NCBI GenBank assembly: GCA_028714375.1
Contig: JAQTMK010000001.1
Span: 243,636-307,635, forward strand
From: Candidatus Nanoarchaeia archaeon
Lineage (GTDB): Archaea; Nanobdellota; Nanobdellia; SCGC-AAA011-G17; JACPNG01
Direction of reading: 5' to 3'
Length of the DNA: 64,000 nt
Positions 1 to 64,000 of this stretch are shown here, piece after piece. Both the position numbers and the translations under genes were made by a program. Within the stretch, counting starts at the first letter, position 1. Each line of letters starts with the position of its first letter. The notes below the pieces were generated by a model that searched no databases, had not been told where the DNA came from, and worked only from the letters and a program-made list of their open reading frames with translations.

Positions 1-2
1 GA

Positions 3-182
3 ACAATAAGAGGGATGGTTCCATACAAACAGGAAAAAGGTTTAAAAGCTTATAACAAAATAAGATGCTATAAAGGAATACCAGATCAGTTTAAGGATAA
101 AAAATTAGAAGTAATTCAGGAAACAAAATTAAAAAATGCAACAAAGTATTTGACTTTGGAACAAATATCAGCTTTAATATAA
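3..182 (+). CDS. rpl13: Ribosomal protein L13, C-terminal fragment (5' end lies outside the window)
   Basis: Frame-3 translation ends ...KGLKAYNKIRCYKGIPDQF..., matching the conserved L13 C-terminus; the gene sits directly upstream of S9, as in the archaeal L13-S9-RpoN cluster. Confidence 0.7.
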   Translation, partial: TIRGMVPYKQEKGLKAYNKIRCYKGIPDQFKDKKLEVIQETKLKNATKYLTLEQISALI

Positions 183-183
183 A

Positions 184-594
184 ATGACAGAACAAAAATC
201 ATTTGTGACATCAGGAAAAAGAAAGACTTCAATAGCTAAAGCTACTCTTAGACCTGGAAAAGGAATTATAAGAATCAACAGTCAATTACTCGATACTATT
301 GGAAATGATTTCACAAGAATGAAATTAAAAGAGCCAATGATGCTCGCTGAACCTCTAAGCAATAAAGTTAACATAAGCATTAAAGTTAAAGGTGGAGGAT
401 TCCAAAGCCAGACCGAAGCATCAAGATTAGCAATTGCTAAGGCATTGCTTAATTACTCTAATAATAGCATGGAATTAAAAAAGAAATTTTTGGATTATGA
501 CAGACACCTTTTGGTTGCTGACGTAAGAAGAAAAGAAATGTGTAAACCTAATGATTCCAAAGCTAGAGCAAAAAGACAGAAGTCATACAGGTGA
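184..594 (+). CDS. rps9: 30S ribosomal protein S9
   Basis: 136 aa; contains the conserved GGGFQSQTEASRLAIAKAL segment and a C-terminal basic tail (KRQKSYR), as expected for S9. Confidence 0.93.
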   Translation: MTEQKSFVTSGKRKTSIAKATLRPGKGIIRINSQLLDTIGNDFTRMKLKEPMMLAEPLSNKVNISIKVKGGGFQSQTEASRLAIAKALLNYSNNSMELKKKFLDYDRHLLVADVRRKEMCKPNDSKARAKRQKSYR

Positions 595-603
595 GGATAC
601 AAA

Positions 604-798
604 ATGATTATACCAATTAGATGCAAATCATGCGGAAAACCAATCGCCCATTTATGGGAAGAATTTGTAGAAAGATCTAAAACCGAAGACAAGAAAAAAG
701 TTTTGGATGATTTAGGATTGGAAAGAATGTGCTGCAGATCTGAATTTATAAGTAATGTGGATTTGATAGATACAGTAATGAAATTTAAGAAAGCTTAA
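604..798 (+). CDS. rpoN: DNA-directed RNA polymerase subunit N (Rpb10 homologue)
   Basis: 64 aa; N-terminal MIIPIRCKSCGKPI zinc-binding motif plus an internal CCR motif, typical of RpoN; lies immediately after S9. Confidence 0.9.
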   Translation: MIIPIRCKSCGKPIAHLWEEFVERSKTEDKKKVLDDLGLERMCCRSEFISNVDLIDTVMKFKKA

Positions 799-823
799 AA
801 ACAATTTCTTTTTATTTAATTCT

Positions 824-1255
824 ATGAGAGATAATTCCTTTTTGGCAGAACGTCTAGACCAGATATGGAAATTTTTATTCCCAGAGCTGGAAAGAAAAAA
901 TAATGTGATTATAAGATTTAAGGGTAGTTGGAGAAATAAGTTTGGTCATATAAAATTACTGAAAAACAAAGATACAGAAATTGCAATCAATGGTTTTTTC
1001 AAAAGTGATGTTATCCCAGAATATATCATAGATCTAACAATAGCTCACGAATTGATTCATTACATGCATGGATTTAATTCTCCTTATGAAAAAAAATTCA
1101 AGTATCCGCATCAGGGAAACATCGTAAATAAGGAATTAACAAAAAGAGGTTTTGGTGAAATGTTAAGAAAAGAAAAAGATTTTGTAAAAACCGAATGGCC
1201 TGTGATTGTCAAACAGAACTTTAAACCAAAAAGATATTCATTTAGGTTTTTTTAA
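824..1255 (+). CDS. Hypothetical protein with an HExxH motif (SprT-like putative zinc metalloprotease)
   Basis: 143 aa ORF; IAHELIHYMHG is a zincin-like motif. It occupies the position where rpoK/eno usually follow rpoN in archaea. Confidence 0.5.
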   Translation: MRDNSFLAERLDQIWKFLFPELERKNNVIIRFKGSWRNKFGHIKLLKNKDTEIAINGFFKSDVIPEYIIDLTIAHELIHYMHGFNSPYEKKFKYPHQGNIVNKELTKRGFGEMLRKEKDFVKTEWPVIVKQNFKPKRYSFRFF

Positions 1256-1561
1256 AACTGTTCTCATATACTTTTTGCAGTTTAAGCAATAGTAAATTAG
1301 TTTATTGTCTTTGGTTCTGACTCTGCAGTTTATCCCTGGTTTAAGAAAAGAATAACAGTGTTTACAGAAATTCTTTTTCAGATTAGAAGGAATCTTTGTT
1401 TTTGTTTTCATTGCAATATTTCTTGCAAGCTTGACATATCTGTTTGCCAAAGAACTGTCTTTTTTGAAAACTTCTTTTGCCTGTTTGAATAGTTCCTCAA
1501 TTCTTTCTTTTGCTATAGTCTTATCTTTTTCCTTTTTTTTCACGTAGAAATCTTTTGGCAT
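1238..1561 (-). CDS. rnp4: RNase P protein subunit Rpp21 (Rpr2)
   Basis: 107 aa; conserved ANRYVKLARNIAMKTKTKIP segment followed by a CKHCYSFL...CLNC zinc ribbon, typical of Rpp21. Confidence 0.8.
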   Translation of the reverse strand: MPKDFYVKKKEKDKTIAKERIEELFKQAKEVFKKDSSLANRYVKLARNIAMKTKTKIPSNLKKNFCKHCYSFLKPGINCRVRTKDNKLIYYCLNCKKYMRTVLKKPK

Positions 1562-1610
1562 AAGAATTACTTATTTTCTTTTTTTAAATATCTTTTGTAA
1601 GAAATATAAA

Positions 1611-1731
1611 GGTGGACAGCGAAACAGGCTTCCCGTTATATAACAGTATCACCTGAAACGTGGGTTTGTTTAACTATCCGAGTTCGAGATGGGATCGGGT
1701 GGGACCAAACCGCCATGGCCGTCCGAGTTTT
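1611..1731 (-). rRNA. rrf: 5S ribosomal RNA (stand-alone copy)
   Basis: GC-rich island in AT-rich DNA. Minus-strand sequence ggacggccatggcggtttggtcccacccgatcccatctcgaactcggatagttaaac... matches the universal 5S loop B/C signature (CCCGAUCCCAU.CGAACUCGG.AGUUAA). Ends are approximate (within ~5 nt). Confidence 0.8.
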
Positions 1732-1747
1732 TAGGTAAATTTTGAGT

Positions 1748-1757
1748 TTATAAATGT
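1748..1757 (-). promoter_or_regulatory. TATA-like box upstream of the 5S rRNA
   Basis: tttataaa (minus-strand orientation) sits about 20-28 nt upstream of the predicted 5S 5' end, consistent with archaeal TATA spacing. Confidence 0.3.
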
Positions 1758-1848
1758 TTTGCTAGTCACAGTAGATGGTAAAGTAGAACATACAAAATTT
1801 TTTAAAGAGTGAATTTTTCCCTTTTATTATGAGACCTAGAAGATCTGG

Positions 1849-2064
1849 ATGTATGGACAGAGTTTTGGACATTCCATAGCATCTAAAAAGGGATGGAATA
1901 AGAGTAAACTAAAAGAGGGAGCTATAAAGATTGCTAAAAAACAAGCAATTTCCTATGCTACAGGATATATCGTTAATCCAGTAGCAACCGATATCCTTGT
2001 TGGAAAAGGTGTGCCAAGAAAAAAGGCTAAAACCATTGTAGATATTGCAAGTAAATTTATCTAA
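1849..2064 (+). CDS. Hypothetical small basic protein, possibly part of the IS element
   Basis: 71 aa ORF with no recognisable motif; its stop overlaps the transposase stop codon (convergent). Confidence 0.25.
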   Translation: MYGQSFGHSIASKKGWNKSKLKEGAIKIAKKQAISYATGYIVNPVATDILVGKGVPRKKAKTIVDIASKFI

Positions 2065-3605
2065 GGTGGGTCTTCATAAGCTACCCTATAAAGAACCACA
2101 GCAAACAGCTTTGAACTAATCAGAGGTTTATCTATCAACCTTCCATAAATAGCTAGAGAAACGCAAAGATTGACCAAAACCCACAGATTGAATAGACAGG
2201 TTGAAAATAAAAAATAAAACAATCTAATATGAAAATTCTTTGAAGTCGTTCTGGGTTTGAAATCATGTTCTAATTGCCTATATTTAGTTTCAATACCCCA
2301 TCTTGCAGAATAAAATCTAAATAAATAATGTGTGAGTGGGACAGGCATATCCAAGTTTGTGGAGAAGGCTCTTTTTATTCCATCTTGATCATCTACTAAA
2401 ACTAAATTAGTGGTTTCATCTCCGATCTTAAAATCTTTTATTACTCTTGCCTTACAGTCTTCTGATTTATCATACCATTGTTTAACTGTTGGACTTTTTA
2501 TCTTAGGCATTAAATACTTAACATTATTTTGTTTTAGGATTCTTATTACGGATGGCTTATCAAAACCCCTATCAAGATATACTTTATGAATGTGTATTTT
2601 CTCTTTTGCTCTTTTAATTAATTTTTCAACTAAATCTTCTTGAGAGTCTACTGGATGGATCATTAAAGCATCTATCGTAAATCTTCTTCCAGCAACAACA
2701 ATTGAACAAGTCATAAACTTAAAGAAATTACTTGTTCCTTTGTCTTGCTTTCCACCCATAACAAATTGATCTGCTTTATCTCCATAATAAGGGATTTCAT
2801 GGATATCTATAGCAACATCTAACATCCGTCTATTAAGTAAATTATAATTTTTCTTAGAAAACTCAAAGATAACATCAAAAATATTTCTAAAAGTCTCTTC
2901 TATTCCTTCTTTTTGGTTTAATTTTTTTAAGTGATAAAGGATGGTTTCTCGTGCAGGGCATCCTATATCTGGATTTAATTCTTTAAAAGTTTCAACTCCA
3001 TTCGTACAAAAGTCATGAGTCTGAGCAATATGAACTAAAACATCTAATAGATCTCTTGTTGTGAACTTAGCATTATGTCTTAGCTTAATTTCTATTTGTG
3101 GGTAAACTAATCTCTTGACTAATCTTACTGCTTCTTTGAAAGCTTTATTCTTTTCATTAAGCTTATTTTTATGTTCTTTTATGACTTTGTTTACTAAGCC
3201 TATATCTAAAATGACACGATTTTGGGTAGCTATGGATAGTATTTTCTCAACAATTTTATCTAAAAACATAATTTTTTCCTTATCCAAACTCTTCTGTAAA
3301 AATTCATTAAATGTTCTTTTTTTAGGAAAGATTAAATTATCATTATCATCTTTAAAGAATCCTAGATTGTATGCTTCTCTTTTATTGTTGTTAAAATAGT
3401 CTTCTATTTGGGGGTATGTAGAAAATCCTTTAATCCTCTTGAACAGATATATCTTAATTAAGGATTCTGAAGAGAAAATATGGTTCTTAGCATCTAAGAT
3501 CGGTAAGGATAAATTTAGTTTAGAAAGAATATAGGAAATCTTAGTAGAATAACAACTACTAAGACTCCCAAAAATTTTATTAAGTTCATTTTCTATTCCC
3601 TCCAT
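2061..3605 (-). CDS. IS4/IS5-superfamily DDE transposase
   Basis: 514 aa; C-terminal YSARWGIETKYRQLEHDFK is the Y-R-E-K signature of IS4-family DDE transposases; acidic residues (DRGF, DALMIH) sit in the RNase H-like core. Confidence 0.8.
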   Translation of the reverse strand: MEGIENELNKIFGSLSSCYSTKISYILSKLNLSLPILDAKNHIFSSESLIKIYLFKRIKGFSTYPQIEDYFNNNKREAYNLGFFKDDNDNLIFPKKRTFNEFLQKSLDKEKIMFLDKIVEKILSIATQNRVILDIGLVNKVIKEHKNKLNEKNKAFKEAVRLVKRLVYPQIEIKLRHNAKFTTRDLLDVLVHIAQTHDFCTNGVETFKELNPDIGCPARETILYHLKKLNQKEGIEETFRNIFDVIFEFSKKNYNLLNRRMLDVAIDIHEIPYYGDKADQFVMGGKQDKGTSNFFKFMTCSIVVAGRRFTIDALMIHPVDSQEDLVEKLIKRAKEKIHIHKVYLDRGFDKPSVIRILKQNNVKYLMPKIKSPTVKQWYDKSEDCKARVIKDFKIGDETTNLVLVDDQDGIKRAFSTNLDMPVPLTHYLFRFYSARWGIETKYRQLEHDFKPRTTSKNFHIRLFYFLFSTCLFNLWVLVNLCVSLAIYGRLIDKPLISSKLFAVVLYRVAYEDPP

Positions 3606-3636
3606 TAAAGATTCTGTATTTACGGTACGGACTCCT

Positions 3637-3665
3637 GCCAGGAACAGTTATCTGTTCCTTGGCAT
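3637..3665. repeat. Near-perfect 12-13 bp inverted repeat (hairpin)
   Basis: tgccaggaacag-ttat-ctgttccttggca; overlaps the stop codon of the small zinc-finger ORF. Confidence 0.6.
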
Positions 3666-3809
3666 CTCTGATTGTATTATTGCAATTGCTTGCCATATGC
3701 TCTTAAGATTCATTTGTATATCCCTATGTTCTGGACATAACACTTTTCCTGTTAATGGATCCAATTTGCCTGGTTTTTTGCAATATTTGCATCGTTTATA
3801 TTTTTCCAT
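3648..3809 (-). CDS. Small zinc-finger protein (53 aa) upstream of the transposase
   Basis: Not on the ORF track (<60 aa). Translation MEKYKRCKYCKKPGKLDPLTGKVLCPEHRDIQMNLKSIWQAIAIIQSEMPRNR shows a CxxC...CPEH zinc-ribbon pattern. Same strand as, and just upstream of, the transposase. Confidence 0.35.
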   Translation of the reverse strand: MEKYKRCKYCKKPGKLDPLTGKVLCPEHRDIQMNLKSIWQAIAIIQSEMPRNR

Positions 3810-4011
3810 GATATATCCTCCCTTACATTATATTTTATACCATCTTTTTCTCTTATCAAATTCCACTAGCTTGTTTTAGACAACTTCTAATATTTTAGTC
3901 CTACTATTTTAGAATAATCCCATTTATAAATTTTTCTAAACAAATAGGACTAAAATTTTCACCTTTCAGTGAATAAGAATATTTAAGTATTAGTCCTATT
4001 TAATTATAGTA

Positions 4012-4290
4012 ATGAAAAAAAATAGTCTTAAGAATCGAGATATCCAATTTGCCAAAATTGGAGAGTATGAAACTATTAAAAAAGAAAAAAAGATTGGTGC
4101 AGAAAAAATCAAAGAAGAACCCCTAGAAAGCCTTATTTATTTTGATGGCAGACAATACTCCTGTAAGATCCCAAAAAAAGTTATGGATACTGTTGGGTTT
4201 AGGAAAGGAGATAAATTAAAATTTACCTTAATAAAAATCCCAAGAGAAGGAGTAATCGAATTGGAGGTAGAGTATGTTAAATCCAGATAA
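4012..4290 (+). CDS. AbrB/MazE/SpoVT-like (swapped-hairpin) DNA-binding protein
   Basis: 92 aa; the C-terminal IPKKVMDTVGFRKGDKLKFTLIKIP resembles the AbrB/MazE looped-hinge-helix motif. Its 3' end overlaps the next gene by 17 nt. Confidence 0.5.
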   Translation: MKKNSLKNRDIQFAKIGEYETIKKEKKIGAEKIKEEPLESLIYFDGRQYSCKIPKKVMDTVGFRKGDKLKFTLIKIPREGVIELEVEYVKSR

Positions 4291-4525
4291 TTTTTCTGAA
4301 ATTGAGTTCAAAATCTTGAAGATTTTATTTTCAGGAATGAGATTTATGTCTACCAAGGAGATTTCAGTTAAAACTGGTTATGCCTGGGAAACTTGTTTAT
4401 CTTATCTGAAGGAACTTTATGAAGGAGGATATGTTCTCGTAAAAAAAACAACAAAACAACAAAACACAAGTTTATTATGGAAATTTAACTATGAAAGATA
4501 CAGGGATCTTAAAAAGCAATCTTAG
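4274..4525 (+). CDS. Winged helix-turn-helix transcriptional regulator
   Basis: 83 aa; MSTKEISVKTGYAWETCLSYLKELYEGGYV looks like an ArsR/MarR-type wHTH; coupled to the preceding gene. Confidence 0.5.
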   Translation: MLNPDNFSEIEFKILKILFSGMRFMSTKEISVKTGYAWETCLSYLKELYEGGYVLVKKTTKQQNTSLLWKFNYERYRDLKKQS

Positions 4526-4600
4526 TTTATTCACCTTATGTATTAATTCTGACTTAATTAATTAAATCTTAAAAAATTAAAAAAAGGAGTTATTAACTCC

Positions 4601-5161
4601 TTATTTCCAGGCAAGTGTGCTTATGCCTACTCCTACACCTTCAAAGATGAAGTTAGTTCTCCATGGTTTGTAGCTTTTAATGTATTTATAGACATTTGAG
4701 TTACTTGCGAAATGGAATTGTGTTGTTTTCCATTTATCAACTTCTACAACAGGTTCTCCTTTAACCATTGTAGTATCACACTCTGTGTTCTCATCTACAA
4801 AAGAACCCACAACAAAGTCTTTATTTCCTATTTCAACACTCAGGTCAAAGCTGTCGTCTGCATCACATCTGTCTAAGTAAGTTACATAAACATTTGAGAA
4901 TGAAGCAACTTTCTTCTTATTCAAGATTAAGTCTAAACTTGCTTCTGAATCCTCAATTATTCTATAACCTACTTTATATTTTTCTACTCCACTCCATCCT
5001 GTTAGAGTTAGGTCTTTATTTCCTTTCAAGGAAATCATTGTGTTTATGTTTTTTTGGTTTGCTAACTCAAAAACACTTGCGTCTTTTGGGATTGTAACTG
5101 CACTAGCAAAGCTTACAAATCCAACTAAAAATATAGCCAATATAGCTAGAATTTTATTCAT
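4601..5161 (-). CDS. Secreted hypothetical protein
   Basis: 186 aa; N-terminal signal peptide MNKILAILAIFLVGFVSFASA. Confidence 0.55.
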   Translation of the reverse strand: MNKILAILAIFLVGFVSFASAVTIPKDASVFELANQKNINTMISLKGNKDLTLTGWSGVEKYKVGYRIIEDSEASLDLILNKKKVASFSNVYVTYLDRCDADDSFDLSVEIGNKDFVVGSFVDENTECDTTMVKGEPVVEVDKWKTTQFHFASNSNVYKYIKSYKPWRTNFIFEGVGVGISTLAWK

Positions 5162-5298
5162 TTTAATCCTCCATATTTAGTTACCCCTTTTATTGTTACT
5201 TTCTAACAATAGTGATAATATATAAAGCTTTTGGTATCCATTTGGTATGGATAACCAAAAAAGAATATATTTTGAAACGTGTTAGAGAGGTATGTCAA

Positions 5299-5457
5299 AT
5301 GGTTAGCAAATACACAAATATCGGACTCCCTGATGAATTAATAAAAGCAATAGATGACATTATCAAGAATTCTAAGTTAGGTTATAAGTCAAGAGGGGAA
5401 TTTGTCAAGGAAGCTGTAAGGGTTTCTCTAATGAAGATTAGAGAACATAAAAAGTGA
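5299..5457 (+). CDS. Ribbon-helix-helix (CopG/NikR-like) DNA-binding protein
   Basis: IGLPDELIKAIDDIIKNSKLGYKSRGEFVKEAVRVSL is a classic RHH pattern. The track ORF starts at 5212, but M at 5299 (MVSKYTNIG) is the more plausible start. Confidence 0.55.
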   Translation: MVSKYTNIGLPDELIKAIDDIIKNSKLGYKSRGEFVKEAVRVSLMKIREHKK

Positions 5458-5633
5458 TCTAAATAAGGATTGGATATTAGAACAATTAAAAAGAATCCAG
5501 ATATTTCTATGTCTTCTTTAGAAAGGAAGATTGGACGAATCCTTCTTCTTTGAGAGAACATTGTGAACAATTGGAAGAGCTAGGATTGATTAAGATTAAA
5601 AAAAGTGAAAAAGACTACAAGATTAAAGATTAT

Positions 5634-6473
5634 TTAATCTGTTGAAGATGCTCTAAGAAGAAATTCCTTTGGGGTAATTGGTTCTAAACCATAATATGCT
5701 TTTATCTCATTATGGACTTTAAAAAAGGTTTGATCGTCACTTCCTCTGAAAGGAATAAATATATGGTCACAAGAAACGAAATAGAAAGTAGGGGTAATCT
5801 TTAATTCATCTTTCATTTTATTGTAACAATATATTGCTTCAGCCAAAATTCTAAGATCATTTATTTTCTTATAATTTCCAAATTTATAAAATGGCTCTAA
5901 TAACTTTTTTAGATTTTGATATTCTGGATAATCTTTATCTTTTATTAAAAAACCTTCATTAACTCCTTTTCTCTCAAAGTAGTCTATTAAATAATCTTGT
6001 CTTATTTTGAGCGGTTTAAATATTTTACTAAATAATTCATCTCTCAATCCTTCAACAGAAACATCATCTACTGCTATAGAACCAAACTGATCTAAGATAT
6101 CATAAGTAATTGAGGGAAATTTAACAAAAAATATTTGAAAAAGAAGGTAATCAAACACTTTTTTATCCTCAATAGGTAATTTACTTATCCTTTTTGGTAA
6201 TTTTAATTTTTCAATAATCTTCTTTTCTAATTGCTCCTTTTTTTGTAATAAATTTCTAATCTCTCTCTTTACACCATATGAAACAAAGGGATCTAATTCT
6301 CCTTTTTTCTTCATTACATACTCTATTAATTCATAAGAATGTTTATATCTCTCGGGTTTAGATATTAATCCTTTTTCTATATCCATTTTAAGATAATTGT
6401 TGGATTCTAATAATTTGTATTGAGCTGCACCCAAAATAACACTTGTTTCAAAAAATAATTTGGCTGAAATCAT
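5634..6473 (-). CDS. Hypothetical protein (279 aa), downstream member of a coupled pair
   Basis: Long ORF with no confidently recognised domain. Its start codon overlaps the stop of the upstream gene (TAATG on the minus strand). Confidence 0.55.
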   Translation of the reverse strand: MISAKLFFETSVILGAAQYKLLESNNYLKMDIEKGLISKPERYKHSYELIEYVMKKKGELDPFVSYGVKREIRNLLQKKEQLEKKIIEKLKLPKRISKLPIEDKKVFDYLLFQIFFVKFPSITYDILDQFGSIAVDDVSVEGLRDELFSKIFKPLKIRQDYLIDYFERKGVNEGFLIKDKDYPEYQNLKKLLEPFYKFGNYKKINDLRILAEAIYCYNKMKDELKITPTFYFVSCDHIFIPFRGSDDQTFFKVHNEIKAYYGLEPITPKEFLLRASSTD

Positions 6474-7018
6474 TATAATTCAGAGATTAGTTCGTTAGTT
6501 TCATTAAGAACTTTAACTAAAATCTCTTCTCCTTCTTTATTACTAAACAGGATCCGATCTTCTTTATAGATTGCGTCTTCTTTGGAGAGTTTTATTAAAA
6601 TTCTAATAGAGTCATTTAATGTGACAAAACATTCATTTTCTATTTTATTTGAATCATATATATTTTTTAAAGAATCAATAATTAATCTAATAAAAACTAA
6701 ATAATCTCTATCTAAAATTCTTTTTGCAGCTATTGGGTTTTGATGAGCCATTTTTGCATTTGTCAAGTTATCTTTTAGATTTAAACAAATGTCTTTTGTA
6801 GTGATAGCCGCACCAAAAGTGATTATTTGATCCATCATTTTTTGATCAAATTTATTAAAGAAAACATTTCCCATTTCTTCAAAATCTTTAGCTAATTTAT
6901 CAAAACATTCGATCACTTGAGGTGAAATCTCTTTTTGTTCAATACTTTTTTTTAGTAATTCATCTATATGAAAAATTAAATTTTCACTTTGATCGAGATT
7001 ACATGTTTTATGATCCAT
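6473..7018 (-). CDS. Hypothetical protein (181 aa), upstream member of a coupled pair
   Basis: Long ORF; translationally coupled to the 5634-6473 gene. Confidence 0.55.
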   Translation of the reverse strand: MDHKTCNLDQSENLIFHIDELLKKSIEQKEISPQVIECFDKLAKDFEEMGNVFFNKFDQKMMDQIITFGAAITTKDICLNLKDNLTNAKMAHQNPIAAKRILDRDYLVFIRLIIDSLKNIYDSNKIENECFVTLNDSIRILIKLSKEDAIYKEDRILFSNKEGEEILVKVLNETNELISEL

Positions 7019-7220
7019 CTTTCAATTTATAAATAAAAGTGTATGAGAACATTTTATAGAAAGTAATCTCCAATGGATTACCCAACCCCTTTTTCATACA
7101 TATCTATAAAATATCCCCTTATATAAATGTAACATTATCACTTGATAGTTAATATTTAAACTTTTCGTTTATCCAAACTATATGTATTAAATTATTTCAA
7201 AATTAGATTATTTAAAAGAA

Positions 7221-7658
7221 TTGTTTGAGTTGAGAAAAATTTATCTATTTGGAGTTATCTGCCAAAAGATGAAATCCACTGAAAAAATTGCAGACTCTCT
7301 AGAAAAATTCTTGGTAAGATTACAGAGGGCTAACTCTTTGATTATAGAAAGAGAAAAACATCCAGTATTAAAATCTCAAGTTTGGGAATTAGCTAGGATG
7401 TTTATAAGGGTAATATTTTATTTTCTTCTTATCTTTGGAGGGTATCTACTCACTACACTGCCTCAAATTCTTAAGTCAAAGAGTCTATTTTTTGGATTTG
7501 CCTTATATGTGATCCTATTAATAGTTATGTATGAGGTTTTGATAATGTATTTAATGAAAAAATTAAAATGTTTATTAAGAAAGCTCATGAAACCTATGGA
7601 AAAGATTTTAAAAATCAAACCAATCAGCAAGAAAGTGGAGGCAAAAAATAAATGTTAA
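7221..7658 (+). CDS. Small membrane protein (2 predicted TM helices), partner of the Doc-like toxin
   Basis: Hydrophobic segments VIFYFLLIFGGYLLTTL and LFFGFALYVILLIVMYEVLIMYLM; the 3' end overlaps the Doc gene by 7 nt. Alternative start at 7269 (MKSTEK). Confidence 0.5.
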   Translation: MFELRKIYLFGVICQKMKSTEKIADSLEKFLVRLQRANSLIIEREKHPVLKSQVWELARMFIRVIFYFLLIFGGYLLTTLPQILKSKSLFFGFALYVILLIVMYEVLIMYLMKKLKCLLRKLMKPMEKILKIKPISKKVEAKNKC

Positions 7659-8083
7659 CTAATGAAGAAGTTATTAAACACAATAAACATATTATTGATG
7701 TTAGTGGAGGAGATTTTGGGGTACTCCAAAGAGGAGATCTAGATTTTATTGTAGATTCTTCAAATCAAGCAAAAACTATCATAGATAAGGCTACGAGTCT
7801 TCTTTATGGTATCGCAAATAGTCATTCATTTCTTAATGGAAATAAAAGAACTGCTTTTGAACTTTCAAAGGGAGTCTTGGAATCTGGAGGATACGCTTTT
7901 ACTGCTAGCCCAGAAAGTATAATTGGATTTATAGGGGGCATAGCCCAAGATCAAGTGTCTAAACCACAAGTCAAAGAATGGATTACAACCAATTCACATT
8001 TTACAGGAAGTACTTTAAATTTGACTAGCATAGTCACAGAAAACATTAATAAAGATAAGGAACTATTAAAAAAATTAGATTAA
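7652..8083 (+). CDS. Doc/Fic-family protein (death-on-curing-like toxin)
   Basis: 143 aa; HSFLNGNKRTAFELSKGVL matches the Doc-type Fic motif HxFx(D/N)GNKR. Confidence 0.7.
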   Translation: MLTNEEVIKHNKHIIDVSGGDFGVLQRGDLDFIVDSSNQAKTIIDKATSLLYGIANSHSFLNGNKRTAFELSKGVLESGGYAFTASPESIIGFIGGIAQDQVSKPQVKEWITTNSHFTGSTLNLTSIVTENINKDKELLKKLD

Positions 8084-8121
8084 GTTTATCAAATAAGTTG
8101 ATTAAAGATATAGAATAAAAC

Positions 8122-8382
8122 ATGGGAGACTGTTCTTGTGGAAATAGGACGAGGGGAAATAACCAATCTATTTGTGGTGTATGCAGACGAAAAAGAAGAG
8201 ATGTTCGTAATAAAGAAAGAGCTGAGGAAAAAGAGAGAAAATTAATGAAGAGATTAATCTCTTACCATCATTTTTTAAAAAACAATCGAGCTCCAAAATA
8301 TTTTCGTAAAGAACTCTGGAAAACTTTTAAACCAATTTTATCTAAAGAAACTAGAAAGGAACTAAAACAGGAAGGGTGGTAG
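8122..8382 (+). CDS. Small basic protein with an N-terminal Cys cluster (zinc ribbon)
   Basis: 86 aa; CSCGN...CGVCRRKRR followed by a K/R/E-rich tail. Confidence 0.45.
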   Translation: MGDCSCGNRTRGNNQSICGVCRRKRRDVRNKERAEEKERKLMKRLISYHHFLKNNRAPKYFRKELWKTFKPILSKETRKELKQEGW

Positions 8383-8979
8383 ATGAAACTAACAAAAGAA
8401 GAATTTGACAGATTTCAGGGAGAATTAAAAAAAATATCAATTTTAATGAATAAGGGAGAGATAACTAAACAAGAGATGGATAAGAGAGAAGAGGAGATCT
8501 TCCAAAAAATGCTTTCTTATGAAAATTATTTTGAATACGATAACCTCGAGGGTTATTATAGAAAAACAAAAAAGATTGTCCAAAGGCTTAGCAGAAAATC
8601 TGGAGATCAAAGAGTTATGCTTAAAATACATAGAGAGATCAATCATGAAAGAGAGCATGCAGAAGTCAATAAAAAATATAATCTGCCAACCACCTATTGT
8701 TTTTTTTATCATGAAAAAGAACTTAATAAAGATTATGGATTCCAAACTATGGTTCGTGTTAAAAATTGTTGTGAACTTACTAAAGAATGGAGTGAAGATT
8801 TACGATTTAAACATGATATTGATACTTTATGTGCCCCACAATCTATGAGCAAGGGGGATAAGGAAGATTTGATATTTCTAAAGGAATTAATCGCAGAGAA
8901 TAAGATTCTCAAAGATAATGAAAAAGAGGAACTGATTGAAACAATTAATAAACAGATAGAAAAATTTATAATTGTTTAG
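8383..8979 (+). CDS. Hypothetical charged protein
   Basis: 198 aa ORF starting immediately after the previous stop; no recognised domain. Confidence 0.5.
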   Translation: MKLTKEEFDRFQGELKKISILMNKGEITKQEMDKREEEIFQKMLSYENYFEYDNLEGYYRKTKKIVQRLSRKSGDQRVMLKIHREINHEREHAEVNKKYNLPTTYCFFYHEKELNKDYGFQTMVRVKNCCELTKEWSEDLRFKHDIDTLCAPQSMSKGDKEDLIFLKELIAENKILKDNEKEELIETINKQIEKFIIV

Positions 8980-8991
8980 TCTATCCCTATC

Positions 8992-9507
8992 GTGATGCTA
9001 CGATGCCCAAATTGTGGTTATCTCTTGGTGTTATTGCCTAAGCGAAATAAATACAAGTGTAGTAGGTGTGGTGGTTTATTTCCACAAAAAGAGATTGACA
9101 ACAAAGAGTTTAGAGAATGGGATGAAAGACAGAGACTACAAGATGTTGAAAACATAAAATCAGAGAAAAAGCCAAAAATAAAACTAAGTGAAGAAGAGAA
9201 GATTAAAAGAGCCAAGGAATCCAGAGAAAAGAACTACTACAAGAATCGGGATAAAATCTTAGTTAGGAAGAAGGAATATAGACGAGAAATAAAGGAACGG
9301 GAGAATGTAAGGAGAAAAGCCTACAGATATCAAGAAATTGAAAGGACAAGGCAATTATCCAGAATCCATTGGTTGAGGCAAAGGCAGAAGGCTTTAGCAC
9401 TAGGGTGGCTCAAAAACACAGAGGAGAAGGCTTATAATGCCAATATTTTCATTTCACCGCCCACTTCGTTACCTTACCATCTACTGAGTCAATTTTACCA
9501 AAATTAA
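8992..9507 (+). CDS. Zinc-ribbon protein with a highly charged K/R/E-rich region
   Basis: 171 aa; N-terminal CPNCG...CSRCGG zinc ribbon, then an RKKEYRREIKERENVRRKAYRYQE-type coiled/charged segment. Confidence 0.5.
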   Translation: MMLRCPNCGYLLVLLPKRNKYKCSRCGGLFPQKEIDNKEFREWDERQRLQDVENIKSEKKPKIKLSEEEKIKRAKESREKNYYKNRDKILVRKKEYRREIKERENVRRKAYRYQEIERTRQLSRIHWLRQRQKALALGWLKNTEEKAYNANIFISPPTSLPYHLLSQFYQN

Positions 9508-9905
9508 TCTACTACTTTTTTGCCTAAGCTTGAATTAAGTCCAGTCACAAAATAAGTTAAATCTATGGTTGATTTTAAATTTTTACCTTTCTTGTTTACA
9601 ATAAAATGAGATTTGATTTTTGAATCAATATCTTCTAAAATGTCTTCTTTTTGATCCCTGCTAGTACCATCTAATCCCTGGTAAGGTTCTGTTGTAATAA
9701 ATTCCAATTCTCCCTTAATGTTTTCAATAGCATCTAAAAATCCCCCTTTTGAAGATTTATAAACATAAATTGTAGCATAGGCTTCATTTTCATCAGACAG
9801 CCTTCCACACCAAATATTTCCAATCTCAAGAACATACGGAGAATTAACAGTCGGTTTCACTCTCTCGTTCACAATTCCTAGTCCACCCAATATCCTTTCT
9901 ACCAT
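9504..9905 (-). CDS. Hypothetical protein
   Basis: 133 aa ORF with no recognised motif. Confidence 0.45.
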   Translation of the reverse strand: MVERILGGLGIVNERVKPTVNSPYVLEIGNIWCGRLSDENEAYATIYVYKSSKGGFLDAIENIKGELEFITTEPYQGLDGTSRDQKEDILEDIDSKIKSHFIVNKKGKNLKSTIDLTYFVTGLNSSLGKKVVD

Positions 9906-9966
9906 ATTTTCTTTATGGAATTCTCATTTATAAACCTTTCGTTTTGTAACTACTAAAAAGAAATAA

Positions 9967-10305
9967 CTAAACCAACTTCAGATTCCTTGTAACAGAATCT
10001 ATTTTCTCATCCTCATCAGGACCAATACCAACACAGGTAATAGTTCCAGGTTCAACCTCAGTCCTGCCAGCGTCTTTAATTAAAGCAGTAACCAAACCAA
10101 CATCTTTAGCTAATTGATTATACTTCAATAAATCTTTAAGATTATCAGCTTTGAGAACAACTTTTTTCATGCCCTCTTTCTGCCAGTCATTAACTTTTTT
10201 CCTGTCTGATTTAAGAACAGCCTCAACAGAAGCATGACTGCACTGTGCACTCATCTTCCCTTTGCTTAATTTTAAATCATTTCTGACAATAATTGCTTGT
10301 TTCAT
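9967..10305 (-). CDS. pth2: Peptidyl-tRNA hydrolase, archaeal type (Pth2)
   Basis: MKQAIIVRNDLKLSKGKMSAQCSHASVEA...GLVTALIKDAGRTEVEPGTITCVGIGP is the Pth2 signature. The track ORF extends to 10434 only because it reads through the antisense of tRNA-Pro; the start is trimmed to M at 10305. Confidence 0.85.
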   Translation of the reverse strand: MKQAIIVRNDLKLSKGKMSAQCSHASVEAVLKSDRKKVNDWQKEGMKKVVLKADNLKDLLKYNQLAKDVGLVTALIKDAGRTEVEPGTITCVGIGPDEDEKIDSVTRNLKLV

Positions 10306-10358
10306 ATTATTCTTCAAGAAAAGCTTTATAAATACTTTGTGGTTGAAAACATCAAGAA

Positions 10359-10433
10359 GGGGCTGTGGTGTAGCCTGGTCCAGCATTAAAGGTTTGGGAC
10401 CTTTCGACCCAGGTTCGAATCCTGGCAGCCCCA
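10359..10433 (+). tRNA. tRNA-Pro (anticodon TGG)
   Basis: Acceptor GGGGCTG/CAGCCCC; T arm CCAGGTTCGAATCCTGG; anticodon stem AAAGG/CCTTT with loop TTTGGGA; discriminator A; no encoded CCA. Confidence 0.8.
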
Positions 10434-10480
10434 TTTCATAATAGAAACCTTTTTAAATGAAGTAAAAATCAATCTTTAAA

Positions 10481-10690
10481 ATGACAAAGAAAGTAGGATC
10501 AACAGGAAGATTTGGAGTAAGGTACGGAAGAAAGATAAGAAAGAGAGTTTTAGACATAGAAGTCAGACAAAAACAAAAACAAACCTGTCCTTACTGCAAG
10601 AAGAAACAAGTTAAGAGAATTGCATCTGGAATTTATAACTGTTCAAAATGCGGATCAAAATTCACAAGCAAGGCTTATGAGGTTGCATAA
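10481..10690 (+). CDS. rpl37ae: 50S ribosomal protein L37Ae
   Basis: 69 aa; GRFGVRYGRKIRKRV plus a CPYC...CSKCG zinc ribbon, typical of L37Ae. Confidence 0.88.
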   Translation: MTKKVGSTGRFGVRYGRKIRKRVLDIEVRQKQKQTCPYCKKKQVKRIASGIYNCSKCGSKFTSKAYEVA

Positions 10691-10692
10691 AC

Positions 10693-10848
10693 ATGGTTGC
10701 TAAAGAACAAGAAAAAACATACAAATGTTTGGATTGTGGAAAGCAGGTAAAATATGATTATGTAAGAAAAAAAATCAGATGCCCTTATTGTGGAAGTAAA
10801 ATTTTATACAAGGAAAGAAGTTTTAAAACAACTGTAATAGCAAGATAA
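10693..10848 (+). CDS. rpoP: DNA-directed RNA polymerase subunit P (Rpb12/RpoP)
   Basis: Not on the ORF track (51 aa). MVAKEQEKTYKCLDCGKQVKYDYVRKKIRCPYCGSKILYKERS carries the RpoP zinc ribbon (YxCxxCG...RCPxCGxKIL); it follows L37Ae as in many archaea. Confidence 0.75.
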   Translation: MVAKEQEKTYKCLDCGKQVKYDYVRKKIRCPYCGSKILYKERSFKTTVIAR

Positions 10849-10850
10849 AA

Positions 10851-11174
10851 ATGTCTTCAAAAAATCAAAAAGAGGTTCAGGAATTACAAATTCTAGAGCA
10901 AGGTCTACAAAATATTCTTATCCAGAAACAAACATTCCAGGCTCAGATGATCGAGATAGAAAATGCTTTGAAGGAATTAGAGCATTCAACTGGAGATTGT
11001 TATAAGATTGTTGGAAATATTATGATTAAATCTGATAAATCAACACTCATAAAAGATTTAAATGGCAAGAAGGAAATTATTGAACTAAGAATTAAGACTT
11101 TGGAAAAACAAGAATCAAAAACCAAAGAACAATTTCAGGAAAAACAAAAAGAGGCATTTAAAAACATAAAATGA
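10851..11174 (+). CDS. pfdB: Prefoldin beta subunit
   Basis: 107 aa coiled-coil protein; the order L37Ae-RpoP-prefoldin beta is conserved synteny in archaea. Confidence 0.8.
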   Translation: MSSKNQKEVQELQILEQGLQNILIQKQTFQAQMIEIENALKELEHSTGDCYKIVGNIMIKSDKSTLIKDLNGKKEIIELRIKTLEKQESKTKEQFQEKQKEAFKNIK

Positions 11175-11407
11175 TACCAGAAGCAATTGAATTGTTAAAT
11201 GAAATCTGTGAAGATCAAACAGTTCCAAAAAACATAAGGAGCAAGATTAAAAACACAGTTATTATTTTAAAAGAAGAAAAAGAAGATTCACTAAAAATAG
11301 ACCAGTCCTTACAAGAACTGGATGAATTATCTGATGATCCTAACCTTACAAGCTACACAAGGTCACAAATCTGGAATGTAGTAAGTATCTTAGAAAGCAT
11401 TAAATAA
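11171..11407 (+). CDS. Small conserved hypothetical protein, coupled to the prefoldin gene
   Basis: 78 aa; start overlaps the pfdB stop (ATGA). Confidence 0.5.
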   Translation: MIPEAIELLNEICEDQTVPKNIRSKIKNTVIILKEEKEDSLKIDQSLQELDELSDDPNLTSYTRSQIWNVVSILESIK

Positions 11408-11484
11408 TATGGATATTATCCAATAGAAATGTTTATATATAAAAATAAATTAATTTAAAACAATAAAACAAAGAGGCAAACAGA

Positions 11485-11877
11485 ATGGCGGTATTTTCAA
11501 AAATAAAGGACATCTTGTCCAAATCTACTGAATTTGACACAGATAATTACACAGAAGACTATCTAGAGATAGATACTTCTCAGGCTAAGACATCAAAGTC
11601 TAAAATCGTGGTAAGACCATTTACAATTACGGATTTCAATGATGTTAAACCAGCTTTGGATTGTCTAAGAGAAGGTTATACTATAGCCTTGATAAATATA
11701 AGGCCTTTAAAAGATAAAGATCTAGTTGAATTGAAAAGAGCAGTAAATAAAATCAAAAAGACCTGTGATGCTATTGACGGTGATATTGCAGGATTTAGCG
11801 ATGATTGGATTGTTGTAACTCCTTCATTTGCAAAAGTCCATAGAGGCGAAGAGATAAGCCAGGTTCAAGAGGAATGA
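11485..11877 (+). CDS. sepF: SepF-like cell-division protein (FtsZ membrane anchor)
   Basis: 130 aa; N-terminal amphipathic MAVFSKIKDIL, then ...KIVVRPFTITDFNDVKPALDCLREGYTIALINI...GDIAGFSDDWIVVTP, matching the SepF/DUF552 core. An ftsZ gene is present in the window. Confidence 0.6.
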   Translation: MAVFSKIKDILSKSTEFDTDNYTEDYLEIDTSQAKTSKSKIVVRPFTITDFNDVKPALDCLREGYTIALINIRPLKDKDLVELKRAVNKIKKTCDAIDGDIAGFSDDWIVVTPSFAKVHRGEEISQVQEE

Positions 11878-11891
11878 TCTTTTTCTAAAAG

Positions 11892-12071
11892 ATGGGTGAA
11901 TTGCCTCAATTTACAAAAGAAGAACAAGTCATGTTTGGCTTAAAGTTAATTAATCTAATCAGAAAAAGAAGTACGATTGCTTCTCCAAAACCAAAAAAGG
12001 CCCTGGAAGAAAGAATTTCAAAAGCCAGAGAAGAAATGACAGCAACTCTAAAAGAAAACGGATATTTATAA
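11892..12071 (+). CDS. Small hypothetical protein (59 aa)
   Basis: Not on the ORF track (59 aa, below its cutoff). ATG at 11892 to TAA at 12069-12071, between sepF and the ABC ATPase. Confidence 0.3.
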   Translation: MGELPQFTKEEQVMFGLKLINLIRKRSTIASPKPKKALEERISKAREEMTATLKENGYL

Positions 12072-12107
12072 AAAACTTTAAATACACTTATTTTTTATTT
12101 ATTCTAA

Positions 12108-12827
12108 ATGGGTAAAGCAGTAATAGAACTTCGTGATGTATGGAAAACCTATGTTATGGATGAGGTTAAGGTTAATGCGTTGCGTGGTTTAAATCTTCAG
12201 GTTGAAAAAGGGGAATTTTTAGGAATTCTTGGTAAATCCGGAAGCGGAAAATCAACAGCCATGAATATGATAGGCTCTCTGGATGTTCCTTCAAAAGGTT
12301 CTGTTTATCTTGATGGAATTAATATTTCCAGTTTATCAGAATCTGACCTTGCACAACTAAGAGGAAGAAAGATTGGATTTATTTTTCAGACCTTTAATTT
12401 GATTCCAAGTTTAACAACGCTCCAGAATGTAATGCTCCCTATGATGTTTCAGGATAAACCATATCCAGAAAGAGAAAGAATCGCTAAAGATATCCTCACA
12501 AGATTAGGAATGGCTCCACGTCTCGATCATGTTCCTGGAAAACTTTCAGGTGGAGAAAGACAAAGAGTTGCAATTGCCAGAGCCTTGGTTAATAATCCCG
12601 AAATGATCCTGGCAGATGAGCCAACCGGAAACTTAGATTCAAAAACCGGTCAGGAAGTAGTCCAGATACTAAAGGAATTAAACCAGAAAGATAAAAAAAC
12701 AATTGTTATAGTTACTCACGACGAATCACTGGTAAAAATATGTGATAGAATATGTTATCTAAAGGATGGGGAAATAATCAAAGAATTTAAAAAGGGAGAA
12801 AAATTAATTTTAGATACGTTAAGATGA
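12108..12827 (+). CDS. ABC transporter ATP-binding protein (MacB/LolD-like)
   Basis: Walker [13 protein letters not shown] signature [15 protein letters not shown], Walker [12 protein letters not shown]. Confidence 0.9.
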
Positions 12828-14194
12828 AAAGAGGAATTTATATTTTAATGCTGATTTTAATGTCCACGTTTTCATTAGCTTATACTACATTATTACAAGG
12901 GGGGAATATATCCCAGACTACTGGGGTAGATGCTTATGATACTTTTTCAGCAACAGCTTTAAGATATGAACCCTATCCGCTAAGACCTGGAGATAATTTT
13001 GAAGTCTGGTTAAGCGTAAAAAATCTTGGAAGTTCCACATCTAAAAATGTAGAAGTTGAACTTATTCAGGATGGCCCATTTAAATCAAGTTATGAAAGTA
13101 ATATAGTAGTGTCAGAAATACCACAATACCAAGAAGCAGTTTTTAATTTTAAGAAAATACAGATTAGCTCAGATCTTATGGAGGGTACTTATGATCTTAA
13201 GTTCAGGATTTATCACAATGGGTACTATGGAGAATACCAGACAATTTATGTTCCAATTTCAATAAGGGCAGTATACCCAATCATAGAATTAAAGGCTTAT
13301 TCAGATCCAGAATATCTTGAGCAGGGATCTAAAGGTAAATTAATTTTAGAGTTAAAAACAACAGAAGATTTATTGATGAAAGAAGTATCTGTTAATTTAA
13401 ATTTGCCTTCTTCATTTATTCCAATCGGTTCAACAACAGAAAAAAAGATCTCAACATTAAGTCCCGGTCAAACTTATAAACTAATTTTTGAAGTAATGCC
13501 TCTTTCAGATGCAGAATCAAAACCATATTCAATACCATTTGTTTTAAATTATTTTGACGAAGCAGGAATAAATCAAAACAAGACAGATTACTTTGGTGTT
13601 TTGGTCCAGAAACCAATTGATTATGAATTAAATCTTGAAGAAACAGATAATTTTGTCAGAGGAAAAACAGGAAAAGTTGTCTTATCAGTTTCAAACGTTG
13701 GTCCTACAGAAATTAAATATATGACCATGGAAATTTTGCCTTCTGAAGACTATGAAGTTATTGGAAACTCAAAGACATATTTAGGAAACTTGGAAGCAGA
13801 TGATTTTGAGTCTGGCCAGTTTACAATCAATGCTCAAGAGAGCAAAGAAATTAAATTAAGGGTTGAACTCAGATACAAAGACGGATTCAATAAAGATTAT
13901 TCTGAAATAAAAGAGATTCCATTAAGGATCTATTCTAACTCTGAGTTAAAAGTTTATGGATTGAGTGGAAGCAACGGAAACCCAATAATCTCATTTATAT
14001 TTATAATAATTGTAATTTTACTTGTTTACTGGACTTACAAAGCATGGAGAGAATTTAAGGATATAGGAAAAGCAGTAAAGATTGCATTCAGAAAATTATT
14101 AAAATTAATATTAAATCTCATTTCAAAATTAAGATGGAGTTATATTAAAAGAATTCCAAGAAAGATTAAGTTGTATATTCAATCACAATCATAA
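12824..14194 (+). CDS. Extracytoplasmic beta-rich protein with a C-terminal TM anchor (CARDB/DUF11-like), ABC-locus component
   Basis: 456 aa; signal peptide, repeated beta-strand-rich segments, C-terminal hydrophobic ISFIFIIIVILLVYW; coupled to the ABC ATPase and permeases. Confidence 0.6.
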   Translation: MKRGIYILMLILMSTFSLAYTTLLQGGNISQTTGVDAYDTFSATALRYEPYPLRPGDNFEVWLSVKNLGSSTSKNVEVELIQDGPFKSSYESNIVVSEIPQYQEAVFNFKKIQISSDLMEGTYDLKFRIYHNGYYGEYQTIYVPISIRAVYPIIELKAYSDPEYLEQGSKGKLILELKTTEDLLMKEVSVNLNLPSSFIPIGSTTEKKISTLSPGQTYKLIFEVMPLSDAESKPYSIPFVLNYFDEAGINQNKTDYFGVLVQKPIDYELNLEETDNFVRGKTGKVVLSVSNVGPTEIKYMTMEILPSEDYEVIGNSKTYLGNLEADDFESGQFTINAQESKEIKLRVELRYKDGFNKDYSEIKEIPLRIYSNSELKVYGLSGSNGNPIISFIFIIIVILLVYWTYKAWREFKDIGKAVKIAFRKLLKLILNLISKLRWSYIKRIPRKIKLYIQSQS

Positions 14195-15372
14195 TGATTA
14201 AAGATTATCTCACTCTAGCGGTTAAGAATATTCGGCATCGAAGTTTAAGGTCATGGTTAACAGTCATAGGTATAATTATTGGTATTGCTTCTATAGTTGC
14301 TTTAATTTCTGTATCCCAGGGTTTGGAAAATGCAATAAAAGTTCAGTTTGAACAGATGGGCTCAGATAAGTTGTATGTTATGGGAAACTCCGTGAGTGGT
14401 ATATCTGAATACCTTACCAACGATGATGTAGAATTAATGGATGGTATGGCAGAAATAGAATGGGTTAGCCCCTATATTATGGTCAGTGATACTGTTGAAT
14501 ACGGGAACTATAAGGGATTTATGAGTTATGTTCTTGGAGTTGATCCAGACCCTTTCAAAAAAACAATGGATGAATCTGGGTATGAACTCATAGAGGGAAG
14601 ATATCTTGAACCAAATGAAAAAAACTCAGTTGTGATTGGTTATAGAATATCAAAAGATTTTTACGACAAAGAGGTCCATGTAAACAACCAACTCATAATA
14701 AAAGATACAAAAATAAAAGTTGTCGGTGTTATGGATGAGGTTGGAAATCCTCAAGATGATTCTCAAATTTATATGAATATTGAAGACATAAGAACCCTCT
14801 TTAATAAAACTACAGAAGTAACAATGATCCAAGCAAAAGTTAAGCCCGGATATGATATAAATGTTGTTGCTGACAAGGTAACAGACAAACTAGAAAAACA
14901 AAAAGAAGAAAAAGAAAGTTTTATAGTCTCAACCCCCGAGCAATTATTGTCTCAGTTTGGAGATATTTTAATGCTGGTTCAGATTATACTTGGAGGGATT
15001 GCATCAATTTCTCTTTTGGTTGGGGGGGTTGGTATAATGAACTCAATGTACACTGCAGTATTGCAGAGAACAAGGGAAATTGGCGTAATGAAATCAATTG
15101 GTGCAACAAACAAGACAATATCATTACTTTTTTTGATTGAAGGCTCATTGTTTGGTTTGGTTGGAGGCTTACTTGGGATTGGGTTAGGAACCTTGATTGC
15201 TTACTTTGTAAAGTATGCTGCAGAGTTTGCAGGATATAGTATATTAGCTATAAAAATTAATGTTCCAATGTTATTATTTGTCTTATTGTTTGCAGTTGGA
15301 GTAGGATTAATATCAAGTTGGTTGCCAGCAAGAAGAGCTGTAAAAATGAAACCAGTAGAGGCACTAAGATGA
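14194..15372 (+). CDS. ABC transporter permease, FtsX/MacB-like
   Basis: 392 aa; N-terminal TM, large periplasmic-type domain, C-terminal 3-TM FtsX module (GGIASISLLVGGVGIMNSMYTAVLQRTREIGVMKSIGAT). Confidence 0.85.
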   Translation: MIKDYLTLAVKNIRHRSLRSWLTVIGIIIGIASIVALISVSQGLENAIKVQFEQMGSDKLYVMGNSVSGISEYLTNDDVELMDGMAEIEWVSPYIMVSDTVEYGNYKGFMSYVLGVDPDPFKKTMDESGYELIEGRYLEPNEKNSVVIGYRISKDFYDKEVHVNNQLIIKDTKIKVVGVMDEVGNPQDDSQIYMNIEDIRTLFNKTTEVTMIQAKVKPGYDINVVADKVTDKLEKQKEEKESFIVSTPEQLLSQFGDILMLVQIILGGIASISLLVGGVGIMNSMYTAVLQRTREIGVMKSIGATNKTISLLFLIEGSLFGLVGGLLGIGLGTLIAYFVKYAAEFAGYSILAIKINVPMLLFVLLFAVGVGLISSWLPARRAVKMKPVEALR

Positions 15373-16550
15373 TAAGAGACTATTTGACATTGATATGGAA
15401 AAATATCTTACACAAAAAAATAAGGTCATGGTTAACTGTTATCGGAGTTATAATTGGTATTGCAGCAATAGTCTCCTTAATTGCTTTAGGCCAGGGTCTT
15501 CAATCTGGTGTTGAAGAACAATTTTCAAGATTAGGAACCTCCAATCTTAGAATTGTTCCAAAAGGATTGATGGGTCCACCTGAAAAAGCTGATGTCCTGA
15601 CCGAAGATGACGTGAAAGTTTGTGAAAATGTTATCGGTGTTGATTATGTTACTCCCATGTTGGCTAAATCCATAAAAGTCAGTTATAATAATGAGGATAA
15701 GTTTAGCACAATTTATTCTATCCCATCTGATCAGGGTGAAAAAGGTCTTGCAAATTATGATGTTACTTGTGAGAAAGGTCGACCATTTAAAGATGGTGAA
15801 ACTAACGTGGTGATGATTGGCTACACCTTTGCCAACGATTTTTTTAAAAAAGAATTAATGTTAGGAAACAAAATTGAAATTGGAAATGATACATTTAAAG
15901 TAATTTGTATTTTTGGTAAGACTGGGAGCATAGATAGTAATGTTTATATCCCCCTTGAAAAAGCAAGAACAACTTTTTCTGAACCAAAAGGAGTAAGTGC
16001 AATAGTTGTATATGCTTTAGATGGGGTTGACATAGATGAACTTGGTAAAAAAGTTGAAAGAGATCTTAAAAAATCAAGAGATGATGAACTGTTTGAAATT
16101 TATACACCAAAACAATTATTGGAACAAGTTAACTCAATCTTAGGAATTGTCCAAATTATTTTGGTTGGGATTGCTTCAATTTCATTATTAGTTGGGGGGA
16201 TTGGAATAATGAATGCTATGTTTACTAGTGTTTTGGAAAGAACTACTGAAATTGGAACTATGAAAGCAATCGGAGCAACAAACAAAAATATCTTATCATT
16301 GTTTTTGATTGAATCTGGTTCAATCGGTTTAGTAGGGGGGATTTTTGGTGTAACCCTTGGATCATTACTTGCATACTCAGTAGAATTTATTGCCTCTCAG
16401 TTTGGATTTGGTTTGATAAGCATATCAGTAAGCCCGGTCTTGATTTTCTTTGCTTTAGCATTTTCATTCTTGATCGGGGTAGTATCAGGGATTGTTCCGG
16501 CAATAAGAGCTTCTAAATTAGTCCCTGTTGAAGCATTGAGATATGAATAA
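15369..16550 (+). CDS. ABC transporter permease, FtsX/MacB-like (second copy)
   Basis: Paralogue of the previous gene (GIASISLLVGGIGIMNAMFTSVLERTTEIGTMKAIGAT). Start trimmed to ATG 15369, which overlaps the upstream stop. Confidence 0.85.
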   Translation: MIRDYLTLIWKNILHKKIRSWLTVIGVIIGIAAIVSLIALGQGLQSGVEEQFSRLGTSNLRIVPKGLMGPPEKADVLTEDDVKVCENVIGVDYVTPMLAKSIKVSYNNEDKFSTIYSIPSDQGEKGLANYDVTCEKGRPFKDGETNVVMIGYTFANDFFKKELMLGNKIEIGNDTFKVICIFGKTGSIDSNVYIPLEKARTTFSEPKGVSAIVVYALDGVDIDELGKKVERDLKKSRDDELFEIYTPKQLLEQVNSILGIVQIILVGIASISLLVGGIGIMNAMFTSVLERTTEIGTMKAIGATNKNILSLFLIESGSIGLVGGIFGVTLGSLLAYSVEFIASQFGFGLISISVSPVLIFFALAFSFLIGVVSGIVPAIRASKLVPVEALRYE

Positions 16551-17012
16551 TTAATCACTGCAGTTCCAAACTCCTAGATTGTTCTTAATTGCATAAATTT
16601 CAAGTTTTTTTAGTTCAGCATATTTTCTTGTGTCTTCCTTATATTTATCGAAGACCTTAGCATATCCTTCTCTAACCATAACTCCATTGACTAAAATATC
16701 ATCAACATAAACATATCTTAAATATCGATTGTACTTATCTATATTCGTGTAATCCATCTCGATGTAAACATCTTTATTTAGAATTAATTCAGCCAATCTA
16801 TCTTTGGCCTCCTTATAATAACATTTTTTCTTTTCCGGAGTATTTATCCCAGAAAATCTTATCCTATAGCTATTGTTCAAATCCGCTGTGTCCCCATCAA
16901 TGGTTTTAATAACTTTAAATGGACCCTCTCTCTGATAGTCTGATTCTTTTTCGTAGACAGTCTGACTGCAACCAATAAAAAATATGATTAATATCAAACA
17001 AATTATTTTCAT
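16551..17012 (-). CDS. Secreted thermonuclease (SNase-like) lipoprotein
   Basis: Lipoprotein-type signal peptide with Cys (MKIICLILIIFFIGCSQ). DGDT...RFSGINTPE...YNRYLRYVY...NGVMVREGYA matches the staphylococcal nuclease fold motifs. Confidence 0.7.
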   Translation of the reverse strand: MKIICLILIIFFIGCSQTVYEKESDYQREGPFKVIKTIDGDTADLNNSYRIRFSGINTPEKKKCYYKEAKDRLAELILNKDVYIEMDYTNIDKYNRYLRYVYVDDILVNGVMVREGYAKVFDKYKEDTRKYAELKKLEIYAIKNNLGVWNCSD

Positions 17013-17063
17013 AAATCTAGTCTTAATCTTCGAATTAAAAACTTAACTAAGAATTTTCCGGAA

Positions 17064-17606
17064 TTATTTCAGGAATCTTACTTTATTTTTGGTTACAACA
17101 ATGTTTGGGATTATAAGTATATTTTCCCCATGCTTTAATTGAGTTTCAAACAACCCAATCTTGATAACTTTCCCTTCAAATTCCCTTATCCCCACTTCCT
17201 GCCCTTCTTTTATTATTTTTTTGATTTTAATCTTTATTCCAGCAAAAAAGTTTGGAACAATATCCATTAAATTGATAAATGATAAATATAACAAGAATAA
17301 TATCCCTAAAATTAATACAACAATAATAACAATTCTGTTTAGTTGTAGCTGTTTCATGGCAAATAAAATCGTAAGAACATAAACCACATATCTGGTAATC
17401 AAAACCACTTTGTTTTCCAGCTTTAACCTTATCTTTGTTTGTTCTTTTACAACACTATCTACCTCTAAATTCCTTAAGACTCCCCTTAATAAATTGCTTA
17501 AAACCCTCCCAAGTAGATATCCTAAGAACAATATAACTATTGCAGAAGTTACTCTGACAATGATTTCAGACTGGCTTATGTTCAAAGTTGCAATGTCAAA
17601 CATCAA
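17064..17606 (-). CDS. Small-conductance mechanosensitive channel (MscS-like)
   Basis: 180 aa; three N-terminal TM helices, then a beta-domain (GQEVGIREFEGKVIKIGLFETQLKHGENILIIPN) typical of MscS. Confidence 0.65.
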   Translation of the reverse strand: MMFDIATLNISQSEIIVRVTSAIVILFLGYLLGRVLSNLLRGVLRNLEVDSVVKEQTKIRLKLENKVVLITRYVVYVLTILFAMKQLQLNRIVIIVVLILGILFLLYLSFINLMDIVPNFFAGIKIKIKKIIKEGQEVGIREFEGKVIKIGLFETQLKHGENILIIPNIVVTKNKVRFLK

Positions 17607-17652
17607 AATAAATAAGAGAAAACTATTTAAAAAATTTTGCTAATTAAATAAT

Positions 17653-18489
17653 ATGCCAATTAATGCAGGTTTTGAGTTTGGGAAAGCAGAACGTAAGTTT
17701 CACGAAGCTGTAACTATCCATGAAAAGATGGAAGCTCTTAAGGAGATGTACAGGACTGCTCCCAAACACAAGTCTTCTGAAGGTTTGCTTAAAGAAATCA
17801 AAATCAAGATGGCTAAGTACAAGGAACTGATGGACAGGGAGAGAAAACAGAAAAAAGGTAAAGTAGCAAAATATTCAATAAAAAAAGAAGGTGCAGCAAC
17901 CATTACGTTGGTAGGTACAACAAATTCTGGGAAATCAACCTTATTAAAAAAACTGACAAATTCAAATCCCTTAATCTCAGAATATCCATTTACAACCCAG
18001 GATCCAGAAATTGGAACAATGGATTATAAGGGAGTAAAGTTACAGATTGTTGAACTTCCAGCAATAGTTAAGGATTTTATGCATTCCAAGAATGGCTTGG
18101 CTTTGATGTCAATTATAAGAATCTCAGATTTAATAGTCCTGATGTATAACAACGAAGAGGAAAGAAAATTATTATATAAAGAACTTGAAGATGAACAGCT
18201 AAATATTTTAGAGTATAAAAAACAAAACAATATAAAAGATTTAATGTGGGATCATTTGGATATGATTAAGGTTTATACAAAACAGCCAGGAAAAGGGAAA
18301 GATTACCCTCCAATGGCGCTTCCAAAAGGCTCAACTCTTAAAGACATAGCGCAAAAAGTTCATAAGGACTTTATCAAGAAATTTAAATTTGCAAGATTAT
18401 GGGGAAATTCTGTCAGATTCCAGGGAGCACAGGTTGGACTAAGTCATATTCTTCACGACGAAGATATTGTAGAATTTCATCTTAAATAA
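17653..18489 (+). CDS. DRG/Obg-class GTPase with a C-terminal TGS domain
   Basis: G1 motif GTTNSGKST, YPFTT switch region, C-terminal TGS-like segment; shorter than canonical DRG. Confidence 0.7.
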   Translation: MPINAGFEFGKAERKFHEAVTIHEKMEALKEMYRTAPKHKSSEGLLKEIKIKMAKYKELMDRERKQKKGKVAKYSIKKEGAATITLVGTTNSGKSTLLKKLTNSNPLISEYPFTTQDPEIGTMDYKGVKLQIVELPAIVKDFMHSKNGLALMSIIRISDLIVLMYNNEEERKLLYKELEDEQLNILEYKKQNNIKDLMWDHLDMIKVYTKQPGKGKDYPPMALPKGSTLKDIAQKVHKDFIKKFKFARLWGNSVRFQGAQVGLSHILHDEDIVEFHLK

Positions 18490-19333
18490 ATTTGTATTCT
18501 CCCTCATTATGTGTCGGAAAATTTTTTAAGTATGTATCAATTATAGACTCAAAAGCTTCAAGAGTTTCAATCAATAAATCTAGAGAGGTTTCTTTATTTT
18601 TCAAAGTTTTTTCAAAAAGCTTCGGATTTTTTAACATCTCAAAAGCTTTGTCTAAAGTTTTCAAATAAGTATCTGGACAATCAATATTCTTTTTTAATTT
18701 GCCTAGAGATATATTTTTTGAATCTACAATCTCTCCAGTTCTCAACAACAAGATACCTTTTGGAGATTTTGAAAGAGCTTCTACTGTTTTTCCAACTTTT
18801 AATTTAAAGTTTTCAGAATCATATTTTAATAATGTTTGAGATTCTAATACTAAATTTCTAATTTTTCTGAAATTAAATGATAAGTGATTTAAAGTACCTA
18901 CCTTGTAGTCTTTACCATCCATCTCAGATCTGTAATCTTGTTCAGAATAAAGAATAGATTTATTTTTTATCCAATCTGTAAAGTCTGTAGTGTAAGCTAA
19001 AAATCTCCCATCTTTAATTAAGACTCGATCTAAGAGATTTAACTGTAATGGAATTCTCTTTTTTTGGTCTTCTTTCATTATTTTTGAAATTTCCAATATC
19101 TCCTCTTTTGGAGTTATAATCCCAGAATTAAGGATTAACCCCCCATCTATATCGCTTCTTCCATAGTCACAATTGTGGAGATAAGAGCCATAAATATAAA
19201 AACATGAATCTGGGGAAATCAAATTTAAATCCTTAGAGAAATGCCTAATAAAATAATCATAGTCTTTCTTTTTTGGAAGTTTCATTTGATAATCAGAATA
19301 AGGTATCTGATTAACCATCACCCCAAAATTCAA
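18482..19333 (-). CDS. Nucleotidyltransferase-fold protein
   Basis: YGSYLHNCDYGRSDIDG is the minimal nucleotidyltransferase hG[GS]...D.D signature. Confidence 0.55.
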   Translation of the reverse strand: MNFGVMVNQIPYSDYQMKLPKKKDYDYFIRHFSKDLNLISPDSCFYIYGSYLHNCDYGRSDIDGGLILNSGIITPKEEILEISKIMKEDQKKRIPLQLNLLDRVLIKDGRFLAYTTDFTDWIKNKSILYSEQDYRSEMDGKDYKVGTLNHLSFNFRKIRNLVLESQTLLKYDSENFKLKVGKTVEALSKSPKGILLLRTGEIVDSKNISLGKLKKNIDCPDTYLKTLDKAFEMLKNPKLFEKTLKNKETSLDLLIETLEAFESIIDTYLKNFPTHNEGEYKFI

Positions 19334-19358
19334 CTAGCTATGCAATTTATAAATATTA

Positions 19359-20255
19359 TTATAAACCATTAACTATTTTATCCCATTCTTCAAAATTCTT
19401 GGATAAAGATATTTTTTGTCTGTATTTTGCACAGCCATTAAACCCCTTAACAACATACAAACTTAATGCCTTTAGACGATTAAAATTTTGGCAGTTTAAC
19501 TTTTCAGATAAATTCCAGTATTCATAAAGGACATTTATTTTTTTATTTAATTCAATTTCCTTCCCCTTTTTAATTTCAGTAAAAACTAAAGGATTCCCCA
19601 TAGCAGCTCTTCCAACCATGAAAGCATCCACGTTAGTCTCTTTCATTTTTTCTAAACTCTCTCTGTCTTTAATATCACCATTCCCAACCACCGGGATGTT
19701 TAAATTATCTTTAATATTTTTTATACCATCATAATTAACATTTCCACTATAACCCTGCCCGACAGTTCTTCCATGAACAATTATAAAAGAAGCTCCTCCG
19801 TCTTCAACCATCTTGGCACTTTTTAGTGAGTCATTTTTATCCAAAGCAATTCTAATTTTTCCGCTTATTGGTTTTTTAGAGTTACTAACTAAAAATTCAA
19901 CTATTTCTTTTATTTTTGCAGGACGTTTTAATAAAGCAGACCCAGATCCTTGTTTAATTACTTTGGTTGCTGGACATCCAAAATTAACATCAATAAAATC
20001 AAAATCATCTTCAGCAATTTTAAGACTTTTCTTATATGCATCAAGTCTTGTTCCGAATAACTGTATCCCAATTGGTTTTTCTTCATCAATTGTTTCAATC
20101 AATTTTAGGGTTGCCTTGTTGTCTCTTGAAAGAGCATTGACACTTATCATCTCAGTCATTACTATGTCTGCCCCGTATTTTCTGCACAATAATCGAAAAG
20201 CTATATCGTTTACTCCAGCCATTGGAGCAAGGAATAATTTATTTTTAATATTCAT
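19359..20255 (-). CDS. dus: tRNA-dihydrouridine synthase
   Basis: FLAPMAGVNDIAFRLL...DVNFGCP...cysteine...GRAAMGNP are Dus family motifs (TIM barrel, FMN-binding). Confidence 0.85.
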   Translation of the reverse strand: MNIKNKLFLAPMAGVNDIAFRLLCRKYGADIVMTEMISVNALSRDNKATLKLIETIDEEKPIGIQLFGTRLDAYKKSLKIAEDDFDFIDVNFGCPATKVIKQGSGSALLKRPAKIKEIVEFLVSNSKKPISGKIRIALDKNDSLKSAKMVEDGGASFIIVHGRTVGQGYSGNVNYDGIKNIKDNLNIPVVGNGDIKDRESLEKMKETNVDAFMVGRAAMGNPLVFTEIKKGKEIELNKKINVLYEYWNLSEKLNCQNFNRLKALSLYVVKGFNGCAKYRQKISLSKNFEEWDKIVNGL

Positions 20256-20364
20256 TTTATTATATTAATTTAGATAATTTATAAGTATTCTTACTAGTTT
20301 CAGATTATCGATAAATTTATAAATATGATATTTTTTTCAGAACAAAACCTTTGGAGGTAAAAAA

Positions 20365-20514
20365 ATGTCAGAAGAACTAAAAATCTTGTTAAAACATGAT
20401 GATGAAGATTATGACGAGCCTGATACTGGTGACGATGACACTAAGGACGATGACACTAGTGATGACGATCTTGAGGATGAACCTGAAGAAGAAGATTGGT
20501 CTGATGATTATTAG
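20365..20514 (+). CDS. Small, highly acidic protein (49 aa)
   Basis: Not on the ORF track. A GGAGGT ribosome-binding site lies 7 nt upstream of the ATG. Translation MSEELKILLKHDDEDYDEPDTGDDDTKDDDTSDDDLEDEPEEEDWSDDY. Confidence 0.4.
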   Translation: MSEELKILLKHDDEDYDEPDTGDDDTKDDDTSDDDLEDEPEEEDWSDDY

Positions 20515-20589
20515 TTAGAATTGCCCCAAGCAATTCTTGTTTTTTCTTTTAAACCAAAATTTTAAATACTATTTCTTTATCCAAATCTT

Positions 20590-21297
20590 ATGTTAAAGGC
20601 AGATTTACACATTCATACGAATTATATCCAAAAAGGAGAGGGAAAGTACTCCCCAAAATGGTTAATAGACCATATGGCTAAATGGGGGTATGAAGTTTTG
20701 GCAATTACAGAACACTCAACCCTTAATGGAGCATTTGTTAAGAAAAGCTATTCAAATGCGTTGGATACTTACTTTAAATTTAAGGATTATGCAAAAGAAA
20801 AGAATATCTTATTAATTCCTGGAGTTGAAAGACACATAGAGGGGGTTGAGGTTCTAATTTTAAATTATAATAATTTTGAAGAGATAAATACCTTTAAAGA
20901 TTTACAAAAAGTAAGGCAGAAAGGAGGGCTGATAATTGCTCCACACCCTTATTATCCCTGGGGATTAAATGGAAAACTTGAAGAAAACATAAAATATTTT
21001 GACGCATTAGAAAGGACAGTGCACTACCTTAAAGGATTTGATAGTTTAAATGAAAAAGCAGAAGAAATCGCAAAAAAATACAAAAAAACGATGGTAGCAA
21101 ACTCAGATGCACACTGGAAGTTTCAATTAAACAGGAATGCTACTCTTATAGATGCAGAAAAAAACATAGATTCTATTTTAGATGCAATAAGAAAAAATAA
21201 AGTTGAAATTCAAACTAAACCACTGACAACAAAACAATATTTTTTTACAACAATGTGGGTAATCAAATCAAAAATCAGAAAGTTATTTACTGTTTAA
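20590..21297 (+). CDS. PHP-domain metal-dependent phosphoesterase
   Basis: N-terminal ADLHIHTNY and AITEHS histidine motifs of the PHP family. Confidence 0.7.
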   Translation: MLKADLHIHTNYIQKGEGKYSPKWLIDHMAKWGYEVLAITEHSTLNGAFVKKSYSNALDTYFKFKDYAKEKNILLIPGVERHIEGVEVLILNYNNFEEINTFKDLQKVRQKGGLIIAPHPYYPWGLNGKLEENIKYFDALERTVHYLKGFDSLNEKAEEIAKKYKKTMVANSDAHWKFQLNRNATLIDAEKNIDSILDAIRKNKVEIQTKPLTTKQYFFTTMWVIKSKIRKLFTV

Positions 21298-22705
21298 GAT
21301 GTTTATTTAATAATTCAGAAGCTTTTTTACCATCCACCTTCCCACGGTATTTTTTCATTATCTCGCCCATCAAGGCCCCAAAGCTTAAGTTTTTGTTCTT
21401 GTGGATAATCTCCTTGATTTCTTTTTCAATTTCTTTTTCATCAACCTGTTCGTATTTTTTTAGATCAGCATCACCCTTGGTTGCAAAATCAACTAAAATC
21501 TCATAAACAGCATCTTTCCCAACTTTGCCTTCATTGTAATAACCCAAGGCATTTTCTATCATAGGTATCGTAACTTCTTTGTCAAACCTTGACTGAATCT
21601 CTTTTCTGACCTCAACCAAAACATTTGCAATGAATTCAGGGTTTACTTTGGAAAATTTATGAATATAACTTTCAAAATCAATATCCATCTTGATTAATTC
21701 TCTGGATAGTTCTTCACTAAACTTATATTTTTCAATAAATTTATTTGTTTTTTCAGATATTAATTCAGGTAACTCAAGTGAGTCTAACATCTTTTTGGTA
21801 ATCTTTATAATTTTTATATCAGTTTCAGGATACATTCTTGATGCTCCAGGCATTGGTCTCTGATATTCTGTTGTGAAATCCGGATTTGCTTTTCTTACAT
21901 GACCTTCTTCATTTTTGGTTTTTAACTGCCTGTGGATTTCATTATCAATTGTTCTTGGAATATTTTTTAGGTCTTGAAATCCTTTTATTTCAATTCTGTT
22001 ATGCCCCTTAATACTTACATTAACATCCTGTCTTATGCTTCCAATTCCTCTTTTTACTTTTCCAGTAGATCTTAAAATCATACCAATGATAGAAGCAACT
22101 TCCCGGGCATGCTCGCTGTCTTTGATCTCTGGCGCAGTTGCAATTTCAATTAAACCAACTCCCAGTCTATCTAACCTATAAGTTATGGAATTATTTTCTT
22201 CCTTTACTTTCTTAGCAGCCTCTTCCTCTAAACAAACAGTTTCAATATTAACTTTTCCTTTGCTTGTATTGATAAAACCATTAGTTCCAATCAAAGCAGT
22301 TCTTTGAAATCCAGAAACATTGCTTCCATCTACAACGGTTTTTCTCATAAACTGAATACTATCAACAACTTTGCAGTTTAATAATAAACAGATTTGCAAT
22401 GCAATATCCAATGAATCTTTGTTTAGTTCATGTGGTGGTTCTTCGTCATATTCAACCAAACAGCTGGAACTTGAACAGGCCTCGTAGATAACTTCTTTGT
22501 CCTTGGACATTTCAAACTCAGCAGCCCTGTCTATTTTTCCAGTCTCTCCGGCTATTGCTCTTAATTTTCTTTTAAACTTAATATTGGGTTCATTTTCATC
22601 ATTAACGATTGCAGGACATTTGCAGAATAACTTTCTTCCTTCAATCTGTTGATGGATCTCTAATCCAGATTTAAAACCCAGTTCTTTATAGTTAATCATT
22701 ATCAT
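21287..22705 (-). CDS. gatE: Glu-tRNA(Gln) amidotransferase subunit E-like (compact GatE/GatB-family)
   Basis: GLEIHQQI...KLFCKCP N-terminus typical of GatE; a C-terminal GatB/YqeY-like domain; adjacent to gatD. At 472 aa it is shorter than the usual ~620-aa GatE. Confidence 0.6.
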   Translation of the reverse strand: MIMINYKELGFKSGLEIHQQIEGRKLFCKCPAIVNDENEPNIKFKRKLRAIAGETGKIDRAAEFEMSKDKEVIYEACSSSSCLVEYDEEPPHELNKDSLDIALQICLLLNCKVVDSIQFMRKTVVDGSNVSGFQRTALIGTNGFINTSKGKVNIETVCLEEEAAKKVKEENNSITYRLDRLGVGLIEIATAPEIKDSEHAREVASIIGMILRSTGKVKRGIGSIRQDVNVSIKGHNRIEIKGFQDLKNIPRTIDNEIHRQLKTKNEEGHVRKANPDFTTEYQRPMPGASRMYPETDIKIIKITKKMLDSLELPELISEKTNKFIEKYKFSEELSRELIKMDIDFESYIHKFSKVNPEFIANVLVEVRKEIQSRFDKEVTIPMIENALGYYNEGKVGKDAVYEILVDFATKGDADLKKYEQVDEKEIEKEIKEIIHKNKNLSFGALMGEIMKKYRGKVDGKKASELLNKHLKQ

Positions 22706-22746
22706 CTTAGAATTATATTGGTTTATATTCTTTACTTTTTTGAAAA

Positions 22747-24018
22747 CTAAATAAATTCTAATCCAATTCTTTTATTAATTTCTCCTTTTAGGTTAGTAGA
22801 AATCATTTGTTTTACTTGATCTTTTTTGTAGTTCCCAAGCAACCACGCCAGTTTAATATAAGCAGTTTCAGTTGTCATATCCTCTCCAGAGATAACTCCA
22901 ATCTTTTGCAGTTCTCTTCCAGTAGAATAAACATTCATGTTAACTCTTCCAAAAATGCATTGGCTTGTCATAACAATAACACAGCTTTTGCTTAATTTTT
23001 TTAAGGCATTGAATATTTTTTTATTTTCAGGAGAATTGTCAATTGAAATATGTCCCAGTCCAGTCCCTTCAATAACCAATCCCTTATAACCTTTAAAACT
23101 TTCAATTTGTTTTGAATTTAAATTTGGATATGTTCTTAAAATTCCAACTTTTTCCTCAAATTTATTTTTTGATTTCCAAGCTCCTTTTTCATTCTTTAAT
23201 TCTTTAATCATTTTAATCTTATTTTTAGAATAATTTACTTCAGCAATAGCTTCATCATTAATAATCTTGAATGCATCTCTTCTGGAGCTGTGTAGTTTTC
23301 TGGTTTTTAATGCAGGCATGATTAGACAAGTATCATCGTTGATGTCTTTGTGCATACAGATTGCAACTCCAGTAAATTCAGTATTTGCAATAAAATATGT
23401 GGCATTAATCAGATTTAATGCAGCATCACTGCTCCCCCTATCACTTGATCTCTGAGAACCGACCAAAACTACCGGTACTGGCAGATTATCAAACATAAAA
23501 CTTAAAGCAGCAGCGCTATAATGCATAGTGTCAGTTCCGTGTCCGATAATAATCCCCTTTACACCGCTTTTAATTTCTTTTTCAATTGCTTTTGATATAT
23601 TAACATAGTCCTTGAATCTTAAATTTTCAGAAAAAACATTGGAAACAAAAATACTTTTGATATTAGCAATCTTTTCCAGTTCCGGAAACATTGAAACTAA
23701 CTCTTCAGGTTCAAATCTTGCTACAACTCCACCAGTATTATAATCAACTTTTGAAGCGATTGTTCCCCCAGTATGTAATATTGAGACTGTGGGTAAGTTT
23801 TTGTTGTGCTTAACCTTTACAGTTGAAGATTTTATATCAATTTTTTTGTCAAGAATTTTAACTTTTTTAATGTCTTTGATGTTTATTCCAACATTATATC
23901 CTGACTCTAGTTTTAAAAACAAAGTTTCTGAATCAGAATTAGGCATGACTATTCCTTTATAGACTTCATCCTTTAATTCAACCTCTATTTTTTCTAAACC
24001 TTTAAATTTTTTAACCAT
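22747..24018 (-). CDS. gatD: Glu-tRNA(Gln) amidotransferase subunit D
   Basis: Asparaginase-like motifs ILHTGGTIAS and GHGTDTMHYSAAALSF; 423 aa; adjacent to the gatE-like gene. Confidence 0.8.
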   Translation of the reverse strand: MVKKFKGLEKIEVELKDEVYKGIVMPNSDSETLFLKLESGYNVGINIKDIKKVKILDKKIDIKSSTVKVKHNKNLPTVSILHTGGTIASKVDYNTGGVVARFEPEELVSMFPELEKIANIKSIFVSNVFSENLRFKDYVNISKAIEKEIKSGVKGIIIGHGTDTMHYSAAALSFMFDNLPVPVVLVGSQRSSDRGSSDAALNLINATYFIANTEFTGVAICMHKDINDDTCLIMPALKTRKLHSSRRDAFKIINDEAIAEVNYSKNKIKMIKELKNEKGAWKSKNKFEEKVGILRTYPNLNSKQIESFKGYKGLVIEGTGLGHISIDNSPENKKIFNALKKLSKSCVIVMTSQCIFGRVNMNVYSTGRELQKIGVISGEDMTTETAYIKLAWLLGNYKKDQVKQMISTNLKGEINKRIGLEFI

Positions 24019-24387
24019 CTTTTGAATAAAAAATACAAACCTAATTAAAAATTATTTATATTTTATAATCTCTATATTATAAAACAATATTATCTAAAAT
24101 ATATATTACTCATAAAAAATATTTAAATACTAATATGTTATCTAAAAAGACAATTAAAATAATAGAATTAAATAAGTTCCATCATATTCAGCATTTATCG
24201 GGCAATAAAGGCTGATTGGGCGTTCAGGAACTTTCGGGCATGTATTGCGTTCCTAATTGAATTTATCTGTCGAAACAGTTATACTTGGGCAAGCTAAACT
24301 ATTTCTAAGAAACAATAATCATTACTCAAATATAAAGGTTTCGGTTTTGAGTAAAAAAAAACAAAAAAACAAGGGGGAAAAAGAAAA

Positions 24388-25458
24388 ATGGATTTTATTG
24401 TTCAAAGCGCAATTGAAACACACAAAGACACAATGCCAACATCACATGTTGGTCAGGCAAATATCAAAGTTATAGGTTGCGGTGGTGGAGGATCCAACAC
24501 TGTTAACTGGTTGTTTAAGAAAGGGGTTCAAGGAGCAGAAATTGCTGCACTTAACACCGACAAACAGCACCTAGACATAATTGAAGCAGACAGAAAAATA
24601 TTGATTGGAAAAGATCTAACAAGAGGACTTGGAGCAGGCGGTTATCCGAATGTTGGAAGAGATGCTGCCAAAGAATCATTACACGAACTAAGGGACCTAA
24701 TTAAAGATACAGATATGGTATTTATCTGTGCTGGAATGGGTGGTGGAACAGGAACAGGAGCAGCACCAGTAATGGCACAGATGGCTAAAGAAGCAGGAGC
24801 AATCGTAATTGGTACAGTCACTATGCCTTTCAACATTGAAAGAGCAAGAATTGACAAAGCTGAATTTGGTCTACAACAATTAAGAGAGGTCTCTGACACA
24901 GTTATAGTTATAGACAACAACAGGTTAGTCCAGATTGCAGGAAACCTACCAATTGAGCAGGCATTTGCTGTAGCTAACGAATTAATGAGTACAATGATAA
25001 AGGGGATAGTAGAAATTATCTCAGTACCTTCATTGGTTAACCTTGACTATGCAGATGTAAAAGCAATTATGGCAAACGGAGATGTATCTGTTATTGGTAT
25101 TGGAGAATCTGACTCTTCTCATAGGGTAGAAGAAGCAGTAAGAAGAGCCTTAACAAACCCACTACTTGATGTAAGTTATGAAGGGGCAACTGGTGCTTTA
25201 ATCCACGTTTCAGGTGGAGATGACCTTACATTGGATGAAGTAAGTAGAGTTGGTGACCTTATTACAGAAGCTCTGGATGCAGATGCTAACGTAATCTGGG
25301 GAGCAAGAATCAGTAAAGAGATGAAAGGAAGAGTAAGAGTTATGACCATCGTTACTGGAGTCAACTCACCATACATACTTGGTAAATCCCAAAAAGGTAA
25401 GATGAGCTCACAGTCAAAGCATCTAAGTAGGGAACTAGGTATAGACCTAGTACATTAA
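24388..25458 (+). CDS. ftsZ: Cell division protein FtsZ
   Basis: GCGGGGSN and [13 protein letters not shown] tubulin/FtsZ signature motifs; a GGGGGAAAAAG ribosome-binding site lies just upstream. Confidence 0.92.
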
Positions 25459-25561
25459 TGCTTTAAGGGCAAAGAATCCCCCTATGTTTGTTTGCCCTTA
25501 ACCTAAATCTTGCTGGTGCTTTATGCATCAGCATTATTTTTTTTAAAATTAAAAGAATTAA

Positions 25562-26197
25562 CTAATTGGATTTTTTCTTCTTTAAAACATTAATTACTTT
25601 TTCATAGAATGGTTTTGTTTTTTTCTTAATCTCTTCTTTGATTCTTTTTATGTCATGGACTGTTGATTTTTCTTTTACTCCCCACTCTTCATAATATACA
25701 AAATGTTCTAATTCCTTTCTTATTGGCTCTTTATGGTTCTGATTGGGATACCCAATTGGAACAACAAACAAAGGTTCAACATTATCAGGTATTTTTATGA
25801 TTCTCCTTACAGCATTCTTATCAAAACTTGCAACCAAACAACTGCCTAATCCTTTTTCATGTAATAATAATGTTAGATTTTGAGTAAACAAAGAAACATT
25901 TTCTACTGCATATATATTTCCTCTTTCGTTATAAACTTTAACAGTAACATCAGGCTCACTGCACATTACCAAAACCAAAGGTGCTTCACTAATCCATCTT
26001 TGTCTTAGGCATGCAACAGCCAGATTTTTTATTTTTTCAGAATCCTGGATTACAACCACTTTCCAGTTCTGCAAATTCCCAGAACTTGGGGCAAACTTAG
26101 AATTATCAATGCATTCATAAATGTCCTGAATTTTTATATTTTTATTTTTAAATGATCTTACAGACCTTCTCTCTGTTATCGCTTTTTTTAGTTCCAT
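25562..26197 (-). CDS. Nitroreductase-family protein
   Basis: RRSVRSF...SGNLQNW...LACL motifs of the nitroreductase fold. Confidence 0.7.
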   Translation of the reverse strand: MELKKAITERRSVRSFKNKNIKIQDIYECIDNSKFAPSSGNLQNWKVVVIQDSEKIKNLAVACLRQRWISEAPLVLVMCSEPDVTVKVYNERGNIYAVENVSLFTQNLTLLLHEKGLGSCLVASFDKNAVRRIIKIPDNVEPLFVVPIGYPNQNHKEPIRKELEHFVYYEEWGVKEKSTVHDIKRIKEEIKKKTKPFYEKVINVLKKKKSN

Positions 26198-26235
26198 ACA
26201 AAAACTTTAAATGTATCCTGTTATTTATAACTTTT

Positions 26236-27993
26236 ATGGATTATCTGGAACTAGCTAAATGTTATGATAATTTAGAAAAAACTACTAAAAGACTTGAAAA
26301 AACAGAAATCATAGCAGAATTAATCAAAAAAGCACCTAAGGAAGTTCTGAAACAGATAATGTATCTGATTAACGGAAAAGTTTTTCCGATTTATGATGAA
26401 AGAAAAATCGGTGTTTCTTCTAAGATTGCAATTAAAGCCTTGGCCCAGACAACAGGAACTTCAGCAGAAAAAATAGAGTCTATGATGAAGAAAAAAGGAG
26501 ATTTGGGATTGGTAGCAGAAGAATTAATTCAAACAAACAAACAAAAAACACTTTTCAGTAAAAAATTAACAATTGCAAAAGTTTTTGAAAATATTTCTAA
26601 CTTAGCAAACATGCAGGGGCAGGGAACAGTTAATAGGAGAGTGCAATTAATCTCAGAATTATACTCCAATGCTTCCCCCCTTGAGGCAAGATATATAACA
26701 AGAACCTTATTGGATGTTTTAAGAGTTGGTGTTGCAGAGGGAACAATACGTGACTCATTGTTATGGGCCTTTTTCCCAAAAATGGTATCATATGATAAGG
26801 AAAAACAGGAAATTGTGCTTACGGGTTCAAGAGATGAGTATAATGAATTGATGGATAAAATACAGCATGCCTATAATATGTCTAATGATTTTTCTGAAAT
26901 TGCTTTAGCTCTTAAGGAAAACAAATTAGATTCGCTAAAAAAAATAAAAATTAGTCTGGCCAAACCAATTAATCCAATGCTTGCTATTAAAGTAGAGTCT
27001 ATTAAAGAGGCCTATGAAATCCTTGGCAAAAAAGTTCTTTGGGAATACAAATTGGATGGTTTTAGGGGTCAGATTCACAAGCTCGGGAAGAATAAATATG
27101 AAATTTACACAAGAAGGTTAGAAAAAGTTACAAACCAATTTAAAGAATTAATCCCAAGATTAGAAAAACACGTTAAGGGAGATTCTTATATTTTGGATAC
27201 AGAGTTTGTCGGGTATGATCCAAAAACAAAAAGACCAAGGCCATTCCAGTATATCTCTCAGAGAATAAAAAGAAAACACAATATTGAGAAAGTTGCAAAA
27301 GAGTTTCCTGTGGAAATTAATGTTTTTGATGTTCTTTATCTTGACGGGAAAAATCTAATGGATCTAAGTCAGATTGAAAGAAGAAAAATATTGGAAAAAA
27401 TAATCAAAGAAGAAAAATTTAATATTATTCTGACAAAATCCCTGCTTACAGAAAATCAGAAAGAAGTTGAAAAATTTTATAAGGAATCTTTGAAGGCAGG
27501 CAATGAAGGTTTGATGGGAAAACAGATAGAAAAAGATTACAAGCCTGGCCGTCATGTTAATGGATGGATAAAATTAAAGCCAATTAAGGAACCATTGGAC
27601 TTGGTTATAACCGGAGCACAATGGGGAGAAGGGAAAAGAACTTCTGCATTTAGTTCATTTACTCTTTCATGCAGGTCAGATGGCAAATTTTTGGAAGTTG
27701 GAAAGGTTGGTACAGGAATTAAAGAAAAAGATGCAGAACTTACATTTGAATCTCTTACTAAATTATTAAAACCACTAATATTGAAACAAAAAAATCAATC
27801 TGCTGAGATAAAACCAAGGCTCGTTGTTGAAGTTAACTATGAAGAGATACAAAAGTCTCCAACCTATAGTTCAGGGTATGCTTTAAGATTTCCAAGAGTC
27901 ACTAGGATAAGATATGACAAATCAGAAAAGAATGCAAACACCGTCGAAGATGTCAAAAGAATATACACTAAACAAAATAAGTCTCTTATATAA
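26236..27993 (+). CDS. lig: ATP-dependent DNA ligase
   Basis: Adenylation motif EYKLDGFRGQIH (KxDG), downstream nucleotidyltransferase and OB-fold regions. Start trimmed to M at 26236 (MDYLELAKCY) to avoid overlap with the nitroreductase gene. Confidence 0.88.
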   Translation: MDYLELAKCYDNLEKTTKRLEKTEIIAELIKKAPKEVLKQIMYLINGKVFPIYDERKIGVSSKIAIKALAQTTGTSAEKIESMMKKKGDLGLVAEELIQTNKQKTLFSKKLTIAKVFENISNLANMQGQGTVNRRVQLISELYSNASPLEARYITRTLLDVLRVGVAEGTIRDSLLWAFFPKMVSYDKEKQEIVLTGSRDEYNELMDKIQHAYNMSNDFSEIALALKENKLDSLKKIKISLAKPINPMLAIKVESIKEAYEILGKKVLWEYKLDGFRGQIHKLGKNKYEIYTRRLEKVTNQFKELIPRLEKHVKGDSYILDTEFVGYDPKTKRPRPFQYISQRIKRKHNIEKVAKEFPVEINVFDVLYLDGKNLMDLSQIERRKILEKIIKEEKFNIILTKSLLTENQKEVEKFYKESLKAGNEGLMGKQIEKDYKPGRHVNGWIKLKPIKEPLDLVITGAQWGEGKRTSAFSSFTLSCRSDGKFLEVGKVGTGIKEKDAELTFESLTKLLKPLILKQKNQSAEIKPRLVVEVNYEEIQKSPTYSSGYALRFPRVTRIRYDKSEKNANTVEDVKRIYTKQNKSLI

Positions 27994-28164
27994 CAATTTT
28001 GTAGTGGTAACTTTTTAAAATGAACATTCGAAAATAAAAATCTTTAAATACTCAAGTATTTACTGTTTACTTAACTTTATATCCACATGCAGTAAGTAAT
28101 TAATTTCGAACCTTCAAGGTGGTTATAATAAAAAAGAGGTTTTATACCAGGAGGAAGATGGTTA

Positions 28165-28989
28165 ATGATTGTCAAAGAAGAATTTTTAAACAAGCTAAGA
28201 AGGTCTTTCAACCTTAACTTATACGAAGCAAGGATTTGGACAGCATTATTGTCCAGAGGAATATCCACTGCTGGAGAACTTTCTGAGATTGGTAATGTAC
28301 CAAGATCAAGAGCATATGATGTTTTAGAATCACTGGAGAAAAAAGGATTTGTGGTTATGAAATTAGGAAAGCCAATCAAATACCTTGCAGTAGATCCTGG
28401 TGAAGTTGTTGACAGAGTCAAGAAAAATGTTAAAATCAAGGCTGACGAAGATACTAAAAAATTAGATAATCTAAAAGGAACTCCGGTTTTGAAAGAACTT
28501 AATACTTTACATAAAGACGGAATCGAATTTGTAGAACCAACAGATTTGTCTGGTGCAATAAGGGGGAGACATAATATCTATACCCATTTGGAATTAATGA
28601 TAAAGAATGCAGAAAAGTCTGTAACATTGATTACTTCTTCAAAAGGATTGTTGAGAAAGTTTGATGCTTTAAAACCAGAGATGGAAAGATTAAAGAAAAA
28701 AGGTGTTGCAATTAAAATTGCTGCTCCAATGACAAAAGAAACTATGCCAATCTTAAAAGATTTGATGAAAGTTGCAGAAGTCAGGGATGCTAAGAATGTA
28801 AATGCAAGATTCTGTATCGTTGATGATAAAGATCTGGTATTTATGGTTTTAGATGACTCAGCTGTCCATCCAACCTATGATGTTGGAGTTTGGATAAATA
28901 CTCCTTTCTTTGCTTCTGCCTTAAATAACTTGTTTGGCGTTGCTTGGAAAGAAATGAAGTCAGCAGACAAGGTTACTTTTAAACCTTAA
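28165..28989 (+). CDS. TrmB-family transcriptional regulator
   Basis: N-terminal wHTH (YEARIWTALLSRGISTAGELSEIGNVPRSRAYDVLESLEKKGFV) plus a C-terminal effector domain, typical of TrmB; AGGAGGA ribosome-binding site upstream. Confidence 0.7.
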   Translation: MIVKEEFLNKLRRSFNLNLYEARIWTALLSRGISTAGELSEIGNVPRSRAYDVLESLEKKGFVVMKLGKPIKYLAVDPGEVVDRVKKNVKIKADEDTKKLDNLKGTPVLKELNTLHKDGIEFVEPTDLSGAIRGRHNIYTHLELMIKNAEKSVTLITSSKGLLRKFDALKPEMERLKKKGVAIKIAAPMTKETMPILKDLMKVAEVRDAKNVNARFCIVDDKDLVFMVLDDSAVHPTYDVGVWINTPFFASALNNLFGVAWKEMKSADKVTFKP

Positions 28990-30019
28990 TTTTTTTCATT
29001 ATTTTTTTTGATCTTTCTTTAATTGTTTGTGATTTTAATTGCTTAAGTTTTGCTGCTTCTGTATAGGGTCTTGGCCCAAACTTTGAAACATTGACTACTT
29101 CTGGTTTTATTTTTTCTATTAATTCCAAAGTTTTCTTGAAATCCTCTTCTGTCTCAGTCGGATAACCCACAATAATATCAGTTGCTATATTTATTCCTTT
29201 TACGCCTTTTCTGAATTTATTAACTAACCCAACAAAATCTCTTACTTTATATTTTCGGTTCATATCTTTTAAAACTTTATCAGAACCAGACTGAACAGGC
29301 ACATGTAAAAATTTGATGACCTTATCATTATTGTATATTTTAATCATATCATCAGCCATATTCAATATAAACTGGGGATTTGCCATCCCAATTCTTATCT
29401 TAAAATCTCCCTTTATTTTTATTATATCACTAAGCAAAGAAACCAGATTTTCATTTATATCAAATCCATAACAGCCAGTATCCTGGGCAGTTAAATATAT
29501 TTTTTTAGCACCACTTTTAACAACTTTTTTTATTTGTTTGACTATATCTTCTTTTTTATAAGATCTTAAATTACCTCTTACATTTTTCACAGCGCAATAA
29601 CCACATCGATTAACACAGCCTTCAGCTATAGGAATAATTGCCAATCCCTCTTCAGGAAATATTTTTAATTTATTTTCTTTTTTTTCTGAAAAGACTATTT
29701 TTTTATTGTCTTTCATCAATTTGATAAATTTAGTAATAGAATTTGTATCAAAAAGACCGTCTGCTTCTATTTTACCTTTTAAAATCTTTGGTAAACATCC
29801 ACCAACATAAACCTTTTTTCCAGATTCTCTTACTCTTTTAATATAACTCAACACCCTGTTCTGGGTTCTATCCTTAACACCGCAGGAGTTAACAATAGCT
29901 ATTTTGGCCTTAGATAAATCATTCACAACCTCAAAACCCTTGCTTCTAAGGAAATTAGCCATGAAATTGCTGTCTGCCTTGTTTAATGCACATCCAAACG
30001 TTTTAATATATATTTTCAT
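28979..30019 (-). CDS. Radical SAM methylthiotransferase (MiaB/MtaB-like tRNA modification enzyme)
   Basis: N-terminal MTTase domain (MKIYIKTFGCALNKADS), radical SAM motif CVNRCGYC, C-terminal TRAM-like region. Start trimmed to M at 30019. Confidence 0.8.
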   Translation of the reverse strand: MKIYIKTFGCALNKADSNFMANFLRSKGFEVVNDLSKAKIAIVNSCGVKDRTQNRVLSYIKRVRESGKKVYVGGCLPKILKGKIEADGLFDTNSITKFIKLMKDNKKIVFSEKKENKLKIFPEEGLAIIPIAEGCVNRCGYCAVKNVRGNLRSYKKEDIVKQIKKVVKSGAKKIYLTAQDTGCYGFDINENLVSLLSDIIKIKGDFKIRIGMANPQFILNMADDMIKIYNNDKVIKFLHVPVQSGSDKVLKDMNRKYKVRDFVGLVNKFRKGVKGINIATDIIVGYPTETEEDFKKTLELIEKIKPEVVNVSKFGPRPYTEAAKLKQLKSQTIKERSKKIMKKIKV

Positions 30020-30116
30020 AACCCCAAAGTCTAAAATAAAATTTATATACCTTCCTATGCTTTTAAGTATACAAATATTTAAAAAACTATCAGATATATA
30101 ATAAAAGGTGATATAA

Positions 30117-30338
30117 ATGCCATTGCAAGAAAAACCCCAATATAAAGACAAAGAAGGGAGTGTCCTTTATGGATTTTCCCAAACACATTTAGAAAAAACA
30201 AATAAACACCTAGGTCAGGTAGTTTTTGGACTAAAGATATTGATAATATTATTTGTTCTGATGCTTGTCGGTACAGCTTTATTGATAGGTTGGATATCCT
30301 ATAATGATGTTGTAACAAGAATTATATACAGGTATTAG
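30117..30338 (+). CDS. Small membrane protein (1 TM), hypothetical
   Basis: 73 aa with hydrophobic LKILIILFVLMLVGTALLIGWI; intergenic position upstream of the RSH gene; overlaps an antisense ORF. Confidence 0.3.
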   Translation: MPLQEKPQYKDKEGSVLYGFSQTHLEKTNKHLGQVVFGLKILIILFVLMLVGTALLIGWISYNDVVTRIIYRY

Positions 30339-30379
30339 TTTTGAATAAATTTATTAATTTTTCTTACCTTTAAAAATAC

Positions 30380-32284
30380 ATGCAACTACGAAATCTTTTA
30401 AGGAAAATAGAATCCTATAACAAAAATGCAGATTTTGAATTAATCAGGAAAGCCTACGAATTTGCAGATAAATACCATAAAAACCTAAAAAGAGCATCAG
30501 GTGAACCTTATATTCAGCATCCGTTAAATGTCGCATTTATCCTTGCAGAATTTAAGATGGATACAGAAAGCATTGTAGCTGCCCTCCTTCATGATACAGT
30601 TGAAGATACTCCCGCCTCCCTTGAAGAGATTGAAAAAGAATTCGGAAAAGAGATTAGGGAATTAGTTGATGGATTGACAAAGCTAAACCAGATAAAATCC
30701 AAGGAAATAAGGGATGCAGAGTCTATAAGAAAATTATTCTTAGCAACCTCTAGTGATATAAGGGTTGTTATAATAAAACTTGCTGACAAATTGCACAACA
30801 TGCGTACTTTAGAATACCTTTCAGAGGAAAGAAGAAAAACCATCGCAGAATCTACTCTTGAAATCTATGCTCCATTGGCCTCCAGATTGGGGATGTATGC
30901 AGTAAAAGCAGAACTGGAGGATTTAGCATTTAAGATGCTGCATCCAGATATCTATGAAACTTTTCTAAAAAAATTCTCAAACACTAAAAAAGAAAGAGAA
31001 AATGATATTAAAAAAATAAAGAATATTATTGAGAAAAAACTTGAGGAACAAAAAATTCCTGCAAGAATTTTTGGAAGACCAAAACACATTTATAGTTTAT
31101 ATAAGAAAATGATTCAGAAGAAAAGAACCTTCGAAGAGATTTATGACTTGGTTGGTCTTAGAATCATAACTGATAATGTAAAACACTGCTATGAAATTTT
31201 GGGGATAATACACAATGAATGGACTCCAATCCCAAAAGAATTTTCAGATTATATTGCAATGCCAAAACAAAACAGGTATCAAAGTCTTCATACTGCAGTT
31301 ATGGCTCTTAATCAACCAGTTGAATTTCAGATTAGAACCGAAGAAATGGATAAAGTAGCAGAAGAAGGAGTTGCTGCCCACTGGAAATATAAAGGACTTG
31401 AAATTAAAGATAAAAGTTTTGATAAAAAATTATTATGGCTTAGAGAATTATTGAGAATAAAAAAAGAAAAACTTCCAACCCAGGAATTTAATGATTTCTT
31501 AAAAACAGATTTATTTGGGGATGAGATATATGTCTTTACCCCAAAATCCGAGGTCATAGCTCTTCCAAAAGGCTCAACCCCCATAGATTTTGCATATGCA
31601 ATTCACACAGATCTTGGGGATAGATGTACTGGAGCAATTGTTAATGGGAGAATTGTTTCACTAAGGCACGAACTAAAACACGGGGATATTGTGAAGATAT
31701 TAGCTCAAAAAGAACCAAAACCAAAGATGGACTGGCTAAAAATTGTAAAGACAACAAAGGCAATATCAAAAATAAGGAAATTCTTTAGAGAACACGAAAA
31801 AATATTAGTATCAAAACCAAAGAAGACAGAGGCAATTAAAGAAGAAATATCAAAGTCATTATTTATTGTTGATAATATGGCATATAAAACAAAAATTGCT
31901 CAATGCTGCAACCCTCTTCCAGCCAACAAGGTTGTTGCTTATCTTAATGGGAGAATATATACAGTGCATAATGAAAATTGTAGCTCTCTTGATAGCAAGG
32001 ATAAATCCAAGATTAAGCCATGTTCCTGGAATAATATTAAAAATTTTGAATTAACTCTGAATATTTTAGTTAAAGAAAGAATTGGAGTTTTAGCAGATAT
32101 AATAAACACAATTGCATCAACAGAAACAAGCATACTCAAAGCTGTTGCAAAAAAACCAGTAAAAGAAAGGGCCCAGATTATGATAACAATTAATTTTGAG
32201 GATTTGGAACATCTAAAAGAAATCATCTCAAGAATACAAAAACTTATGGGCGTAATTTCAATAGGCTTAGAACCTAAATTTTAA
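30380..32284 (+). CDS. Long RelA/SpoT homologue: (p)ppGpp synthetase/hydrolase with HD, synthetase, TGS and ACT domains
   Basis: HD hydrolase motif HPLNVAFIL...AALLHDTVEDT; synthetase motifs GRPKHIYSLYKKM...YDLVGLRIIT...YQSLHTAV; TGS (GSTPIDFAYAIHTDLGDRC...NGRIVSL) and a C-terminal ACT-like region. 634 aa. Confidence 0.85.
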   Translation: MQLRNLLRKIESYNKNADFELIRKAYEFADKYHKNLKRASGEPYIQHPLNVAFILAEFKMDTESIVAALLHDTVEDTPASLEEIEKEFGKEIRELVDGLTKLNQIKSKEIRDAESIRKLFLATSSDIRVVIIKLADKLHNMRTLEYLSEERRKTIAESTLEIYAPLASRLGMYAVKAELEDLAFKMLHPDIYETFLKKFSNTKKERENDIKKIKNIIEKKLEEQKIPARIFGRPKHIYSLYKKMIQKKRTFEEIYDLVGLRIITDNVKHCYEILGIIHNEWTPIPKEFSDYIAMPKQNRYQSLHTAVMALNQPVEFQIRTEEMDKVAEEGVAAHWKYKGLEIKDKSFDKKLLWLRELLRIKKEKLPTQEFNDFLKTDLFGDEIYVFTPKSEVIALPKGSTPIDFAYAIHTDLGDRCTGAIVNGRIVSLRHELKHGDIVKILAQKEPKPKMDWLKIVKTTKAISKIRKFFREHEKILVSKPKKTEAIKEEISKSLFIVDNMAYKTKIAQCCNPLPANKVVAYLNGRIYTVHNENCSSLDSKDKSKIKPCSWNNIKNFELTLNILVKERIGVLADIINTIASTETSILKAVAKKPVKERAQIMITINFEDLEHLKEIISRIQKLMGVISIGLEPKF

Positions 32285-33374
32285 GGAATTTTTTTCTAAA
32301 ACTATTTGCAAACTTTCTTATAAAACCAGCTTTGAGATATAATGCGTGTTCTGGACACGCCTCAATACAGCAAAAACACCTTATACATTTTTTTGTATCA
32401 ACAGTAGGATAGGGATTTAATGTTATTGCCTGTTTAGGACATTTTCTCATACACACACCACATTTTATACATTTATCTTCACGGACAGTTATTTTTTCCT
32501 GTGGAATAAACATATTTATTATTCCAAGTATCTTCCTTGTAGAAAGTCCTGGAGGTTTTTTATAGTGAGTATGATGCATCTCCCCCTTTATCTCTATCTT
32601 TTCTGTGAATAATTTCTGTTCAAGTATTAGTTTGTTTGTTGGAACATCTTTTCTTTTCCATCCTATTATGTCTGTGACTAAAAGATCAATTGCAAACTGG
32701 GAATTGGATGCCAAGATTAATCCAGTGTGTTTTGCATCTCCTGCAGCAGGACCTTCTCCTTCCATTCCAATTACAGCATCAACAAGAGTTAAATCTGGCT
32801 TTACAATTTTATTTAGGTCAAGAAGTAATTGTGCAAATTCTTTTTCAGTTGGAGCATAGGCATGCAATTGTTGTTTTTTTGTCCCAGGGATTACCCCATA
32901 CATATTTTTTATTGCGCACGTCAATTTCATCAACGAATGTGTTTTTAATCTTGGAACATTGATTACATAATCTGCCTTAAATAATATCTCAGGCAAGTCT
33001 AACTCTTTTATAATCTTCCCGCCAGGAATCTTGACTTTTACAGATTTGACTTTTTCAAAATTAATGACTGTAGCATTATATTTTTTTGCTACGCCCAATA
33101 CCCCAGATTTTTCTATTGCTAAATCAGTATTTTGAAGAGAAGAGTCTCCAATTATAATTTTATTTTTATTTTCTTTTAGAACTCTGCATAAAGCATCAAT
33201 TATCGCAGGATTTGTAACAACTAAATGTCCTTTTCTGTATGCCCCTAATAAATTTGGTTTAATCAGAACGGTTTTTCCGTGAGGCAAAGTAAAATTACTT
33301 AAAATTTTATTTATAGCTTTATCAATTTTGTCTTGTTTATAACTTTCACAATTAACTATAAATACCTCAACCAT
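32274..33374 (-). CDS. DUF362-domain protein with C-terminal 2x[4Fe-4S] ferredoxin motifs
   Basis: CIKCGVCMRKCP and CIRCFCCIEACP cluster-binding motifs at the C-terminus. Confidence 0.65.
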   Translation of the reverse strand: MVEVFIVNCESYKQDKIDKAINKILSNFTLPHGKTVLIKPNLLGAYRKGHLVVTNPAIIDALCRVLKENKNKIIIGDSSLQNTDLAIEKSGVLGVAKKYNATVINFEKVKSVKVKIPGGKIIKELDLPEILFKADYVINVPRLKTHSLMKLTCAIKNMYGVIPGTKKQQLHAYAPTEKEFAQLLLDLNKIVKPDLTLVDAVIGMEGEGPAAGDAKHTGLILASNSQFAIDLLVTDIIGWKRKDVPTNKLILEQKLFTEKIEIKGEMHHTHYKKPPGLSTRKILGIINMFIPQEKITVREDKCIKCGVCMRKCPKQAITLNPYPTVDTKKCIRCFCCIEACPEHALYLKAGFIRKFANSFRKKFLKI

Positions 33375-33411
33375 TTAGTTAATTTATTTTATCAATATTT
33401 AAAGATTTTGA

Positions 33412-34095
33412 TTACTTTTGAATAAGCCTTACTCTTTTTACTATGAGTTTACCAACATTTTTATTTTCCATAATAATATTAGAATCTTCTATACTTAATC
33501 TATTTTTAAAAATTGGGCCATCAACCACCAAGGTCTCAGCCTCCCCCCCTTCAAAAGCAACATTCATTTTAGTTATTTTTTCTATTTTGCTTAATTTTTC
33601 CACTTCTTTTTCATCGATTACAATTCCAAGCCATGATTTATCCAACCCTTCTGCAGAGACGCTGGTGATAATAAATTTAAAACCATCTTTTACCATGCTT
33701 CTTAATAATCCAAGCTGATCCTTGCCCCAGAGAGGATTGATGCATGAAACTTTTAGATTGTCGCATATGTCCTGAATTCTTTTGGACTGATACGCAGAAG
33801 CAATCGCACCAGTAACAACCCCATCAATATTATATTTAATTATTGCTTCTTTAATCGCTTCAGCGAGATCTTTAAGTTCCTCTTCTTTTACCCCTTCAGT
33901 TTTGTATTGGATGATTGGAATTTCCATCGCTCTTGCCTGAATCTTGGTAAGATTTATATTTGGGGTATGGAACATATAGCTTTCTTTGTTTTTAGAAATA
34001 ATTGAAATTAAGCAAACAATCTCGTGTTCTTTCATGGCCTTAAATAAAGCATAACACGAATCTTTCCCGCCTGAAAATAAAACTCCAACTCTCAT
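33412..34095 (-). CDS. PP-loop ATP pyrophosphatase (diphthine-ammonia ligase/MJ0570-like)
   Basis: VLFSGGKDS PP-loop at the trimmed N-terminus (M at 34095); central core ...VSGAIASAYQ... Confidence 0.65.
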   Translation of the reverse strand: MRVGVLFSGGKDSCYALFKAMKEHEIVCLISIISKNKESYMFHTPNINLTKIQARAMEIPIIQYKTEGVKEEELKDLAEAIKEAIIKYNIDGVVTGAIASAYQSKRIQDICDNLKVSCINPLWGKDQLGLLRSMVKDGFKFIITSVSAEGLDKSWLGIVIDEKEVEKLSKIEKITKMNVAFEGGEAETLVVDGPIFKNRLSIEDSNIIMENKNVGKLIVKRVRLIQK

Positions 34096-34135
34096 AACTT
34101 TAACTAAAAGGTTTAATTTAAAAAGGTTTTTACAA

Positions 34136-35470
34136 CTATTTATGATATTCAACCAATTGTTTGATGCTTCTTACTGCAGTCTCAGGGTAATCAAAACAGA
34201 CAATTCCTCTTGACTCCAGAATTCTTTTGATTTTTTCAGTTGGAGATCCTCCTGTAGAGGCGACAATAATTGGTTTTTTATTTTTATATTTAGAAATAAC
34301 ATTAACAATGTTTGGAGTTAGTAATGGAGTTTGATAGTCAAGAGTTATTAGGATAATGTCTATGTTTTTATCTTTGACAGCATATTCCAAAGCCAGACCA
34401 TATCTTTCATCTGTTGCATCACCAATCAAATCCATTGGATTATCAACAATGACAAGTTTTGGGAATTTCTCCTTTAGTTTTTTCTTGGTTTCACTGCTAA
34501 GCTCAGCTAATTTAAGACCATATTTGATTATATTATCTGTGCCAAGAATACCAAATCCTCCGCCGTTTGTAATTGTTAGTATCCTATCTCCTTTTGGTTT
34601 TATACTTTTTTCTAAAAGTCTGGAATAATTAAACATATCCTCTAAATTCTCAGCATAAACAGTTCCTGCCTGTTTAAATGCTCCAAGGTAAACTCTTGGA
34701 TCTCCAGCTAATGCTCCTGTGTGACTTAACGTAGCTTTGTTTCCTTCATGGGTTAACCCTCCCTTGAGCACAATAACTGGTTTTTTGATGTTCTTGCAAA
34801 TCTCTAAACATTTTTTCCCATCCTTAACAGCTTCAATATAAACACATATGACTTTAGTGTTTTTGTCTTTTCCAAGATAATCCAAGTAATCTACCGAATC
34901 TAAATTTGTAGCATTACCAAAGCTTATGAACTTACTGACTCCATAATTTTTAGAAGCCATAAGATCCAAAATCGCTCCACCAATCGCTCCAGACTGACAT
35001 ATAAAACTTATACCTCCTTTCCCAGGCCTTTGAACTCTCTCAGAAGGTAAGAATATAGCATCAATTCCAGAATAAGCATCGTAAATTCCTAGACAATTAA
35101 CTCCAACAGCCTTGATATTTCTCTGATCTAATTCTTCTTTGAGTTTTAATTCTAGTTTATCATTCCCAATTTCTTTAAAACCAGCAGAAATAATTACCAC
35201 ATTCTTACAGTTTACAGAGGGCATCTCTTTAATAATATCTATTACAAAAGCAGCAGGAACTGCAATCACAGTCAGATCTATTTTTTTGTTTATATCTGAA
35301 AGTTTCTTGTATATCTTATTTCCATACAATGAATTAACATTAGGATTAACTCCGTACACATCCCCTTTAAAATTCCTGAGTAATTGATTGAATAAAATTG
35401 CTCCAACCTTGTTTGGTTCTCTTGATACTCCAACAACAGCTATTGACTTAGCTTCAAAGAAATTTTTCAA
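34136..35470 (-). CDS. ADP-forming acyl-CoA synthetase alpha-type subunit (CoA-binding / succinyl-CoA synthetase-like)
   Basis: N-terminal CoA-binding Rossmann (SIAVVGVSREPNKVG), the GILG... ligase-CoA domain, and a conserved His region (SHTGALAG). Confidence 0.75.
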   Translation of the reverse strand: MKNFFEAKSIAVVGVSREPNKVGAILFNQLLRNFKGDVYGVNPNVNSLYGNKIYKKLSDINKKIDLTVIAVPAAFVIDIIKEMPSVNCKNVVIISAGFKEIGNDKLELKLKEELDQRNIKAVGVNCLGIYDAYSGIDAIFLPSERVQRPGKGGISFICQSGAIGGAILDLMASKNYGVSKFISFGNATNLDSVDYLDYLGKDKNTKVICVYIEAVKDGKKCLEICKNIKKPVIVLKGGLTHEGNKATLSHTGALAGDPRVYLGAFKQAGTVYAENLEDMFNYSRLLEKSIKPKGDRILTITNGGGFGILGTDNIIKYGLKLAELSSETKKKLKEKFPKLVIVDNPMDLIGDATDERYGLALEYAVKDKNIDIILITLDYQTPLLTPNIVNVISKYKNKKPIIVASTGGSPTEKIKRILESRGIVCFDYPETAVRSIKQLVEYHK

Positions 35471-35501
35471 TTAACACCAATCACCTCAGAATAAAGATAA
35501 T

Positions 35502-35750
35502 CTATTTCTTTTTATTCTTTTTGGATTTTTCCAAAGCTTCATCAATTGCTTCTTTATCAAAACCAACAATGATTTCCCCATCAATATCAATGACCGGAAC
35601 TCCCATCTGTCCTGATTTTTCAATCATTTCTCTGGCTTTTTCTCTGTCTTCTCCAACATTAAATTCATTAAATTTTACGCCTTTTTCCTTTAGGTAAGCC
35701 TTTACTCTATGACACCACGGACACATATCTGTGGAATAGATGTTTATCAT
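35502..35750 (-). CDS. Glutaredoxin-like small redox protein
   Basis: 82 aa; CPWC active site, GVPVIDIDGEIIVGFD thioredoxin-fold C-terminus. Confidence 0.8.
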   Translation of the reverse strand: MINIYSTDMCPWCHRVKAYLKEKGVKFNEFNVGEDREKAREMIEKSGQMGVPVIDIDGEIIVGFDKEAIDEALEKSKKNKKK

Positions 35751-35767
35751 TTTTAAATCACCAAAAT

Positions 35768-36385
35768 TTAACCATGGTTAACATTATTTAAAAGTTTTGA
35801 ATTAACTAAAACAAGAAATAAACATATCAAGATAATATCCATAATCATCTCAGTAAATATGCTGTAAAAGAAAGTTTCTGGGAACATGACTATCAGATTG
35901 TCTTTTAGGGGATCAAGTATCCACAAATTATTGCTGAAAAAAAGCTCATGAAATTTGATAAATAAACTTGAAAAGTCAAAAATCAAAAATAAAAACAAAA
36001 TAAAAAATACAGTCAAGACAGAAAACCATAAGGAATTTTTTAATAATCTAAATTCTTTTTTCTTGATAAAATAAATTATATAAAAAACAATAAAAATCAA
36101 GCATAGATAAAACAAAACATTGGCAGCAACAATTAAATCTTTGACATCTTTTAGGTGCAATTTTTCTTTTTCATTGAAGAATTTAGTATCTAACTCTCCC
36201 TTTCCCTGCAAGTAATTTATCAAGTTATTATTTTCTTCAATAACCTTTTCTTTTCCAAAAGAATCATAAACCCCATTTTTGTCAAACTGTTTATCATAAA
36301 AATTTTCATTAAAAACCTCAAATTTAAATCCTAACAAGAATATAAATAAAACTGCAAAAATAATAAAATCTATTTTTAGCTTCAT
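35768..36385 (-). CDS. Integral membrane protein (DUF1461-like), hypothetical
   Basis: 205 aa with several hydrophobic helices. Confidence 0.5.
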   Translation of the reverse strand: MKLKIDFIIFAVLFIFLLGFKFEVFNENFYDKQFDKNGVYDSFGKEKVIEENNNLINYLQGKGELDTKFFNEKEKLHLKDVKDLIVAANVLFYLCLIFIVFYIIYFIKKKEFRLLKNSLWFSVLTVFFILFLFLIFDFSSLFIKFHELFFSNNLWILDPLKDNLIVMFPETFFYSIFTEMIMDIILICLFLVLVNSKLLNNVNHG

Positions 36386-37581
36386 CCTAATATTTTTGTG
36401 ACCTGTTTAAATCCATCAACTAATTTATTAGCGTCTTCTTCATTATTGTATAAATATAATGAAGCTCTTACGCTGCCTTTAATATTGTGTTTGTTAAACC
36501 ATGAATGCACGCAGTGTTGTCCAGACCTCATCATTATCTTTTTAGAATGATCTAACAATAAAGCAATCTGATGCACATCTTTGTTTTTATAGTTAAATGA
36601 AGTGATACCCGGCCTTAATCCAACATCTTCAGGACCAAGGATACTAACTCCCTCAATATTTCTTAATCCATCATCAATTATCTGATTTACTTTTAATTCC
36701 TGTTTCACAATATTGTCCATTCCAACTTTTCTTAGATATCTACATGCTTCTCCAAAACCAATTATTCCAGAATAATGTTGTAATCCTGCTTCAAATCTGT
36801 TTGGAACTTTTTCTATTTCATAACTGTTATAAGTGGAATTTGTTACAGTTTCTCCTCCAAGAATAAACTGTTCCATCTTATCTAAAATTTCTTCTTTCCC
36901 ATACAACATCCCTATACCTGTTGGACCTAACATTTTATGACCAGAACATGCAAACAAGTCAACATCCAATTTTTTAAGATCAATTTCTTTGTGTGGTGCA
37001 GACTGTGCTCCATCTAACATCGTTAAAGCTCCATTCTCATGCGCTATTTTGATTATTTCTTTTGCAGGGATGGTTGAACCATCTAAATTAGAAGTATGAA
37101 CCATGGATACTAGTTTGACATCTCTATTCATTTTTTCCTTAAACTCTTCCAAATCAAAAATCCCATCTTTGCTTCCAATAGTAGTGTGTTTTAATCCGTT
37201 TTTCTTGCATAATCTTATAACCGGTACTAAGTTTGAATTATGTTCTTTGTCTGTTGTGATTATTCCGCCGTTTATCTTTAATCCATTATAAACTAGATTT
37301 AATGATTCAGTAGTATTTTTAGAAAAAACAATCTGATCCTCTTTTTTTATATTAAGTAATTTTTGTATTTCCTTTCTTGCATTTAAAACTTCTTCATCAA
37401 CCTTTTTACTTATACTATGCATTCCTCTCCCACCACATCCAGGATACTCTTTGTAGTATTCATTTATTTTGTCTATTACTTGAATTGGTTTTAAACTCAT
37501 GCAGGCAGAATCCAAATAGGTAACTTTATTCAAAATTGGAAAATCCTGCCTTATCTTGTCAAAGTTCATAGAATTAAACAA
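36382..37581 (-). CDS. Cysteine desulfurase (SufS/NifS-type, class V aminotransferase)
   Basis: PLP-lysine region ACSGHKMLGPTGIGMLYG and a C-terminal catalytic Cys loop (RSGQHC). Confidence 0.85.
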   Translation of the reverse strand: MFNSMNFDKIRQDFPILNKVTYLDSACMSLKPIQVIDKINEYYKEYPGCGGRGMHSISKKVDEEVLNARKEIQKLLNIKKEDQIVFSKNTTESLNLVYNGLKINGGIITTDKEHNSNLVPVIRLCKKNGLKHTTIGSKDGIFDLEEFKEKMNRDVKLVSMVHTSNLDGSTIPAKEIIKIAHENGALTMLDGAQSAPHKEIDLKKLDVDLFACSGHKMLGPTGIGMLYGKEEILDKMEQFILGGETVTNSTYNSYEIEKVPNRFEAGLQHYSGIIGFGEACRYLRKVGMDNIVKQELKVNQIIDDGLRNIEGVSILGPEDVGLRPGITSFNYKNKDVHQIALLLDHSKKIMMRSGQHCVHSWFNKHNIKGSVRASLYLYNNEEDANKLVDGFKQVTKILG

Positions 37582-37603
37582 AATATAAAATTAATAAAGG
37601 TTT

Positions 37604-38050
37604 CTAAGGAACACATTGTCCATCTAAACAAGTACATTCCCCTTCTGGACAAGTACAATCTCCATCAATAGTACATTCACAATCAACATCCTCAGGATAG
37701 GTAGCTGGATTAAATATACATATATCATCCGAATCTGGACCATTACAGTTACCATGTGCAATTAAATTGTAAGCACCGATTCCAGAATAAATCAAACTTC
37801 CAATTAATAATATCAAAAAGAACCAGGAAAATACTTCAAAATGTTTGTATGTAAATGCAGCAACCTTAGGACTTTTCTTCATTAGTCTTCCTGTTATCTG
37901 TCCCTTTAATCTTTCATCCAATCCAGTTGTGCAGGGTCTGAATGTAATTCTTTTGAAAACACACTCAAAAGATTCTTTTGCAATAGTTCTGTATCTAACA
38001 GAAAAAATACCTAATATTCCAAACACAACCATTGCAATTACGCATATCAT
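37604..38050 (-). CDS. Membrane protein with a Cys-rich extracytoplasmic tail
   Basis: Two TM helices, then CNGPDSDDIC...CECTIDGDCTCPEGECTCLDGQC. Confidence 0.5.
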   Translation of the reverse strand: MICVIAMVVFGILGIFSVRYRTIAKESFECVFKRITFRPCTTGLDERLKGQITGRLMKKSPKVAAFTYKHFEVFSWFFLILLIGSLIYSGIGAYNLIAHGNCNGPDSDDICIFNPATYPEDVDCECTIDGDCTCPEGECTCLDGQCVP

Positions 38051-38101
38051 ATTTAATCTTCCTTTTTAATTATTTATAAACTTTATTAAAAAAAGAAAAA
38101 A

Positions 38102-39073
38102 TTAACTGGCACAGCCAGCATCAGCTGCTGCGTTTCCAGTTACACTATATCCAAAACCCGCTGAAGGAGTTTCTGAACTAAGTTTTGTGTTACATTCCTC
38201 TGGTGTTGTGTTGAAAGCACTACAGATTGTTGCAAGTAAACTTTCTGAATCTCTTGCACTCTTGACAACTGCACCGTTTATAACCAATGTTGGGCTTCCC
38301 TGTACACCATACTTAGTATTTTCTTCCTTGTAGATGTTAAACTGTGGATAAGTTCCACCAGACCAACTTGTTTTGTCTTCAAAGTTCTTAGTTATGTCAA
38401 ATTCAGTATCTGCTTTATCTTCACAAGCTTTTAACTTAGTTTTGTCAATTCCAACTTTGTCTAAACAGGTTTCTGTTGTGTCCCCTTTATCTAAGAAACA
38501 GGTTAAGTAATCAAAGTATTTATCATTGAACTCTTCCTGTATACAGTATTGTCTTAGTTGCTCATAAACTTCTTTTTCACCATGCATCGCATAGTCTACA
38601 AATTTAATCTTGAAGTCAATCTTGTCTTTTAATGTCTCAGCAACAGGAATTATTCCTTTTTCAATTTGGGTTCCATAAGGACAATGGCTCATGACAAATA
38701 ATTCTACAACGGGTTTATCTGATTTGGTGATTCCAGTAACTTCTGTTTCTTCAGGTGTTGATTCGGTTTCAACCATTTCAATTCCCTGGGGCAGTAATAA
38801 TGTTCCATCTTTTGTTACATAGGATTCATATTTACTTCCACCAATATCCATATTAAATTTATATAAAGATCCTTCATCACTTGAACTTACAATTGTTGCA
38901 GTTCCTTGACCTTTTAAAACTTCAGTGTTAATGTAGTTAATTGCTTTAGTTACTGCATCTTCTTTTGAGATTTTAGCTTTGCTAAAACCATCAGTAGTTA
39001 TAGAAGCAACAAGTAAAATAGCAAGAATAACTATTAACACTCTTTCAGCAATCATAATAGCTCTTCTGTTCAT
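38102..39073 (-). CDS. Secreted or anchored thioredoxin-fold protein (DsbA-like thiol-disulfide oxidoreductase candidate)
   Basis: N-terminal TM/signal; an internal CPYG motif (ELFVMSHCPYGTQ) in a thioredoxin-like context. Confidence 0.5.
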   Translation of the reverse strand: MNRRAIMIAERVLIVILAILLVASITTDGFSKAKISKEDAVTKAINYINTEVLKGQGTATIVSSSDEGSLYKFNMDIGGSKYESYVTKDGTLLLPQGIEMVETESTPEETEVTGITKSDKPVVELFVMSHCPYGTQIEKGIIPVAETLKDKIDFKIKFVDYAMHGEKEVYEQLRQYCIQEEFNDKYFDYLTCFLDKGDTTETCLDKVGIDKTKLKACEDKADTEFDITKNFEDKTSWSGGTYPQFNIYKEENTKYGVQGSPTLVINGAVVKSARDSESLLATICSAFNTTPEECNTKLSSETPSAGFGYSVTGNAAADAGCAS

Positions 39074-39252
39074 GTAAATCCCTCCCTAAATGATATCTTA
39101 AAAATCAATTAACACTTTAAATACATTTTGGTAGTTTCAAATAGGATTGTTTCATTTAATTTTTAGATGAATTTTTCATATTTTCTGGAAATCTTCCTAT
39201 TTTTCCTCGTAAATCCTTATAAAGAAAATAAGTTATAATAATCTAACCTAAA

Positions 39253-39684
39253 ATGAGACTTACAGCAAGAGAAATTCTAATCCTGAAAGAGTTAAGGAAA
39301 AACTCCAGATCTTCACTAGTTGAGTTATCAGATGCAACCGGTTATCCGATGAGTACCATTTTCTATAAGCTAAAAAAATTAAATTGTTTAATTGATAAAC
39401 ACACTTCCTTGATTAATTTTGATTCACTGAATTATTTAAAAGTTAATTTTATATTAAACTCAAAAAATAACATAAAAGATTTCTTAACTGAAAATAAAAA
39501 TCTAAATAATGCCTCAAAAATCACAAACGGATATCTAGTCCAAGGTGTTTTTAAAAATCTAAAAGAAGTGGATAGTTTTATTGAAGAACTTGCAAACTTG
39601 GATATTGAAGTTATTGAAAGGCACGATATCATTGAAACAATCCAGCAGGAAGAATTCTTAGTTAAAAAAATAGATTTTGAATAA
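39253..39684 (+). CDS. Lrp/AsnC-family transcriptional regulator
   Basis: N-terminal HTH_AsnC (ILKELRKNSRSSLVELSDATGYPMSTIFYKLKKL) and a C-terminal RAM-like domain. Confidence 0.7.
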   Translation: MRLTAREILILKELRKNSRSSLVELSDATGYPMSTIFYKLKKLNCLIDKHTSLINFDSLNYLKVNFILNSKNNIKDFLTENKNLNNASKITNGYLVQGVFKNLKEVDSFIEELANLDIEVIERHDIIETIQQEEFLVKKIDFE

Positions 39685-39687
39685 ATA

Positions 39688-39759
39688 TGCACCGGCTGGG
39701 AATCGAACCCAGATCAACAGCTTGGAAGGCTGCTATGTTAACCGTTGCACTACCGGTGC
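39688..39759 (-). tRNA. tRNA-Gly (anticodon TCC)
   Basis: Minus-strand GCACCGG...CCGGTGC-A acceptor; T arm CTGGGTTCGATTCCCAG; anticodon loop CTTCCAA. Confidence 0.8.
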
Positions 39760-39808
39760 ATATGAAAACCTCAAATTAGTTGAATTATAAACTTTTCTAT
39801 TAGAATTT

Positions 39809-40450
39809 TTAATACCCAACCTTCCTAAATCCTTCCTTAATATCACTTCTTTTCCAGCCTTTTTTTAGCAGGTTTATTTTAGCAATTCTTTTTTCAAGAT
39901 GAAGTTTTTTGCATTTATTTAGGTAATCTGTTAATTCCTCAAGATTTTTGCTTTGTTTAGGAGTTAGATCAATAAACACCTTTCTTTGGTCCCACAAAAC
40001 ATCATCGTAAGCATATTCAATTTGTTTTTTTGTCCAGCCCTTTTCAGCCAATTTTAATGTGATTTCTTTTAGTTTAATTCCATTACCTATTTCTTTCTTG
40101 ACAAAACTCTTAAGATTATCATAGTCTTTTATTGTTGTGTATGGACTTTTTCCTTTGGTTAACTCTCTTAGGTCTTTTCTGCCCTTATATAAATTGAAAT
40201 AAATCAAACCAACAATTAATAAAACTAAAACAATTATGATTAACCAATATGGGAATTTATTTTCTTTAAAACAGTCTTCAGGGCAGATAATTTCATCCTC
40301 AATAGGGCTGGTACATACATTGTCTCCGCAGTAAGCATTAGTATTATCCACAGCCTGCATCCCAATATAACTTGGACTGAAAAATACAAAAAATCCAACA
40401 AACAAAACTAAACTAATTATTATTACTAAATCAGACCTGTGAATTTCCAT
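39809..40450 (-). CDS. Membrane protein with a Cys-rich extracellular segment, hypothetical
   Basis: N-terminal TM, CGDNVCTSPIEDEIICPEDC cluster, second TM; 213 aa. Confidence 0.5.
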   Translation of the reverse strand: MEIHRSDLVIIISLVLFVGFFVFFSPSYIGMQAVDNTNAYCGDNVCTSPIEDEIICPEDCFKENKFPYWLIIIVLVLLIVGLIYFNLYKGRKDLRELTKGKSPYTTIKDYDNLKSFVKKEIGNGIKLKEITLKLAEKGWTKKQIEYAYDDVLWDQRKVFIDLTPKQSKNLEELTDYLNKCKKLHLEKRIAKINLLKKGWKRSDIKEGFRKVGY

Positions 40451-40523
40451 TGAAATTATAGTCCAAAATTAATATTTAAATCTATCCAAAACCTTTTTAA
40501 ATGCTCTAAAACTCCAAAAATCT

Positions 40524-41399
40524 ATGAAAATAACAGAGTTTTATTTTAAAAATCAGAAGAAACTAACAATTATACCGTTGATATTAATTATCCTAAGTGT
40601 TATTATCCTAACAAATTCTTATATTCAAACCGGAGATATAATGAAGAAAGATGTTACCTTAACCGGTGGAGCAACAGCAACCATATATACAGATAAAGAT
40701 ACATCTAATCTAATTCCAGAGCTTGAAAAAAGATTCAATACAGATTTTGTTTTTAGAAAACTAACTGATTTTGGAAGCGACAAACAAAAAGGATTTTCAA
40801 TTGAAGGTAAAGTAGATTCTATGGAATTTAAGAATGCAATATCTGAAATAATGGGATTAGAGCTTACAAGTGAAAATTCTTCATTTGAAGAAACCGGTTC
40901 TAGTCTTGGTTCAAGCTTCTACAAACAAATGATAATTGCAATCTTATTTGCTTTTCTTTTTATGGGAATTGTTGTTTTCATAACCTTCAGAAACCCAATT
41001 GCAAGTTTGATAGTTCTTTTCTCTGGTGTTTTTGACATGCTTGTTAATTTAGCAATCATAAATCTTTTGGGAATAAGAGTCTCAACAGCAGGGATTTCAG
41101 CTTTGCTATTAATCATTGGATATGGAATTGATACAGATATTTTACTTACAACAAAAGTGTTTAAAAGAAGAGAAGGTTCAATAAACGAAAGGACGCTTGC
41201 TTCAATAAAAACTGGATTAACAATGACCGCAACAACAATGGTCGCATTGTTATTTGGTTATTTCCTTTCCAGCTCATTTGTTATTAAAGAAATGTTTTTG
41301 ATTATTATGATAGGATTAATTATAGATGTTATTGGGACATACTCGGTTAACTCATACTTAATAAATTGGTACACAAGGAAGAAATTTAAAGATGAATAA
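40524..41399 (+). CDS. secF: Protein-export membrane protein SecF
   Basis: 291 aa with six-TM SecDF topology; immediately followed by and overlapping secD (archaeal secF-secD order). Confidence 0.8.
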   Translation: MKITEFYFKNQKKLTIIPLILIILSVIILTNSYIQTGDIMKKDVTLTGGATATIYTDKDTSNLIPELEKRFNTDFVFRKLTDFGSDKQKGFSIEGKVDSMEFKNAISEIMGLELTSENSSFEETGSSLGSSFYKQMIIAILFAFLFMGIVVFITFRNPIASLIVLFSGVFDMLVNLAIINLLGIRVSTAGISALLLIIGYGIDTDILLTTKVFKRREGSINERTLASIKTGLTMTATTMVALLFGYFLSSSFVIKEMFLIIMIGLIIDVIGTYSVNSYLINWYTRKKFKDE

Positions 41400-43122
41400 A
41401 CTAAAGAATTTAGGAGTCAGAATCTGGATTTTAATCTTTTGTTTAATTATATGTATATTGGCAATTGCTCCAAAACCCTGGGCAACCGGAGTTGAGATTA
41501 AATCTGTAATCCCAGGAACAATATATTCAGAACAAAACTTGGCAGAGGGAGAAAAAATATTGGCAATCAACGGAGTGGATATTTCAACCCTCGAAGAATA
41601 TGCTGAAGCAGTGAAATATTTAGATAAATCTGCTGTAAAGTTAAATATAAAAACCGATTTGAAAGAGTATACTTATGAATCTGTTCAGGATATAGGGTTT
41701 GTATCAGAAAACCTTACCGTAACCTCCAGTAAATTCGTAGATAAGAATGCAATCATTATAAGCATAAATAATCAGGAAGTTAAAACTCAGGAAGATTTGG
41801 ATAAAATTGAAAAAGAATTATTTTCTAAAGAAAAATTAGTCATTAAGACAAATAAAAAAGAAGTTGCATTACTGGCAAGAGGATTGCCACAAATTACTGT
41901 AACAAAAGCAAAAACCTCAAACCTAATCAAAGGACTTGATTTGCAGGGTGGAACAAGAGCCTTATTAAGACCGGTTGGAGAAGATATCCAGCAAAAAGAC
42001 ATTGAGGATTTAATATCTGTCTTGACAAACAGATTAAATGTTTATGGTTTAACTGATATGACAATTAGACAGGCATCAGATTTAAACGGACAAAAATATG
42101 TTCTTGTTGAAATTGCAGATGTAACTTCAGATGAAATCTCTAACCTAATAAAACAACAGGGTAAATTTGAAGCTAAAATCGGAGATCAGATTATATTTGA
42201 GGGTGGAAAAGAAGATATTCCATTTGTATGTAGGGATGATGGTTCTTGTGCAGGAATAAGAAATTGTGAAGAAGCTGAAGATGGTTATTACTGTACATTT
42301 GAATTTTCAATAAGATTAAGTCAAGATGCAGCAAAAAAACAAGCAGAAGTAACCAAAAATCTAAATGTTATCTTAGAAAATGGTAAGGAATACTTAGATA
42401 AAAATCTTGACTTTTATTTAGATGGAAGGTTGGTTGACTCATTAAGAATATCTGAAGGTCTTAAGGGAGTTGCAACTCAGGATATAGCAATTTCTGGACC
42501 CGGATATGGAGCAACAGAAGCAGATGCATTTGGGGCAGCAACTTATAATATGAATAATCTCCAGACAATCCTGATTACAGGTTCTCTGCCTTATGAAATA
42601 AAAGTTGAAAAACTGGATTCAATCTCTCCAATACTTGGAAAGGATTTTGTTAGAAATGCAATATTGGTAGGGATTTTAGCATTTATTGGAGTCTCATTAG
42701 TTATCTATTGGAGATACAGATCCTACAAAATTTTAATCCCGGTTATGATTATTTTATTCAGTGAGGTATTGATGACTTTGGGTGTGGCAGCAATGATTAA
42801 ATGGAATCTTGATATTGTTTCAATTGCAGGAATTATTGCGGCAGTTGGTACAGGAGTAGACGACCAAATTGTTATGATTGATGAAATTATGAAAGGAGAC
42901 AAGGAAGAAAGATATTATAGTTGGAAAGAGAAGATAAAAAGATCATTCTTTATTATTACAGCAGCATATGCTACTACAGTAGCAGCAATGATACCTTTGA
43001 TCTGGGCCGGTGCTGGATTGGTTAAAGGATTTGCAGTTACCACAATTATCGGAGTATCAATCGGAGTATTCATAACAAGACCAGCATTTGCAGTCATCGC
43101 AGAGAAAATTCTAAAAAAGTAA
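41392..43122 (+). CDS. secD: Protein-export membrane protein SecD
   Basis: 576 aa; N-terminal TM, large periplasmic-type domain, C-terminal SecD/SecF TM bundle (GIIAAVGTGVDDQIV). Confidence 0.8.
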   Translation: MNKLKNLGVRIWILIFCLIICILAIAPKPWATGVEIKSVIPGTIYSEQNLAEGEKILAINGVDISTLEEYAEAVKYLDKSAVKLNIKTDLKEYTYESVQDIGFVSENLTVTSSKFVDKNAIIISINNQEVKTQEDLDKIEKELFSKEKLVIKTNKKEVALLARGLPQITVTKAKTSNLIKGLDLQGGTRALLRPVGEDIQQKDIEDLISVLTNRLNVYGLTDMTIRQASDLNGQKYVLVEIADVTSDEISNLIKQQGKFEAKIGDQIIFEGGKEDIPFVCRDDGSCAGIRNCEEAEDGYYCTFEFSIRLSQDAAKKQAEVTKNLNVILENGKEYLDKNLDFYLDGRLVDSLRISEGLKGVATQDIAISGPGYGATEADAFGAATYNMNNLQTILITGSLPYEIKVEKLDSISPILGKDFVRNAILVGILAFIGVSLVIYWRYRSYKILIPVMIILFSEVLMTLGVAAMIKWNLDIVSIAGIIAAVGTGVDDQIVMIDEIMKGDKEERYYSWKEKIKRSFFIITAAYATTVAAMIPLIWAGAGLVKGFAVTTIIGVSIGVFITRPAFAVIAEKILKK

Positions 43123-43167
43123 AATATTTAAACTAATCTTATTATATATTTTCCAGAGGTGATATTA

Positions 43168-43335
43168 ATGGATGAAATAATGATTGCTCTTTATGTGGTT
43201 CTTGGTGCTGTGGTAGGTATGATATACGGATTGAGAAGAATATTTATTCTTGAAAAAAGAATCTTGTTACTGGACGCAAAAATATCAAGACTACTAGGAG
43301 AAAAAACACATATCAAAAAGAAAAAGAGAAGATAA
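43168..43335 (+). CDS. Small membrane protein (55 aa), hypothetical
   Basis: Not on the ORF track. GAGGTGAT ribosome-binding site upstream; hydrophobic IMIALYVVLGAVVGMIYGL, then a basic tail. Confidence 0.3.
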   Translation: MDEIMIALYVVLGAVVGMIYGLRRIFILEKRILLLDAKISRLLGEKTHIKKKKRR

Positions 43336-44037
43336 TTAATATTCTTTTCTTGCTTCTCTTAGGTTTGAATCTGTTCCAACATCAAACCATTTTCCTTCAA
43401 ACTTATGTATATAAACCTCATTCTTATCCTTGAAATAATTTATTAGATGCCCTAAATCATTTCCATCTTTTTCCTGTATAAAAGAATCAACGAACTTAAT
43501 GGATTCTTTAGGTAAATAATAACAGGCAGTACTTATCAAGGTACTTTCTGCTTTTTCAGGTTTTTCCTCAAGTTTTTTTATCTTGTCTCCTTCAATCTCT
43601 ACAACCCCATAATTTACTGCTTCATCTATGTCTTTGATGTCATAAACTCCAATCTTGATCTTGTTTTTTTCATTAACCAGAGAATGCAAACTGAAATTAA
43701 ATAAATTGTCAGAGCCAACCACCAATAGATTATCATTGAGATTTTTGTTTTTAATCAGGAAATTCAAAGAACCAACAGCACCCAACTGTTCCTTTTTATC
43801 TTTAGTCAAGTCGCTTATGATTTCTACTTTTGGATCATTAAACCAGGCCTGATACAGTTTTTTATATTTTTCATTGGTAACCAGATAAATCCTGTCTACT
43901 CCCCTTAGTTCTCTTATCCTGTCTATTATATGCCCAACAATGGGTTTATCCTTAATCAAAATTAGGCCTTTAGGTCTATCTCTCATTAAAAGAAATTTTC
44001 TTCCAGAATAACCAGCTGCTAATATGACAGCTTTCAT
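43336..44037 (-). CDS. Sugar-phosphate nucleotidyltransferase
   Basis: N-terminal MKAVILAAGYSGRKFLLMRDRPKGLILI resembles the G-x-G-x-R pyrophosphorylase motif. Confidence 0.65.
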   Translation of the reverse strand: MKAVILAAGYSGRKFLLMRDRPKGLILIKDKPIVGHIIDRIRELRGVDRIYLVTNEKYKKLYQAWFNDPKVEIISDLTKDKKEQLGAVGSLNFLIKNKNLNDNLLVVGSDNLFNFSLHSLVNEKNKIKIGVYDIKDIDEAVNYGVVEIEGDKIKKLEEKPEKAESTLISTACYYLPKESIKFVDSFIQEKDGNDLGHLINYFKDKNEVYIHKFEGKWFDVGTDSNLREARKEY

Positions 44038-44117
44038 GACTTTTTATAGGATAATAATATATTTAAGGTTTGTTGTATAACTTTAGTGTAATTCTAGAAA
44101 ATATTAAATTTGAGTAG

Positions 44118-45569
44118 TCAATTTATGATTAAAGGATATTTCTCATCCAGCTCTTCTAGGGCAAATTGCAGCTTTTTTGAAGACTCAGCATACATAGTGA
44201 ATAATGGTTGTTTTTTGCTTACTTTGTGGCCTTTTTTGACATTTAAGTATATCCCAGCCCCTTTGTCTTCAGGGCTTCCAAGTATTCTCGCTAACTTGGA
44301 TAACCTACCATTGTCAATCTCAGTAACAGCCCCAGATTTATTTGATTCAATTATTTTGAAATATTTTCCAACTTTTAACCTATGTACATTTTTTCCCTGA
44401 GCTCGAATTATTTGTTTCATTTTTTCATAGGCTTTACCAGAATCTAAAATTTCCATAACTTTTTCTTTTGCATTTTTAACACCTGCCAACTTTAATAATT
44501 CAGTAGACAGAAATATTGATTTATCCATCAAATCTTTGGGACCATCTCCTTTTAAAACATTCAAAACATCTATGGCTTCCAGAACAGGGCCAATTCCATT
44601 ACCAACTGGCTGAGACCCGTCTGTAAATACAACTTTGATTTTCATTCCAAGCATTCTGCCAATTTTAATAAATCTTCTTTTTAGCACTCTCGCTGATTTT
44701 TTATCTCTGATTTTAGCAGTTTTTCCTATTGGAATATCAATAATGACATATTTAGCATTTACAGATTTTTTCTTTGATAAAATACTAGATAGCAGCATAG
44801 GTTGGATATCTAACATCAAGAATCTTTCAACTCTTATTATCGACTGGTCAGCATTAGCCAATTCCAAAGCTCCCCCCCACACTAAACAGGCATTTGTTTT
44901 TTTAATAACTTTCATAATTTTCTCTTTGCTTAAGGAAACATCAGCCAAGGTTTCCATTGTGTCTGCAGTTCCAGAAGGACTTGTTATAGATCTTGTTGAG
45001 GTTTTAGGCATGATATATCCTGCAGATGCAATTATTGGTGCCATAATCATTGAAGTCCTGTTTCCAGGAATACCACCAATACAATGTTTATCCAAAACTT
45101 TCTTATCTCCAAAACTCAATGTCTTTCCGCTCTTTAACATAGCATTTGTCAGATGGACTACTTCCCGGTCATCCATTCCTTTTGCATAACATCCAGAAAT
45201 AAAATAAGCAATTTCAGCCTCGTTTAATTCATTTTTTGTGATTTCTTTTATTATTCTTTCAATTTCCTCTTTGTTTAATTTTTTTCCTCTTAATTTTTTT
45301 TCAATATATTCAATCCCCCTTGGTTTTGCAGTTGTTTTTACATCAATCAAATTCCCGGGTTTTAATTTTAATTCTCTTAAACTTTCTTCAAACAAACCAA
45401 TAGTTCCGCTGCCAATTCCTTTGTGGGAAATATTTACTATAACTTTTGTTCCTTTGATATCTATCCTGTCGTTGGCAGAAACATCTAATCTCTTTGCATC
45501 TTCTTTGCTCAGGACAGCAACTAATACATGACCTGTAGAAAGTCCTACCTCTTTTACCTTTAACTTCAT
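44118..45569 (-). CDS. AMP phosphorylase / archaeal thymidine-phosphorylase family
   Basis: 483 aa with an N-terminal extension plus a glycosyl-transferase family 3 core (HCIGGIPGNRTS...ASAG...); matches the archaeal AMPpase (DeoA-like) layout. Confidence 0.7.
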   Translation of the reverse strand: MKLKVKEVGLSTGHVLVAVLSKEDAKRLDVSANDRIDIKGTKVIVNISHKGIGSGTIGLFEESLRELKLKPGNLIDVKTTAKPRGIEYIEKKLRGKKLNKEEIERIIKEITKNELNEAEIAYFISGCYAKGMDDREVVHLTNAMLKSGKTLSFGDKKVLDKHCIGGIPGNRTSMIMAPIIASAGYIMPKTSTRSITSPSGTADTMETLADVSLSKEKIMKVIKKTNACLVWGGALELANADQSIIRVERFLMLDIQPMLLSSILSKKKSVNAKYVIIDIPIGKTAKIRDKKSARVLKRRFIKIGRMLGMKIKVVFTDGSQPVGNGIGPVLEAIDVLNVLKGDGPKDLMDKSIFLSTELLKLAGVKNAKEKVMEILDSGKAYEKMKQIIRAQGKNVHRLKVGKYFKIIESNKSGAVTEIDNGRLSKLARILGSPEDKGAGIYLNVKKGHKVSKKQPLFTMYAESSKKLQFALEELDEKYPLIIN

Positions 45570-45599
45570 ACTATTATCTTGGAATTTATATATTTAAAT

Positions 45600-46121
45600 T
45601 TAATGTTTTATTTCTTCTAGGTATTTCTTCCTTAATTCAAGAAAAAATTTCTTAACAAAATCCTGTTTAAAATCTGGGAAAGTATGTTTAAAATCAAAGA
45701 CCTCATTTTTTCCAAACACGTAAATCATATCTGCATAAATTCCTTTTCTTAGATAAACCCTGTGAGGTCTTGGCTTTGCACTAGGCAATATCAGATGTTC
45801 AGCATTCAGATAACCAGGATCAAGATTAAAAATTCTTTTCCCATTAATGGAATATTTATTTTCTAATTTGTTTGTAAATAATTTTACTTTAACAATCTCT
45901 TCAGGATCAATCAAATCCCTGAAAATAATAAACTTCTTTTTTAAATCTGTTCCAATCTCATCAGTGTAATAATCTGTAAAATTAAAAGAAAATTCATCAG
46001 AGATAGACTCAATCTTTCCAAATTTTTTCTCAAGTCTTTTTAGGATTACCTCAACCTCTTTCATATCCCTGTGGGTCATACCACAAAATAATTTTACTTT
46101 TTTAGGTCTTAAAGGTTTCAT
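45600..46121 (-). CDS. Hypothetical conserved protein
   Basis: 173 aa ORF; no confident motif. Confidence 0.45.
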   Translation of the reverse strand: MKPLRPKKVKLFCGMTHRDMKEVEVILKRLEKKFGKIESISDEFSFNFTDYYTDEIGTDLKKKFIIFRDLIDPEEIVKVKLFTNKLENKYSINGKRIFNLDPGYLNAEHLILPSAKPRPHRVYLRKGIYADMIYVFGKNEVFDFKHTFPDFKQDFVKKFFLELRKKYLEEIKH

Positions 46122-46375
46122 CCCTTTGAGAAGTAAGTTGAAAGATCAATCTTACCCATCAATTCCTGCTGTCTTTTAGCTGCTTCTGCTGCTTTAGATA
46201 ATGGCTCGTTGGATTGTGCTGCTGCTGTTGTTTTAGGAGCATCAATTCCGATTTCATTAAAGCCTTCTGTTAAGGGTTTATTATTTTCTCTGTTATATTT
46301 TGCCCTTTCAAGGATTTTGATTGCCTTACCTAAATCAGATAAGCTGTCGTTTTGTATGTCAACTACTAGTTTCAT
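46118..46375 (-). CDS. Hypothetical small protein
   Basis: 85 aa; coupled (4-nt overlap) to the downstream gene. Confidence 0.4.
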   Translation of the reverse strand: MKLVVDIQNDSLSDLGKAIKILERAKYNRENNKPLTEGFNEIGIDAPKTTAAAQSNEPLSKAAEAAKRQQELMGKIDLSTYFSKG

Positions 46376-46428
46376 AACAACTTTTTATTAAAACTTATTT
46401 AAATTGTTTTCGTTACTGCAGTCTTACT

Positions 46429-46647
46429 TTATTTCTTTTTTTTGTCTTGAGATCTTTTCGGTTTGGAAAAGAATAAAACATATATCAAAGGCAGTATACC
46501 TACTGTGTTTAGTACCATTAAGGCTATAAACCAGGCAGTATGCTTGTTATTTGCTGCTTTCCATAGCCCTATACCTCTTATAATAAGATCCCATACAACT
46601 AACAATATGATTAATACCCAAATGATTGGGGCAATTCCATAGTACAT
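46429..46647 (-). CDS. Small membrane protein (2 TM)
   Basis: 72 aa; hydrophobic IIWVLIILLVVWDLII and FIALMVLNTVGILPLIYVLFF. Confidence 0.45.
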   Translation of the reverse strand: MYYGIAPIIWVLIILLVVWDLIIRGIGLWKAANNKHTAWFIALMVLNTVGILPLIYVLFFSKPKRSQDKKKK

Positions 46648-46689
46648 AATATCACCTCTAAATAATATATATTTTATTAATATTTAAAC

Positions 46690-46968
46690 CTATTTCTTTT
46701 TTAGTTTTGCAACGGTTTTTTTAAAAGCTTCAATCTGCTTTTCACTTAAAACTCCATAAGCAAGATATTTTTTCTTAATATCCCTTAAAAAAGAATTTTC
46801 TTCATAGAATTTCTTGTCAATATCAAACATCTTCTTGAATTTAGGATCTTCAATGTCATCATTAATTTGTTTCATCTCGCATTGGACACAGATTGGAAAT
46901 CTTTTTCCATAAGTCATTATAACCATGTTCTTCTTACACAATCCACATCTTTGTTTGTATTTTACCAT
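46690..46968 (-). CDS. Zinc-ribbon small protein
   Basis: 92 aa; CGLC...CVQC pattern. Confidence 0.45.
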   Translation of the reverse strand: MVKYKQRCGLCKKNMVIMTYGKRFPICVQCEMKQINDDIEDPKFKKMFDIDKKFYEENSFLRDIKKKYLAYGVLSEKQIEAFKKTVAKLKKK

Positions 46969-47603
46969 TATCTAAAAATTTCATAAATATAGAATGTTGC
47001 ATCGTTTAAATTATTTTTGATTCTAAGGGTTGTTTTTATTTTATGTCTAAATCCTTGTTTTTTGATACATTCATTTAAAATATCTAATCTTCCGAATGAA
47101 GCATACGCAAGTATTATTTTACCACCTTCTTTTAAGTAGTTTCCGACTTCTTTAAAAAACCTTTGAAGTAGTCTAGCATCTTTATCAAAAGTTGCAATTT
47201 CTAGAAGGTCTTTAGCCTCCTTTTCAGGATTAAACGGAATGTTAAAAATAATTATATCAAATTTACCATTAATGTTCTCAAAAAGATTACTCTTAATTAC
47301 TTCGATTTTATTTTCTAATCCTAATCGTTTAACATTTAGCCTTGCACATTCTACTGCCCTGTCCAGAATATCCGCAGCAATTACTTTTTTTGCATTTTTT
47401 GAAGCTACAATAGCTAGTATGCCTGAACCAGTTCCCATATCAAGAACCACTGCATTTCGGGATATATCTAAATTTTTAGCTAAGAACTCAGAATCAAAGT
47501 AGTAAAAAACTTCAGGCAGGATTTTAAGTTTTAAACCTTCAAATTCAACCCAATACTCTCCCTTCTCTTTTAGGTGTTTAACAACTAGGTCGGTCCTGTT
47601 CAT
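46968..47603 (-). CDS. SAM-dependent methyltransferase (HemK/PrmC-like, N5-glutamine/N6-adenine type)
   Basis: SAM motif I DMGTGSGILAI and motif IV NIPFNP (NPPY-like). Confidence 0.65.
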   Translation of the reverse strand: MNRTDLVVKHLKEKGEYWVEFEGLKLKILPEVFYYFDSEFLAKNLDISRNAVVLDMGTGSGILAIVASKNAKKVIAADILDRAVECARLNVKRLGLENKIEVIKSNLFENINGKFDIIIFNIPFNPEKEAKDLLEIATFDKDARLLQRFFKEVGNYLKEGGKIILAYASFGRLDILNECIKKQGFRHKIKTTLRIKNNLNDATFYIYEIFR

Positions 47604-47613
47604 TTTAAAATAC

Positions 47614-47697
47614 GCCGAGGCTGGGATTTGAACCCAGATATCCTTGCGGAAACAGGATTAGCAATCCTGCGCAGTACCAGGTTGTGCCACCTCGGCA
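47614..47697 (-). tRNA. tRNA-Ser (anticodon GCT)
   Basis: Minus-strand GCCGAGG acceptor; anticodon arm CAGGATTGCTAATCCTG; long variable arm (TTTCCGCAAGGATATC) typical of tRNA-Ser; T arm CTGGGTTCAAATCCCAG. Coordinates within about 2 nt. Confidence 0.75.
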
Positions 47698-47731
47698 ACA
47701 AGAAAAAGAACCTTAAGTTTATTTATAAGGT

Positions 47732-47998
47732 TTACTCCTTCCTGTTTTTATATAAAAAATAGCTAATAACTACAGATAAGGTTCCGATTAAACCAGTAGC
47801 ATTTGCAGCAATTATTGGGATGTTGTTTATAGAAAGTCCATAGATTAACCACACACCAACTCCAATTGTAAATATTGAGTAAGTTATTAATGAAACATCT
47901 GCAGAACTTTTTCTTTTTAAGATTTTATAGGTTTGTGCAAAATGACCAAAACTCATAATCACCCCCATAAAGGTTGTGAGTCCCTCTAAGAAAATCAT
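47732..47998 (-). CDS. SemiSWEET/PQ-loop-like small 3-TM membrane protein
   Basis: 88 aa, three hydrophobic helices, FAQTYKI motif resembling the PQ-loop. Confidence 0.45.
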   Translation of the reverse strand: MIFLEGLTTFMGVIMSFGHFAQTYKILKRKSSADVSLITYSIFTIGVGVWLIYGLSINNIPIIAANATGLIGTLSVVISYFLYKNRKE

Positions 47999-48225
47999 TT
48001 TTCAGCTCTTTTGATCATTGGTTTTTTTAGGGCTATGAAAACTCCCCCGTCTTTTCCTTTCACAAAAGTTATCTCCCCTTTTTTTATTATTTTAGAAATC
48101 TCTCTGCCTTCAATATCCAGATGAGTAACAGAAGCATTTGATTTTCCTTTTTCATGGACATAAACCTTAATGCCCTTTAACAATTTTTTACCTTCACCAG
48201 GACCTGACATGATAATAAAAAACAC
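47995..48225 (-). CDS. Hypothetical small basic protein
   Basis: 76 aa; overlaps the upstream gene by 4 nt. Confidence 0.4.
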   Translation of the reverse strand: MFFIIMSGPGEGKKLLKGIKVYVHEKGKSNASVTHLDIEGREISKIIKKGEITFVKGKDGGVFIALKKPMIKRAEK

Positions 48226-48288
48226 TCTCCTTATTTAAAATTTTTGATTCAAAACCTTTAAAAACAGCCAAGAAGTACTAAACCATAT

Positions 48289-48363
48289 AGCGGGATAGAG
48301 CAGCCAGGAGTGCTCGTCGGGCCCATAACCCGGAGGTCGGTGGTTCAAATCCACCTCCCGCTA
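48289..48363 (+). tRNA. tRNA-Met (anticodon CAT), initiator-type
   Basis: AGCGGGA/TCCCGCT acceptor with an A1:U72 pair; anticodon stem with three consecutive G:C pairs (GGG/CCC) flanking the CCCATAA loop; T arm GGTGGTTCAAATCCACC. A1:U72 plus the GGG/CCC stem are hallmarks of the archaeal initiator. Confidence 0.75.
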
Positions 48364-48368
48364 TTCTT

Positions 48369-48569
48369 TCAACTTTTTATAATTTTATAATTAATTAATT
48401 TTGACTCAAGATTATTGTGATTGTCTAGAATCTCTCCGACAACATTGCTCTGGTTTCTCATCTTGTACTCTTTAACTGTTTTATATTCCCCATAGCAAGA
48501 GCCCATCTTAAATGCCAAAAGCATAGCTAATCCATATTTTACTGTTCTTCCAAGTTTTCCCATTTTCAA
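48369..48569 (-). CDS. Small hypothetical protein
   Basis: 66 aa; coupled to the upstream lipoprotein gene. Confidence 0.35.
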   Translation of the reverse strand: MKMGKLGRTVKYGLAMLLAFKMGSCYGEYKTVKEYKMRNQSNVVGEILDNHNNLESKLINYKIIKS

Positions 48570-49051
48570 AAGCCTCCATTGTCAAGTATGAATAAAAGAT
48601 TTTTACCTTCGCCACCAATTTTGTCTAGCTTGTCCAGCAAACTCTCAGAACCGTTAAATATCTTTTTTGTTACTTCTCTTTTAAGTCCCCTAAATCTGTG
48701 TTTAAAATCACCTAATTGGGTTGTGCCATCAACATACATTATTCCCAACAATTCATTTGTATTGCCGTTTCTTATCATCAAATAATCTCCCTCTCCAGAT
48801 TTTCCGTAAACAAAAGAAATATCCGAAGGATTAACATAATCTGGTTTTACAAAATGCCCCTTGTTTGCTTTGATTTTTAGCTTGTAGAGTTCGTTTATAG
48901 TAGAATCAATCTGTGCCTCATACTTTTTAGGGTCTGCCCTGAATTCATCAAGCATGTCTTTTTTGTTTTCTTCAATGTCTTTAGAACAACCAGTCAGATA
49001 AGGCATACTTGCAAGACTAAGATATAACCCAAATTTAACCAGCTTATTCAT
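48566..49051 (-). CDS. Putative lipoprotein
   Basis: Signal peptide with a lipobox-like LTGC (MNKLVKFGLYLSLASMPYLTGCSKD). Confidence 0.55.
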   Translation of the reverse strand: MNKLVKFGLYLSLASMPYLTGCSKDIEENKKDMLDEFRADPKKYEAQIDSTINELYKLKIKANKGHFVKPDYVNPSDISFVYGKSGEGDYLMIRNGNTNELLGIMYVDGTTQLGDFKHRFRGLKREVTKKIFNGSESLLDKLDKIGGEGKNLLFILDNGGF

Positions 49052-49154
49052 AATCCCTAAAATATAAAATCCTTAAATAATATTTAGCCTAAAATTCCGT
49101 AAATTTTCTGTTTGAACTCGGAATGTTTATAAATAGCTTATTTTTACCAGTTAC

Positions 49155-49802
49155 ATGAAAGTTGTAGGTATTGATGAAGCAGGCAGAGGCCCAGTTATTG
49201 GCCCATTAGTTATAGTTGGATCTATGATTGAAGAGTCAAAAATGGATAAATTAAAAGAATTAGGAGTCAAGGACTCAAAACTTATAACACCCAAAAAAAG
49301 ACAGATTCTTTACAAAAAAATACTGGAACTAACTGAGAATCATATCTTAATTATTGAACCAAAAGAAATTGATGAAGTTTTGGAGTCAGATACTTTAAAC
49401 CTAAACTGGTTGGAAGCAATAAAATCAGCAGAAATTATAAATGTCTTAAAACCAGAGAAGGCAATATTAGACTGTCCATCCCCAAACATAAAAGCTTATG
49501 AAGATTATGTAAGAAAACATCTTATAGATAAGGCAACACCATTGCATTGTGAGCATAAAGCAGATGTCAACCATGTTATTGTTGGTGCAGCTTCAATATT
49601 GGCTAAAGTAACTAGGGACAATATCATAGAGGAATTAAAGAAAAAATATGGGGATTTTGGTCCAGGTTATAGTTCAAATCCAATAACCCAAAAATACGTT
49701 GAAGCCAACTTTGAAAAGCATCCGGAAATATTCAGAAGAACATGGGCAACATGGAAAAATCACGATAATAAAAAAAATCAAAAAAATTTAGATGAATTCT
49801 AG
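49155..49802 (+). CDS. rnhB: Ribonuclease HII
   Basis: MKVVGIDEAGRGPVIGPLVIVG N-terminus with the catalytic DEAGRG motif. Confidence 0.9.
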   Translation: MKVVGIDEAGRGPVIGPLVIVGSMIEESKMDKLKELGVKDSKLITPKKRQILYKKILELTENHILIIEPKEIDEVLESDTLNLNWLEAIKSAEIINVLKPEKAILDCPSPNIKAYEDYVRKHLIDKATPLHCEHKADVNHVIVGAASILAKVTRDNIIEELKKKYGDFGPGYSSNPITQKYVEANFEKHPEIFRRTWATWKNHDNKKNQKNLDEF

Positions 49803-49845
49803 AAAATCAATAAATTTATAAATCAATATTGGAATTTCTTAAACA

Positions 49846-52800
49846 ATGACATTAATAAAATCCATGACTGCACGTGGTTTTAAGTCTTTTGCAAAGAAAA
49901 CCGACATAGTCTTTGGTGAAAACTTTAATTGTGTTTTAGGTCCAAATGGTTCTGGAAAATCTAACATTGTTGATGGATTGTGTTTTGTTCTTGGAAAATT
50001 ATCTGCTAAGGGACTAAGAGCAGAAAAAACCTCGCACCTAATCTATAATGGTGGTAAAAAAGGAAGTCCAGCAAAGGAGGCAGAGGTATCCTTGGTTTTT
50101 GACAACTCAAAAAAAGCATTTCCGATAGACAATAAAGAAGTAAAAATTGCAAGAGTTGTAAAAGAAAATGGGACATCTATTTACAAGTTAAATGATGATA
50201 CAGTCACAAGACAGCAAATTTTGGAAACTTTATCGCATGCAAAAATTGATCCAGATGGTCATAATATTATCCTGCAAGGAGATATAATTAGATTCATGGA
50301 AATGAAACCAGAACAAAGAAGAGAAATAATTGAAGAGGTTTCTGGGATAGGAGTCTATGAAGAGAAAAAACAAAAATCATTGTTGGAGTTAAATAGGGTT
50401 CAGGAAAAACTAAACGAAGCAGGAATAATAATGCATGAAAAAGAGATAAATCTTAGAGAGTTAAAAAAAGACAGGGACCAGGCATTAAAATACAAGGAAC
50501 TTGAGGAAAATATTAAAAAAAACAAAGCTACATATTTAAATTTCCAGATAAAAGAAAGAGAAACAAAAAAGGAAGAGATTGATAAAAAAATTAGTTCTAG
50601 TCAGGAAGAAATTGAGAAATTAAGAAAAATAGTTCTGGATCTAAAAACCCAGGTTGAAACTCATAAAAAAGAAATAGAAGATATCAATAAAAACATAGAA
50701 GAAAAGGGAGAGATAGAACAGAAAAAACTTCATTCAGACATTGAAGAATTAAAAATTAATTTGGTTAAGGATAAGACTAGGAAAGATACCTGTGAAACAG
50801 AAATACAAAAAATAAAAGCAAGAAAAATACAGCTGGATAAAAACATAACTGAACTAAGTGAAAAAATAAAGGAAATTGATTCAGAAAAAACAAAATTCCA
50901 GAATCAGATTAAATTATCAAAATCAGATGAGGAGCAATTAAAGAAAGAATTGGGAACCATAAAATCAAAAATAAATGGTTTTGGTAATCTTGAAGAGATT
51001 GAAAAGAAATTTGATGAATTACTTGCAGAGATTGAGACATTAAAAAACAGTCAGCAGGAAATGTTGAGGAAAAAAGATAATTTAGAAAACCAAAAACTAC
51101 AATTAAACTTTGATGATTCTTCTGATGCTCTTTCAAAAGTTTCAGATCTAAGAAATAATTTCAAGAAAGTAACCTCAGACCTAACAAAAGAACTTAATGA
51201 AAGTTCAAAGATCAATTCTCAGTTAGGAAGCGCAAGGGAAAATTTGGTCAAATTAAATGAGGAATTAACACGATTTAATGCTAAACAATTGACTCAGACA
51301 GTTCTGTCACAGCAGAACATTGCAATCCAGAATATTATGAAGTTAAACAACAAGGGGGTTCATGGAACTGTTTCTGATTTGGGTGAAGTAGATCCAAAAT
51401 ATAACACCGCCTTGTCTGTTGCAGCAGGTCCAAGACTGACAAGCATAGTTGTGGATAGTGATAAGACTGCCCAGGATTGCATTGAATATCTTAAGAAAAC
51501 AAAATCTGGGGTAGTTACATTTCTTCCATTAAACAAAATAAAAGGAAATTCAATAACAAACTCAGACAAGCAGTTTACTAAAGAACCTGGCGTTGTTGGA
51601 TTTGCAATCGACTTAGTTAAATTTAATCCAAAATACAAGGATGTTTTTTCCTATGCTTTAGGCTCTACATTAGTTGTGGATAATATTAATAATGCAAGAA
51701 AGATTGGAGTTGGAAATATTAGGATGGCCACATTAGAGGGAGATTTATTGGAATTAAGTGGAGCAATGGTTGGAGGTTATAGGAAAATAAATACTTCATT
51801 CAAGGAAAAAGACTTTAGCCAGAACATTGCCAAACTTGAAGAAGAAACCTCAAGATTCAAGGAACTTGTAATGTCTCTTGAACAAAAAAGAGTTGAAAAT
51901 GAAAACAAAGTATATGAGTTAAAAAATCTTAAATCAGATTTGGAAGCAGAATTAATTAAACTGGAAAAATTAACAGGAAGCAACGACCTTGGTGAATTAA
52001 AGAAAAAACAAAAAGAACTTGTTCAGGAACTTGATAAAACAACAAAAGACTTGGCGAAGTCTGATAAGGAAATTAATTTAAAATCTCAGGAAATTGAAAA
52101 ATTAAAAGTCCAGAGATCAGAACTAATTGAAAAAACAAAAAATACAAAAGAAAATCAGCAATTGACTGACCTTGAATCAAGAAGAGACGAGATTACCTCA
52201 AAAATACTAAAATTAAGCGCAGACATAGATGGATTTGAAACCCAGAAAGGAATTTATCTGAAAGAAAAAGAAAGCACTTTGAAAATAATTAAGGATTCAG
52301 AAAAAGAGCTTGAATTATTCTCTAAAGAGATTACAGAATTAGCAGAAAAAATAAAGAAAAATGACTCTGACCTTAAGGAAAAAGATAAGGTTGAGAAACA
52401 ATTCTATAATAATTTCAAAAACATGTTTGAAAAGAGGAACAAGATTAATGAAGTAATAAACAAAAAAGACAATAACAGACTAAGAGAAGAAGAAAAAATC
52501 AAAGCAGTAGAATACAGAATAAATAATATTAGTATAGACAGGGCAAAAGTTGTTGCTGAACTTGAAAGTATTAATGAAGAGTACAAAAACTATCTTGATG
52601 TTCCTTTGAGAAGAGGAGTTGAGATTGAAGAGCTTAAATTTGAAATCAAGAAATTTGAAGGATTAAAGAGCCAGATGGGTAACATAAATATGAGAGCTCT
52701 GGAAGTCTACGACAAAGTTGATGAAGAGTACAAGAAAGTTTTAGATAAGGTAGAAGTACTTAAATCTGAAAAAGAAGACGTTGTTTTACTGATGAATGAG

Positions 52801-53262
52801 ATTGAAGGAAAGAAAAAATCCTTGTTCATGAAAACATATAAAGTCTTGGCTGAAAACTTCAGAAGAATATTTGCTTCTTTGTCCACAAAAGGAGATGCTC
52901 ACTTAGAAATTGAAGATGAGGAACACTTGTTTGAAACCGGAGTTGATCTTAAAGTTAAACTTACAGGAAACAAATACTTAGATATAAAATCTCTTTCCGG
53001 TGGAGAGAAAACATTAACTGCCTTGGCATTCATATTTGCAATACAGGAATATAGTCCTGCTTCATTCTATTTATTGGATGAGGTAGATGCAGCACTGGAT
53101 AAGAAAAACTCTGCTTTGCTAAGTAAACTGATTGCTAAATATTCCCAGAATGCACAGTATATTGTAATTTCCCACAATGATTCTATAATTTCAGAAGCAA
53201 ACACAATCTATGGGGTTTCAATGCAGGAAGGAATAACAAAGATTGTAAGTTTGAAAATCTAA
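49846..53262 (+). CDS. smc: Chromosome segregation protein SMC
   Basis: 1138 aa; N-terminal Walker A GPNGSGKSN, long coiled coils, hinge (GVHGTVSDLGEVDPKY), C-terminal signature LSGGEKTLTALAF and Walker B LLDEVDAALD. Confidence 0.92.
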   Translation: MTLIKSMTARGFKSFAKKTDIVFGENFNCVLGPNGSGKSNIVDGLCFVLGKLSAKGLRAEKTSHLIYNGGKKGSPAKEAEVSLVFDNSKKAFPIDNKEVKIARVVKENGTSIYKLNDDTVTRQQILETLSHAKIDPDGHNIILQGDIIRFMEMKPEQRREIIEEVSGIGVYEEKKQKSLLELNRVQEKLNEAGIIMHEKEINLRELKKDRDQALKYKELEENIKKNKATYLNFQIKERETKKEEIDKKISSSQEEIEKLRKIVLDLKTQVETHKKEIEDINKNIEEKGEIEQKKLHSDIEELKINLVKDKTRKDTCETEIQKIKARKIQLDKNITELSEKIKEIDSEKTKFQNQIKLSKSDEEQLKKELGTIKSKINGFGNLEEIEKKFDELLAEIETLKNSQQEMLRKKDNLENQKLQLNFDDSSDALSKVSDLRNNFKKVTSDLTKELNESSKINSQLGSARENLVKLNEELTRFNAKQLTQTVLSQQNIAIQNIMKLNNKGVHGTVSDLGEVDPKYNTALSVAAGPRLTSIVVDSDKTAQDCIEYLKKTKSGVVTFLPLNKIKGNSITNSDKQFTKEPGVVGFAIDLVKFNPKYKDVFSYALGSTLVVDNINNARKIGVGNIRMATLEGDLLELSGAMVGGYRKINTSFKEKDFSQNIAKLEEETSRFKELVMSLEQKRVENENKVYELKNLKSDLEAELIKLEKLTGSNDLGELKKKQKELVQELDKTTKDLAKSDKEINLKSQEIEKLKVQRSELIEKTKNTKENQQLTDLESRRDEITSKILKLSADIDGFETQKGIYLKEKESTLKIIKDSEKELELFSKEITELAEKIKKNDSDLKEKDKVEKQFYNNFKNMFEKRNKINEVINKKDNNRLREEEKIKAVEYRINNISIDRAKVVAELESINEEYKNYLDVPLRRGVEIEELKFEIKKFEGLKSQMGNINMRALEVYDKVDEEYKKVLDKVEVLKSEKEDVVLLMNEIEGKKKSLFMKTYKVLAENFRRIFASLSTKGDAHLEIEDEEHLFETGVDLKVKLTGNKYLDIKSLSGGEKTLTALAFIFAIQEYSPASFYLLDEVDAALDKKNSALLSKLIAKYSQNAQYIVISHNDSIISEANTIYGVSMQEGITKIVSLKI

Positions 53263-53625
53263 TTACATTACCTTATTACTCCTCGGGTATGATAACGCAA
53301 CTTCTAATTTTCCAGTATCTCTTCTATTATTAAAAAGATAGACTAATTTATCTTCAAATTGAATATTGTCTCCTAAATAAAACATTGCTAAATCGGGATG
53401 TATACTTTTTTCTTTGATATTATCATATAAGGTAAGATCTGCCCCATAAAAAATAACAATGGGTCCCTTTGGAGTTTCATAAATCACTGCTCCATCTTTT
53501 TCTCTTTCAATAATAATCTTTGAACCAAGTCTATCAAGTATTTTTTCTATTGAGTTTCTGGTTTGAAGAATAGTCTCATCTTGATATTTTTTTAAAACCC
53601 TCGGTTGTTTTATAGAATAATCCAT
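53263..53625 (-). CDS. Hypothetical protein
   Basis: 120 aa ORF abutting the smc stop. Confidence 0.45.
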   Translation of the reverse strand: MDYSIKQPRVLKKYQDETILQTRNSIEKILDRLGSKIIIEREKDGAVIYETPKGPIVIFYGADLTLYDNIKEKSIHPDLAMFYLGDNIQFEDKLVYLFNNRRDTGKLEVALSYPRSNKVM

Positions 53626-53662
53626 TTTTTATAAATATAAAAATAAAAGAAAGAAAAAAGGC

Positions 53663-54925
53663 TTAGTAATATTGCCTTGGTTCTTCTGCTTTGCCTCTTC
53701 CAACTAAAACAGCAACACCTAAAATTATTAGGATTACTACCAAAATAACAAATCCAATTACCAAATAGTTTTGGGTTGAACTTGTTTCTTGTCCACTAAC
53801 TTCCAAGTTTAAAGTATTTTCACTTATCAAGCTGTTTTCCTTTAATACTTTTACACTGAAGCTGTGTAATCCTAGTGTAGCTGAATCTTTAGCTTTAAGG
53901 TAAACATTTACAGTAGCAGCGCCTTTTCCAGGAACTGATACAAATGCTGGGTCTACTCTTGAAGTTGCAAATAAGTCTGCACCGCTAACTTCTACAGAAT
54001 AAATTCCTGCTTCATCATTTAGATTTGCAATTGTTACTCTGTATAATGTTTCTTCTCCAACAGCAGCAACTTTTGAAGTTGAATCAAAGTTAACTAAAGG
54101 TTTTTGTTCAACAACTGTTGCTTCTTCTTTGTTAATGTAGATTGTTCTTGTGGTTGAAACAATTTCATTACCTCTGCTGTATTCTACATCAACCTTTAAT
54201 GTGTAGACTCCTGCTGCAGCATTTTCTGGCAATCTTAAGTATAACTCATCACTTGAAGCTGAATCTTCTTCGTCTTCATTGTCTTCATCTAAGTCAGAAT
54301 CTTCATCAGCTGCTAATTCATCAATGTAGTCTCTTACTGAAATTCCCAATTCTGGGATTGTAGCAGTAACTTTAATATCTTCTTCCTTTTTCTGTCCAAG
54401 GTTTTCAACTCTTACTGTAACAAATAAAGGATTTCCTGCTTCTGCATTTGAATCAGGTCTTATAATAACATCCTGAATCTTTAATGAATGTCTTTTTGGT
54501 TGTACTCTTAGTTCAAGTGGGAATGCTAATTCTGGTGCTGAACCATCTTTACCATAAGCTTCAACATGTAATGTGTAATCTTCTGCGCCTTCCATATCAT
54601 CAGGCAACTCTACATTTAATGTTTTTTTGTATGTAACGCCTGGCTCTACCAAGAATGGACTTGTTGTTTCTTCAACATCAGCGTATTCGTATCCACCAAT
54701 CCATGCTTTGACTTTAACATCATCATAGGATGTGGCTCCACCAAGTACGAAAACTTCCACTTCTAAGGTATTGTCTGTTTCTGCATAAACGACTGTTCCT
54801 AAAGCAGCCTCAATGCCATCTATTTTAACTTTGTTAATCTCATAATCAACCGCAGCTGAAACCAAAGTTGTAGCAAATAGGGCAAATACTAAGCTTGCTA
54901 GGATAAAATTTAGTTTTTTCATCAT
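53663..54925 (-). CDS. Cell-surface protein (signal peptide, Ig-like/CARDB-like repeats, acidic linker, C-terminal TM anchor)
   Basis: MMKKLNFILASLVFALFATTLVSA signal peptide; DEDSDLDEDNEDEEDSASSDE acidic stretch; C-terminal LVIGFVILVVILIILGVAVLV plus a basic tail. Confidence 0.6.
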   Translation of the reverse strand: MMKKLNFILASLVFALFATTLVSAAVDYEINKVKIDGIEAALGTVVYAETDNTLEVEVFVLGGATSYDDVKVKAWIGGYEYADVEETTSPFLVEPGVTYKKTLNVELPDDMEGAEDYTLHVEAYGKDGSAPELAFPLELRVQPKRHSLKIQDVIIRPDSNAEAGNPLFVTVRVENLGQKKEEDIKVTATIPELGISVRDYIDELAADEDSDLDEDNEDEEDSASSDELYLRLPENAAAGVYTLKVDVEYSRGNEIVSTTRTIYINKEEATVVEQKPLVNFDSTSKVAAVGEETLYRVTIANLNDEAGIYSVEVSGADLFATSRVDPAFVSVPGKGAATVNVYLKAKDSATLGLHSFSVKVLKENSLISENTLNLEVSGQETSSTQNYLVIGFVILVVILIILGVAVLVGRGKAEEPRQYY

Positions 54926-55033
54926 AATTCCCCCCTAATAGTTGAATTTGTTGTCATTCTGGAGTCGGAATAGTATTTAAACATTTATCAATTAAAATAC
55001 ATATATTATAAAAAAGATATTAAAAAGAAAAAA

Positions 55034-56275
55034 TTAAATAACTGAGTAAGTTGTATACTCAGATACTTCGTTGTTATCGTTTCCAACAATAACTTTTAAG
55101 ATGTGTTCTCCATCTTCCTGACCATAAGGAACTCTGAAGTAATAATCAAACCATCTGCTCTGGAATCTGTCCAGTCTTAAGTTATTTGAAACAATTTCCA
55201 TTTCTCCAGAATCTAAATCCTGAATTTTAACCTGGATTTTCTTTTCATCAAAGCAACCAAGGTTTTTTACCTTAATCATAACTTCAAGTTCATCTCCAGC
55301 TCTTACCTCTTCAGTTTCTGGGAATAAACTAAATATTGTGAACTCTGAAGAATCACAATAGCTGATTACAGGTTCTTCATTATTAGGATTGTATTCATCA
55401 TTGTCTTCTGGATCATATGTTGACTCATTATCTGCATTGTAGTCAGAATGACATCCTGGGTCATATGAGTCTATTAAACCATCATGATCATTGTCCAGTC
55501 CGTCTGAACACACATAACGTGGTTCATCATTACACTGGCCGCTTGTACATCCATATTCACAATGACCTATGTAGTAAGGCATAGTCCAGTCATCACAGAA
55601 TGAATTCCATTTTCCTTTATTCATACATATATAAGTTTTGTAATCTCTGTAGACATTGTCTCCTATGCAATAATTTTGACCAATAAATCCAGATGTTCCG
55701 CACTGTCCATCAGTGCAGCATGTGATATCACAACCTTCATCTACAACACCATCACAATCGTTGTCTTTTCCATCACAAATCTCTTCTGTAGGTATGCATT
55801 GGTTTTTCTTTGTTACATCAACTAAATATGCATAGAATGTGCATCCTCTTTCTGAACTGTCCAAAGTTCTCCAGTCTAACTGGTAAGTTCCTACTTTTCT
55901 AGGTGTGAATGAAATTGGGAATTCAGTTAATGTTTCTCCAGGCTGTATTGTTACCTGTTTAAACAAAGCAAACTGAGGATTGTCATTACATGGATTTTTG
56001 TGAGTTGTACAGTAGAATATTTGATATTCAATTGTAATTGGCTCAGAATTTCCATTGTAAATCCCTTCAAATGAAATGGTCTGTGTTTGACCCTTTTTCA
56101 TTGTTTGGTATAAAGTATTCCAGCCGTTTGTAACTACGTTACTTGCTGAAACTAAGTCAGTATTATCTATTCCATTACAGTCTCCATTGTCTCCAACACC
56201 AATATGTGCTGAAACAGAAACCATGCTAAGAACAAATACTGCTAAAAAAAGTGCGATTTTGTTTAAATTCAACAT
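55034..56275 (-). CDS. Secreted Cys-rich protein with CxDGxDNDCDGxxDEGC-type putative metal-binding repeats
   Basis: Signal peptide; repeats CDGKDNDCDGVVDEGC and CSDGLDNDHDGLIDSYDPGC; beta-rich C-terminal domain. Confidence 0.6.
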   Translation of the reverse strand: MLNLNKIALFLAVFVLSMVSVSAHIGVGDNGDCNGIDNTDLVSASNVVTNGWNTLYQTMKKGQTQTISFEGIYNGNSEPITIEYQIFYCTTHKNPCNDNPQFALFKQVTIQPGETLTEFPISFTPRKVGTYQLDWRTLDSSERGCTFYAYLVDVTKKNQCIPTEEICDGKDNDCDGVVDEGCDITCCTDGQCGTSGFIGQNYCIGDNVYRDYKTYICMNKGKWNSFCDDWTMPYYIGHCEYGCTSGQCNDEPRYVCSDGLDNDHDGLIDSYDPGCHSDYNADNESTYDPEDNDEYNPNNEEPVISYCDSSEFTIFSLFPETEEVRAGDELEVMIKVKNLGCFDEKKIQVKIQDLDSGEMEIVSNNLRLDRFQSRWFDYYFRVPYGQEDGEHILKVIVGNDNNEVSEYTTYSVI

Positions 56276-56544
56276 CTTATGCCTCCGATTTGTATTTCAT
56301 GAAATATAGTTACCATTACTAGATAATAAATCATTTATAAAGCTTTCTATTTTGTAACCACTCTTAAGTAAAGCTTATAAATATTGGGTCTTTGAATTCT
56401 TTGAAACAATTTAAAGGATTTTCCATAATTCAGCCAACAGGAGGCTGGAAAACCAATTCTAAAATTTATCTTAGTTAATCAAAAAACTAATCTAAAAATT
56501 AGAATGAATGGAAAACCTAAAATTTCTGGAAAGGAGAAATTTCC

Positions 56545-57126
56545 ATGGAAGAAGCACAAAGGAGAAATAAAATTATCTTGAGGTGGTCAATTCTGACCGC
56601 CGGGTTGATTGCCTTGTTTTGGGCAATTTGGTATCTCATTACTGGAAATGTCCCAATTGTTAATAAAATAGAGATGACTGGACACTGGAACTTGGCCCTA
56701 TCTTTTGGTATTTCCCGTTGGTGGGATATACTAATTGGACCAATATGGTCAACAATCCTTATAATCATCCTGACAAACAAAAGAATAAAAAATCAAAAGA
56801 ATTTCAAGGAAAACTTGTTTGTTTTTGGATTGAATTCAGGAATCGTGTTAATTTTGGCCCTTAGTGGGATAATGAGTAACTTCAATTTCCATGTTCTTTC
56901 ATTAGGCGTTGCAGGTTTGTTCTTTGGAATAGCGGAGGGTTGGAGTAAACACAATTTTGAATTTGGTTTAGGCCTAGTTCTTGGTTCTTTCCTAATCCTT
57001 ACTCTGGTCTCCGGAATCGCAGTCACCTTGCTTCTCTGTTTGATTTCTCTTACTCTTATACTATTCTTTAAGACCTTTGTAAGACTATGGAGATGGTTAT
57101 CAGCTGAAGACTACGGAGATATCTAA
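56545..57126 (+). CDS. Integral membrane protein, hypothetical
   Basis: 193 aa with five or six hydrophobic helices. Confidence 0.5.
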   Translation: MEEAQRRNKIILRWSILTAGLIALFWAIWYLITGNVPIVNKIEMTGHWNLALSFGISRWWDILIGPIWSTILIIILTNKRIKNQKNFKENLFVFGLNSGIVLILALSGIMSNFNFHVLSLGVAGLFFGIAEGWSKHNFEFGLGLVLGSFLILTLVSGIAVTLLLCLISLTLILFFKTFVRLWRWLSAEDYGDI

Positions 57127-57164
57127 CAGCCCAATAAGACCAAGAAATTTAACCAAGCTTTCAG

Positions 57165-57189
57165 CCAGTTCTCAACGAACTGGTTTTTT
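57165..57189 (+). terminator. Hairpin plus T-tract terminator-like element after the 56545-57126 gene
   Basis: ccagttc-tcaac-gaactgg followed by tttttt. Confidence 0.4.
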
Positions 57190-57220
57190 CTCCTCTAAGT
57201 ATATATAAGTATTGAAAATA

Positions 57221-57316
57221 TGGGGATGCCAGGATTTGAACCTGGATCAATCGGTCTGGAGCTTTGGCTTAATTTTGGATTAATCGACCACTCTAGCCGA
57301 GTTGAGCTACACCCCC
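57221..57316 (-). tRNA. Intron-containing tRNA (96 nt); isotype unresolved, possibly Trp(CCA) with a non-canonical ~22-nt intron
   Basis: Minus-strand GGGGGTG/CATCCCC-A acceptor, D arm GCTC..GAGT, T arm CCAGGTTCAAATCCTGG; about 22 extra nt in the anticodon region. A CTCCA / TCCAAAA motif suggests CCA, but the cloverleaf cannot be closed unambiguously by eye. Confidence 0.55.
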
Positions 57317-58342
57317 GAGCTCATCTTTAGTTAAAACAAAAATCCTATTTCCATCTATATAAAAGTTGCTTTTTTTGCCTTTAATCCTACAAACCAAAAT
57401 TCCAGCATTACAATCATCTAAAGAATTAATATACCCATTTAGTTGTTTTATATCTGAAAGAGAGATTGGTTTAGATTGGTAATCCTTTATCTCAACGAAA
57501 TACTTAGTATTCTCAATAATTAGTAGGGCATCAGCAATCCCAAGTTTAGTTTTAAAGCCGGGAATGACCAGTCCAACATTCTTTAAAATTGTAATTATTT
57601 CTTTTTCAAAATCCAAAGCCCTCTTTTTTATATCCATGTTAGAAGCTCCATAAAGAGTTTTTCTTTCAATTGGGTACTCAACTCCTGCTCTTTTGTAAGC
57701 TTCAGTTATACCACCAGTAAAAATTTCTTGTACATGAGTTTCACATTTTTTGTTAATTTCATACTGAGTTGGATTTGAGTTATTTTTTATATATTCTAAA
57801 ACTTGATTTTGTTTTTTTATTAGTCGCTTTTTACCTCCAGATATCTGGTCTAAATTTGCTTTGTTATATAATTCTCCCATATCCTTAAAATAAGAATAAA
57901 TATTTAATCCAATCTGATTTTTAATTTCTTTAGAAGTTAAAAGAGGATTTGTTTGAATTAAATTTACAATTTTTTTCGTATTAATATTCCGATAATCAAT
58001 ACATTTAATTCCTGCAACTTTATATGCCTTACTTATTGTTCCAAATATTTTTGGGATATCAATCCTCAGCTCTTTTTTAATTGAGATTGTATTAGCGCAA
58101 GCATTAGAACGAATAAACTCAATAACTTCATTGACCATTTGTTCTCTTGTTCTTTTTTGTAATGATTTTGAGAACTGAATGCCTGCCTTAATATATGCAG
58201 ATTTCATTCCATTTTTGGGATATAATCTTTCAACTTTAATTTTAGTATCCTGTCTAATCCCCCTATATGTAGCGTTAGGATTTTTTCTTAAATAATTAAT
58301 TAACTCTTCTTCTTTTTTATTAAAATTTTTGTATAGATTCAC
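57293..58342 (-). CDS. Triple HTH-like repeat protein with a C-terminal PD-(D/E)xK (Hjc/Mrr-like) nuclease domain
   Basis: Three ~50-aa repeats ending in ..AYK.AG.. (ISKAYKVAGIK, MGELYNKANL, ITEAYKRAGVE), then C-terminal FEKEIITILKNVGLVIPGFKTKLGIADALLIIENTKYFVEIKD resembling the Hjc/restriction-endonuclease core (E...D...E.K). The 3' end overlaps the tRNA gene. Confidence 0.55.
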   Translation of the reverse strand: MNLYKNFNKKEEELINYLRKNPNATYRGIRQDTKIKVERLYPKNGMKSAYIKAGIQFSKSLQKRTREQMVNEVIEFIRSNACANTISIKKELRIDIPKIFGTISKAYKVAGIKCIDYRNINTKKIVNLIQTNPLLTSKEIKNQIGLNIYSYFKDMGELYNKANLDQISGGKKRLIKKQNQVLEYIKNNSNPTQYEINKKCETHVQEIFTGGITEAYKRAGVEYPIERKTLYGASNMDIKKRALDFEKEIITILKNVGLVIPGFKTKLGIADALLIIENTKYFVEIKDYQSKPISLSDIKQLNGYINSLDDCNAGILVCRIKGKKSNFYIDGNRIFVLTKDELGGVAQLG

Positions 58343-58402
58343 ACACTATTAAAGACTTAAGAGTTTATATTTTCTACTCCGACCAACTCGGAAATTATTC
58401 AA

Positions 58403-59104
58403 CTAACGGTAGTATTTCATGATATCTTCAATCTCGTCTTCAGAAATAGCACATCCTCTTAATTTTAATCCCCATAATAAACCCTCTAGAAGATTTTTTT
58501 TAAGGTCTATCTCAACCTTAGCCCCGTTCTGTTTAAGATAATCATCAAGAACTCCAATCTCAAAACCAACAGACATTAACTCAGTAGATCTTAGAATATT
58601 AATTTTTTTAAATTCATCTTTGAAAAAATCAAGATTATCTTTGTTTACCTCAATCTTGCTGTGTAATTTTCTTTCAAATAATTTAACCAAATCCTTAGGA
58701 TCTTCAACCAATAACCTTAAAGTTCTCTCATCAACAATCAAAGCATCTGAATTAAGGTATTCAGCCAAGGCCAAACATTCCATATCATTCTGACTTACCA
58801 AAGTTATCCAATTTCCTCTTGCCCTAATTAAGTTATTTGCTCTGTCAGCTATCTGTTTTGCTCTTTCTTTAACTCTTGGATTAGAATAAATCTCCAAAAT
58901 CCCTTTATTGACTTCAGACAAAACCTGAATCGCTTCTAATTTATATTTTTTAGAATCAAGTGGTTTAATTATAAGTTCTTCTTTAATGCCTTCAGGAATA
59001 TAAAACTGTCCTTTGAATTTTTCTTTTAGTTTTGAAAGACTCCAGAGTAAATCATTTGTTACTATGCTTATTATTGCACTTGAGTCAAAAACAAGCGATT
59101 TCAT
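58403..59104 (-). CDS. PIN-domain nuclease with a C-terminal extension
   Basis: LVFDSSAIISI (first Asp), ECLALAEYLNSDALIVDERTLRLL (third/fourth acidic motifs) match the PIN/VapC pattern; 233 aa; start overlaps the upstream gene by 4 nt. Confidence 0.55.
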   Translation of the reverse strand: MKSLVFDSSAIISIVTNDLLWSLSKLKEKFKGQFYIPEGIKEELIIKPLDSKKYKLEAIQVLSEVNKGILEIYSNPRVKERAKQIADRANNLIRARGNWITLVSQNDMECLALAEYLNSDALIVDERTLRLLVEDPKDLVKLFERKLHSKIEVNKDNLDFFKDEFKKINILRSTELMSVGFEIGVLDDYLKQNGAKVEIDLKKNLLEGLLWGLKLRGCAISEDEIEDIMKYYR

Positions 59105-59670
59105 ACTTCAAATATTCTCCTTGCTATTTCAAGTCTCTCTTTTGTTTTTTTTGTAACAAGGGGTTCAGCATCAGTAATGTCTATGTTTCCAAGATAGCTC
59201 ATCAGGTCCCAGGTGGATATTCCTAGAATTTGTGCAGCTCTTGAAGCAGATACTCCATGCTCATAAATTTTAGAACCTTTCTTGACTCTTGCACTGTTAA
59301 TCACAGAAATAATATATTTACCCAACTGGCTTTCAATCTTGGACATGCTTTTAAGTATCAGGCTTATTGAATTGTTGTATTTTATAACATCATCTCTTTC
59401 AAGACCTTCTTTTGCCTTTCCAAGATATAAAACCAAATCCTTGCTAAATCTTTCCCACTTCTTACTGTGAGTTAATTCAGGATTGTTGAAAATTTTGTAC
59501 AAAGAATAAACAACAATGGTGATACTTATTGAAGAATCATCCTGGCTTGTTGTGGCATTATGGATAGTGTGATCAGAAATTTCCTTTAAAGCTGTAACAT
59601 CGTTCTTTGAAATTGCTACTAAGGCTTCATTAATAAGATTTATTATATCCTTTTTTATTAGGTCATTCAT
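59101..59670 (-). CDS. HTH-containing protein upstream of the PIN gene (antitoxin/regulator candidate)
   Basis: 189 aa; C-terminal GVSASRAAQILGISTWDLMSYLG helix-turn-helix; its start lies 1 nt after the lgt stop. Confidence 0.5.
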   Translation of the reverse strand: MNDLIKKDIINLINEALVAISKNDVTALKEISDHTIHNATTSQDDSSISITIVVYSLYKIFNNPELTHSKKWERFSKDLVLYLGKAKEGLERDDVIKYNNSISLILKSMSKIESQLGKYIISVINSARVKKGSKIYEHGVSASRAAQILGISTWDLMSYLGNIDITDAEPLVTKKTKERLEIARRIFEV

Positions 59671-59671
59671 T

Positions 59672-60418
59672 TTATCTCTTTTTTATTAAAAGGTATATAG
59701 ATATTAGGAACAAAGGAATATTTAAAAGTTGCCCTAAAGTTAAACCACCAATCAGTCCTATCTGAACATCTGGTTCTCTGTAAAACTCTAGGATAAATCT
59801 CAAAACAGAATACAAGAACAAAAACAATCCAAAATTAAACCCGTCTTTGTGCTTATTTTTCCTTGTTGAAAATAAAACAATAAAAATAAACAGATTTTTT
59901 AATGATTCATAGATCTGTGATGGATGTCTGTATCCCTCTGCGTTTGGAAACTTAACAGCCCATGAGACATTGGTTACTCTTCCGTATAATTCTCCGTTTA
60001 TGAAATTACCAATCCTTCCTAAACACAACCCTAAAGCCAAGGGTATTACAGAAATGTCTGCTAGTTTCCAGAAATTTATTTTTTTAATTCTGGAATAAAT
60101 AAGGCCAGCAACTATTGCTCCAGCTAATCCCCCATGGAAAGATAACCCCCCTTTCCAAAGCATGATTATTTCTTCTGGATTTAATATGAAATAATTTAGA
60201 TTGTAAAACAAAACATAAAATATTCTTGCTCCAATTATTGCTCCTATAATCCCATAAAATAAAAAGTCCTCTACGTTTAGGTTAAGTTCCTTTTCCCTTG
60301 AAAGTTTTTTTAGTATAAAATAAGCCAAGATTAATGAAATAACATAGATTAATCCGTAATATCTTATCTCTAATCCAAAGACTGTCAGTAAGGTTGGATT
60401 TAAATTATGGATAAACAT
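59672..60418 (-). CDS. lgt: Prolipoprotein diacylglyceryl transferase
   Basis: 248 aa polytopic membrane protein with the Lgt signature LCLGRIGNFINGELYGR (G-R-x-x-N-F-x-N-x-E-x-x-G). Confidence 0.75.
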   Translation of the reverse strand: MFIHNLNPTLLTVFGLEIRYYGLIYVISLILAYFILKKLSREKELNLNVEDFLFYGIIGAIIGARIFYVLFYNLNYFILNPEEIIMLWKGGLSFHGGLAGAIVAGLIYSRIKKINFWKLADISVIPLALGLCLGRIGNFINGELYGRVTNVSWAVKFPNAEGYRHPSQIYESLKNLFIFIVLFSTRKNKHKDGFNFGLFLFLYSVLRFILEFYREPDVQIGLIGGLTLGQLLNIPLFLISIYLLIKKR

Positions 60419-60505
60419 AAAAAAATAAAGAAGAAGTTATTTATAGAGTTTTGGTTCGAATGGATAGGGTTAGAAGGTAATAAATGGTTGGAATTGATTA
60501 AACTC

Positions 60506-60988
60506 TTATCTTTTTAATGAATTCATTACTTGCTTAAGTTCTTTATAATTAATCAAAATAACCAAAATAATATATAAAATTTCCATTATAGCAAGTAACC
60601 CAACAACAATTAAGAAATAATCTTGCCACACATCAAAGAGGGATTGATAATTTTTTATAATATAATCTATTAAGGCAATTATAGAAAATATTAAATTCCA
60701 AAAAGTAAAATATACGAAGATGAAAGCAATAAGGTTATCATTAATGAATATTTCTTTAAGTTTTTGTGAAAGTTCATCTCCTTTACTCTCTCCGAGTTTA
60801 GATTTCCATCTATCTTTAATGACTATATATCCTACTGAAATGATTGCTGAAATAAAAAGAAACATAGAACTACTAAAAGAAAATCTATCTATTATAGCTA
60901 AAATTAAGAATATGGATGTTGGAGCAAAAAGCCCATATTTTTTAATTCCTTTCTCTAAATCTAATATTTTGAATATTTCCTCACTCAT
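60506..60988 (-). CDS. Integral membrane protein, hypothetical
   Basis: 160 aa with four hydrophobic helices. Confidence 0.5.
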   Translation of the reverse strand: MSEEIFKILDLEKGIKKYGLFAPTSIFLILAIIDRFSFSSSMFLFISAIISVGYIVIKDRWKSKLGESKGDELSQKLKEIFINDNLIAFIFVYFTFWNLIFSIIALIDYIIKNYQSLFDVWQDYFLIVVGLLAIMEILYIILVILINYKELKQVMNSLKR

Positions 60989-61094
60989 TATAGCTAAAAT
61001 TAGCCATTTCCCCTTTATATTTTTTGTTTTCTTATTTCTTATATTTTCTACCTTTTAAGTCCCTCTTACTTAACAATGCACGTCTACACAGGGA

Positions 61095-61664
61095 TTAAGG
61101 CTCTAATAATTTTTTTAATTTCAGGTGAACTTTGATAACTACTTCTTTAAAATCACTAACTAACTCCTGAATATTATCATATTCCACAAATTTTTTTTGT
61201 ATTGAACTAAACTTTACACCCCCCTTACATAGCTGAACCATTGCTTCATCATAATCAAGATTGTGGTGAAAGGCATTTCTTATAGCTCCAATTACGTTCA
61301 AATCATTAAATAAATCGTTATCAATTAGATTAATCTCAATATTCTTAGTTGGATGATTAATATGAATCATCTTTAAAAGAATTATTTTCCCAAAATAATC
61401 AATATATCTAGTTTTTAAAAAATCAGCAAAATCTGAATATTCCAGAAGAGTGGACTTTCCAGTTAAAGTCTTAACCAATAATTCATCAATTTTAAGTTCT
61501 ATATGGAGATGACCATTAAGAAATACATTTCTAGGATTACTTTGTTTTAAGGCTTCATAAAGATTATATCTCTTAGAAGTGTAACGACCAATTTTTATTT
61601 TTTTGAGTCCATCATAGTAATCGTGGGTGACCTCACCAACATCTATTTTGTTTAATCCTTTCAT
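61095..61664 (-). CDS. HEPN-domain protein
   Basis: 189 aa; C-terminal GAIRNAFHHNLDY contains the HEPN Rx4HH motif in a helical context. Confidence 0.5.
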   Translation of the reverse strand: MKGLNKIDVGEVTHDYYDGLKKIKIGRYTSKRYNLYEALKQSNPRNVFLNGHLHIELKIDELLVKTLTGKSTLLEYSDFADFLKTRYIDYFGKIILLKMIHINHPTKNIEINLIDNDLFNDLNVIGAIRNAFHHNLDYDEAMVQLCKGGVKFSSIQKKFVEYDNIQELVSDFKEVVIKVHLKLKKLLEP

Positions 61665-61669
61665 CTTAC

Positions 61670-62047
61670 CTAAACCACTTTAATCTCAGGCTCATCTGGA
61701 GTCTGTTTTGAATCTGGTTGTGGGAAGTTAATCAAAATTCCTTTTTTAATGCCTAAAACTTCCATATACTTTTTTAGCTGGACTTCTTCTTTATTACTTA
61801 ATTTAGTTCCAACAGCTTTAAGCTCAATAATCATCTTTCCGTCTTTGCCTTCATTAATAATTAAATCTGGTATTCCCTGACCTACATTATACTTTTTGTA
61901 GAAAATGGGAACTATCCTTTGGTTTTCATAAGGTATCTTGTTTAATCTTAAACCAACTTCCATAGCCTTTTGATAAATACATTCTGTGTGACCTGAGCCT
62001 AATTCATTAAACACATCTTTTGCTATTTCTTTTATCTTGTTTATCAT
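61670..62047 (-). CDS. GxxExxY-family protein (PD-(D/E)xK-like)
   Basis: 125 aa; GHTECIYQKA matches the GxxExxY signature; followed by a D...E.K-like segment (IPDLIINEGKDGKMIIELKAVG). Lies 5 nt upstream of the HEPN gene. Confidence 0.5.
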   Translation of the reverse strand: MINKIKEIAKDVFNELGSGHTECIYQKAMEVGLRLNKIPYENQRIVPIFYKKYNVGQGIPDLIINEGKDGKMIIELKAVGTKLSNKEEVQLKKYMEVLGIKKGILINFPQPDSKQTPDEPEIKVV

Positions 62048-62088
62048 TTAAGCCTCCTAAAACCTCATTTTTGGTGGGTTCTGGGTGT

Positions 62089-62493
62089 TTATATAGGTTT
62101 ACTTACTCTCAGATTTTTTTCCTTTTTCTCAGTTCTTTCATCAAAAAAATCTTTAAGTTCTTTTTTTAAGGAATTAATCTTATCTTTATGATGGGTTTTA
62201 TTTATAATTTCATTTTTTAACAGATTATCAAATAACTCTTTTTTCTTAAAAATAATTTCTAATTTTCTCAGTTCTCTTTCTTCTTTATAATTATTATACA
62301 TTTCACCCATACCCCAAAGGGTTAAGGGCACACCAAGAACGTATAGATAAAGAACTGGGCAAGTTTGAGTTAATCCAATACATATATTCTTAATACTAGC
62401 ATAATACCAAGCTCCCCCCAAACACAAGAGTCCAATAAAGGTTATTAAAAAATCGTATCTGACATATTTTGGTGGATTAAACAAACCATTCAT
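62089..62493 (-). CDS. Membrane protein, hypothetical
   Basis: 134 aa; two TM helices, then a charged C-terminus. Confidence 0.45.
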   Translation of the reverse strand: MNGLFNPPKYVRYDFLITFIGLLCLGGAWYYASIKNICIGLTQTCPVLYLYVLGVPLTLWGMGEMYNNYKEERELRKLEIIFKKKELFDNLLKNEIINKTHHKDKINSLKKELKDFFDERTEKKEKNLRVSKPI

Positions 62494-62497
62494 ATTA

Positions 62498-62728
62498 CTA
62501 CCTCATAATTTTGGATAAACTAAATACAAGAGTTGCAAATAATAAAATTGCACTTATATATTTTAAAGGTTCTATATCTTTAGTTACGCTAAAAAACATA
62601 AAAATAGTTGTCAAGGTCGCAGAACCTAATATCATTAAATCCCTTATCTCAATTTTACTCATATTCAAATTTAAATGTATTATTCCTTTAAATTCCTTTT
62701 CTTTGGGTTTTTTCCTCATTTTCACCAC
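62498..62728 (-). CDS. Small membrane protein, hypothetical
   Basis: 76 aa; two hydrophobic helices. Confidence 0.4.
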   Translation of the reverse strand: MVKMRKKPKEKEFKGIIHLNLNMSKIEIRDLMILGSATLTTIFMFFSVTKDIEPLKYISAILLFATLVFSLSKIMR

Positions 62729-62831
62729 CTTCCTGCTTTAAGCCACGCATTTGACACCTCTTTTTAGCCACGAATTTTGGACGAGACCCTCAAAAGAAAA
62801 TCTTTTAAACAAAGACTATTATTTAATTCTA

Positions 62832-63467
62832 ATGAAAAAAGAGGTAATATTTATAATCTGTGCCCATTCAGATGATGAAGCCATTGGCATGGGCGGAACC
62901 ATTTTCAAATATCTTGAAGAAAAAAAACAGTTGGTAAAAATAATATTCTCTTTTGGTGAACAGTCACATCCACATATAAAAGAAGAGCACACTAAAAAAA
63001 CAAGAGTAAAAGAAACAACAAGGATAGAAAAAAGACTTGGAATTAAAACTTATTTCTTGGGTGTTAAAGATTTTAAAATTAAAGATGAAATCCATAATAG
63101 TAAGCTAAAAGAAAATCTCTCAAATCTTATCAAAAAATACAAACCACAAAAAATATTTATGACTTCTTTGAATGATATTCACACAGATCATAGGGCAGTT
63201 GCAAATATAACTCTCGATACATGCAGGAAAATTAAATATCCTGGGGAGATCTACACCTATGAAGTTTGGGCTCCAAAAAAAGAAAATAACCCTTACATCT
63301 ACGTTGATGTTTCAAAATATCAAAAAAAGAAAATAGAACTAATAAAAGAATTTGTAAGTCAAAAAATATACACCTATCCGTTGTTATTCCTTTATTTTTT
63401 AAGATCAAGAAGCTATGGTAAAAAAATTCAGTCAAAATATGCAGAGAGGTTTTACAGAATACAATGA
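62832..63467 (+). CDS. PIG-L/LmbE-family N-acetylglucosaminyl deacetylase
   Basis: IICAHSDDEAIGMGGTI is the PIG-L AHPDDE zinc-binding motif. Start trimmed to M at 62832. Confidence 0.75.
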   Translation: MKKEVIFIICAHSDDEAIGMGGTIFKYLEEKKQLVKIIFSFGEQSHPHIKEEHTKKTRVKETTRIEKRLGIKTYFLGVKDFKIKDEIHNSKLKENLSNLIKKYKPQKIFMTSLNDIHTDHRAVANITLDTCRKIKYPGEIYTYEVWAPKKENNPYIYVDVSKYQKKKIELIKEFVSQKIYTYPLLFLYFLRSRSYGKKIQSKYAERFYRIQ

Positions 63468-64000
63468 AAATACTTTTTGTTGTTACAGGATTTGGATACG
63501 GGGATTCTGTCAGGACAGATGCAATCATAGATGAAATAAAAAAACTAAATCCAAAATCCAAGTTTTTAATTTTAGGGTATTCGAAATCCTATGCTTACTT
63601 TAGCAAAAAATATCACACCCTGGAAGTTGAGGGTTATAATTTCCCAGATAAGGACATGAAATTCAGTGCTTCAAAGTTTTTGCTGAGAAATTTTTATCTC
63701 CCAAAGAAATGGTTTAATAATTTTAAAAAACACAAGACAATAATAGAAGATTTTAACCCAGACATCGTTGTTTCTGATTTTGAACCGCTTGGGATAATCA
63801 TTGCAAGAAAGTTAGGTATAAAATGTATCTCCATATTTGGATTTGATCCTTTAACATACAAAGACTATCCCAATAAAAAAGGAATTTTGAGTTTGCAGTC
63901 AACCTATATCAGCAGGGTTTACCATGAATCTGATCTGGTAATCATTCCTTCATTTAAAAAACAAAAGGCCCACAGCAATATTATCTATGTAAACCCAATA
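63464..64000 (+). CDS. Glycosyltransferase (GT1/MGT-like, MJ1255 type), N-terminal part; 3' end outside the window
   Basis: MKILFVVTGFGYGDSVR N-terminal Rossmann glycine-rich motif; start overlaps the PIG-L stop (ATGA), so it is coupled to the deacetylase. Confidence 0.65.
   Translation, partial: MKILFVVTGFGYGDSVRTDAIIDEIKKLNPKSKFLILGYSKSYAYFSKKYHTLEVEGYNFPDKDMKFSASKFLLRNFYLPKKWFNNFKKHKTIIEDFNPDIVVSDFEPLGIIIARKLGIKCISIFGFDPLTYKDYPNKKGILSLQSTYISRVYHESDLVIIPSFKKQKAHSNIIYVNPI

Follow-up and report, generated by a model that had tools for sequence, protein, structure and literature searches.

We consider it fairly probable that the 189-aa protein encoded next to a GxxExxY gene in the tiny genome of this DPANN archaeon is the product of a solitary and mobile gene, most likely a divergent member of the HEPN superfamily, lodged in a strain-specific islet, and that its adjacency to the GxxExxY gene is specific to this genome. 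An earlier note, made from the letters of the DNA alone, had taken the two genes for a translationally coupled pair forming a defence-island module. As judged from the searches described below, the 189-aa protein belongs to a previously undescribed, small family restricted to DPANN archaea.

Both genes lie on the minus strand of the window, that is, of the whole 64-kb stretch of DNA that was analysed, in the following setting:

61670-62047, minus strand: ORF of the 125-aa GxxExxY / PDDEXK_3 protein, with matches to TIGR04256 and PF13366
61095-61664, minus strand: ORF of the 189-aa protein, member of an unnamed, apparently DPANN-restricted family and probable HEPN-superfamily RNase
60506-62728 (about 60.5-62.7 kb), minus strand: strain-specific islet of five small, co-directional genes
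59672-60418, minus strand: Lgt, conserved, bordering the islet on one side
62751-63467, strand opposite to that of the islet: PIG-L, conserved, bordering the islet on the other side

The islet encodes a 76-aa TM protein, a 134-aa TM protein, the GxxExxY protein, the 189-aa protein and a 160-aa 4-TM protein. It is part of a close-packed run of minus-strand genes (76, 134, 125, 189 and 160 aa, Lgt, then 189, 233 and 349 aa). The two minus-strand genes 5 nt apart are as described in the earlier note, with the same ORF lengths and coordinates and with the motifs GHTECIY, IPDLIINEG...IELK and IRNAFHHN, and the small membrane-protein flanks are confirmed by multiple hydrophobic segments in each of the 76-, 134- and 160-aa ORFs. 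The TAG stop codon of the 125-aa ORF and the ATG of the 189-aa ORF are separated by the spacer GTAAG, without overlap of the two ORFs, and an SD-like AGGT is found immediately 5' of the ATG. Co-transcription of the two genes is plausible. Because tight, co-directional packing extends over more than 5 kb around the pair, the 5-nt spacer is weak evidence of a functional link. The exact 189-aa sequence occurs in one NCBI record, annotated as a hypothetical protein from a Candidatus Nanoarchaeia MAG.

The setting was compared with that in the two closest genomes (loci L046 and L048), whose Lgt is 84% and 79% identical to that of the window. The order Lgt - 189 aa - about 234 aa - ... - FixG_C-like - SMC is common to the window, L046 and L048, and Lgt, the 189-aa/233-aa pair next to it, PIG-L and the 413- and 420-aa genes of the window show 51-84% identity to their counterparts in these loci. 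The genes upstream of Lgt differ between the three genomes. When all five islet genes were compared by tblastn with the syntenic loci L046 and L048, no match was obtained, and the GxxExxY/189-aa pair is absent there. The GC content of the islet (0.24-0.28) is slightly below that of its surroundings (about 0.30-0.33). It was also observed that the PIG-L/glycosyltransferase pair is inverted relative to Lgt (window 60506-63467 versus L048:1611-8750 in the relative with 79% identity), and that the stretch between Lgt and PIG-L/glycosyltransferase is wholly different in all three related genomes. This suggests that the segment beside Lgt is a local hotspot of rearrangement and gene turnover. The GxxExxY/189-aa pair thus belongs to a strain-specific islet that marks a point of rearrangement.

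The wider neighbourhood is of the housekeeping type and is not a defence island. The surrounding 20 kb encode RNase HII, SMC, a methyltransferase, a nucleotidyl transferase, Lgt, PIG-L, surface proteins and a nucleoside phosphorylase-type glycosyltransferase (PF02885/PF00591/PF07831), and PADLOC returned zero defence matches for the flanking proteins. The tRNA-linked nuclease cluster that had been placed a few kb from the pair is actually more than 11 kb away, RNase HII, SMC and the methyltransferase being housekeeping proteins. The defence-island setting proposed in the earlier note has thus to be replaced by that of a strain-specific islet amid housekeeping genes, with no recognised defence genes nearby.

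Other genes of this region were looked at in passing. Lgt (PF01790, prolipoprotein diacylglyceryl transferase; 59672-60418, minus strand) is classically a bacterial enzyme. The Lgt of the window is full-length and has thousands of homologs, many of them from records named Woese- or Nanoarchaeota. Beside it, at 58403-59670 on the minus strand, another ORF of 189 aa (59101-59670) overlaps a 233-aa ORF (58403-59104) by 4 nt. The former has a weak UPF0175 match at its C-terminus (E=0.08); the latter matches PIN below the threshold, with 21.3 bits, and shows a faint DUF3368 record. From these matches, the two ORFs appear to resemble the UPF0175/DUF3368-PIN arrangement, a known toxin-antitoxin arrangement. 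Unlike the GxxExxY/189-aa pair, they are syntenic and conserved beside Lgt in the two closest genomes (63-83% identity). The 349-aa ORF at 57293-58342 (minus strand) shows several weak HTH-type matches, and its C-terminal stretch ADALLIIENTKYFVEIKD would, by eye, contain a candidate PD-(D/E)xK nuclease core. As the two closest genomes carry no equivalent at their syntenic loci, it represents another strain-specific gene.

At the sequence level, the 125-aa protein is unambiguously a GxxExxY/PDDEXK_3 member with a predicted PD-(D/E)xK fold, as the earlier note had recognised. It passes both curated cut-offs, with 84 bits against TIGR04256 GxxExxY (cut-off 35) and 95.7 bits against PF13366 PDDEXK_3 (cut-off 22), and covers profile positions 3-109 of 116 and 5-110 of 117. 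All signature residues can be read from the translation (G19-H-T-E22-C-I-Y25, IPD61 and E74-L-K76), and weak similarities link the protein to other PD-(D/E)xK families, namely VRR-NUC, NucS and Cas4. Full-length and complete in its signature, it has nothing that sets it apart from the rest of the family, and it is the single GxxExxY copy within the window. The function of GxxExxY proteins is unknown and their genes are prone to horizontal transfer among bacteria, archaea and viruses (PMC3424549). In two bacterial replicons, they were found solitary: one has radA and an FAD-dependent protein as unrelated neighbours, the other a hypothetical protein and Fic. Pairing with the 189-aa gene is not a trait of the GxxExxY family.

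The relatives of the 189-aa protein are few and phylogenetically confined. A word-indexed search of 5.8 billion proteins retrieved one relative, with 40% identity. When 1.84 billion cluster representatives were scanned exhaustively with HMMER, 27 family representatives were obtained at E<=1e-3, and contig scans added 11 genome loci and 22 metagenome loci. Homologs share 30-42% identity and come from more than 30 independent loci. The named records are all DPANN MAGs (Woesearchaeota, Pacearchaeota, Nanoarchaeota), as are 11/11 of the genome matches, though two of the records are titled 'uncultured Methanosarcinales'. A profile search of the 5.8 billion proteins, even at E<=10, reached nothing beyond the family. 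On the viral side, a BFVD fold search and tblastn of phage genomes yielded nothing, and the sole IMG/VR match corresponds to the 4.3-kb contig that also carries metagenome locus L016, where the context is only that of a transposase.

Within the family, the best-conserved feature is RNxFxH, at residues 129-134 of the 189-aa protein. In an alignment of 21 sequences, K93, R129 and H134 are invariant, and R45, E56, D60, N130 and F132 nearly so, N130 being found in at least 90% of the members. The signature (I/V)(G/A)x(V/I)RNxFxHxL occurs in 34/36 family sequences and the R-x4-H spacing is preserved in all 36. Another characteristic stretch, NPRNxFLNGxLxxE, is found at residues 43-56. In a protein of this composition (189 residues, among them 5 R and 8 H), Rx4H would be expected about 0.2 times by chance; it is the conservation within the family, where R129 and H134 never vary and N130 and F132 hardly do, that gives the match its meaning. 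Of the Rx4HH motif pointed out in the earlier note, the R-x4-H part therefore stands, while the second histidine (H133) is not conserved and is replaced by Q in most family members. Pairwise dN/dS values of the family gene are in the 0.08-0.22 range, including for pairs in which both copies are devoid of a transposase (see below), which indicates that the gene is kept for its own function.

Assignment of this family to the HEPN superfamily is probable, on the basis of the motif and of a predicted structure, and the family would be a new one within it. AlphaFold2, run with the 21-sequence alignment, gave a model with pLDDT 92.3 and pTM 0.85. According to DSSP, the model has a three-stranded beta unit (about 12-33), a long helix 44-68 carrying R45, E56 and D60, two short helices 77-83 and 90-99, the latter with K93, a beta hairpin, a helix 116-134 that ends in R129...H134, a loop, a helix 138-147 and, finally, a long helix 165-187. 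One feature speaks against the assignment: E56 and D60, the near-invariant acidic residues, sit in the first long helix of the model, whereas helix 2 is where the acidic residue of canonical HEPN domains is located. In HEPN domains, which form a four-helix up-down bundle, core helix 3 carries the motif at its C-terminal end, where the chain passes into the loop before helix 4; inserts are common between helices 2 and 3, and N, D or H typically follows R (Anantharaman et al., 2013; PMC3710099). The predicted model appears to agree with these rules on motif position, on the residue following R and on the helix 2-3 inserts, and the location of RNxFxH at the C-terminal end of a core helix is thus consistent with a HEPN domain. 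Foldseek searches of the PDB with low- and high-confidence models placed MtlR (6kcr) and YggD (3c8g) at the top, with probability 0.75-0.96, in lists that also include HepT (7bxo/6m6w), 2q00 and Cas13d, but none of these matches is significant (Foldseek E-values of 0.05-0.4, those of MtlR/YggD and HepT being 0.3 or above; TM about 0.4). MtlR and YggD belong to the DUF4145-like HEPN assemblage (PMC3710099). The profile HMM search suggested as a check in the earlier note returned no Pfam, NCBIfam or PADLOC match for the 189-aa protein; when 20 relatives were included, the only relevant signal was DUF4145, below threshold, in one or two members. In one of these (P0020), the limits of the 15.5-bit, sub-threshold match coincide with those of the motif helix. 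Family profiles built from 2 and from 21 sequences gave only noise among PDB sequences (PseH, PDCD4), and when the family profile was aligned with E. coli MtlR by hhalign, the probability was 0.13. The HEPN call of the earlier note is thus plausible, given the invariant RNxFxH at the end of a core helix and the identity of the top fold matches, but neither the profile searches nor the Foldseek E-values demonstrate it.

Almost every genome has its own set of genes next to the family gene, among them eIF2-gamma, FtsZ, the rpL3 operon, the exosome operon, a Rad50-type ATPase, R-M methylases and many hypothetical proteins. When adjacent up- and downstream ORFs were compared with phmmer and blastp, no conserved small partner was found except a transposase, and this DDE transposase, conserved in one clade, is the only conserved neighbour of the family. 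An enrichment of membrane proteins was considered and rejected, these being no more frequent among neighbours of the family gene (6/40) than elsewhere in the same loci (24/167, p=1). Large Eco57I/MmeI-type restriction-modification methylases lie within 2-3 kb of the family gene in three loci (L014:449-3115, L028:134-2218 and L022:2782-4455). They are the sole recognisable defence-type neighbours seen around the family, and their adjacency is not conserved.

The transposase linkage was seen in four loci, where a 402-411-aa transposase is encoded directly upstream of the family gene and on the same strand, the insertion site of L028 being also sampled in L039-L045. The transposase and the family gene form a unit of about 2 kb:

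L016:2329-4190: transposase and family gene
L026:3725-5614: transposase and family gene
L028:3605-5490: transposase and family gene
L023:182-1907: transposase and family gene

The units share 75-86% DNA similarity over both genes and have different genomic contexts. The stop codon of the transposase gene lies about 20 nt inside the family ORF. The right boundary is sharp, about 45 nt past the family stop codon (...AAGTCCCTAA..GACAATC), and the loci diverge beyond. The transposase matches DDE_Tnp_IS240 (PF13610) with 37-42 bits (cut-off 27) and IS66 DDE models with similar strength, and has SWIM and InsA-type zinc fingers at its N-terminus. Terminal inverted repeats of the putative IS were searched for, including IS6-style GG...TGT ends, but none was significant and the left end was not found. 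Six other loci (L005, L009, L011, L018, L022, L031), with a solo gene, retain a remnant of the transposase 3'-end just upstream of an intact family gene, and this remnant DNA indicates that they derive from the two-gene unit by transposase loss. In a neighbour-joining tree, transposase-linked and remnant-bearing copies fall in one tight clade, and the window copy groups separately with long-branched solo genes (L006, L013, P0008, P0010, P0012-14). No transposase homolog was found in the window, and neither a conserved end motif nor a flanking repeat was seen around its 189-aa gene. From the overlap and co-conservation of the two genes, the family gene would be an IS passenger in one clade, and the 2-kb unit may represent an archaeal IS with a passenger gene that has not been described so far. 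Passenger genes are reported to be very rare among IS6-family elements, a single case being known (PMC7986276), and HEPN/MNT and other toxin-antitoxin pairs are known inside Tn3 transposons (PMC7157771). The 27 contigs of P0031 could have been taken for a multi-copy element; this was rejected, as they represent one insertion site sampled in many metagenomes.

A different arrangement was noticed at locus L001 (JGI Ga0392328_0391127), where a Rad50/SMC-type ATPase gene is followed, 2 nt beyond its stop codon, by the inserted family gene. A 35-nt direct repeat (L001:157-191 and L001:825-859; 74% identical, z=5.2) ends at the stop codons of the two genes, the proteins ending with ...KKEGGVSRRDG* (ATPase) and ...KKEEGVSQREG* (family member). 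It looks like an insertion that duplicated the 3' end of the host gene, or like a recombination footprint. As a general signature of the family, such a duplicated host 3' end was discarded: it was seen at L001 only and is absent in the window and in the other loci.

How should the association of the GxxExxY and 189-aa genes then be understood? It may be imagined that they form a genuine two-gene defence or toxin-antitoxin-like system, acquired together and based on cooperation or mutual restraint. The common strand, the 5-nt spacer and the SD-like AGGT before the second start are in line with such a system, as are the nuclease-type folds or motifs in both proteins, their presence inside the same islet and the fact that, in defence contexts, HEPN and REase-fold domains frequently occur in combination (PMC3710099). 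However, no GxxExxY homolog is present within the 5-6 kb flanks of the 34 other loci encoding family members (0/34), so that the pairing on which the earlier note based its module does not recur, an outcome that the note itself had named as a refutation. Furthermore, a deep clade of 'solo' genes has no conserved partner at all, the neighbours of GxxExxY genes in the two bacterial replicons are unrelated, PADLOC matched neither protein beyond a weak Cas4-fold similarity, and the short spacer carries little weight in so tightly packed a region. A two-gene system is thus very unlikely. The two genes are most likely chance neighbours, without a conserved partnership.

The other two alternatives concern the 189-aa protein itself. 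It might be no HEPN RNase at all but a novel helical accessory or regulator of a transposon, binding DNA or RNA, the solo copies being domesticated or relic. The overlap with the transposase gene in four independent contexts, where the unit is conserved as a block, speaks for this idea, and so does the lack of any significant sequence or structure match to HEPN; moreover MtlR, the top fold match, is itself a non-catalytic regulator (PMC3710099). Against it, the most conserved residues are those of the HEPN signature R-N-x-x-x-H, in the canonical structural position, and most members, including all the deep lineages and the window copy, are transposase-less, intact and under strong purifying selection, which argues for a function independent of transposition. 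On balance, we regard a transposon accessory as unlikely. Finally, motif and gene might be fortuitous, the product of a spurious or decaying ORF in AT-rich DNA. The chance expectation for Rx4H at such a composition and the lack of any database annotation could be cited in favor of this idea, but invariant residues in homologs of 30-42% identity at more than 30 independent loci, dN/dS well below 1 and a pLDDT of 92 leave it a negligible probability. As far as sequence conservation can tell, it is effectively refuted.

The preferred reading, that of a solitary HEPN-like gene, may be put in perspective by comparison with known systems. The closest is the DUF4145-like HEPN assemblage (DUF4145 PF13643, MtlR/YggD; PMC3710099). 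The predicted all-alpha core is in common, as well as the R-N-x3-H motif with its polar residue after R, at the C-terminal end of a helix passing into a loop; MtlR and YggD are the nearest structures and the weak DUF4145 match lies over the motif helix. As in many Abi-type HEPNs, the 189-aa protein is standalone with an extra N-terminal module. In contrast with the assemblage, no profile or structure match is significant, the second conserved acidic position is off the canonical site, the three-stranded beta unit and NPRNxFLNGQLxxE are peculiar to the 189-aa family, and the family occurs only in DPANN archaea. Single-protein HEPN Abi genes (AbiD/AbiF Abi_2, AbiJ, AbiU2, AbiV) are likewise solitary, without conserved antitoxin. 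They also share with the 189-aa family an N-terminal non-catalytic module followed by a HEPN-like C-terminal part, and a patchy, accessory distribution in variable regions. However, the 189-aa protein has no PADLOC or Pfam Abi match and was not seen in association with phages or defence islands. In one clade, the linkage to a transposase recalls tIS and transposon toxin genes (the Tn3 TA modules, PMC7157771; the IS6 element ISDsp3 with one passenger gene, PMC7986276), as does the single unit of about 2 kb conserved across different genomic contexts. Unlike the Tn3 modules, the family has a single gene with no MNT or other antitoxin, and the window copy lacks a transposase. Archaeal IS6 elements are reported to be shorter, with about 700-750 bp (PMC7986276), whereas the transposase linked to the family is a zinc-finger form of roughly 400 aa.

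The following picture may be drawn. The 189-aa family would be nearest to the DUF4145/MtlR-like group of the HEPN superfamily, and the protein would be a metal-independent endoribonuclease relying on R129, N130 and H134, which lie where core helix 3 ends. If it works like characterised HEPN RNases (PMC3710099), activation of the 2'-OH would be the task of H134, and R129 and N130 would serve to stabilise the transition state or to bind the backbone. R45, E56, D60 and K93 are probably supporting residues, and the protein is probably active as a dimer. In HEPN RNases, the two Rx4H motifs of a dimer meet at the interface and make up a composite site. Substrate binding or regulation would fall to the beta unit and the NPRN...E...D helix, the N-terminal beta unit being a possible sensor or binding module. 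The gene would be accessory and horizontally mobile. In the recently radiated clade it would behave as a passenger, overlapping and directly downstream of the roughly 400-aa IS6/IS240-like DDE transposase gene; the window copy represents a separate, deep-branching, transposase-less clade and resides in the five-gene islet. The GxxExxY gene would be a second, independently promiscuous gene for a small nuclease-fold protein, co-resident in this islet. Because of the absence of a conserved partner, the 189-aa protein would be closer to a single-gene Abi-type HEPN than to the toxins of toxin-antitoxin systems, and the transposase linkage in one clade suggests an element stabilised by a benefit to the host, or by an addiction created by the gene. 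HEPN homology, RNase activity and a biological role in single-gene Abi-like defence or in element addiction are all inferred from these features. Considering the 5-nt spacing, a functional link with the GxxExxY protein may exist that is peculiar to this genome. It is tempting to go one step further and to imagine a DPANN-specific HEPN branch that began, or was captured, as a passenger of an IS6-like element and was kept by the host after transposase decay, for single-gene, RNA-targeting immunity or through addiction to the element, the window copy being an old domesticated descendant that possibly cooperates with GxxExxY. This scenario is speculative and, taken as a whole, somewhat unlikely.

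For the original claim, the analysis is of value mainly as a negative result: the GxxExxY-HEPN pairing ought not to be passed on as a defence module. The genomes of DPANN archaea are tiny, these organisms depend on hosts, and to our knowledge very few defence or conflict systems have been described in them. In this context, a mobile, selected and probably catalytic HEPN-like family would add a candidate RNA-targeting conflict gene to DPANN, and its transposon-linked clade would exemplify an IS with a nuclease passenger gene. If the passenger origin were true, this would be the first antitoxin-less HEPN gene on an insertion sequence in archaea with ultra-small genomes.
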